From: a virus
Lineage: Duplodnaviria > Caudoviricetes
IMG/VR virus record: IMGVR_UViG_3300047564_000773
Coordinates: 1-33,959 of that record
Strand: one strand, 5' to 3'
DNA length: 33,959 bases
Below the pieces are notes generated by a model, which saw nothing but the letters and a program-made list of their open reading frames with translations, did not search any database and had not been told where the DNA came from. This document shows, piece after piece, positions 1-33,959 of the stretch. A program made the position numbers and the translations under genes. The number at the start of each line of letters is the position of its first letter. Position 1 is the stretch's first letter.

Positions 1-127
1 AGGTCAAGCAGCTGCCTGACCTCTGGCCGCATACGCATCAGAAACATCCGGTAATGCTGGGTTGAGCTCATCTGTAAAGTCTCCAAACGGTACGATTGCA
101 GAAAGATATATCGATTCTGACGACTTC
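1..127. repeat. 127-bp exact terminal direct repeat (copy at 33833-33959); circular assembly overlap
   Basis: The first 127 nt are identical to the last 127 nt. 127 is a standard de Bruijn k-mer length and the repeat cuts through the RHH gene, so it indicates a complete circular or permuted genome. Confidence 0.9.
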
Positions 128-149
128 GCAACGCTTGTCAGAATTGATA
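109..149. promoter_or_regulatory. Imperfect 15-bp inverted repeat in the divergent control region
   Basis: TATCGATTCTGACGA (109-123) and TTGTCAGAATTGATA (135-149) are 13/15 complementary. The site lies between the divergent RHH and recombinase genes. Confidence 0.5.
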
Positions 150-176
150 CACAACGAAAAAGATACGTTTGGGTAC

Positions 177-205
177 TTGACAGGTATTTCTGCGCGATAT
201 ATTTT
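177..205 (+). promoter_or_regulatory. sigma70-type promoter for the serine recombinase
   Basis: Perfect TTGACA at 177-182, a 17-nt spacer and TATTTT at 200-205 (alternatively TATATT at 198-203). RBS AGGAGG precedes the ATG at 254. Confidence 0.6.
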
Positions 206-253
206 TCGCCTTACTGCATCGCGCAGCACCCTACCGCTTAACAGGAGGATCAA

Positions 254-934
254 ATGGCACCGCATCAAGGCAAGTTCGTCGCGTACTACCGCGTATCGAC
301 CGACCGTCAAGGTCAGTCTGGCCTTGGCATCGAAGCACAGCAGGAAGCAGTGCGTACATTTCTCAATGGTGGCCGCTGGTCAGTGATCGGCGAGTTCACC
401 GAGATCGAATCCGGTACCCGTAAGCGCCTAAAAGACCGCCCCATGTTGAAGGCAGCACTCGAGCTCGCCCGCAAGCAGAAGGCCACCCTGGTGGTTGCCA
501 AGCTCGACCGCCTGGCACGCGACGTTCAGTTCATCTCAACGCTGCTGAACGGCAAGGTGCAGTTTGTCTGCGCCGACATGCCGCAGGCCGACCGCGTTTT
601 CCTGCAGATGGTCAGCGTGTTTGCTGAGTACGAAGCAAAGCGGATTTCTGAGCGCACCAAGGACGCGCTGGGCGCGTTGAAGCGCCAGGGCAAGAAGCTC
701 GGCTCGCCGACGCCTGAGATCGGCAGCGCCGAGGGCGTCAAAGTCATCCAAGCAAAGGCCGACGCCTACGCAGACAAGGTCGGGCCGATCGTGCGCGACA
801 TCATCCGCAAGTCCGGTGCTGACACCCTGCGCGACATCGCTGCAGCGCTTTCAGCTCGCGGCATCGAGACACCCCGCGGCAACAATGACTGGCACCCCAG
901 CCAGGTCAGCAACCTACTGAAAAGGATCAAGTGA
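254..934 (+). CDS. Serine recombinase (resolvase catalytic domain plus C-terminal recombinase-type DNA-binding domain)
   Basis: YYRVSTDRQ catalytic Ser motif, EIESG, KLDRLAR and FAEYEAKRISERTK helix E; C-terminal TLRDIAAALSARGIETPRGNNDWHPSQV is typical of the Recombinase domain. Strong RBS. Confidence 0.92.
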   Translation: MAPHQGKFVAYYRVSTDRQGQSGLGIEAQQEAVRTFLNGGRWSVIGEFTEIESGTRKRLKDRPMLKAALELARKQKATLVVAKLDRLARDVQFISTLLNGKVQFVCADMPQADRVFLQMVSVFAEYEAKRISERTKDALGALKRQGKKLGSPTPEIGSAEGVKVIQAKADAYADKVGPIVRDIIRKSGADTLRDIAAALSARGIETPRGNNDWHPSQVSNLLKRIK

Positions 935-1155
935 TGGACAAGCTCAAACCAGCGCTGCTGGTGCTCGGCTTCTATGCCAGCTTTTTTGGCTTGGCGTACC
1001 TGATCGGATTGAGCTGGGCGATGGCGGCTTTTGCCATCGGCCTAATTGTTGCTCTTCCAGCGCTCCGGGCGGCAAACAAACGGCGCGATCAGCGAGCCGT
1101 CATCGAACGAAACAGGCTCATCGAGCAACACTTCGACGACCATATTTCTCGGTGA
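931..1155 (+). CDS. Small two-TM membrane protein
   Basis: GTGATG overlap with the recombinase stop; two hydrophobic segments followed by a basic tail. Confidence 0.65.
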   Translation: MMDKLKPALLVLGFYASFFGLAYLIGLSWAMAAFAIGLIVALPALRAANKRRDQRAVIERNRLIEQHFDDHISR

Positions 1156-1175
1156 TATACTGTTCAAAAATACAG
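1153..1175 (+). promoter_or_regulatory. Extended -10 promoter overlapped by a LexA (SOS) box
   Basis: TG-A-TATACT at 1153-1161 (extended -10). CTGT-TCAAAAAT-ACAG at 1160-1175 matches the CTGT-N8-ACAG consensus, with TA on the left flank. Confidence 0.75.
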
Positions 1176-1201
1176 TGCGAATATTATAAGGATATTAATC
1201 A

Positions 1202-1549
1202 ATGACCTACGAACCTGTGAAGCCGCTTGACGGCATGAAAGACCTAGATCGCAAGACCGTTGCCAAGTATTTCAACCGGGTTGGCCGCGGCTTGCACTGC
1301 CGGGTCGATGTGCCGCTGTTGGTCATTGATGACATTAAATGGGCAGCCAAGATCTTTGGCGAGCTCTCCAAGAATCTGACCCAGATCGCCTGGGAAGATC
1401 GGCGCACCGACATCTTGCGGGTCTTAGAGGCCCGCTATGCGATCGAGGCGTCCAAGCGTGAGCTGCATTACCGCAACGAACGCAAGGAAACGGTGCGGAT
1501 GAGCAGGAAGATGCGCGACAACCCCTATACAACCAAACACAACCTGTAG
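1202..1549 (+). CDS. Hypothetical protein, probably SOS-inducible (candidate antirepressor)
   Basis: RBS TAAGGA upstream; 115-aa ORF directly downstream of the LexA box; no family recognised. Confidence 0.7.
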   Translation: MTYEPVKPLDGMKDLDRKTVAKYFNRVGRGLHCRVDVPLLVIDDIKWAAKIFGELSKNLTQIAWEDRRTDILRVLEARYAIEASKRELHYRNERKETVRMSRKMRDNPYTTKHNL

Positions 1550-1617
1550 TGGGTGTCGACGAATTGACCTTTTGGAAACTGTACTACAACACATGTTCTT
1601 GATGAGAGGAGAAAAAC

Positions 1618-1905
1618 ATGAGGAATCAAGCGGGTTTTAAGAAGCCGCAGCGGCATAATGTGTATTTGGGTTATTGCCGTGCAAACAACTATATAGCGGG
1701 TTTGTCGCATAATTTGTATTCCGAAAATTGCGGCGACAAACACAAGACTTTTGCAGCGCAGCACGACTCTCTGACCCCCTGGTCAGACCACCGCATCCAA
1801 GCAATTCTCAAACCTGAACGCCGGCAGGCGATCGCCGAAGCGGTGTTCGAGGTGATCCTTTTCGCCCTGTTCGGGGCGATGCTGGTATTCGCTTATTTTA
1901 GCTAG
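1618..1905 (+). CDS. Hypothetical protein with C-terminal TM helix
   Basis: RBS GAGGAG and a hydrophobic C-terminus (VILFALFGAMLVFAYFS). The N-terminal half is AT-rich and overlaps repeat elements, so the true start is uncertain. Confidence 0.5.
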   Translation: MRNQAGFKKPQRHNVYLGYCRANNYIAGLSHNLYSENCGDKHKTFAAQHDSLTPWSDHRIQAILKPERRQAIAEAVFEVILFALFGAMLVFAYFS

Positions 1906-1914
1906 GAGGCGGCC

Positions 1915-2226
1915 ATGCAGACCGCCACCTTGGGTCGCGCCCTGCGCGACGCCCAGCTGACTCTTTTTGAGCACAGAGACACAGAGTTCCTAGAACGCTG
2001 TCGAGCACTAGCCGTTGAGATCGCACGCCAACAAGGCACGGTGTGCATCAACGACATAAGAGCACAGCTGCGCTTGCCTGCTGAGACACACCCGTCCGTC
2101 CTGGGCGCGGTTTTCAGGTCAAAAAAATTCACGGCAGTTGGGTTCACTGAAGCAACCCACAAGGCTGCCCACGCTCGCGTCGTGCGCGTGTATCAACTCA
2201 CCGAGGAGGACAATAAAAATGGTTAA
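1915..2226 (+). CDS. Hypothetical phage protein, probable winged-helix DNA-binding fold
   Basis: RBS AGGAGG; pattern INDIR..L.LP...HPSVLGAVF...F...G......AH.R.VRVY resembles small phage early proteins. Confidence 0.75.
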   Translation: MQTATLGRALRDAQLTLFEHRDTEFLERCRALAVEIARQQGTVCINDIRAQLRLPAETHPSVLGAVFRSKKFTAVGFTEATHKAAHARVVRVYQLTEEDNKNG

Positions 2227-3175
2227 TAAGGTAACCCCTGACACCATGCTGTCGGCCAGCCTGCTGCCGGCACTCATGGGGCTGTCAAAGTATGGCACCC
2301 CGAACGACGTGCTTGACGGCTGCATCAACGCCATCACAGGCGAGGAGCGCGAGTTCAAGCAGAACGAATCGATGGACTGGGGCAACCAGCTGGAGCCCCT
2401 GATCCTGCGCGAGGCAGCCAAGCGGCTTGAGCTGGTCGACCTGGATGTCAACCACGACACCGCCAAGTTCCACGCCACCCTGCCGATCGCCTGCAGCCTG
2501 GACGGCACCGCAGACGGTCGCGGCCAGGTCATCTGCACCGACCCCGACAACGGCATCTTCGTCATCGGGCAGGAGTCGATCACCCTGGAGGGCGTCGGCG
2601 TGCTCGAGGCCAAGCTGACCGCAGTCTCGCCGGAGGATGCGCCAGCGCTGCACCGTGGCCCTGTTCAGCTGCAGGCGCAGATGGACATCCTCGAGGCCAA
2701 GTGGGGCGCAGTCTGCGTGCTGTACCGCGGCACCGAGCTCCGGGTTTTCCTGTTCGCTCCGCACCCGCAGACCGTCAAGACCATTGCCGAAGTAACGACA
2801 GCATTTCAGGCCAAGCTCGACAAGTTCCGCACGACCGGCGAGGTCGACTACTACCCGCCGGCGACTAGCGAAGACGCCGATCGGATGTTCCCGGTCGCCG
2901 AAGACAAGATCATCCAGCTGGATGTCGAGGCCGAGCTCCTCGCAGCCAAGATCATCGATGCCAACAAGCGGGCCAAGCAGGCAGCAGACGACAAGGCCGA
3001 AGCAGAGAAGGATCTCAAGGTCTTGCTGGGCGACGCCAAGGGTGCAGTCGCCGGCAGGTTTGAAATCAAGTGGCCGATGCGCAGCTACCAGGCGCAGCCC
3101 GAGAAGATCGTGCCGGCCAAGGCAGCGTACTCAATCCGACAGTCCACACTATCCGTCAAGGAGGCAACAGCATGA
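2219..3175 (+). CDS. YqaJ / lambda-Exo-like recombination exonuclease
   Basis: LSAS..PALMGLSKYGTP, MDWGNQLEP, ACSLDG, LEAK and QLQAQM motifs. Start reassigned to ATG 2219, which has an RBS GAGGAGG. Confidence 0.85.
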   Translation: MVNKVTPDTMLSASLLPALMGLSKYGTPNDVLDGCINAITGEEREFKQNESMDWGNQLEPLILREAAKRLELVDLDVNHDTAKFHATLPIACSLDGTADGRGQVICTDPDNGIFVIGQESITLEGVGVLEAKLTAVSPEDAPALHRGPVQLQAQMDILEAKWGAVCVLYRGTELRVFLFAPHPQTVKTIAEVTTAFQAKLDKFRTTGEVDYYPPATSEDADRMFPVAEDKIIQLDVEAELLAAKIIDANKRAKQAADDKAEAEKDLKVLLGDAKGAVAGRFEIKWPMRSYQAQPEKIVPAKAAYSIRQSTLSVKEATA

Positions 3176-3360
3176 CACGCGAACTAACTAACCTGGAGAA
3201 GGCACACGCACGCGCTGTCGTGTCCTTGCTTAACACCATCCCGCAATGCCGCGAGGATGAGGCCGAAGAAATTGTCGAGAGCTTTACCGCCCTCGTTTTG
3301 TACACCATCCAAGCATTCCTACCGGAGGGGGAAAAGCATGACTCAGCTGACCACAACTAA
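3172..3360 (+). CDS. Small hypothetical protein (62 aa)
   Basis: ATGA overlap with the exonuclease stop and RBS GGAGG; fills the gap before the annealase. Confidence 0.7.
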   Translation: MTRELTNLEKAHARAVVSLLNTIPQCREDEAEEIVESFTALVLYTIQAFLPEGEKHDSADHN

Positions 3361-4384
3361 TCGCCAAGGCTTTGCGCCCGCCACGATGGGCGAGGCGATG
3401 GAGTTCTCAAAGATGCTGGCCGAGTCCAGCATGGTGCCGCGTGCCTACCAGGGCAAGCCGCAGGACATCATGGTCTGCGTGCAATGGGGCTATGAGCTCG
3501 GCCTGGCACCCATGCAGGCGCTGCAGAACATCGCCGTGATCAACGGCAAGCCCTCGGTCTACGGTGACGCCATGATGGCCCTGGTGCAGGCCTCGCCGGT
3601 CTGCGAAGGCATCGACGAACACATCGAAAACGAAGGCACGCCTAACCCGGTGGCAGTCTGCATCGCCAAGCGCAAGGGTCGCAACCCGGTGATCGCCAGG
3701 TTCAGCGTCGAGGATGCCAAGCGGGCAGGGCTGTGGAACAAGCAGGGGCCGTGGCAGGCATACCCCAAGCGGATGCTGCAGATGCGAGCTCGAGGCTTTG
3801 CCCTGCGCGATGCCTTCCCTGATGTGCTCAAGGGTCTGATCACCGCCGAGGAGGCAGCCGACTACCCAGATGAAGCCAAGCCGCGGGAGAAGGATGTCAC
3901 CCCAGCCAAGCCGGCCAACCCGCTGGATGCGATCGCACCGCCGCCGATCGACGTGGCACCAGTGGTCGCAGAGTTCCCGCCGTTCAATGACGACATACCG
4001 CTACCGTCAGAGCCGCCGCCGGAGCCGATCGAGATCGAGCTCATTCATGTCGATTCGCCGAACGATTCTGCTGAATCTGCAGAACAGGTTGCAGAACTTG
4101 TTGTGTTAGGCGACTGGCCGCTGATGGTGCCTGGCAAGGAGCAGCCGTTCAGCGTCCACGCCAGCCAGCAGGAATGGCAGCAGGCCTATGAGGATCTAGC
4201 CGACAAGACCGCCAAAGCCGGCAAGCGACCAGCTCGGGAGCGCATGACCATCCTGAAGGAGCTGCGCGAGGTTAATGAGCTGCAGCTGAAGCGGATCAAC
4301 AGCATTGACCGGATGCGCCACACAGCGTCGTACAGCGGCAGGATCAACGCGCTGGGTGCCGCAGTGCCTGCCAATGAGAAGTAG
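3338..4384 (+). CDS. RecT/Bet-like single-strand annealing protein with C-terminal extension
   Basis: MVPRAYQGKPQD, GYELGLAPMQALQNIAVINGKP, FSVEDAKRAGLW..QGPW.AYPKRML..RA..FALRDAFPDVLKG. Lies one small ORF downstream of the YqaJ exonuclease; start at ATG 3338 after GGAGGGGG. Confidence 0.85.
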   Translation: MTQLTTTNRQGFAPATMGEAMEFSKMLAESSMVPRAYQGKPQDIMVCVQWGYELGLAPMQALQNIAVINGKPSVYGDAMMALVQASPVCEGIDEHIENEGTPNPVAVCIAKRKGRNPVIARFSVEDAKRAGLWNKQGPWQAYPKRMLQMRARGFALRDAFPDVLKGLITAEEAADYPDEAKPREKDVTPAKPANPLDAIAPPPIDVAPVVAEFPPFNDDIPLPSEPPPEPIEIELIHVDSPNDSAESAEQVAELVVLGDWPLMVPGKEQPFSVHASQQEWQQAYEDLADKTAKAGKRPARERMTILKELREVNELQLKRINSIDRMRHTASYSGRINALGAAVPANEK

Positions 4385-4409
4385 AAAAAAACCCCGGCAC
4401 ACGCCGGGG
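4385..4409 (-). terminator. Rho-independent terminator of the late/lysis operon
   Basis: On the - strand, CCCCGGC-GTGT-GCCGGGG followed by T7, at the point where the two arms converge. Confidence 0.85.
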
Positions 4410-4448
4410 AAACGATCCGCTAGGCCGCGATAGGTAGGAGTGACCTTC

Positions 4449-4931
4449 CTAGCGGGTCGAGGGGAGCCTCAAGGCTTGGTATTGCTTGACGCATTGGGCG
4501 AGGCTGGCGCGGAGCTCGTCGGCTCGGGCAGCTTCCCTTGCAAGAAATTCTGCATCCTCTCGAGAAAGCGAGTTTCCAGTGCAGACGCAGGCGGGGCATC
4601 CAACGCTGGTGGTACTGGACACGGCACTTGCCTGGGCGGTGCGCTCGGGGCGCTTGCGCAAGCTGTCAGCAAGACTGGCAGCGCGAGCGTTAATCGATCG
4701 AATCTCATCATCCTTCTCCTGTCTCAAATGGTCTGCCTGGGCCTGCAGCTGCTGCTCCTTCTCACGCGCCGCAGCGACTGCCTTGGCGTGCTCCTCGGCC
4801 AGCTTCGCCTTCTCCTGATCCCAGGCCTGCTGGATCTCAGCGCGACCCGCTGACGCGCCCTTGAGGTACCCGGCACCGCCAGCAAAGGCGGCGACCAGGA
4901 CGACCGCGGCACCGGTATAGAGAAGATTCAT
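4449..4931 (-). CDS. Rz: i-spanin (Rz-like)
   Basis: N-terminal TM helix, long Ala/Glu/Gln coiled coil and C-terminal Cys; last gene of the lysis cassette; contains an embedded lipoprotein gene. Confidence 0.85.
   Translation of the reverse strand: MNLLYTGAAVVLVAAFAGGAGYLKGASAGRAEIQQAWDQEKAKLAEEHAKAVAAAREKEQQLQAQADHLRQEKDDEIRSINARAASLADSLRKRPERTAQASAVSSTTSVGCPACVCTGNSLSREDAEFLAREAARADELRASLAQCVKQYQALRLPSTR
4469..4711 (-). CDS. Rz1: o-spanin lipoprotein (Rz1-like), fully embedded in Rz in another frame
   Basis: Signal peptide with lipobox LLTAC and a Pro-rich mature region; nested within Rz as in lambda. Confidence 0.85.
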   Translation of the reverse strand: MMRFDRLTLALPVLLTACASAPSAPPRQVPCPVPPALDAPPASALETRFLERMQNFLQGKLPEPTSSAPASPNASSNTKP

Positions 4932-5125
4932 TTGGCTGGCGGTACTGCCTTGCCTTCGAGCTTCTTGTGTACCTTCACTTCGCGGCAGACTTCTTTCTCT
5001 TTGCCGGTCTTGTCCTTCTCCATCCGGCAGACCTTTTTCATCTCGCCACCAGCGTGGACGTTGAAGGCCAGCATTAGGCTGGCGACTGCGGTCACCACCA
5101 TGCGAATCAAAATCAAAGTGTTCAT
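4928..5125 (-). CDS. Small secreted/periplasmic basic protein with 2 Cys
   Basis: RBS GAGGAGG; signal-peptide-like N-terminus ending VHA; KKVC...KEVC. Confidence 0.7.
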   Translation of the reverse strand: MNTLILIRMVVTAVASLMLAFNVHAGGEMKKVCRMEKDKTGKEKEVCREVKVHKKLEGKAVPPAK

Positions 5126-5136
5126 CTCACACCTCC

Positions 5137-5565
5137 TCAGATCTCAGGTTCAGGAGCCGGCGGCGGTGCCTTCTTGCCACCGAATCCGGTCACAACGGGA
5201 GCAGCGTCGAGCTGCGGTTCCATGCGCACGGGCGCATGAGTTGGTGCCGGAGCCTTGGGTGCAGGCGGCGGCGGGTCAGTCCAGTCGCTCGCCTTCGACA
5301 CACCAGGCGGCGGGTCGATCAGCTTGGCGACACCATCCTTGCCCTTGATGGCCAGCAGGGTCGCGAGCGCCCCGAGGATGTACTTGCTCATGTCCGACAG
5401 CAGCATGAAGAACTGCTTGTCAGCAGGCGCGATGCCGGTCATGGGCTGGGTCACAAACACGACCGAGTACATGGCGAGACTCGACATCATCAGCAGCACC
5501 ACGCAGAACGTCGCGCCGATGATCAGCTTGATGACCGAATCAATTTGGTCAGGACTCCATCTCAT
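5137..5565 (-). CDS. Two-TM membrane protein, holin candidate
   Basis: Two hydrophobic helices and a Pro-rich tail; ATGA coupling to the upstream lipoprotein; located in the lysis cassette. Confidence 0.65.
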   Translation of the reverse strand: MRWSPDQIDSVIKLIIGATFCVVLLMMSSLAMYSVVFVTQPMTGIAPADKQFFMLLSDMSKYILGALATLLAIKGKDGVAKLIDPPPGVSKASDWTDPPPPAPKAPAPTHAPVRMEPQLDAAPVVTGFGGKKAPPPAPEPEI

Positions 5566-5756
5566 TTTTCACCCTCCGGCTTGAAGTCAGCAGCTGGTAC
5601 CAGCTGGTCAGGGCAAGTGCCGGTCACCGCACAGGTTGGTCTTTGGCACTCGGGCTTGTTCCAGTTCTTGTTGTCCTGGCAGGGGTAGCGGAAGCGATCC
5701 TCACAGGCACCGATCGTGATGCCGACCAGTAGGGCGATGGCTAGAGCTCTCAGCAT
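5562..5756 (-). CDS. Cys-rich small lipoprotein (64 aa)
   Basis: Start reassigned to ATG 5756 (TGATG overlap with the endolysin stop); lipobox IGAC, then RFRYPCQD..NW.KPECQRPTCAVTGTC. Confidence 0.75.
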   Translation of the reverse strand: MLRALAIALLVGITIGACEDRFRYPCQDNKNWNKPECQRPTCAVTGTCPDQLVPAADFKPEGEK

Positions 5757-6412
5757 CAGTGGCCTCCCTGCATGATGGCCAGCGCGTGCTTGTAGTGCTT
5801 GATGCGGTCGTTCAGTCCGATCGTGCCGCCGTTGATGCGCTTGGTCAGCGTCAGGATGTCGCCGGTGTCTGCCCACTGGTTCAGCTTGTTGGTCTCCCAG
5901 AACCAGCAGGCCGACTGCGCTGCACCCTCAAACGTCGCCAGGTACTCAGGCACATCGTCGATGCTCATCTCGAGCGAGTCGGCAAATGCCTGGTAGTTGC
6001 TTTTGCCGGTCAGCTGAATCAACCCGCGGCCAATAAATTTTGCTGGCTCGCCCGACTCCTCTGAGCCGTTGCCCATGCGATTGGCATAGACACGATTCGC
6101 GATCGCAGCCTGCTTGTCTGGCCGGCGGCAGATCGCCTCTGCGTCTGCGTCGGTCGGAAAGTATTTGGGGAAGATCCGGCGCAGCGTGGCCGGCTTGTAG
6201 TTCAGGTTTTCTTTCAGCACCATGAAGTTGCCAGACTCATGGGCGCACTGCGCGACAAAGGCAGCGATGCGGGTGGGCGTGTTGATGTCGTAGTCATCGA
6301 GCAGGGTCGACCCACCGAGCTCATCCTGCGGTGCCGCTAGCGCCTCATGCCAGTGGTGGGCATAAGGGTTGCGCGGGATCATTTGCTTCAGCTGCGACAG
6401 TGTCAACATCAT
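5756..6412 (-). CDS. Endolysin, glycoside hydrolase family 19
   Basis: AAFVAQCAHESG, ENLNY, IANRVYANRMGNG, GRGLIQLTG..NY and TKRINGG..GL.DR motifs. Confidence 0.92.
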   Translation of the reverse strand: MMLTLSQLKQMIPRNPYAHHWHEALAAPQDELGGSTLLDDYDINTPTRIAAFVAQCAHESGNFMVLKENLNYKPATLRRIFPKYFPTDADAEAICRRPDKQAAIANRVYANRMGNGSEESGEPAKFIGRGLIQLTGKSNYQAFADSLEMSIDDVPEYLATFEGAAQSACWFWETNKLNQWADTGDILTLTKRINGGTIGLNDRIKHYKHALAIMQGGH

Positions 6413-6726
6413 TCGCTCCTAATGGTTTCTTGACGCCGCTCCTCTAGAATTTGACGCCTCAATTCTTTCATCTTCTTTACCTCATGCACCGCAGCCTGGG
6501 TCGCGAACCACATGTCGTAGTACATGAAGGCAAGCACAGGCATGACGATAAAAAACATCAGCACCACAGCCATGACCGTAGCGATCAATGACCAAGGTAC
6601 ATTCTCATCGTCGCGCTTTTGATCACCAGCCACATTAGACCCACTGCCCACAGAATTACGAACACGACTGCCCCAATCCATACCAGCCGGCTTTTGAGTC
6701 GATTTACCGCCTGCCTTCGTTGCCAT
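6409..6726 (-). CDS. Single-TM membrane protein with C-terminal coiled coil
   Basis: Long hydrophobic helix (WSLIATVMAVVLMFFIVMPVLAFMYY); coupled to the endolysin start; overlaps the upstream gene by up to 142 nt, so the start is uncertain. Confidence 0.6.
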   Translation of the reverse strand: MATKAGGKSTQKPAGMDWGSRVRNSVGSGSNVAGDQKRDDENVPWSLIATVMAVVLMFFIVMPVLAFMYYDMWFATQAAVHEVKKMKELRRQILEERRQETIRSE

Positions 6727-7283
6727 CTAGCCGCCTGGATCTTTCTAGTCTCTGCTGCTAACGCATCTGCCTGCTCATTCTGAATGTCAGTCCATGCCTT
6801 CTCAAACCTTGACCACACACTGCCAAGCTCTTGGGGCGTGTTAAACACCATCTGTTCCCGTACCTGCGCCAGCATCTCGTTCAGCTTGCTCTCAAGCCGG
6901 ATGCGCTCCAACGCTCTGCGACCCAGCGACAACTCGCCGCGGTAAACTTCTTTCGCCTCGACCGAGCTCTGCACATACAGCTTTGCGAGCGCTTCGTACT
7001 GGTCGATGAAGTTGCCAAGGTTTGACCAGATGTCATTCAGCACATCATCTGGCGTGGCCTTCGCCACCTCCTGCACACGCTTGACCTCTTCGTTGTACTG
7101 CTTCGTCTGCTCTTTACTCGGGCTGACGATCTTGTGGTACTGCTCACGCAGGTCTTTCAGTACGTCACTGACATCCCCGCTGGTACTCTTGATCTGCTTG
7201 TAGAGCTCGACACCTTTCTTGGCCAGGTCGATTGCCGTGGTACATGCCTTGTAGGCCGCGGCAATGGTGATCGGGTCAAGCAC
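6585..7283 (-). CDS. Helical protein with C-terminal TM anchor (MxDPITI-type)
   Basis: Amphipathic N-terminus LDPITIAAA, long helical body and C-terminal TM LVWIGAVVFVILWAVGLMWLVI. Confidence 0.7.
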   Translation of the reverse strand: MLDPITIAAAYKACTTAIDLAKKGVELYKQIKSTSGDVSDVLKDLREQYHKIVSPSKEQTKQYNEEVKRVQEVAKATPDDVLNDIWSNLGNFIDQYEALAKLYVQSSVEAKEVYRGELSLGRRALERIRLESKLNEMLAQVREQMVFNTPQELGSVWSRFEKAWTDIQNEQADALAAETRKIQAARWQRRQAVNRLKSRLVWIGAVVFVILWAVGLMWLVIKSATMRMYLGH

Positions 7284-7284
7284 A

Positions 7285-7572
7285 TCAGAACAGGTGGAGC
7301 TGCTTTTTCATGGCGATGATGTCGTCGCGCAGCGCCTCGTTGCGCTCCTCGCAGCGACGGTTCTGCTCCTCGACCAGCTCGAGCCTCCGGGTCAGTCGTT
7401 CCACTTCTTCGCGCAGCGTCTTGATCACCTGCTCGATCGCGTCGTCATGCAGCGTCGCAACCTTGTCTTCGCGGCGGTCTTTCTTGACCATCCGCACAAA
7501 GCCGTACCAGGCTGCACCCAGCGCGCCCATGCCAGCGGCCAGCTTGGCTACAAGATCAGTCTCCCAGCTCAT
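7285..7572 (-). CDS. N-terminal TM plus coiled-coil protein (holin/lysis-associated candidate)
   Basis: Hydrophobic LAAGMGALGAAWYGFV followed by a heptad coiled coil; tightly packed with neighbours. Confidence 0.7.
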   Translation of the reverse strand: MSWETDLVAKLAAGMGALGAAWYGFVRMVKKDRREDKVATLHDDAIEQVIKTLREEVERLTRRLELVEEQNRRCEERNEALRDDIIAMKKQLHLF

Positions 7573-8030
7573 GCTGGTCTCACTAAGCAGGCTTGGAAGT
7601 AGTCGGTCACAGCGCCAGCATTAGAGACGGTCAAGCTGCCGCCGCTATTCTGGAAGCCGAACAGTTCGATGTAGTCGGTCGAGCCGTTCATGTAGACCAG
7701 GCCGCTGACGGTCAACCCAGTGAACTGAGAACCGTCGAGGGCAACCTGTCCACCGCGAATGTGTTCGCCGCCGTTCTTGTAGATCGACAAGATGGCCACA
7801 CCTGAGGCGGCGGTGGGGAAAGTGAGGCGGGCATTGACTTGGTAATACCCGGCGACCTGCGGTGTGAACCGGAAGTTGGTCGCTGAGTCGTAGGCCGATG
7901 CCGTGTCATACGTCTCAGTGTTGACCTGCAGCTTGGCAAAGCTGTTGTTGGATACGCTCTGGGTCGAACCCATGTGAGCGTAAAAGGCAGGAGCGTTTGG
8001 CACGTTTCCCACTTTCTGTGACTTGCCCAT
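7569..8030 (-). CDS. C1q/TNF-like domain protein (tail-associated, putative receptor binding)
   Basis: PAF.A, YD....YD.....FTP.VAGYYQVN, IYKNG, YMNGSTDYIELF and C-terminal YFQACLV, the C1q jelly-roll pattern; RBS AAGGAG. Confidence 0.8.
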   Translation of the reverse strand: MGKSQKVGNVPNAPAFYAHMGSTQSVSNNSFAKLQVNTETYDTASAYDSATNFRFTPQVAGYYQVNARLTFPTAASGVAILSIYKNGGEHIRGGQVALDGSQFTGLTVSGLVYMNGSTDYIELFGFQNSGGSLTVSNAGAVTDYFQACLVRPA

Positions 8031-8073
8031 CTGGGGCTCCTTTCTTATTTACCGTTATTGAGCCCCATCGGGG

Positions 8074-8093
8074 CGGTTGGTAATTGGACTTAC
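8074..8093 (-). repeat. Intergenic motif copy GTAAGTCCAATTACCAACCG
   Basis: 18/20 identical to 11686-11705. Confidence 0.7.
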
Positions 8094-8452
8094 ACTGCGG
8101 CCTGCTCCCAGGCTTGCGTCGATTCGTTCCAGCTGTACCGCTCACCGTCGGTCGGCATCGGCACAGGCGGCTGCCAGTTGGCATCGTCGTCCAGCGTCCA
8201 GCTCTGATACGGCTGCGGCGGGATGAAGGCATCGCGCACAGCGTTGTAGGTATAGCCGATGCCGGCGTAGTGCTTGCGGAAGTTGCCGTTGTAGCTGGTC
8301 TGCTTCCAGACCGTGTCTACGCCGAAGAGCGACTTGCAGAAGGCTATGCCCGTGTCCTCATTCTCAACACCGTCAAGCAAGCAGTCGTTGTTATGAACCA
8401 CGATCACCTGAGTGACCACGTTGTCCTCATCAAGTTGTGCGAAGTGAGCCAT
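8090..8452 (-). CDS. MAHFA-type tail-fibre-associated protein (possible assembly chaperone)
   Basis: MAHFAQLDE.NVV..VIVV, WKQTSYN..FRK.YAGIGYTY....DAFIPPQP..SW.L....W.PP.PMP; this family typically follows Gly-rich fibre genes in aquatic phages. Confidence 0.8.
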   Translation of the reverse strand: MAHFAQLDEDNVVTQVIVVHNNDCLLDGVENEDTGIAFCKSLFGVDTVWKQTSYNGNFRKHYAGIGYTYNAVRDAFIPPQPYQSWTLDDDANWQPPVPMPTDGERYSWNESTQAWEQAAV

Positions 8453-8460
8453 GTCGTACC

Positions 8461-9669
8461 TTAGAACGTGATCGAACCGGAGCTAGTCCATTTGTAAATA
8501 CGGTAGCCACCAGAGACTGTGATTGTTGGAGAGCCGGTAGTTGACACCGCAGCGTTGTCTGCGTCTGAGTAACGAATGATGACGATACCAGAGCCACCAG
8601 CCGAACCGCTGGCTCGACCACCGCCGCCGCCCCCGCCTGTGTTAGCTGTTCCTGCTGTTGAGTTGATGGTGCCAGTGGCTTGCCCTCCATCACCACCACC
8701 GCCAGCACCTCCAAGCCCTCTGATGCCCGCCGCGCCTTCAGCTGCGCCGCCACCGCCGCCTGCATAAGTTACGCTGCTACCGGAAATGCTTGATGCTGTT
8801 CCGCCTCCACCGTTACCTGCATTTGGATTAACAGCAGTACCTCCAACTGCGCCTGCTCCGCCTCCACCGCCAGAGCCTTCCTGCGTACTTACAGTTGACC
8901 CGTTTCCTCCATTATTCCCTTGGGATGGCGATGTGGATGGTGTGTTTCCTGCGCCGCCAACACCGCTTACCCGTCTGCCACCGCCGCCAGAGCCGCCAGA
9001 AGCGCCATCCATAGTGCTGACTGATCCACCACCGCCACCGCCGTTAGCGGTAATCGTGCTAAACACAGAATTAGAGCCCGTACCGCCTTTGGAGGAGCCG
9101 CTACTGCTACCACTACCGCCACCGCCAACAGTAACTGTGATTGCGGAGCCAGCCGTAACAGAAAAACCTGATGCAGTTCTAAATCCCCCAGCACCGCCGC
9201 CACCGCCCGTGTCATAACCACCACCTCCACCGCCCGCAACCACAAGGTATTCAACGGTCGAGGGGGCGGTTGGGTTCGGGGTCACACTATTTGATGCAGA
9301 ACTTGCCGCGCCTGTGCCGATTGCATTGGTCGCAGTCACGGTGAACGTGTACGCTGTGCCGTTCGTTAGGCCTGTGACCGTGATCGGCGATGAGCTGCCA
9401 GTAGCAATAATGCCGCCTGGGTTGGATGTCACTGTGTATTGTGTGATCGGACTTCCACCGTCGCTTGGCGCGGTAAAAGTTACAGTCGCCCGTCCACCTG
9501 CAGCAGTAGCAGATACGCTTGTTGGTGCGCCAGGCACGGCTGCCGCAGCAGGCCACGCGCTGGCGTTCTTCCAGCGAGCTTGTTCAAATAGCGTCCAGAT
9601 ACCAGACGCAACGGAAGTGGTCGGCGTGTTTGCTACGCCGAACACGCCGCCAGTTCCTTTGCGAGCCAT
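8461..9669 (-). CDS. Tail fibre/spike component: fibronectin type III domain plus glycine-rich domain
   Basis: FN3 signature PGAPT.V.AT....ATVTFTAP.DGGSPIT.YTVT...TVTGLTNGTAYTFTVTATNAIGTG, then VEYLVVAGGGGGG...GGSGIVIIRY glycine-rich domain. Confidence 0.85.
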   Translation of the reverse strand: MARKGTGGVFGVANTPTTSVASGIWTLFEQARWKNASAWPAAAAVPGAPTSVSATAAGGRATVTFTAPSDGGSPITQYTVTSNPGGIIATGSSSPITVTGLTNGTAYTFTVTATNAIGTGAASSASNSVTPNPTAPSTVEYLVVAGGGGGGYDTGGGGGAGGFRTASGFSVTAGSAITVTVGGGGSGSSSGSSKGGTGSNSVFSTITANGGGGGGSVSTMDGASGGSGGGGRRVSGVGGAGNTPSTSPSQGNNGGNGSTVSTQEGSGGGGGAGAVGGTAVNPNAGNGGGGTASSISGSSVTYAGGGGGAAEGAAGIRGLGGAGGGGDGGQATGTINSTAGTANTGGGGGGGRASGSAGGSGIVIIRYSDADNAAVSTTGSPTITVSGGYRIYKWTSSGSITF

Positions 9670-10023
9670 TTAGCTGATCTCCTCATAACTGCAGATTGCT
9701 TCGAGCTTGCTTGCGGTGTTAGCCGTCAAGCGCAAGCTGTCGCCCTCTTCCAAGTAGATCGACTTGCTGATGACATCCAGCGACGCATCTGCTGGCACGG
9801 TGATCGTGCTGCCGAGCCTGTACGCGGTGCTGCTGCGGAATAGGTCGACCGTAATTTCGTATGCTGTAGTGCCGTCGATGTTGGACACATACAGTGCATT
9901 GACCTTGAACACCTTGTTACTGCCTGAACTGTTGGTGACGATCGCCGTGGCCGAGGTGCCGACGGCTTGTACAGCAGTCTTCCCGGTGATGGTGGCGACG
10001 TTGACTACGTTAGGTGCTGCCAT
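9670..10023 (-). CDS. Tail-fibre connector/hinge-type beta protein
   Basis: MAAPN.VNV.TI.GKT ... VPADASLDVI.K.IYLEEGDSL ... SYEEIS; typically follows fibres ending in KAIAM.IVFG. Confidence 0.75.
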   Translation of the reverse strand: MAAPNVVNVATITGKTAVQAVGTSATAIVTNSSGSNKVFKVNALYVSNIDGTTAYEITVDLFRSSTAYRLGSTITVPADASLDVISKSIYLEEGDSLRLTANTASKLEAICSYEEIS

Positions 10024-10025
10024 GA

Positions 10026-11672
10026 TTAACCTCCGAAAACAATTGTCATTGCGATGGCCTTACCGGTCGTTGTTGCACCTGGGAAGGTCTGGCCAGCGTT
10101 AAAAGTAATGTTCCCAGTCATCGTGCCGCCGGTTGTTGGCAGCGCACCGACATCTGCAGCCGTCACCGAGCCGACAGCCTTGAACGTCAGGATGCGCACT
10201 TCGTCATCCAGCGTCAGCGCGGTGGTGAAGGTGATCGACGTGCCGTTGGTCGCGGTGTACTCGTCGCTGTACAGCAGCGCACCGTTGACCCAGACGTAGG
10301 TGAAGCCAATCCGGTAGCCGCCGGTGAACGTGTAGCTGGTCTGGCCTGCCGTGGCCTTGAAGCTCTTTTCGACAGTCAGATCCGGCAGGGTCGGCAGCGC
10401 CTGCCAGGCCGAGCCGGTGTAGACCCGCATCTCGTTGGCTGCGCTGTTGAAATACAGCGCACCGGTCAGCAGGGCATTGCCGTCGTTGTCGAGCGTCGGG
10501 TTGCTGGTCTTCGCGCCCAGGTACCGATCGTCGAAGCTGTCATAGCTTGCAGCTGCAGCAGATGCCGAACTGGCTGCAGCAGTCTCGCTGGCGGCAGCTG
10601 CGGTCGCGCTGTTGGAAGCATTGGTCGCGCTGGTGCTTGCCGAGCTCGCAGAGTTGGAAGCGTTGGTCGCACTGGTTGATGCGTTGCTGGCCGAGGTTGA
10701 GGCCGACGATGCGGAGCTCGAGGCGTTGCTGGCCGACGTGCTGGCAGAGCTCGCGCTGTTCGACGCATTGGTCGCCGATGTTGCTGCAGCGGTTGCACTG
10801 TTGCCGGCGTTGGTTGCCGCCGTGCTGGCAGTCGTTGCCGCGCTCGAGGCGGTCGAAGCAGAGCTCGCTGCATTGGTTGCGGACGTTGATGCGTTAGACG
10901 CTGCGGTACTTGCAGTACTGGCCGAGCTAGAAGCATTGGATGCCGAGGTCGAAGCGTTTGATGCGCTGGTTGCTGCAGCCGATGCAGAGGAGGCCGCGTT
11001 GCTTGCCGAGGTCGAAGCAGAGGCAGCATCCACCAGCAGCGTCCACTTGGCGCTGTCGGTGTTGGTGTTGATCGGCTGCGAACCGGTCGAGGTATGCTGG
11101 ACGATACACTGCCAGATGTTGTTGTTGGTGGTGTCTTTGACGATGTCTCGGACGTAGTACAGCGTGCTCGCTGCCCAGTTGCCGCGGTTGGTTCCCAGCG
11201 TGTCAGCGATAGCAGGGTTGCCGTTGGCATCGAAGCCGAGCGCTTTGTTTGCACGCAGCGCTGCTCGAGGCAGGATCATGTTGATCGTGGTCGGGTCAGT
11301 CTGCGGTGCAGACAGCGCACGCGCCAGACCTTCGGCATTCTGCTGCGCAAAGATCGTCTGCTGATCCAGCTCGTCGTTCAGCGTGTTGGCGAAGAAGTCG
11401 CCACCGGTCACAAAGTCCGTGGTGCGCTGGATCGTCCGGTTGCCGACGATGGCGATCTGCGTCGCACCGGTCGGCGATGCCGTCAGCGTCACGCTGCCGG
11501 TGCCGTTGCTGTTGATCGTCACCGTGTAGTCGGTGGTCAGCGTCAGCAGCGCGTCGTCCTTGTAGACCGATATGTCGGTCGCCGCCAGGATCTCGAACGT
11601 GAACGCATACGGGCCTGTGCCTGAAGCGGCAAAGACCACACGCCTTGTCACATTGTTAATTGGTACGCCCAT
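10026..11672 (-). CDS. Tail fibre protein
   Basis: N-terminal podovirus tail-attachment-like domain (GPYAFTFEI..ATDI.VY, DFVTGGDF.ANTLNDELD), Ser/Ala/Thr/Asn heptad stalk, FDDRYLGAK..PTLDNDG..L..GALYF segment and C-terminal TTGKAIAMTIVFGG. Confidence 0.88.
   Translation of the reverse strand: MGVPINNVTRRVVFAASGTGPYAFTFEILAATDISVYKDDALLTLTTDYTVTINSNGTGSVTLTASPTGATQIAIVGNRTIQRTTDFVTGGDFFANTLNDELDQQTIFAQQNAEGLARALSAPQTDPTTINMILPRAALRANKALGFDANGNPAIADTLGTNRGNWAASTLYYVRDIVKDTTNNNIWQCIVQHTSTGSQPINTNTDSAKWTLLVDAASASTSASNAASSASAAATSASNASTSASNASSSASTASTAASNASTSATNAASSASTASSAATTASTAATNAGNSATAAATSATNASNSASSASTSASNASSSASSASTSASNASTSATNASNSASSASTSATNASNSATAAAASETAAASSASAAAASYDSFDDRYLGAKTSNPTLDNDGNALLTGALYFNSAANEMRVYTGSAWQALPTLPDLTVEKSFKATAGQTSYTFTGGYRIGFTYVWVNGALLYSDEYTATNGTSITFTTALTLDDEVRILTFKAVGSVTAADVGALPTTGGTMTGNITFNAGQTFPGATTTGKAIAMTIVFGG
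10545..11030 (-). repeat. Degenerate 21-nt (7-aa) tandem repeats in the tail-fibre stalk
   Basis: Protein repeats ASNASTS/ASNASSS/ATNASNS/ASSASTS. Confidence 0.8.
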
Positions 11673-11685
11673 GTCTCAATCCTTC

Positions 11686-11705
11686 CGGTTGGAAATTGTA
11701 CTTAC
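11686..11705 (-). repeat. Intergenic motif copy GTAAGTACAATTTCCAACCG
   Basis: 18/20 identical to 8074-8093; lies in the 34-nt gap before the tail-fibre gene. Confidence 0.7.
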
Positions 11706-11706
11706 G

Positions 11707-14559
11707 TCAATCGGGTTTGTAATACAGTCCGTTTGCTTTGCGCAGCTCCTCAAGCTCGTCGATCTTGATCTGCAGCGTCGGGTCTTCCTGCAATAGTTGT
11801 TTCTTGGCCATGTCCATGAACTGCGAGTGAACGCGCTGAATGGTTTTCTGCTGATCATCCAGCGTCATTAGGTCAAAGCCTGGCGTCAGGATGGTCTGCA
11901 GGATGGCGTCCTTGGCTGGCAGCTCTTTGCCGTAGATAGTCAGCAGCCGGTTGTACTGCACCGCATCCATCTCCACGCCCTGCAGCTTGCGCTCCGGCAT
12001 CCCGACCGGGGAGCCCAGGCGCACCAGGGCGTCATCCACCTCGCTGAACTGCGACGGGCTGACCTTGGTCGGCAGCACGATCTCGAGCGGGTTGCCGCGT
12101 GACTGCAGCACCGGGTCACCCCACAGGTTGAGCTGCTCGGGCAGCGCCTCGCTGAAGTAGGGCAGGCGGCTGCGGTAGCGGTTGAAAGCCTCGACAAAGC
12201 CACGCACGCCCATCGGGAGCTCGGGGCTGGCACGCGGGTCACGCGCTGCCGGGTCGTACAGACGCTCGATGCCGGCGACGATGGAGCTCGTTCCAGGCAT
12301 CGGCGAGCCGCCGATCGCAAACGCACCGAACTGCTTGGCCAGACCGTCGACGATTTTCTTGCCGTCCACCTGGCCCTGCTGGTTGGTGCCGATCAGCTTG
12401 GCCACATCGGCCACGCCCTGCAGATACGGCTGCTCCTTCAGGTATTCGTACAGGCCATAGGTTGCGCCGAGGAAAACCTCCTCGACCTTACTGGCGTCCG
12501 GCTCATGCTTGGCGTACTCGGCATAGTCAGCAGCGATCGCCATCAGCGCCGAGACCGGTTCCATGCCTGAGTAGCTGTACCAGGTGTCGCCGACCTTCAT
12601 GCTGTACGGCTGCCAGCCATCGCGCATCGCAGCCTCGCGGTCAGCCTTGCGCTCTGGGCCGCGTCCGGTCAGATGACCCTCGGATGCCAGCATGGCGAAC
12701 GTCGCCAACATGCTTGAGCCCAGCGTCACCTTGGCCAGCGCCATGTCGCGCTGGATGCCGCCGGCTGCAACCTCGTCGCGGAAGCGGGAGGAGAGCGGGG
12801 CGAACGGCGTGCGCTCGACCACGTTCAGCCCGATGTTGGCCGGCGTCTTGAAGAATGGCACCACGACCTTGAGCGCCGGGTGGTTGAAGACATTCTGCAG
12901 CTTGGCTAGGGCTGGGGGCAGGTCGGCAGTAAACGTGCCGCGCTTGGCAAACTCGAGCGCTGCCTCGTCCAGATCCCGCGGCGGGTTGGCCAGCAGGCTG
13001 GCCGCTTCCACCTCGGCCTTGGCGATCGCCTCGGCCTCACTCAGGCCGGCGTCCAGTGCATCCCGATAAGTCGACTTGGCACGGCGGGTCACCTGGGCGT
13101 TGATCTCCATGCGGTACATCACGCCCTTGAAAAACTCATCCTCGGACATGAGCGCACGACCAGGCAGGGTGACAGCGGTGCCGTAGTAGTCCAGCCCCTT
13201 GCCGAACCATGAGCTCTGGTCGGCACCGGTCATGCGCTGCAGGGTCTCGCCCAGGCCTTCGGTCGGCGCACGATCCAGCTCAACCTTGCTGGCCAGATCC
13301 ATCTGCGGCTGGTTCTTGCGGAAGGCGGTTGATGCCAGGTCGAAGCCTTCGATCAGACCGTTGCGCAGCGACTGCACCATCGTCAGCGCTTCGTCCATCG
13401 CCAGCTTCTCATCAGCTGCACCAGGCACCAGCGACTTCCAGCTGCGCACACCAGCCGGCAGGGTGTTGGAATAGATCGATGCGATTAGCCGCTCGGGGAT
13501 CTGATACGCACCGAACATGGCATTCGAGACAATGTTCTTGGCGTGCGAGACCGGCGAGGAGAGCAGGCCGTTGATGTAGGTCGTGAACCAGACATCCTTG
13601 ACGCCGGACATCATCGAAGCCTCGACCAGCTTGTTCTTGCCGGCGCGGGTCTCGATGGACAGGTACGAACGCGCCAGGTCGGTCAGCGACTGGTCGCCAC
13701 CGTACTCGTCCAGCGTCTTGCGAATGATGTCTGCGTTGCCCTCACGCGGGATGCGGAAGACAGCCAGAGCTCGAGCGGTTTCGGTCTGGATACCCTTGAC
13801 GCCTTTCTGGATCAGGCCGTGCAGGGCGATCTGCTGCCGCAGCTTCAGCTTGTCGATGTCGGTTGCAGCACCCGAGTCGACCAGCTTGAACAGCTTGTCG
13901 AGTTCGTTGGCCGACGACTCCAGCACCTCGAGCGCCTTGTAGGTCTCGACAGCGTTGGCCATCATCTTTCCGTCGGTGCCGATCAGCCGGTTCAGGAATA
14001 CTTCATCGATGCCAGAGTCGGCAGCCTTGGCCTTGATCTCGTCGAACGTGACCGCCTTGGTCTTGATCTTTAGCGCGTCGGCCACGCCACCGATGACAGC
14101 AGCTGCGTCGTCGGTCTGGTAGCGGGGCAGGTTAAATGCCTCTTCAGGGATGCCAGCGGCTCTCTCAGCTGCGCTGACGCTCGGCTTACCCTTCACATTG
14201 CCCGTCGCCTTGCGGGCCTCTGTGGCCTGTTTAACGGCGTCTGTGAGGGTCTGGCTGGCCTCGGGGATTACAGTTCTAGTGCCGACCCTGCCGGTCGGTG
14301 GCAGGGCGTCGTCAGCAGCGCGTGCCGCCTCCGGCACCAGGTTGCGCGTCGCCTTCGGGCTTGCTTCGCGCAGGGTCTTGCGGATGACAGAGCCCAGGCC
14401 GGCAACCTGCATACCGTCCATCGACGGTGTGCCAGGCTCTACTGCCGTCTGAAGATCTGGGGTTGCCATACCCTCGGCGGGCATCGGCTCAAGCGGTAGC
14501 TGTCCAGTCGGGGCTGGTGGGATCAGCTGGTCGAGGCGCTGGTCTAGGTTGTCGGCCAT
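11707..14559 (-). CDS. Large internal virion (ejection) protein, T7 gp16-position analogue
   Basis: About 950-aa helical protein between the other ejection genes and the tail fibre; INGLLSSP.SH..N, EDEFFK, PFFKTPANI and GWQPYS..VG..W.SY...EP motifs are typical of this class. ATG 14559 overlaps the upstream TGA. Confidence 0.8.
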   Translation of the reverse strand: MADNLDQRLDQLIPPAPTGQLPLEPMPAEGMATPDLQTAVEPGTPSMDGMQVAGLGSVIRKTLREASPKATRNLVPEAARAADDALPPTGRVGTRTVIPEASQTLTDAVKQATEARKATGNVKGKPSVSAAERAAGIPEEAFNLPRYQTDDAAAVIGGVADALKIKTKAVTFDEIKAKAADSGIDEVFLNRLIGTDGKMMANAVETYKALEVLESSANELDKLFKLVDSGAATDIDKLKLRQQIALHGLIQKGVKGIQTETARALAVFRIPREGNADIIRKTLDEYGGDQSLTDLARSYLSIETRAGKNKLVEASMMSGVKDVWFTTYINGLLSSPVSHAKNIVSNAMFGAYQIPERLIASIYSNTLPAGVRSWKSLVPGAADEKLAMDEALTMVQSLRNGLIEGFDLASTAFRKNQPQMDLASKVELDRAPTEGLGETLQRMTGADQSSWFGKGLDYYGTAVTLPGRALMSEDEFFKGVMYRMEINAQVTRRAKSTYRDALDAGLSEAEAIAKAEVEAASLLANPPRDLDEAALEFAKRGTFTADLPPALAKLQNVFNHPALKVVVPFFKTPANIGLNVVERTPFAPLSSRFRDEVAAGGIQRDMALAKVTLGSSMLATFAMLASEGHLTGRGPERKADREAAMRDGWQPYSMKVGDTWYSYSGMEPVSALMAIAADYAEYAKHEPDASKVEEVFLGATYGLYEYLKEQPYLQGVADVAKLIGTNQQGQVDGKKIVDGLAKQFGAFAIGGSPMPGTSSIVAGIERLYDPAARDPRASPELPMGVRGFVEAFNRYRSRLPYFSEALPEQLNLWGDPVLQSRGNPLEIVLPTKVSPSQFSEVDDALVRLGSPVGMPERKLQGVEMDAVQYNRLLTIYGKELPAKDAILQTILTPGFDLMTLDDQQKTIQRVHSQFMDMAKKQLLQEDPTLQIKIDELEELRKANGLYYKPD

Positions 14560-16661
14560 CACTTAGCTCCTGAAGCAGGAGCGCGACGGCCCCGCGTTAC
14601 GCTTGTCTGATTTGCTCCGGCAGGCTGGACTCGTCCAGATCCTCCGGCACTCCCTCCGGGTACGCCAGCCCCAGGTAGTTCTCCCGCGTTAGCGGCAGCC
14701 CCGCCTGCTTCAGCAGATCCAGAACGTAGTCCGGCTCGCTCCCACTCGGGGGACTGGATTCCACCTGCTGTTCTGATAACGTCATTGCGTGCCTCTTCAA
14801 GGGAGAGTTTGCCCTTCCTATATTTTACCCAAATGTCGTCAATGGCTTGCACATTTTTGGCGGTCTTGAATGTGTCAGGGAATAGGCCACGGACAGCTTC
14901 CCAGGTGATCGACTGCATTTCACGCGGCAGCACGCCACGCTCTGCAGCTGCACGCCGGTAGGCCTCGGCAAACAGACCATAGGTTCCCTGCACGCCACTG
15001 ATCGAGCTGTTCTTCGGGCCGACTTCGCCCGCCACATTTGATCCGAAGTTATGCAGCACCTCGCGGCTGTTGCCCGACAGCGGGCGCAGCAAGCCTGCAG
15101 CGACTGCGTGTGTGTCGATCGTCACATGGCCGGCAGGGTCGCCAGGCGCATAGATGTTGTTGTAGAAGTTGCGCACCTTGTGCTGCTGGCCAAGCATGAT
15201 GCTGATGTTTTCACGCGTCGGGTTGTCCAAGATTGAGATCGCTTTGCCGATCTCGTTCAAAGATCCCCAGCCGGTCTTGTACGGTGCGCCAGACTGCGTC
15301 ATGCGCACGCCCATGAAATCACCTTCCGGCGACACGATCTGGTGCTCACGCGGGTTGAATGCCTGGTCATATGTACGCAGCCACAGAGCACGCTCGCCTG
15401 GGGTCTTGAGCTCTGCATAGCTCTTGCCGCGCACCAGGTCGATCACCGGCTGGTACTTCGGGTCAGCCCAGATGACAGATGCCGTCTCGTTCATTGCGTC
15501 ATCCCAGCGCCGGCCAGACTGATTGCGTGCGATGTCGATCACGCGCTGGCCAAGCGAGACATTCATAAACCAATCTTTTTGCGGTGACAGCACGGCAAGC
15601 ACGCCGGACACAGCTTGATCAGGCACACCGTACTCATTACCAAAGCGATCGGTGATGTTGCGTGCGCCGTCGTACCACAAGCGCGATCGAGTGCGCGTTC
15701 CCTCTGGCACCTGGTCGTACAGGTAGAGCAGGTTGTCCTTCACATGGCTGATGAAGTCCTCGGCCTGCTTCTCTGGCGTGCGAGCCTTTGAAACAAAATT
15801 CGGGTACTGCTTGATCAGACCCATGTTGTGAGCAAATGCGTCTGGGTCTGCCTTTGCTGAGTTGTAGTCAATGATCAGGCTGCTCTGGATCGGATCTTCA
15901 GTCGCCTTCTTTGCTGTCGGCAGGCGAGTGCTGACCACGTTCGGGCCAGGGGGTGCCACGTCCATGAGCCCACCCGTCTTGCGCAGGTAGCCTTCAACCA
16001 TCTCACCAGCAGCTGGTGCCAGCGCCTCACCTACTTTCTTCGCACCCTTTGCGGCAAGCGCAACACCAGGTACGGCGTCCAAACTTTGAAGCACCCCGGT
16101 TCCATACTGCAGCGCAGCCTGACCATATTTGCCAGCCTCTGCCGATTCCATTGCCTCGCCAGCAGCGATGCCTGCCTCCTGCGTGGCAAGCGGGATGACA
16201 AACGGCGTGACATCAATCAGGCCGATACCAAGCGGTGCGCCAGAACTATCGCCACCAAACATGGTTTGTGCCAGCCTGCGTGCGCGGGCATTGTCCATGC
16301 CGGCATTGTCAATCAACATCTGCTGCATCCCAGCAGCCAGCTTCTCGCGCAGTGTCATGTCTTTGGGAATGACAGAGCCAACAACACCAGCTTTTTGATC
16401 TTCTGCAATCCTGCGCATGATCATTTCTGATTGTGTTGCCAGCGGCATATTGCGCATCATCTCCGCAGCCTGTTCGGGGGTGGTCGGCGCTTTAGGCAGC
16501 CCAGCACCGGCAGGCGCATCGGTGCGCGTCTTGCTCGGCCCAGCAGCCAGCTGCACGCCATCCAGCGACGGCTCTGCAGCCATCGGCTCGCTCACAGCCT
16601 CGGGAAACGCAGCCATCGCCAGCGTGTCCAGATACTTCTGTTCGATCTGGCTGTAGGCCAT
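14559..16661 (-). CDS. Internal virion-cluster protein with a HhH-GPD/OGG-like (DUF7178-like) DNA-glycosylase domain
   Basis: Sits among ejection genes; motifs WYDGA, VLAVLSPQ.DW..N, HKVRNFYNNI, VTIDTHA and Y.LFAEAYR.AA.E.G.LP.EMQSITW in roughly 14885-15700. Confidence 0.75.
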   Translation of the reverse strand: MAYSQIEQKYLDTLAMAAFPEAVSEPMAAEPSLDGVQLAAGPSKTRTDAPAGAGLPKAPTTPEQAAEMMRNMPLATQSEMIMRRIAEDQKAGVVGSVIPKDMTLREKLAAGMQQMLIDNAGMDNARARRLAQTMFGGDSSGAPLGIGLIDVTPFVIPLATQEAGIAAGEAMESAEAGKYGQAALQYGTGVLQSLDAVPGVALAAKGAKKVGEALAPAAGEMVEGYLRKTGGLMDVAPPGPNVVSTRLPTAKKATEDPIQSSLIIDYNSAKADPDAFAHNMGLIKQYPNFVSKARTPEKQAEDFISHVKDNLLYLYDQVPEGTRTRSRLWYDGARNITDRFGNEYGVPDQAVSGVLAVLSPQKDWFMNVSLGQRVIDIARNQSGRRWDDAMNETASVIWADPKYQPVIDLVRGKSYAELKTPGERALWLRTYDQAFNPREHQIVSPEGDFMGVRMTQSGAPYKTGWGSLNEIGKAISILDNPTRENISIMLGQQHKVRNFYNNIYAPGDPAGHVTIDTHAVAAGLLRPLSGNSREVLHNFGSNVAGEVGPKNSSISGVQGTYGLFAEAYRRAAAERGVLPREMQSITWEAVRGLFPDTFKTAKNVQAIDDIWVKYRKGKLSLEEARNDVIRTAGGIQSPEWERAGLRSGSAEAGGAAANAGELPGAGVPGGSAGGSGRVQPAGANQTSVTRGRRAPASGAK
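14597..14785 (-). CDS. Small acidic protein (62 aa) overprinted in the C-terminal tail of the 700-aa gene
   Basis: Own RBS (AAGAGG, 6 nt, ATG at 14785); protein-like sequence DYVLDLLKQAGLPLTRENYLGLAYPEGVPEDLDE, while the host frame here is low-complexity Gly/Ala. Confidence 0.65.
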   Translation of the reverse strand: MTLSEQQVESSPPSGSEPDYVLDLLKQAGLPLTRENYLGLAYPEGVPEDLDESSLPEQIRQA

Positions 16662-16663
16662 CG

Positions 16664-18427
16664 TTACTCTCCCGCCTGGTTCAGCAGCTGCTCGATGCGG
16701 GTCACCTCGCGCTGCTTGTTGATGTCATTGCCAGCCTTCTGCTTCAGCGCAGGCAGGTTTTGCCGGGTGATCGTTCCGTTGATCCAAGGCTTTTGCTCAT
16801 ACGTCTTGAGCAAAGTGCGAGCGGATTTTGCGGCTTCGCTGTTGCGCTGCTTGGTGATGCCCTCGTCGATCTTTTCCAGAATCATCCGCGGCGTCGGCAC
16901 CTTGCCTTCGCGGATCATCTGCGCCTCGATGTCCTTGGACTGCGCTAGCAGCTCCTGGCGGCGCTTGAACTCAGCACCCTTGGGGTCGATGACCGTCACG
17001 CTGCCAGGGATGACTGGGATGCCAGCACGCTGCGAGATACCGCGGTCGAGCTCGTTCTGATCCTGCTTGTCCTCGCGGTTGAGCAGTCTAAGCGCAGCCA
17101 CAGCTTGCTTGGTGCCCAAGCCCTGCCTAGTCATCGACCAAATCTGATCAGGGCTGGTGATGCGACCCTCGAAGATACCGCGCAACAGATTGAACTCCAC
17201 GCCTGCGTTACCTTCGCCTTTGGGCGGGTCGCGCAGATCCTTCAGCACGCCGAGCGGCACAACCTTTGGATTGCGCATGGCAATAACAGCAATCTGGTCA
17301 GTCAGTTTTCTACGCTGTGCGCTGCCCTCTGGGGCAAGCAGAGCCTGGTCATACAGTGGCAAAAACTCTTTGAGGTCTGCGGCTTCTCTGTCAGCCCTCT
17401 GCTGCTTTTCAATCGCCTCGCGGTTGTTGACCGCGACCATGAAGTTGGCAGTCACCTTGGCCACAGAGTCGAAGTCGGTGGCGATCATCTGCTGCAGCAC
17501 TGGGCTCATCTTGCCCACATCGCCCGAACGAATCTTTGCCAACGTCTTCATCGGGTCGGCCATGTAGGCGTCGCCGGTGATTTCCTTCGTCACCGCGTTA
17601 ATCTTTGCAGTGCGCAGTGCTGTCTCAAACTTGGTCGAGTATTCCTTCTGCAGACCAGCATCACCCAGCAACATCGACTGCGTGTTGATGTTCTTGCGGA
17701 ACACGTCAGCGAGCTGGTCGATTGAATACTGCTGACCAGTGCGCGGGTCGGTGTAGCTGCCCTGCTGCACGGTCGCCTCGAGCAGTCGCACGCTGTTGTC
17801 GAAGTCGAGATCAAACTTGGCGATGCGCTCGTTCTTTGCGCGGGTGAGCTCGGTCTGCCGCGCCTTATCAAGCACGGTCGAGCCGTGCATCTTCATGGTC
17901 GCAGTGAACTTGAGCGCAGCTTCTGGGTCGACACTAGCCAACGACTTCGCCAGACCATTGGTCATGGTCGCGATCTTGGTCTCCACCTGCTTCGAGTTTG
18001 CGTTGCCTGTCTCGATGTCGACCAGCATCTTCGACAACTCGTTGCGACCCTCAATCTCAAAATGCGATGAGAGCTCAAGGCTTCTTGCCTTGCGCACAGC
18101 GGCATTAAAAAAGCTCGGCAGGTCGCCAGACACTTTGCCGATGCCGCCACCCAGGCCGACCGTCACACCCTCTTTGGCGAGCTGGATGTCTTCCGGCGTC
18201 AGCGGGTTGCTGGCCGCATACTCGAAACCTTCTTTGGTGCGCAGGTCTGCGGAATACTTGTTGATGGTCGTAGCCATCCGGTCGAGGATCTGCGCATACA
18301 CGTTGCTGACATTGACTTCAGCGCGGGCAGCGGTCATGTAATCGACCTCGGTCGGCACGACCTGCTGCATCGGCACACCGCCGGCACCGCGCAGCTGTAC
18401 TTGTCCTTCTGTCAGTCGCGTCGCCAT
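16664..18427 (-). CDS. Internal virion (ejection) protein, gp15-position analogue
   Basis: 587-aa helical protein in a conserved position after the small ejection protein. Confidence 0.72.
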   Translation of the reverse strand: MATRLTEGQVQLRGAGGVPMQQVVPTEVDYMTAARAEVNVSNVYAQILDRMATTINKYSADLRTKEGFEYAASNPLTPEDIQLAKEGVTVGLGGGIGKVSGDLPSFFNAAVRKARSLELSSHFEIEGRNELSKMLVDIETGNANSKQVETKIATMTNGLAKSLASVDPEAALKFTATMKMHGSTVLDKARQTELTRAKNERIAKFDLDFDNSVRLLEATVQQGSYTDPRTGQQYSIDQLADVFRKNINTQSMLLGDAGLQKEYSTKFETALRTAKINAVTKEITGDAYMADPMKTLAKIRSGDVGKMSPVLQQMIATDFDSVAKVTANFMVAVNNREAIEKQQRADREAADLKEFLPLYDQALLAPEGSAQRRKLTDQIAVIAMRNPKVVPLGVLKDLRDPPKGEGNAGVEFNLLRGIFEGRITSPDQIWSMTRQGLGTKQAVAALRLLNREDKQDQNELDRGISQRAGIPVIPGSVTVIDPKGAEFKRRQELLAQSKDIEAQMIREGKVPTPRMILEKIDEGITKQRNSEAAKSARTLLKTYEQKPWINGTITRQNLPALKQKAGNDINKQREVTRIEQLLNQAGE

Positions 18428-18438
18428 TCTTGCCCTCT

Positions 18439-19041
18439 CTATTTCCCGATAATCCGCTCACCGGCAGCAACAGCACCGGATGCCAGCGTTGCGTTAGCGA
18501 GCAGCCCGCCAGACTTACGCGCTGCGCTGCCAGCCTGTTCGTACTGCGCACCCTGGCGCTCTGCGGTGAACAGGTTCAGCATGTTCTGGTACTCGGTCGA
18601 CTGCACCAATGCGGTCGCGTCTTCGTAGCCCATAATGCGAGCGGTCAGTGCATTCAGATCAGTGATGCCAACGTCGAACATGGTTGCTCTGACGTTTTCG
18701 TTCTGCACGGCCTGCACGCTGCCTTCGCCCAGCACCACACCGTTTGCAGCAGCTCGAGCGCGGATAGCAGCATTGGTCGCACGCATGTTTTTCAGCAGCG
18801 TATTGCCAGCGATCTGATAGTTCTGCGACTCCATCTGCGACTTCTTGAGCGTGCGGCCTGCCTGAATGGCTGCATACATCTCTGCCATGTCGGCACGCAC
18901 TTCAGCCACAGCGAGGTTGTCGCGTGCTTGCAACAGATAGCCGGTCTGCTGCTGAATGCCAGCAGCGATCTGCATCTGCGATTGCGCATAACTGGTAAGA
19001 AACCCAGCGCCTGCGACAAGTTGTCCTGGTGTAATGGCCAT
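18439..19041 (-). CDS. Internal virion protein, gp14-like
   Basis: Ala/Gln-rich with RARAAANGV..GEGS motif and hydrophobic/Gly termini; immediately after the nozzle gene. Confidence 0.75.
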   Translation of the reverse strand: MAITPGQLVAGAGFLTSYAQSQMQIAAGIQQQTGYLLQARDNLAVAEVRADMAEMYAAIQAGRTLKKSQMESQNYQIAGNTLLKNMRATNAAIRARAAANGVVLGEGSVQAVQNENVRATMFDVGITDLNALTARIMGYEDATALVQSTEYQNMLNLFTAERQGAQYEQAGSAARKSGGLLANATLASGAVAAGERIIGK

Positions 19042-19043
19042 CG

Positions 19044-21032
19044 TCAGGTTCCCGAATAAACAGCGACTCGGTAATCAAGGCCGAGCAGATTCATCTTCAG
19101 CGGCAGACTCTGCGTCACTTCGATCGCCTGCTCGCGGCTGTAGCCGAGGATGCCGTTGACGCGCTTGATGCCGGTGAACGTCGGCACCGGGTCATCCAGC
19201 AGCGGGTTGTCCATCAGCCGGAAAGCAACCTCCTGCGCGTTGAGCAGGCAGTGCTGCGTGTCGTCAAGCACCGCGCTGATCTCGACGATGCGCTTCTTGA
19301 ACGACACACGGCTGCCGGTCTGCAGCTTGATCTCCACCGGCATCGTCTTGGCATAGACCGTAAACGGCAGGCCGACTTCGTAGCTGGTGGTCGATTCACG
19401 ATCAAACGTCACCGCGCCACCAGCGCTCACAGTTTCATTACTTTGCGGCACACCATCAGTAATGACGTTTAGCGACTTGCCGACGTGCGGCAGACCAGAA
19501 CCGACACCACCAGCCGAGCCACCAGTAAATGCGCAGTCGGTATACAGATCGTCCTTGAACTGCTCAATAAAGTACCTAGTTGTGCCATTGAACACGCGCT
19601 TGGTCACGACGTAGATCTGCGTCACGTCGACACCAACATCCATGAAATCACCGTCGGTGATGTACTCGCTTGGTGACGTGATCTGCTGGCTGCGCATGAT
19701 CGAGAACACCGCCATCGTGCCGTCGCTGGTGTTAGTCATCATCAGCAGATCAGCTTCCTCGGTGCTGGCGGCACGACGCAAGGCGATGCGCTGCGGGCCT
19801 TTCAACAGATGGCCTGCAAGCAGCGAGATGCGTTGAGTGATATAGGTCAGCTGCGTGTCAGAGAAGACGAACTCATTAAGCGACTTGCCCTGGCGCTGGA
19901 TGTAGATCGAGCCAGACTCAACCGACTGCACCCGCGTGCCAGGCTTGACGCCGTTGCGGCTGACCTGCTTGAAAGTGAAGGTCAGCGGCGTCACCGGATC
20001 GGTGCCTTGCTGCGGAACGACGAACTCACCGCCGGTCGTGAACACTTGGAAGTCACGCGATGAAATGATGTCCGTGATGACGTTCAGGTCATTGGTGTCG
20101 AGGGTCGCCTCGACTGCGTCATCGTCCAGCGATTCGCTTGGCACGAAATCGAAGAACAGATTGATCTTTGAGCCCCAGATGGTCGATGGGCGCGACTTGC
20201 TGCCGCCAAAATACAGCCGACCTTCATGGAACGTCACTGACCGCGGCCAGCCCTTGCCAGAGCTCCACACGTCCTCGTAGCCGGTCTCGAGCTCCCAGCT
20301 GCCGTTGGCAACCGCTGCGGTGTTGAAAAACGGGTATTCGGTGATGGCGTCGACCGATGTGGCAGAGTTGAACCGAACGATCTTTGCTCGACCCTGTGGG
20401 CTGGCATTGATGTACTGGTTGACATGGCCGCTGCTAAACACCGAGGCCGATGCGGTAATCGTGATGTTGCCGGCCACCGCAGACGGCGTGATCGTGCCGG
20501 AAGGATTGGTCGCCGCCAGCGTGAAGGCGTACTTCGGGATGCTGTCAAACGTGATCGTGCTCGCCGTCCAGCTCGCGTCAGATCCTCCGCGCACAATCTT
20601 GACCGGCTGCAGATCTGGGTGAACGATGATCAGCGTGTCAGCAGACTGCGTCCAGCACATGTCGTCGACGATGCTGCTGCCGATCGACGTAGCCAGATAG
20701 TCATTGCCCGACGCATTGATGTTGGCAATCCGCGCACCGTTCTTGATGACGTGCATTCTGTTGTGCGTGAAGCACAGCATGTAAGAGTCATCGACCGAGA
20801 ACTGGAACGGCACCAGGCGCACACCGTTGCCGGCAGACTCGGTGCCGGTATGCGGCAGCTGGTGAATGTGCTTCAAGCCTGGCCGGCGGCGCAGTCCACC
20901 TTGCGGCTGGATCAGCACGTTGGTCGCCTTCGCCAGCGCGTTCGGATAGGACTGCAGGTCAACCCGCGCACGCAGCAGCGGGTCGAGCTCCCCCGTCGAG
21001 AAGTTGGTGGCGAAGTCGACGAAGCGCGGCAT
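19044..21032 (-). CDS. Tail tubular protein B (nozzle)
   Basis: NFSTGELDP.L.AR.DL..Y, PQGG..RRPG, RLVPFQFS, TQSADTL and WP..VTFHEGRL.FGG motifs. Confidence 0.9.
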   Translation of the reverse strand: MPRFVDFATNFSTGELDPLLRARVDLQSYPNALAKATNVLIQPQGGLRRRPGLKHIHQLPHTGTESAGNGVRLVPFQFSVDDSYMLCFTHNRMHVIKNGARIANINASGNDYLATSIGSSIVDDMCWTQSADTLIIVHPDLQPVKIVRGGSDASWTASTITFDSIPKYAFTLAATNPSGTITPSAVAGNITITASASVFSSGHVNQYINASPQGRAKIVRFNSATSVDAITEYPFFNTAAVANGSWELETGYEDVWSSGKGWPRSVTFHEGRLYFGGSKSRPSTIWGSKINLFFDFVPSESLDDDAVEATLDTNDLNVITDIISSRDFQVFTTGGEFVVPQQGTDPVTPLTFTFKQVSRNGVKPGTRVQSVESGSIYIQRQGKSLNEFVFSDTQLTYITQRISLLAGHLLKGPQRIALRRAASTEEADLLMMTNTSDGTMAVFSIMRSQQITSPSEYITDGDFMDVGVDVTQIYVVTKRVFNGTTRYFIEQFKDDLYTDCAFTGGSAGGVGSGLPHVGKSLNVITDGVPQSNETVSAGGAVTFDRESTTSYEVGLPFTVYAKTMPVEIKLQTGSRVSFKKRIVEISAVLDDTQHCLLNAQEVAFRLMDNPLLDDPVPTFTGIKRVNGILGYSREQAIEVTQSLPLKMNLLGLDYRVAVYSGT

Positions 21033-21646
21033 CAGTTTCTCACCGCGATCAGGGTGTAATCTTCCATCGCACGGGTCGGCTGACCCTGCGCATCGATGTT
21101 CATGGCCGTGCGGAAGTAGCCGCCGCGGCCATTCTCGGACGGGTCGCCAACCGCCTTGCGCTCCCAGCGCAGCGACTTGTCCTGTTGTTCGGTGATCGGC
21201 TCGGCCAGATGCCAGGCCATCATGTACTTCATCAGCTGGGTGAAATACTGGGGCCAGGCAAACTCACCGACGCTGTACTGGTAGTCGATGAACACGGCCT
21301 CAATATTGGTCAGCAGCTGGTCACCCTGGATTTCCCAGTCTTTCTGCACTGAAGCGCCTGGGCTGGCGGTGTCATAAACAGCACGCGGGCCGGCCAGGCG
21401 GTCACCCGGCAGCTGATAGGCGTATTTCCAGACCGATGTCGGCGCTGTCAGCAGGCGAGCGAGCTGCACTTTCTTGGTGTTGAAACTCCACGGGTACATC
21501 ACCAGCGTGGAGTCGCGGATGTCTGGATACAGACGGTCGCAGACCGAGCTCTCGTCGGTGCCATCATTGAACGACGTGATGGCCTTTGCGCCAATCAGGA
21601 GCAGGGCATCTGAACAAATTGTGATCCCGGTATCGCCTGCTGCCAT
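21032..21646 (-). CDS. Tail tubular protein A (adaptor)
   Basis: ICSDAL..IGA..I.SF.DGT.E...C..LY...RD..L..YPWSF, W.YAYQLP.D. Confidence 0.88.
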   Translation of the reverse strand: MAAGDTGITICSDALLLIGAKAITSFNDGTDESSVCDRLYPDIRDSTLVMYPWSFNTKKVQLARLLTAPTSVWKYAYQLPGDRLAGPRAVYDTASPGASVQKDWEIQGDQLLTNIEAVFIDYQYSVGEFAWPQYFTQLMKYMMAWHLAEPITEQQDKSLRWERKAVGDPSENGRGGYFRTAMNIDAQGQPTRAMEDYTLIAVRN

Positions 21647-21666
21647 CGCAACCTCTTAATGTGAGA

Positions 21667-21698
21667 AGGGGCCGATCCCTTGAAAGAGACCAGCCCCT
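21667..21698 (-). terminator. Hairpin (probable leaky terminator) after capsid/decoration genes
   Basis: AGGGGCTGGTCTC-TTTCAA-GGGATCGGCCCCT, a 13-bp stem with G-U pairs followed by a weak pyrimidine tract. Confidence 0.6.
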
Positions 21699-21719
21699 GG
21701 TACCACGCTTGACTGCCGG

Positions 21720-21998
21720 TTAGTCGCCGTCGGTAGCCGACAGAGTTGTGCCGTCAGTCACGTCGACCACGCCCGAAGCGTTGGACACGACGTAGACCAG
21801 GGTGACCACGGCGGTCGAGCCGGTCGAGGTCACGCAGTGGATCACGTCGCCAACCTCAAGGGTGTTAGCCAGTGAGTTGAAGTAGCCCGACGTGTTGACA
21901 TCCGCGATGGCATCTGCGGTTTTGTAGCCATACATCGACGGTGCGTTGCCGCGCTTGGACGCGGAGTAGGCGGTAAAGCCAGCTGCATCGTATGCCAT
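21720..21998 (-). CDS. Probable capsid decoration/cement protein
   Basis: 92 aa directly after the MCP; Y.T.DAIADVNTSGYFN.....L.VGD.I motif. Confidence 0.7.
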   Translation of the reverse strand: MAYDAAGFTAYSASKRGNAPSMYGYKTADAIADVNTSGYFNSLANTLEVGDVIHCVTSTGSTAVVTLVYVVSNASGVVDVTDGTTLSATDGD

Positions 21999-22014
21999 GA
22001 TTCAGCCCTCCCTA

Positions 22015-22869
22015 TTAAGCTGCAGCCGCGGTGTCGCGGGCAGTGATCTTGACGATACCCTCGGCATCGATCGCAACCGAACCCGCCGAGAACAGAGCAT
22101 TGACCAGCCAGCTCGTCTTCTCAGGGATGTAGTTGATCTCAGTCTTGGGTGCGATGCCTTCTGCGTAGCCGATGGCGTCCTTGTGGAAGGCGTACAGAGT
22201 ACGATCCGACGAACCATCGATCGGCAAACCACCTTCCGAGCGGTCGCCCAGCACATGGAACGTAAAGCCCATGTATTGGTTGATCTCGCCCTGAACCAGC
22301 GCCTTGACGGTGTTGAAGTCCGAGCTGGTGACCGAAGTCTGCTCGAGCATCGATGCCAAGCTGTTGGCGTGGATGATGATGTTGCGACCATCAGCCGGCA
22401 CGTTCTTGGCGTTCAGGATCTTCGCAGCCTCGCGCAGCTTGGCGATGTTCATGTTGGTGTTCGAGCCACCAATCGAATTCGCCACGGTGCCGGTGCCGGA
22501 AGCGGCAGACAGCGCGTCGAGGATCAGCTGATCCTGGCGACGACCAATCGCAGCGCCGACGACCTGGGCGAGCTCAGAGCGCTCGTCGAAGTTGACCTTT
22601 GCCTGCGAGAAAACATCCGAATACTCAGCGGCGTTCCAGTCGGACAGCGTGCAGGTAACGGTCGAGAAGCCGACGTTCATCGGCGTGACATCGGTCTGGG
22701 TCACGCGGGCAGTTGCCACGCCACGACCGACCTTCGGGAATCTTACGGTAGAGCCTTCGACACCACGACGCTGACGCACAGCGCCCACCAGCATTGCCTT
22801 GCCCTGGTAAGCCTGTTTGACCTCTGCGTCGAACAGTGTCACAAAGGCGTTGCTCAGAGAGATAGCCAT
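22015..22869 (-). CDS. Major capsid protein
   Basis: FVTLFDAEVKQAYQ, STVRFPK.G.G.A, A.GRRQDQLILDAL, TSSDFN.VKALV.GEI..YMGF.F; follows the scaffold gene. Confidence 0.9.
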   Translation of the reverse strand: MAISLSNAFVTLFDAEVKQAYQGKAMLVGAVRQRRGVEGSTVRFPKVGRGVATARVTQTDVTPMNVGFSTVTCTLSDWNAAEYSDVFSQAKVNFDERSELAQVVGAAIGRRQDQLILDALSAASGTGTVANSIGGSNTNMNIAKLREAAKILNAKNVPADGRNIIIHANSLASMLEQTSVTSSDFNTVKALVQGEINQYMGFTFHVLGDRSEGGLPIDGSSDRTLYAFHKDAIGYAEGIAPKTEINYIPEKTSWLVNALFSAGSVAIDAEGIVKITARDTAAAA

Positions 22870-23014
22870 TTGTAAACCTCGTTCGGTTAATTAGTCAGGG
22901 TTTTGCGCGTCGGTGAGCCGCGTCATGCGGGCCTGTGCTTGCTGCTTACGGCAGCCACTCGGCAGCATCTCGCTGCGAGTCAGGGTCGGGGAAACCCGGT
23001 GGGCCTTGTGCCGG

Positions 23015-23042
23015 ATTGTAGGCAACTGTATCCAAAATGCAA
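23015..23042 (-). promoter_or_regulatory. sigma70-like promoter upstream of the MCP with a long leader
   Basis: TTGCAT, 16 nt, TACAAT on the - strand, about 140 nt upstream of the MCP ATG. Confidence 0.55.
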
Positions 23043-23077
23043 CACAGTCGATTGCAATCTGTACAAGACCCGACCGG

Positions 23078-23851
23078 TTAGTCCTTGACGACCTGGTTGA
23101 ACAGCTTCTCGACCTTCTGCCGGTAGGCGGGGTCGGTCTTGTACTTGGGATCGGCCACCATCTGGTAGAGCTCTTCTTGGGTCGGCGCTCCTTCAATCGG
23201 TGCAGACTGAATCGGCACCCGGCCCTCGTAGGCTTCGCGGATCTTGACCAGGGCATTCAGGCCTCGAGCCGTGCCGCCCATGATCTTGAACTCGTCGAAG
23301 TCCTCGGCTGACCAGACGCCCTTATTGACCAGGCCACGCGCCCAGTCGACCATGCCGTCGACCATTGCCCGACCGTTGGGGCCGAGCTTCTTCATTTCCA
23401 CGGCTGGGTCGACAAAGTCGGCAGACATGATCTCCTTGGCCTGGGTCTGCAGCTGGCCGACCAGGTCGTCGAACTGCGCCTGCGACAGGCCGTTCTCTTT
23501 TGCCCAGCCGGACAGGGTGTTGGCCATCGGGTTTTCGGCGTTGCCTTCGCCAAAAGATGCCAGGTCGTACTTGCCGTCAGCCGGGGCGTTGTGAGCGCCT
23601 TTGCTGATCTTGCCGCGCAGATCTCGCCAGCTCTTTGCCAGCCCCTCGAAGTCGGCGTTGCCGTCCTTCCAGAAGTTTTCCGGCAGCCACTCTGGCCGAT
23701 CGGTTGGGCTGACCGGCGCAGACGGGTCTGGCGCTTTGTGGTCGATTGCGACTTGTTGCGGATTCGGTTCTTGTTGGTTTTCGTCCGTGACTGAAACATT
23801 GTCGAGTAGGCCAGCGCTTGCGCTGGGCTCGACTGCGGTGTCTGTAGTCAT
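23078..23851 (-). CDS. Capsid scaffolding protein
   Basis: Acidic; RPEWLPENFW, LAKSW.DL, AKENGLSQAQFD and C-terminal DPKYKTDPAYRQKVEK. Start reassigned to 23851 (ATGA overlap, RBS AAGGAG). Confidence 0.85.
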   Translation of the reverse strand: MTTDTAVEPSASAGLLDNVSVTDENQQEPNPQQVAIDHKAPDPSAPVSPTDRPEWLPENFWKDGNADFEGLAKSWRDLRGKISKGAHNAPADGKYDLASFGEGNAENPMANTLSGWAKENGLSQAQFDDLVGQLQTQAKEIMSADFVDPAVEMKKLGPNGRAMVDGMVDWARGLVNKGVWSAEDFDEFKIMGGTARGLNALVKIREAYEGRVPIQSAPIEGAPTQEELYQMVADPKYKTDPAYRQKVEKLFNQVVKD

Positions 23852-24111
23852 AAGCTCCTTGCCTGGTTGATCCGTGCGATGAGATCCCGCACGACATTGC
23901 GCTGCCCTTCGGCAAAGAATGCGTGCGAGGGGTCGTTGCCTGGCACGGCGACAGGCACGTCCACATACATCTCGCGCAACCACTTGAGCAGCGCCTGGCC
24001 ATCCTCATCGCCAAACACTCTCAAGCAAAGCCGCGCTAGGTCTTCGCGCTGCTGGGTGACCTCGCGGATGTCTTCGGTCTGACCCAGTGCCTCCAATTCA
24101 TCCCAGCTCAT
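23848..24111 (-). CDS. Bbp19-like head-region protein
   Basis: RVFG.EDGQ.LL.WL...FAEGQRNVV..I..RI motif between portal and scaffold. Confidence 0.75.
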   Translation of the reverse strand: MSWDELEALGQTEDIREVTQQREDLARLCLRVFGDEDGQALLKWLREMYVDVPVAVPGNDPSHAFFAEGQRNVVRDLIARINQARSL

Positions 24112-24434
24112 TTAGGCAGCTCCACAGGCGATTCGCCGGCCTGAATGAATGGTGACTTGTTATCCTTCATGCGCATGACCGCGTGGTCGACCGCCTTGTT
24201 CATAATCGATGGCGGCATCCGCTCCATGAACTGCTTCGAGCTCGGATCGTTGCGCAGCAGGTAGTTCATCTCTTTCTTGTCGAGCGTTGGCACGATCAGC
24301 GGGATGTTGACCTCTTTGCCGTTCAACCCGACGCCGACGCTGATCTCAGTCATCACGTTGCCGTCGGGGCGCTTGATCTCGCCAAAGAATCCGGTGCCTT
24401 TCTTGCTGCCGTCTGGTCTGTTTCCGTAGTCCAT
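24108..24434 (-). CDS. Conserved hypothetical phage protein
   Basis: YGNRPDGS.KG.GFFGEIKRPDG.VMTEISVGV...GKEV.IPLIVPTL; translationally coupled on both sides. Confidence 0.75.
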   Translation of the reverse strand: MDYGNRPDGSKKGTGFFGEIKRPDGNVMTEISVGVGLNGKEVNIPLIVPTLDKKEMNYLLRNDPSSKQFMERMPPSIMNKAVDHAVMRMKDNKSPFIQAGESPVELPK

Positions 24435-26038
24435 CACATCGCTCCTTCAGGTGCGGGCAGAGCGCCTTGCTGCGCTTGCATTGCCATCGCTTGCGCCATC
24501 GCCTGCTGCTGCTGGATCTGCTGCGCTTCCTCCATCAGCACGGCACGCTCCTCGCGGGTGTTTCTTACGATCGCCGGCACACCCAGCTTGTCGCCGATGT
24601 AGTCGACGACGGCGTCGTTCTTGAGCGCCAGCTGGCCATCAGAGCCGAACTGGCCGGACACCATCAGCTGCGTGTACTGCAGGATGGCGTTGACCTCTTC
24701 CATGTTCTGCGCCATCGCCAGCGGAGCGACCGGCACCACCTTGACCTCAAGCCCGTTGACCCGCAGCGGCATGTCAATCAGACCGCGCTCGTCCATGACC
24801 TCTAGGATCTTGGCCACCAGCGGGATCATGGTCTCGTTGATCAGACGACCAAAGGCCGAGCCCAGGTTCTGCGCGAGCTCTTTCATTCGCTCGACGATCT
24901 CGGTCGCCGACCGCGCAGACATGTTGTCCGGCGGCAGCGACTCGTCTAGCAGGATGCGCTTGATGTTGCTGCGCAGGTCGTTGATCACCAGCTGCGACAC
25001 GTTGAAGTCACCCGAGCGGGGCAGCGCCTGCAGTGCTGGGCCTTGCGGGCCACCGTTGCGGGCGACCGGGATGATGGCACCTGGCACCAGCTTCACGGTG
25101 TTGGGGTTTAGGACGCCATCGTCTGCCGCGGTGTACACACCGGCCACGGCCAGCGAGGCATTCTTCAGCAGCAGCTCGATCGTCTTGTTCAGGGTCTTGA
25201 TGTCGGGCAGGGCGGTCATCAGCGGACCACGACCGTAGATCTCGCCGGCCACCTTCATGTAGCGGCTGATCACCCAGGGCGATGTCTTCTTGCGGCGGTA
25301 GACAATCTCCTCTTTACTGATCTTGTCGATGACGTGGTAGCAGTAGTCACCGCGGCCAGCGTCGAAGATTGTTGCCTCGAGGAGCTCGATGTCGTCGGTC
25401 GGCTTGTCCTGAATGCGGCGCTTCATGTTGTCGGACAGCTTGGCGTCCGGCCACTGGCGCTCGATCGATTCGCCCTTGATCCGCATCCGGCGGTAGACGT
25501 TGTCGACCTGGCCGTTCGCGCCTTCCTCGTAGCTGACCAGGAAAAGCGGCACCGGCACAAAGTTGATCGGGCTGGTGTCATCACCCGGCTGCACCATCAT
25601 GCAGGCAGTGCCGACCGCCAGATCCAGCAGGAATTCACCGATCGCGATGTCGAAGTTGGACTGCTTCAGCACGTCAAACATCTTGTCGCTGTACGCATCG
25701 AGGATCGCTTGCGCCATCTGCTTGCGGTCAAGCGGGATCGACGGGCCAGGCTCAAGGCGTGACCACTTACGCTGTGGCGGGAAAACAACGCTCTGCAGAC
25801 GGTTGGCAAAGCGCTGGGTCGAGTTGATCGCAGTCGAGTCGAACACCCGCGCCATTTTCTTGCTACCGGTCGCGCCTCCCTCCCAGACGCCATACAGCTG
25901 ACGTTGGGGCAGGGCAAACTCGTAGGCATCTTGGTACAGCTGCTGAAACTCATCCTTCTTGGTCTGAGCTGCAGCTTGGCGCTTGATGATTTCCTCGGGC
26001 TTTAGGCGCTTACCACCGAGCGGCGTCTTGTATTCCAT
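24434..26038 (-). CDS. Portal (head-to-tail connector), T7 gp8/BPP-1-like
   Basis: FDSTA......FA.RLQ, SNF.....E..LDL..GTA, GEIYGRGP...ALPDIKTLN and SATEI.ER..E....LG..FGRL..E...PL. Confidence 0.93.
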   Translation of the reverse strand: MEYKTPLGGKRLKPEEIIKRQAAAQTKKDEFQQLYQDAYEFALPQRQLYGVWEGGATGSKKMARVFDSTAINSTQRFANRLQSVVFPPQRKWSRLEPGPSIPLDRKQMAQAILDAYSDKMFDVLKQSNFDIAIGEFLLDLAVGTACMMVQPGDDTSPINFVPVPLFLVSYEEGANGQVDNVYRRMRIKGESIERQWPDAKLSDNMKRRIQDKPTDDIELLEATIFDAGRGDYCYHVIDKISKEEIVYRRKKTSPWVISRYMKVAGEIYGRGPLMTALPDIKTLNKTIELLLKNASLAVAGVYTAADDGVLNPNTVKLVPGAIIPVARNGGPQGPALQALPRSGDFNVSQLVINDLRSNIKRILLDESLPPDNMSARSATEIVERMKELAQNLGSAFGRLINETMIPLVAKILEVMDERGLIDMPLRVNGLEVKVVPVAPLAMAQNMEEVNAILQYTQLMVSGQFGSDGQLALKNDAVVDYIGDKLGVPAIVRNTREERAVLMEEAQQIQQQQAMAQAMAMQAQQGALPAPEGAM

Positions 26039-26039
26039 G

Positions 26040-26366
26040 TCAGTCTTCCTTTTCTAGCTTGTACCGCTCCAGCAGGTTGCGACCCTTTGCGGCCAACCTG
26101 GCTGCTGCTTGTCTTGTGCGCGGCACCGGCTCGCCCCATGCGTTTGCGGCCAGCGCCAACCTGGTCGGGTCACCATCGTCATCGACCAGTGGCCCGCTCG
26201 GGTTGGTGTAGAACCGAGTCAGAAAAGACCCCTTGCGGCGAGCTCGCTCACCAGACGGCGAGCTGTCCTTGACCCCAGGCTGCAGGTTGTTGCTCTCACC
26301 GGACGCCTCAAACTTGCGCCGGCCAGCCTCGGTCAGACCGCCCTCGGGGTCTTTGTACTTACTCAT
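26040..26366 (-). CDS. DUF6321-like basic protein
   Basis: KDPEGGLTEAGRRKF...NLQPGVK...RRKGSF..RF...GP..D..G.PTRLALA..AW. Confidence 0.7.
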   Translation of the reverse strand: MSKYKDPEGGLTEAGRRKFEASGESNNLQPGVKDSSPSGERARRKGSFLTRFYTNPSGPLVDDDGDPTRLALAANAWGEPVPRTRQAAARLAAKGRNLLERYKLEKED

Positions 26367-26539
26367 CCCTCGACCTTGTACTCGTCCAGCATTGGGCGCT
26401 TAGTCTTGCGCGTCTTGGCTGATGCCTTGAAAGCAGCATCGGTTGGCGCACCGGGCGAGCCGGGCTTCCTCATCTTTTCGCCAGAGCCTTCTTTGATGCG
26501 CTCGCGCTTGGCGTGAATGTTTGCGTATAGACCCTGCAT
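26363..26539 (-). CDS. Small basic phage protein (58 aa, GLYANIHAKR family), below the ORF-track cutoff
   Basis: Translated by hand: MQGLYANIHAKRERIKEGSGEKMRKPGSPGAPTDAAFKASAKTRKTKRPMLDEYKVEG. RBS AAGGAG; ATGA overlap with the next gene. Confidence 0.8.
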   Translation of the reverse strand: MQGLYANIHAKRERIKEGSGEKMRKPGSPGAPTDAAFKASAKTRKTKRPMLDEYKVEG

Positions 26540-26540
26540 C

Positions 26541-27335
26541 TCAAGCTCCTTGCAACATGCCGCGGCTCATGCGGCGCATGACGACGTTTTGTTTTGCAGC
26601 TTTACGCTCACCGACCTCGCGCTCGTATGTCTTGCCGAGCTCTTCGCGCTTTTGTTGAAACTGACCTGTCTCAAACGTCGGCAGCTGCGGCGCTGATGGC
26701 GCAGACGGTGGCGTCGGTAGACTGAGCGTCGGCGCAGAAATGTTCGGCGCTTGCGGCGGTGCCTCGCTGAATGCGGGAACGTCGCGTGTACGAAACACCT
26801 GCTGCTCTGTGACATCGACCGTCCGGCCTCTGTTTTGCGTTTGACCGGTCACGACGGTGTCAATGAAGTACCCAGACGGCAGGTTGTTCTGCGAATACAG
26901 CTGGCCACCGATGTTGTAAGACGTGCCTGACCGCCCTTGGGATACCGCAGTGGCGCTCACTCTCTCGGTCGGATTCGCAGCAATATTGGCCAGTGTTGCG
27001 TTGTACGCATTCAACCGCTGCTGATATGCCGCGACCTGGGCGTCGTAGTTCGCCATCGTTTGGGCGTATGCCTGCGACTGTTGTTGAAACGCAGTATTCG
27101 CAGCCAGCACTTGACTCTGGTAGGCAGGGAAGTCCTGCTGCGTGTATCTGTTGACCGCGGCCTCGTAGGGGTCGAGCACCGCTTTGGTTTGAGCAGTCCA
27201 GTTCTTGAAACCAGTGGCCTGATCCTGGGCGACATCAAAAAGGCCGCTCTGGTATGTCTTAGCCAGGCGCTCGATGTCTGCAGTCGCACGACGTGCGGCC
27301 TGCTTCTTTTGGTACATGCTTGGGCCGGTCGCCAT
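26541..27335 (-). CDS. Gln/Ala-rich hypothetical protein (probably virion-associated)
   Basis: 264-aa ORF, TAATG-coupled; coiled coil plus Pro-rich linker; upstream of the portal. Confidence 0.7.
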   Translation of the reverse strand: MATGPSMYQKKQAARRATADIERLAKTYQSGLFDVAQDQATGFKNWTAQTKAVLDPYEAAVNRYTQQDFPAYQSQVLAANTAFQQQSQAYAQTMANYDAQVAAYQQRLNAYNATLANIAANPTERVSATAVSQGRSGTSYNIGGQLYSQNNLPSGYFIDTVVTGQTQNRGRTVDVTEQQVFRTRDVPAFSEAPPQAPNISAPTLSLPTPPSAPSAPQLPTFETGQFQQKREELGKTYEREVGERKAAKQNVVMRRMSRGMLQGA

Positions 27336-27859
27336 TACATCATCCCCATGCCAGCGCCGAGGGTGTCTTGGGTGATGCCGAGCTCGGGCGTCAGACGTTC
27401 TTGAGAGAGCAGGGCGCGGCGGCCACCGCGGGTGCGAGCTTTGAGCTGGGTTGCTTGCTGCTCTGCAGCCTTGCGGCGCTCTTCATCGATCTGACCCTGG
27501 ATCTCTTTGGCCTTGCGCTCCATCTCCATGCGCGAGGCCTCGTACTGCGAGACACCGGTCTCGTAGGCCTTGGTGTTTAGCGCCAGCTGATTCTGCGCAA
27601 CCGACAGCTGCTCAGACATTGCCTTCGTCGTGGATGCAAGCTGCTCTTTCGCAAGCCGCGACTGCTCTTCGAGCGCGCCGGCCTGTCTACTGAATACCGA
27701 AGTCTGCTCAGACAGTTTTGTTTGAAATGCCGCTTGATCTGCAGCCTGTCGCTCAAGCGCTGCCCGCTGCTGCGATTCGGCCTCTCTGCGCGCCTTGCGC
27801 GATTCGTTGGCGGTGTAGGCAGAGCCCAAAAGGATCGCGCCCGCAATGAAGAATGGCAT
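27335..27859 (-). CDS. Coiled-coil virion-associated protein (pre-portal, T7 gp7.3-position-like)
   Basis: Hydrophobic N-terminus, long coiled coil and C-terminal GGRRALLS...TLG; RBS AGGAGG. Confidence 0.7.
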   Translation of the reverse strand: MPFFIAGAILLGSAYTANESRKARREAESQQRAALERQAADQAAFQTKLSEQTSVFSRQAGALEEQSRLAKEQLASTTKAMSEQLSVAQNQLALNTKAYETGVSQYEASRMEMERKAKEIQGQIDEERRKAAEQQATQLKARTRGGRRALLSQERLTPELGITQDTLGAGMGMM

Positions 27860-27861
27860 GA

Positions 27862-28182
27862 CTACCTCCTAATCAGAACTTCATCCAGTTTGTCGACATC
27901 GGTCTCGTCGGTTGCGTGGATGCAAAACCAGACCGCATCTTCGAGCGCTGTGATCTGGTGATGCGTGTTCGCCAGGATGGTCACGCACGCCGGCGCACGC
28001 AGCATCTGCACCACGCCATCGGCCTCGAGCTCCACCACGCCCGCAGCCAGAATGCTCAGATGGTCGTACTCATGCGCATGAGTCACCGCGAAATGCCCAG
28101 CAGGCAGCAGCATCTTTCGCGCATACACCCCATCACTGAAGTGATGCGAGATGTTCAGATCGATCTCGATGTTGTCGTCCAT
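27862..28182 (-). CDS. Cupin-fold protein
   Basis: HHFSDGVYARKM.LPAG...VTHAH.YDHLSIL..G.V...AP.......THH.ITALEDAVWFCIH; His-rich metal site. Confidence 0.8.
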   Translation of the reverse strand: MDDNIEIDLNISHHFSDGVYARKMLLPAGHFAVTHAHEYDHLSILAAGVVELEADGVVQMLRAPACVTILANTHHQITALEDAVWFCIHATDETDVDKLDEVLIRR

Positions 28183-28244
28183 ATAGCAAGCGATTCTATT
28201 GGAAATTGGTCATATACAAGGCGCTTTGATATCAGCTGGATATA

Positions 28245-29798
28245 TCAATCAAGCGGGTTGAACTCCATGCTCGCGGTCACCGGCTTGGGTGGTGCGGCAC
28301 CGTAGGAAAGCGAGCGGGTCATGCGGTTGTATTCGCCGCCGCCCAGCATCAGGTAGCCGAACGAATCACCGATGTGTGAGTGCTCGTTCTTGTTGGGGGC
28401 ATCGCGGAACCGCTCCTGGCCTGCGCCGACCGCCACACGCTTGAAGTGATAACCACCGCCCAGGGCTTTGCGTAGCAGCTTGCATTGCCGGTTGACAATC
28501 AGCCCAGGCTTGCCGTTGATCAGGCGCTGCATCGGGGCGGCAGACGCCTCCCGGCGCACCTTGAAATCGTTGCTGGCCGTCGGTTGAGCTCGCAGCCCCA
28601 GCGTGCGCAGAAACTCAAAGCTGGTGACCTCGTAGATGGCATCTCGCGCCATACCTGCCGGGTCGCCCCAGAGCATGACTTGATGGTTCGGATACCGCTG
28701 GTTGAGCTCGGCCAGCAGCTGCATCCCGAACCGCTCGAGACCCATGTCGAAGGTGACGATCTCATGGTGGATCAGCCAGCGACCGTTGGGCAGGCGCTGC
28801 CCGATCGTGGCCGCAGGCGTCAAACCGAAGTCGAGACCTACCTGGATCGGCACACCCGGCTCGACCTCGGTGTCGCCCGACATGGCCGAGTCTTCGTACT
28901 CCGGCCAGACGGGTCGGCCTTCTTGGACGTAGGTGTACAGACCGCCGGCATAGCAGCGAATCCAGTCTAGGTTCTTACCCAGCAGCATCTGCGGGTAGTA
29001 GCCACCAGGCAGGTTGTTGATGTTCTCGGCTTGCGGGTTGACCTTCCACCACTTGCCGGCAGAAAACACATGATCATTGGCCTCGGGGTTGTCGGGCAGG
29101 TGGTCAGCGTCGACCTCCATGACGCCGCCAGGCTGCTTCCAGAAGCGCCAGGCATACGGGCCGGTCATCTTTTCCTTCTCGGCCATGTTGTGCCACCAGT
29201 GGTCGTCATCCATCGGGTTGGTGTCCATCCAGATGCCGCGCCAGGTCGCACCACCGTCGCGCTTGGTCGGGTAGCGTCCGACCCGGTGGGTCAGGCCGTC
29301 GATCACCGCCTTGGGCAGTTCTCGGGCCTCATTGACCCAGGCACCGGTCAGCTCGAGCGAGAGCAGTTTTCTGACGTCCTTGGGCTGGTCTAACGCCAGA
29401 AAGATGACCTCGCAGTCGATACCTGTGGCATCCCCGCGGGCGGGTAGTCGGATGTGATGCGTGATCGGCGGCGTCCACAGCATCGGGCCAAAGGTAGCCT
29501 CAGGGAACAGATCCAGCCAGGTCTTGATCGTCGTGGTCTTCAGCATTGGGTAGCTGTTTCGCACCACCGCAAAGCGCGTATACCGGATGTTGTCGATCGG
29601 CGAAGGCTTCTGCTTGATCGCCTTCAGGAAGATTTTTGCCGCGCAGGCGTATGACTTGCCCGAGCCCACCGGCCCCATCAGACCCTGCACAAAGGCGTTG
29701 CTCTGGATGAAGTCGTAAATCACTGGGCTCTGACTGAAGTCCAGGTTCAGGCCCGCGCCTGAGACTGCTTTGTCCGACTGTTCTTTCGTTCTTGCCAC
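28245..29798 (-). CDS. terL: Terminase large subunit
   Basis: Walker A GPVGSGKS, Walker B AWVNEARE, MDTNP motif, nuclease GLDFGLTPA and C-terminal KNEHSHIGDSFGY. Confidence 0.93.
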   Translation of the reverse strand: MARTKEQSDKAVSGAGLNLDFSQSPVIYDFIQSNAFVQGLMGPVGSGKSYACAAKIFLKAIKQKPSPIDNIRYTRFAVVRNSYPMLKTTTIKTWLDLFPEATFGPMLWTPPITHHIRLPARGDATGIDCEVIFLALDQPKDVRKLLSLELTGAWVNEARELPKAVIDGLTHRVGRYPTKRDGGATWRGIWMDTNPMDDDHWWHNMAEKEKMTGPYAWRFWKQPGGVMEVDADHLPDNPEANDHVFSAGKWWKVNPQAENINNLPGGYYPQMLLGKNLDWIRCYAGGLYTYVQEGRPVWPEYEDSAMSGDTEVEPGVPIQVGLDFGLTPAATIGQRLPNGRWLIHHEIVTFDMGLERFGMQLLAELNQRYPNHQVMLWGDPAGMARDAIYEVTSFEFLRTLGLRAQPTASNDFKVRREASAAPMQRLINGKPGLIVNRQCKLLRKALGGGYHFKRVAVGAGQERFRDAPNKNEHSHIGDSFGYLMLGGGEYNRMTRSLSYGAAPPKPVTASMEFNPLD

Positions 29799-29813
29799 GT
29801 TTCCTCCAGAGAC

Positions 29814-30122
29814 TCATTTTGATCTTGCGCGGATCATCATTGCACCAATTACCCCTTGGTTATGCCATTCCCCGTGCAACCATTCTTCGCATACCTTCGC
29901 GCATTCCTCCCGTTCTGCCGCTGCGCCATCGGCAATTGCAGCTTCAACGACTATGTTGTACTGCTCATGCGTCAAAGCTATAGGATATTTTCTGCCACGT
30001 TCCTGCTCAACTAAAGCAACAAAGCTCTCAAGGTTGTCAGGCTGCCAAACATCCCACCCGTCGCTGGTTTCAACCATCAAACCAGCCTCACGCGCCATGC
30101 GGATAATGTCATCTCTTGTCAT
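29814..30122 (-). CDS. MTRDDIIRMAREAG/AEREECAK-type hypothetical protein inserted between terS and terL
   Basis: Characteristic N- and C-terminal motifs of this proteobacterial phage family; visibly more AT-rich than its flanks. Confidence 0.75.
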   Translation of the reverse strand: MTRDDIIRMAREAGLMVETSDGWDVWQPDNLESFVALVEQERGRKYPIALTHEQYNIVVEAAIADGAAAEREECAKVCEEWLHGEWHNQGVIGAMMIRARSK

Positions 30123-30538
30123 TGCTCACCCCTTGGTGGTGCCACCACGTTCACATCGATCACAGACGGTTTGTCATTCTCATCAGGGTTGTCCAACAAG
30201 CCAGACGCTTTTGCCAGCAACCGCAGCACGCCCACCTTGTCGTACAGTTCGATGTCCAAAAAGCTGTTGCCTTCCTTGTCCGTCCTGACCGAGACCTTCT
30301 TGATCGCCTGCAAAGCGTGTTCAGGGATCTGGTGCGCCGCCTTGACCTTGACGTTGCCGTCCTCATCCCAAGACATGATGTCCGTGATCTTGGTATTGGC
30401 CATGCACAGCAAGGCATAGCTGACCGCCTCACGGTTCTGGATCAGGGTGTTTGAGCGCTCCAACCGACGCTGTATCGAGCGAGTACCACCCCAGTTCGTC
30501 AGGGGCGGTACCACGTTGGATTGTTTCTTGGCAGCCAT
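30119..30538 (-). CDS. terS: Terminase small subunit
   Basis: A...ITDIMSWDEDG.V.VK....IPE....AIK.V.......IELYDK...L.LL.K..GLL; upstream of terL. Confidence 0.78.
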   Translation of the reverse strand: MAAKKQSNVVPPLTNWGGTRSIQRRLERSNTLIQNREAVSYALLCMANTKITDIMSWDEDGNVKVKAAHQIPEHALQAIKKVSVRTDKEGNSFLDIELYDKVGVLRLLAKASGLLDNPDENDKPSVIDVNVVAPPRGEQ

Positions 30539-30810
30539 CAGAAGGGGATGTCTTCGTCGTTCGACGGCTGCGGCTGGTAGCCGTTCGCCTTCGCCTGGTT
30601 GTGCGCAGACGGCTCACCACCAGCCACCTGAGCGCCGATCTTGATCGCCAACCAGGTCTCGCCCGCCTTAGTCTTCTTCGGGCTCGCGTCCAGCCAATGC
30701 ACCGACCCATCCGGCAACATGATCCGACCCCGATACGCCGGGTGCCAGTCCTCCGTCTTCTTGTCGTTCTTGAAAGCAGAGCCTTGTCCAGGTCTCATCT
30801 CATAAGCCAT
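30538..30810 (-). CDS. Small SSB-like protein with acidic DEDIPF tail
   Basis: GSAFKNDKK.EDWHPAYRG.I.......WL.A..K..KAG..WL.I OB-like core and SSB-type C-terminal DIPF. Confidence 0.75.
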   Translation of the reverse strand: MAYEMRPGQGSAFKNDKKTEDWHPAYRGRIMLPDGSVHWLDASPKKTKAGETWLAIKIGAQVAGGEPSAHNQAKANGYQPQPSNDEDIPF

Positions 30811-31132
30811 ACAACCTCCATGAAAAAGTAGGGAAAATTTTTGTCAGAGCCCCGCAACGCCACCGTGTGGGGGAGGGGGGAAAGGGTGCCTTTCTGACAG
30901 CGATCATGCCAAGCTGGCAACCAGATGCGTTTGCAGAACCGCAGGCCTCGAGCTCCGGTCGGATGCAGACACGTCAGCGCACCCCCTGCCTGCCGGACAC
31001 GTCCAACACGCAGACGAACGTATGGGTTTTGTACAGACCGCACAGAACGCGCTACAAGCCGTTTTCCTGCCTGACCCATGTCTGCCTATCACCTGACCCA
31101 TGATCGCGCCTTGTGGGTGCCTTCTCGTTCGT

Positions 31133-32101
31133 TTAAATGCCATGCCGTGCTGTCAGCTGGTCTGCGTGCAGCGTGATCAGGTCGTTTGCCAGCACCGCGC
31201 CATCGGTCGGTAGCGCCAGGCCTTCGGATGCGTAGCGTTCTGACAACCTATCGATCAGCGTTTCAACTTCAGCAGCGCTTACATGTTCAACAACCGCTTC
31301 GATTATTTCTTGGTTGCTTAGAACATTAAAACCTTTATTTATAAATAACCTTAATACCTTATCTATACCTATGTTCTTTGTGTTTAGCGCAACCTCTGGA
31401 TGTAGCCGATGAGGTTGCCTATGTACTGAGTTATCCACAGCTTCAGGTTGCCTATGTGACGGCTCCTCATTAGCAACCTCTGAAGGTAGCGTATCAGTCG
31501 CCTTCGATTGCTTCTTCTTGGCGATCTCTTTCTTCATCTTTGCAACGGTGACGGTGTCTCCTGACTTCGGCATCTGGTACTCCTTTGCTGGTTGTGTGAC
31601 GGGTTTGACTGCACCCTTGATCATGTCGTGGATGCGTTTGAGTCCTTCTGGATCTGGTGTCATGTCTTGCATCTGCTTCTCCTTCATTAGCGGTGTCCTG
31701 GTGTCTTCGATGCGACTGGTGATGGCCACAGCTGTCTCAGCGTCGATGCTCTTGTCGAAGATCAGCCGGATGCTGTTGGCTCGCTCGCCTCTCCAGCCTT
31801 TGCTGACCACCTCGAGGTAGCCGGCCTTGACCAGCTTGCCGACTTGCCGGGTGATGGCCTGCCTGCTGACGCCCAGGTCTTGCGCCAGGCGTGCTTGCCC
31901 GACCCAAGTGATCCCAGCTCGGTTGCAGTAGCTGGCAACCAGGAGCAGGGTGCGCATCATGCCTTCGGTCAGGCTGCGGTCGGTGGCTGCTCGGATCGGG
32001 ATGACGGCCAGCTTGCGCTGATCCGGTGCCGGCTCCTTCTCCTTGATCCGCGGCTTCTTGGGCAAGGTGAACTGCACGATGTTGTCAGGCACGGCGCTCA
32101 C
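31133..32101 (-). CDS. Replication initiator with N-terminal winged HTH
   Basis: D..LT....RTL..VASYCNRAG..WVGQ.RLAQDLGVSRQAITR.V.KLVKAGYL is typical of phage Rep/O-like proteins; contains internal origin repeats. The start is probably the GTG at 32101 (track gives 32107). Confidence 0.75.
   Translation of the reverse strand: MSAVPDNIVQFTLPKKPRIKEKEPAPDQRKLAVIPIRAATDRSLTEGMMRTLLLVASYCNRAGITWVGQARLAQDLGVSRQAITRQVGKLVKAGYLEVVSKGWRGERANSIRLIFDKSIDAETAVAITSRIEDTRTPLMKEKQMQDMTPDPEGLKRIHDMIKGAVKPVTQPAKEYQMPKSGDTVTVAKMKKEIAKKKQSKATDTLPSEVANEEPSHRQPEAVDNSVHRQPHRLHPEVALNTKNIGIDKVLRLFINKGFNVLSNQEIIEAVVEHVSAAEVETLIDRLSERYASEGLALPTDGAVLANDLITLHADQLTARHGI
31300..31490. promoter_or_regulatory. Putative replication origin: AT-rich tract, iterons and DnaA box
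   Basis: AT-rich 31300-31385; GCAACCTC at 31389 and 31473; AGGTTGCCTATGT at 31412-31424 and 31445-31457; perfect DnaA box TTATCCACA at 31431-31439. Confidence 0.75.
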
Positions 32102-32214
32102 TTCCAATCTGCCTCATCTTCGCCGGCAATAAGCGCCACCCAGATGACCATGCCAGCAAGTCCGACCAGGCCGCCGATGGTGATCAGCAGCACACCAAAC
32201 AATGCGATCGCCAT
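32098..32214 (-). CDS. Small single-TM protein (38 aa), not in the ORF track
   Basis: MAIALFGVLLITIGGLVGLAGMVIWVALIAGEDEADWK; TGATG and GTGA overlaps with both neighbours. Confidence 0.65.
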   Translation of the reverse strand: MAIALFGVLLITIGGLVGLAGMVIWVALIAGEDEADWK

Positions 32215-32414
32215 CACGGCCACCGCAGATGTGAGGTCAGCTTCCTGACGTGCTGGTCAGGCGTCAGTCGCCCCGAATGATTCCTGTACGGGCTCTCAGA
32301 GCGCTTCTCAATGCAAGGCTTGCAGATCCACCTGGCAGTGGTCTTGCCGCGCTTGTAGACGCCGCCATCCAGATCTCGAGTGCATTGGCAGCTGGTGCAG
32401 AACTTTGTATTCAT
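32214..32414 (-). CDS. Small zinc-finger protein
   Basis: CTSC...CKPC; coupled to neighbours. Confidence 0.7.
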   Translation of the reverse strand: MNTKFCTSCQCTRDLDGGVYKRGKTTARWICKPCIEKRSESPYRNHSGRLTPDQHVRKLTSHLRWP

Positions 32415-32608
32415 AGCAGCCCCTTGATGCGCTTGATCTCCCAGCCTGTCGCGTCATGGATCTGCAGAATGCGCTCGGCACTGACCGGCATACCGGAGCG
32501 CATCTTCGACAGCGAGCTCGGTGGCACGCCCAAGTACCGCGCCAGGGCCACGTCGTTCTTGAGATTGAACTTGGCCTTTAATGTGTCCAACAGCTTGTGT
32601 GTTTTCAT
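32411..32608 (-). CDS. Cro/XRE-type HTH regulator (no peptidase domain)
   Basis: LKNDVALARYLGVPPSSLSKMRSG HTH; 65 aa. Confidence 0.8.
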   Translation of the reverse strand: MKTHKLLDTLKAKFNLKNDVALARYLGVPPSSLSKMRSGMPVSAERILQIHDATGWEIKRIKGLL

Positions 32609-32853
32609 TTTTTGTATCTCCTGACCATCTCGTTGCGCAGCTTTGTTCTTGCCTCGGTGCCGCGCTGCTGTTCAACACCGTTTAGGTAATCCAGCTTGGT
32701 GATGCGCGGCTTCCTGGCCTTGTCCGGCAGCTTCAAAGCCCAGCGCACCTCGCACTCAAAGCGCCACGCCTCGCTGTAGGTGCAGAGCTCCACGCCGTTG
32801 ACCATCACAGTTTTTGCCGGCGGGTGAGGGCGCTCGCAGTGCGGACACGTCAC
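32605..32853 (-). CDS. Conserved hypothetical phage protein
   Basis: CPHC and TYSEAWRFECEVRWAL.LP....YL.GVEQ.RG motifs; overlapping start and stop. Confidence 0.7.
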   Translation of the reverse strand: MTCPHCERPHPPAKTVMVNGVELCTYSEAWRFECEVRWALKLPDKARKPRITKLDYLNGVEQQRGTEARTKLRNEMVRRYKK

Positions 32854-33053
32854 TTGATCCTGCGAACCTTGGCCGCAGCTGCAGCCTTCTGCTCGCGCAG
32901 CATTCGACGAAACTTCTTAGCTAGATCTGTCTTCTCCGCAGACGTGTACTTCCACTCTGGATTCCAGACCGAGGGCGTGTCGTCAGTGACGACCTTCTTT
33001 GCCTTGCGCTTCTTCTCAGGCATGACCGGCATCAGCAATCTGTTTTGGTTCAT
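32850..33053 (-). CDS. Small basic hypothetical protein
   Basis: WKYTSAEKTDLAKKFRR motif; RBS AAGGA. Confidence 0.65.
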   Translation of the reverse strand: MNQNRLLMPVMPEKKRKAKKVVTDDTPSVWNPEWKYTSAEKTDLAKKFRRMLREQKAAAAAKVRRIK

Positions 33054-33065
33054 TGACTTTTCCTT

Positions 33066-33398
33066 TCAAACTTTCCAAAGACTCATACCCTTCCCGAAGT
33101 TGTCAGGCCGCGGCACGTTGCGCATCTGCACCTGACCCTTCGCCATCATCTTTCGCAGGACGCTGTAGAGCCCTTCCTTGTTAATCTCAATGTCGGCCTC
33201 GCAGACATGCTCGAAGAGCTCCTGGGTCGACAGCTCGCCAACGTCGGTCAAGGTCTCGATCACCAGCTTGCGCAGGTCGGTGCGTACCGGCTTGGCAGCC
33301 TTGCCGTTCAGACCCATGTTGATGACCAGCCTGCCGCCGGTCTTCTTCAACACCGTGCGCTCACCCTGCAGCTGCTTGACCACCCAGTGCCAGCTCAT
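33066..33398 (-). CDS. Winged-helix-like protein
   Basis: Start reassigned to 33398 (ATGA overlap); LSTQELFE.....INKEGLYSVLRKM...GQV...W wHTH pattern. Confidence 0.65.
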   Translation of the reverse strand: MSWHWVVKQLQGERTVLKKTGGRLVINMGLNGKAAKPVRTDLRKLVIETLTDVGELSTQELFEHVCEADIEINKEGLYSVLRKMMAKGQVQMRNVPRPDNFGKGMSLWKV

Positions 33399-33715
33399 TT
33401 CAGCTGGTCGCGCATCATCGGAATGAAATCCTTCAACTGCAGGCACACCCGCCACGGCTGCCCATTGCGCCTGTACGCCAGCACCGGGATCTCCCCAGCC
33501 TCGGCGCAGGCCTCCACTTGTTCGCTCCATTTGTCCACCTGTAATCGTTCTTGTCGTTTCACTTCGATGCGGAACTGCTGCACGGTCAGGTCGTCGCCAC
33601 TGTCTCTGGCTTGGCCCAGGTTGCGCTTCACCACAAACCCGAGCTCATCAGAGAGCAGGGCGGCGAGCTCACGCTCACCAGCCGCGCCCTTGTTGCGCTT
33701 ACCCCTACCGTTCAT
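33395..33715 (-). CDS. Holliday junction resolvase (Hjc-like PD-(D/E)xK)
   Basis: RNKGAAGEREL, GDD, IEVKRQERL, W.EQ and PVL.YRRN..PW.V motifs. Confidence 0.85.
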   Translation of the reverse strand: MNGRGKRNKGAAGERELAALLSDELGFVVKRNLGQARDSGDDLTVQQFRIEVKRQERLQVDKWSEQVEACAEAGEIPVLAYRRNGQPWRVCLQLKDFIPMMRDQLK

Positions 33716-33903
33716 GCGCTGCCCAGGAGCCGCTTCAGCCGGTTCTCAGCGGTCTCGTAGCGCTTGCCGTAAGCCTCGACGATCAGCTCCTCGAGGATCG
33801 ACGTGCGGCTGCGGCGCTGCTCGTCTGCAGCCAGGTCAAGCAGCTGCCTGACCTCTGGCCGCATACGCATCAGAAACATCCGGTAATGCTGGGTTGAGCT
33901 CAT
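33712..33903 (-). CDS. Ribbon-helix-helix (Arc/CopG-like) regulator
   Basis: MFLMRMRPEVRQLLDLAADEQRRSRTSILEELI RHH pattern; ATG 33903 with RBS GGAG; first gene of the leftward arm. Confidence 0.8.
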   Translation of the reverse strand: MSSTQHYRMFLMRMRPEVRQLLDLAADEQRRSRTSILEELIVEAYGKRYETAENRLKRLLGSA

Positions 33904-33959
33904 CTGTAAAGTCTCCAAACGGTACGATTGCAGAAAGATATATCGATTCTGACGACTTC

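What the first reader, a model, noticed from the sequence alone, without database searches (positions are those of the whole stretch)
14559..16661. Ejection-cluster protein carrying a DNA-glycosylase-like (HhH-GPD/OGG-type) domain: candidate virion-delivered DNA effector
Seen: a 700-aa gene lies between the gp15-like and gp16-like internal virion genes. Its C-terminal half has LSPQ, K.RNFYNNI, VTIDTHA, Y...EAY...A...G..P..MQ...W in that order. Established: HhH-GPD glycosylases (EndoIII, OGG2/AGOG) have LSAQ-like, K...F..N and (V/I)D.H motifs, with a catalytic Lys and Asp and a C-terminal Trp in OGG2; podovirus ejection proteins enter the cell with the DNA. Inference: the phage may inject a base-excision enzyme at infection to damage host or competitor DNA, strip defence-related base marks, or protect incoming DNA. 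T7-type ejectosomes have only three such proteins, so this looks like an extra cargo.
Basis: partly seen in the sequence, partly recalled or inferred. Interest (0 to 1): 0.85.

Follow-up and report, generated by a model that had tools for sequence, protein, structure and literature searches.

The report
Swappable glycosylase cargo in phage ejectosome
In a lake phage, one of the genes for proteins it likely injects along with its DNA has a shared front end and a back end that is swapped between close relatives; here the back end is predicted to be a DNA base-cutting enzyme, likely an undescribed kind of injected weapon.

Summary
Confirmed and extended. The 700-aa gene (minus strand, 14559-16661) of a complete 34-kb freshwater podophage has two parts. 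Residues 241-644 (DUF7178) give a confident model (pLDDT 92). Its 24 best structural matches are all HhH-GPD-type glycosylases (best OGG2, Z 9.4; first unrelated 3.8). Foldseek and profile comparison alone were not significant. K495, D516, H518, Q583 and W587 are invariant in 103 of 103 relatives. Residues 1-240 are a carrier. Among 169 distinct genes in this slot, found through the flanking genes only, the carrier bears six clades of glycosylase-like domain (96), ADP-ribosyltransferase, RNase, kinase-like, lysozyme or other cargos, or none (22). A sister clade folds as OGG2 (Z 15.6). The same domain rides in giant polyvalent proteins (6,317 clusters at 50% identity). Packaging, activity and substrate are untested; the pocket points to a guanine derivative. 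The scan noted this domain once before, in another genome, without a fold match. Verdict: a new variant of polymorphic virion-delivered effectors, carrying a cargo class not found in my literature searches.

The parts
14559..16661 (-). 700-aa carrier-plus-cargo gene, third of four ejection-cluster genes
15942..16661 (-). N-terminal carrier (res 1-240), shared with other cargos; mildly hydrophobic stretch at res ~138-167
   Evidence: 99.2% identical to L316, which has a different cargo; DNA identity stops at 15942; clade A vs clade C carrier profiles E 2e-27; hydropathy
14730..15941 (-). DUF7178 / phrog_3842 cargo domain (res 241-644), predicted HhH-GPD glycosylase fold
15672..15677 (-). invariant W329-Y330
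15561..15590 (-). LSPQ..W..N motif (res 358-367), likely the DNA-wedge loop (EndoIII LSAQ analogy, recalled)
15150..15215 (-). predicted helix-hairpin-helix (res 483-504) with G491 and candidate nucleophile K495 (15177-15179)
   Evidence: DSSP: model helices 243-250 and 254-264; conservation
15105..15125 (-). VTIDTHA with candidate catalytic D516 (15114-15116), directly before a helix, and H518
14901..14915 (-). Q583-x3-W587, in register with hOGG1 Q315/F319 (guanine-face contact and base stacking)
   Evidence: alignment end-points; residue roles from PMC3397491
14559..14729 (-). low-complexity G/A/S-rich tail (res 645-700) and stop; overlaps the start of the next gene
16664..18427 (-). 587-aa upstream ejection-cluster gene (gp15-like by position only)
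   Evidence: homologue MEP301 gp26
18439..19041 (-). 200-aa ejection-cluster gene (gp14-like by position only)
11707..14562 (-). 951-aa internal virion protein D-like (gp16-like) gene

Best explanation
This gene joins a 240-residue carrier, shared by a swappable gene of the phage's ejection cluster, to a domain predicted to be an HhH-GPD DNA glycosylase/AP lyase; the protein is likely packed into the head and injected with the genome, where it likely cuts a modified guanine out of non-self DNA (a co-infecting modified phage, or host modification marks) in the first minutes of infection. Shown: the carrier/cargo architecture, cargo swapping, and invariance of the Lys/Asp/His/Gln/Trp set. Predicted: the fold (about 0.9) and an intact active site (about 0.8). 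Inferred: packaging and injection (about 0.75), a guanine-type substrate (about 0.6), and a non-self target rather than repair (about 0.5 given the rest). The chemistry would be that of OGG/Dag1: base flipped between F499 and W587, guanine face read by Q583, D516-assisted glycosidic cleavage, and a K495 Schiff base giving a strand nick.
For: Fold: model pLDDT 92.3, pTM 0.89. Rows 1-24 of the search over 48,161 chains are all HhH-type glycosylases or their kin: TmOGG2 Z 9.4 (rmsd 3.9, 185 aligned), queuine-salvage QNG1 8.7/8.5, Pa-AGOG 7.5, then EndoIII, MagIII, ROS1, hOGG1; the first unrelated row is Z 3.8. Sister cargo clade C matches TmOGG2 at Z 15.6 (rmsd 3.1, 207 of 209 aligned). Register: 9 of 10 OGG1 rows end so that Q583/W587 fall on Q315/F319 or Q278/F282 if the last helix has no gap. 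Conservation: 103 of 103. Slot census: 169 distinct contents, of which 96 are glycosylase-like in six clades, 12 ART-PolyVal, 3 PBECR5 RNase, 9 GP88, plus zeta-toxin-like, RelA/SpoT-like, lysozyme and 22 empty. 128 of 198 pairs with gp16-like genes >=90% identical differ in cargo. The same domain occurs in 1.2-3.5 kaa proteins with LPD22, LPD38, ART-PolyVal and SLT, once fused to the gp16-like protein (1 of 120). Such polyvalent proteins are predicted to be injected (PMC5512222, PMC9503650). Precedent for the chemistry: Dag1 uses a Lys, an Asp and a stacking Trp to cleave 7-deazaguanine DNA (bioRxiv 2025.10.29.685425). These phages show no deazaguanine pathway of their own: QueC in 0 of 46 near-complete relatives and 0 of 3 GenBank phage records.
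Against: Best Z 9.4 is under the tool's caution level of about 13 for helical proteins. Foldseek gave no PDB hit at E<=0.001 (AGOG ranks 5 and 7). The profile against 31 OGG2 homologues was not significant (E 0.43; reversed control 0.5). One OGG1 row (3f10) does not fit the register. No proteomics is in hand. The domain also occurs outside ejection clusters: between RusA and terminase (L075, L079), and stand-alone in the early region of S-CBP42, so delivery in the virion is not obligatory for the family. The nearest folds are repair enzymes for 8-oxoG, and strong within-clade conservation fits a housekeeping substrate as well. Dag1's essential Asp (D184, four before the Trp) is a Gln here. Absence of QueC is only compatible with the reading, not diagnostic.
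Confidence: 0.4

Rival explanations
1. Injected repair enzyme: it removes 8-oxoG/FapyG that built up in the phage's own DNA while virions drifted in sunlit water, handing abasic sites to host repair.
For: The closest folds are OGG2, AGOG and OGG1. The Q-x3-aromatic element is as in hOGG1. Holder runs are lake and freshwater metagenomes. An ejected protein meets the entering genome first (inference). K599, 12 residues after W587, is invariant and might stand in for OGG2's terminal Lys (speculation).
Against: It is interchangeable with ART, RNase, kinase-like and lysozyme cargos and is dispensable (22 of 169 empty). Six divergent clades alternate in one slot. There is no C-terminal Lys sensor. 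Hosts usually have Fpg (general knowledge).
Confidence: 0.22
2. Counter-defence on the phage's own DNA: it strips a defence-installed adduct (for example ADP-ribosylated guanine) from the incoming genome, or binds and shields it.
For: Early delivery and co-occurrence with polyvalent-protein domains. The Dag preprint speculates on virion-packed countermeasures. HhH folds can act as pure sensors (END nucleases).
Against: Excision plus nicking of one's own entering genome is risky. There is no link to a specific defence (no PADLOC hit). The invariant Lys/Asp argue against a mere shield.
Confidence: 0.15
3. The domain is an active glycosylase, but the protein is not packaged; it is a late gene product that acts in the producing cell (host DNA breakdown, superinfection exclusion).
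For: Homologues lie next to RusA/terminase or in an early region. There is no proteomics.
Against: Fixed position between ejection genes with overlapping stop/start. The carrier is kept even when empty, including in cultured MEP301. Lysozyme cargos occupy the same slot. There is one fusion to the gp16-like protein.
Confidence: 0.12
4. The substrate is not DNA: a QNG1-like hydrolase of queuosine nucleotides, tRNA or signalling nucleotides.
For: QNG1 is the second-best fold and covers more of the model (Z 8.7, 222 aligned from residue 19).
Against: Identity to QNG1 is 5-7%, against 12-13% for OGG2/AGOG. The wedge-type SPQ motif and the HhH are kept. Clade C is clearly OGG2-like.
Confidence: 0.07

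Closest known systems
OGG2 / AGOG / OGG1 8-oxoguanine glycosylases (HhH-GPD superfamily)
   Same: Predicted fold; Lys at the start of the second HhH helix; Asp-x-His before the next helix; Gln/Asp-x3-aromatic in the last helix.
   Different: About 400 aa with large insertions; sequence similarity is not significant; no terminal Lys sensor; viral, fused to a carrier; substrate unknown.
Dag1/Dag2 antiviral glycosylases (bioRxiv 10.1101/2025.10.29.685425)
   Same: HhH glycosylase fold used in conflict; Lys, Asp and stacking Trp.
   Different: Dags are bacterial defence genes in integrons. This one is phage-encoded and likely virion-delivered, and has Gln where Dag1 has the essential D184. No direct sequence comparison was made.
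Polyvalent proteins of phages (Iyer et al. 2017, PMC5512222)
   Same: Enzymatic modules in late/virion genes that are predicted to be injected; shared partner domains ART-PolyVal, LPD22, LPD38, PBECR.
   Different: 'Glycosylase' occurs 0 times in that paper's main text (supplement not seen). Here the protein is a small one-cargo gene with a dedicated carrier.
MuF polymorphic toxins of temperate phages
   Same: A conserved N-terminal packaging module with a variable C-terminal enzyme (PMC9503650 passage; PMC12226406 abstract start).
   Different: The carrier is not MuF (no Pfam hit); it sits in a podovirus ejection cluster; no immunity gene follows (the next gene overlaps the stop).
Pfam DUF7178 / PHROG 3842
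   Same: Family hit E 7.6e-26; S-CBP42_0036 is a 198-aa stand-alone member with the same K, D-x-H and Q-x3-W.
   Different: The family has no assigned function; 0 papers hold the term.

Membership tests
HhH-GPD glycosylase superfamily | two-domain helical fold | tested here: met
   rows 1-24 are all this superfamily or its kin (Z 9.4-4.0; unrelated <=3.8); Foldseek not significant
HhH-GPD glycosylase superfamily | helix-hairpin-helix with Lys at the start of helix 2 | tested here: met
   model helices 243-250 and 254-264, G491, K495; invariant in 103 of 103
HhH-GPD glycosylase superfamily | conserved Asp after a Gly/Pro-rich stretch | tested here: met
   APGDPAGHVTID516TH; D516 invariant
HhH-GPD glycosylase superfamily | Lys and Asp co-located in 3D | not testable with these tools
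HhH-GPD glycosylase superfamily | base excision activity | not testable with these tools
   needs an assay
OGG2 | C-terminal Lys as 8-oxoG sensor | tested here: not met
   the chain runs 113 residues past W587; feature from PMC3397491
OGG2 | sequence family Ogg-HhH (PF22175) | tested here: not met
   0 matches in the genome, controls rang; hhalign E 0.43
AGOG | PF09171 match; Gln31/Trp69 sensor | tested here: inconclusive
   no match, but the controls did not ring either; sensor residues not mapped
DUF7178 (PF23802) | score above the curated cut-off | tested here: met
   91.7 bits vs 27
Polyvalent proteins | two or more disparate domains in one chain | tested here: not met
   this protein has one cargo; homologues do meet it
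Polyvalent proteins | encoded among virion genes | tested here: met
MuF polymorphic toxins | N-terminal MuF domain | tested here: not met
   no MuF hit in Pfam, PHROGs or NCBIfam
MuF polymorphic toxins | variable C-terminal enzyme on a conserved N-terminus | tested here: met
Podovirus ejection proteins | present in virions and ejected | not testable with these tools
   no proteomics; 'mass spectrometry' occurs 0 times in the MEP301 paper
Dag antiviral glycosylases | cleaves 7-deazaguanine DNA | not testable with these tools
   needs an assay

The most novel reading that the evidence does not exclude
A widespread group of small freshwater podophages has a dedicated, exchangeable effector bay in its ejectosome. 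Its commonest loads are six clades of injected DNA glycosylases, each reading a different modified base, used to destroy co-infecting modified phages or strip host DNA marks. That would be phage-versus-phage base-excision warfare delivered by the virion, a natural small carrier for protein delivery, and a large untapped set of base-specific enzymes.
Probability: 0.3. Interest if true: 0.9.

Novelty: new variant of a known kind. Interest (0 to 1): 0.76.

Why it matters
It assigns a predicted fold and active site to a large unknown family (DUF7178; 6,317 clusters at 50% identity) and places DNA glycosylases among the effectors that phages likely inject. So far they are described on the bacterial side (Brig1, Dag). 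It defines a compact carrier with a sharp swap point at residue 240 and a cultured phage (MEP301) whose bay is empty. This makes the prediction that polyvalent-type cargos are packaged and injected directly testable. Six clades with different pockets are candidate new base-specific enzymes for mapping DNA modifications.

Tried and rejected
Sequence searches of the PDB found nothing relevant for the protein, its profile or clade C. Foldseek against the PDB gave no hit at E<=0.001. hhalign of each clade against OGG2 was not significant (E 0.03-0.48), and clades D and E link to the others only weakly (best E 0.001-0.002), so D and E (16 of the 96) are called glycosylase-like on motif order alone. 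PADLOC and NCBIfam gave no hits. The ESM Atlas gave only lead-level scores (0.75-0.78) to AGOG, Ogg-HhH and HhH-GPD clusters. An amino acid:DNA transferase (PaMx11 gp46-type hypermodification enzyme) is unlikely: Z only 3.8/3.5. The idea that the slot gene is simply the split front half of the giant ejection proteins was not supported: 0 of 120 long homologues carry the carrier and 1 of 120 the gp16-like part. A 5mC target is less likely: one clade-A phage (L022) encodes a C5 methyltransferase (5 of 46 overall); N6/N4 methylase 0 of 46. No RNA holder was listed. Contig overlays showed no loose end at the swap point among the rows displayed (18 rows hidden). Clades B and F have no match in the GenBank phage set. 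No complex prediction was run, as no binding claim is made.
Full report
Setting. The window is a whole virus record of 33,959 bases with direct terminal repeats. It encodes a T7-type head-tail connector, nozzle and tail tube, an O-like replication initiator, RecE/RecT, a serine recombinase and a GH19 endolysin. Runs that hold the gene are labelled lake or freshwater metagenome, one simply 'metagenome'. The closest GenBank relative by the gp16-like protein is the short-tailed OM43 phage MEP301 (PMC8024684, passages seen).

Observation. The gene is at 14559-16661 on the minus strand. It is the third of four genes between nozzle and tail fibre. Residues about 241-644 match Pfam DUF7178 (E 7.6e-26) and phrog_3842. 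The downstream 951-aa gene is an internal virion protein D relative. The two upstream genes have no family hit, and their gp14/gp15 labels are positional.

Fold. An AlphaFold2 model of residues 241-644 from 98 sequences has mean pLDDT 92.3. Foldseek against the PDB gave no hit at E<=0.001; AGOG was ranks 5 and 7. The Foldseek-independent search of 48,161 chains put HhH-type glycosylases in rows 1-24 without exception: TmOGG2 Z 9.4, the queuine-salvage enzyme 8.7 and 8.5 (its kinship with HhH glycosylases is recalled), Pa-AGOG 7.5, then EndoIII, MagIII, ROS1, hOGG1, MutY, AlkA and MBD4. The first unrelated chain scored 3.8. The top Z is modest for a helical protein; the weight lies in the unanimity. 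In the model, K495 begins the second helix of a helix-turn-helix with G491 in the turn, and D516 directly precedes the next helix, as for Lys249/Asp268/His270 of hOGG1 (PMC3397491; passages and part 2 of 6 seen). From alignment end-points, 9 of 10 OGG1 rows place Q583/W587 on Q315/F319 (human, mouse) or Q278/F282 (Clostridium) if the last helix has no gap; 3f10 does not. That paper gives Gln315 as contacting N1 of the base and the aromatic residue as stacking on it, so a guanine-type pocket is inferred. A profile against 31 OGG2 homologues aligned the same Q-x3-W with D-x3-W but was not significant (E 0.43). I could not measure the Lys-Asp distance.

Conservation. K495, D516, H518, Q583, W587, F499, N502, R580, W329 and Y330 are invariant in 103 of 103 newly found representatives (43-76% identity), against 2 of 20 Lys and 3 of 25 Asp overall. 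K495, D516, H518 and Q583 are also kept in 41 of 41 genome-collection loci, but that search used these motifs as patterns. dN/dS is 0.09-0.21 in four pairs. The family is large: 6,317 clusters at 50% identity at E<=0.001, and 1,902 at E<=1e-30.

The slot is a swappable bay. I fetched 294 loci through the flanking genes only. 214 held both flanks and gave 169 distinct slot contents, which are not independent genomes. They comprise this clade (A, 27); five more clades with a similar motif skeleton (B 25, C 17, F 11, D 9, E 7); ART-PolyVal (12, of which 10 are over the Pfam cut-off, 1 under it and 1 assigned by clustering); an unknown family (12); GP88 (9); another unknown family (5); PBECR5 RNase (3); ten others, including a zeta-toxin-like, a weak RelA/SpoT-like and two lysozyme cargos; and 22 with the carrier alone. 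B and F link to DUF7178 by Pfam or profile (A-B E 9e-7, B-F 3e-7, C-F 2e-5). Clade C was folded (pLDDT 81.7) and matches TmOGG2 at Z 15.6 over 207 of 209 residues. D and E rest on motifs only. Of 198 pairs whose gp16-like proteins are at least 90% identical (top 30 hits per query), 128 differ in cargo; the window's four such neighbours in that set all differ from it. L316 is 99.2% identical over residues 1-240 and then switches abruptly, at window 15942, to an unknown domain plus ART-PolyVal. Carrier profiles of clades A and C align at E 2e-27. MEP301 has the same gene order with a 161-aa carrier-only gene, gp25 (E 1.3e-8 among six proteins tested).

Other contexts. The domain also sits inside proteins of 1,226-3,500 aa (1,627 of 6,128 candidates), many of the 120 listed carrying LPD22, LPD38, ART-PolyVal or SLT. 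It is found in the 3,100-aa protein after the internal virion genes of phage LS06-2018-MD07, in the head region of CRP-738 and of Bradyrhizobium prophage-like loci, and once fused to the gp16-like protein. Against obligatory virion delivery, it also lies between RusA and terminase in P22-portal phages and as a stand-alone 198-aa gene upstream of the RNA polymerase in Synechococcus phage S-CBP42.

Mechanism. Most likely the carrier loads the protein into the head with the other ejection proteins, it enters with the DNA, and the domain excises a guanine derivative and nicks the strand. Its company in the slot (ART, RNase, kinase-like, lysozyme), its dispensability and the six alternating clades point to conflict rather than housekeeping. 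Dag1 shows that an HhH enzyme with Lys, Asp and stacking Trp can destroy 7-deazaguanine DNA (bioRxiv 2025.10.29.685425; parts 1-2 of 6 and passages seen, supplements closed). These phages lack QueC (0 of 46 and 0 of 3), so they would not hit themselves. I put 0.4 on a modified guanine in non-self DNA, 0.22 on repair of the phage's own oxidised DNA, and less on counter-defence, a non-packaged role or a nucleotide substrate. No step from packaging to substrate is shown.

Prior knowledge. 'DUF7178' is in 0 papers. Searches found no description of a virion-delivered HhH glycosylase or of this slot; the library lacks most subscription papers. The polyvalent-protein paper has 'glycosylase' 0 times in its main text (PMC5512222, passages). 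Its supplementary tables were not seen and could list the domain unnamed, although no LPD Pfam model matches it. Also seen as passages: PMC7824862, PMC9503650, PMC12191111 and PMC10386132. PMC12226406 was seen as a listing and abstract start only. An earlier scan note (e1-6308200) flagged the same domain in a giant protein of another genome without a fold match; here the fold match was obtained.

Verdict. The larger finding is a polymorphic carrier-cargo gene in a podovirus ejection cluster whose commonest cargos are predicted DNA glycosylases. It works like MuF or polyvalent effectors but is a member of neither by definition, and it is not an OGG2. New variant of a known kind; interest 0.76.

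Noticed in passing
L399:4702-6825 and 8 related slot genes: GP88 (PF17338) domain, with a CxxxCxxxC cysteine motif, rides the same carrier; possibly an injected iron-sulfur enzyme (radical-SAM likeness is recalled, untested).
   Followed up: partly
L263:4790-6925, L405:4830-7001 (12 slot genes): A conserved ~480-aa cargo with no Pfam hit and conserved E-x-Q-S-D-W-H-Q-x-G-R; unknown effector family.
   Followed up: no
L091:11773-12819, L104, L335, L358, L316: Small ~150-aa unknown cargo with a weak hit to a stretch of phrog_15406; in L316 it is stacked in tandem with ART-PolyVal.
   Followed up: partly
L340:4857-7004: Unique 715-aa slot protein with a conserved-looking H-D-Y-F-G-H stretch; no family hit.
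   Followed up: no
L475 (MEP301, MW452941) 6808-10395: Cultured phage with a carrier-only slot gene (gp25); its gp16-like gene is annotated in two pieces (gp24, gp23).
   Followed up: partly
window 26541-27335 and 27335-27859 (-): Two Gln/Ala-rich coiled-coil-like ORFs between terminase and portal with no credible family hit; they may be further virion or pilot proteins. A cupin gene (27862-28182) precedes them.
   Followed up: no
L010:788 aa; L020, L030, L057, L058: In some relatives the gp14-like and gp15-like genes are fused, or the gp15-like gene is extended by about 200-250 aa, suggesting further cargo positions.
   Followed up: no
L159, L161, L162 (Bradyrhizobium): The domain begins a ~1,150-aa protein downstream of the terminase and, in L159, upstream of a prohead protease-capsid fusion; a head-gene context in isolate genomes.
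   Followed up: partly
window 254-934 (+): Serine recombinase (resolvase plus short recombinase domain), with RecE/RecT and an O-like initiator elsewhere; the phage may be temperate.
   Followed up: no
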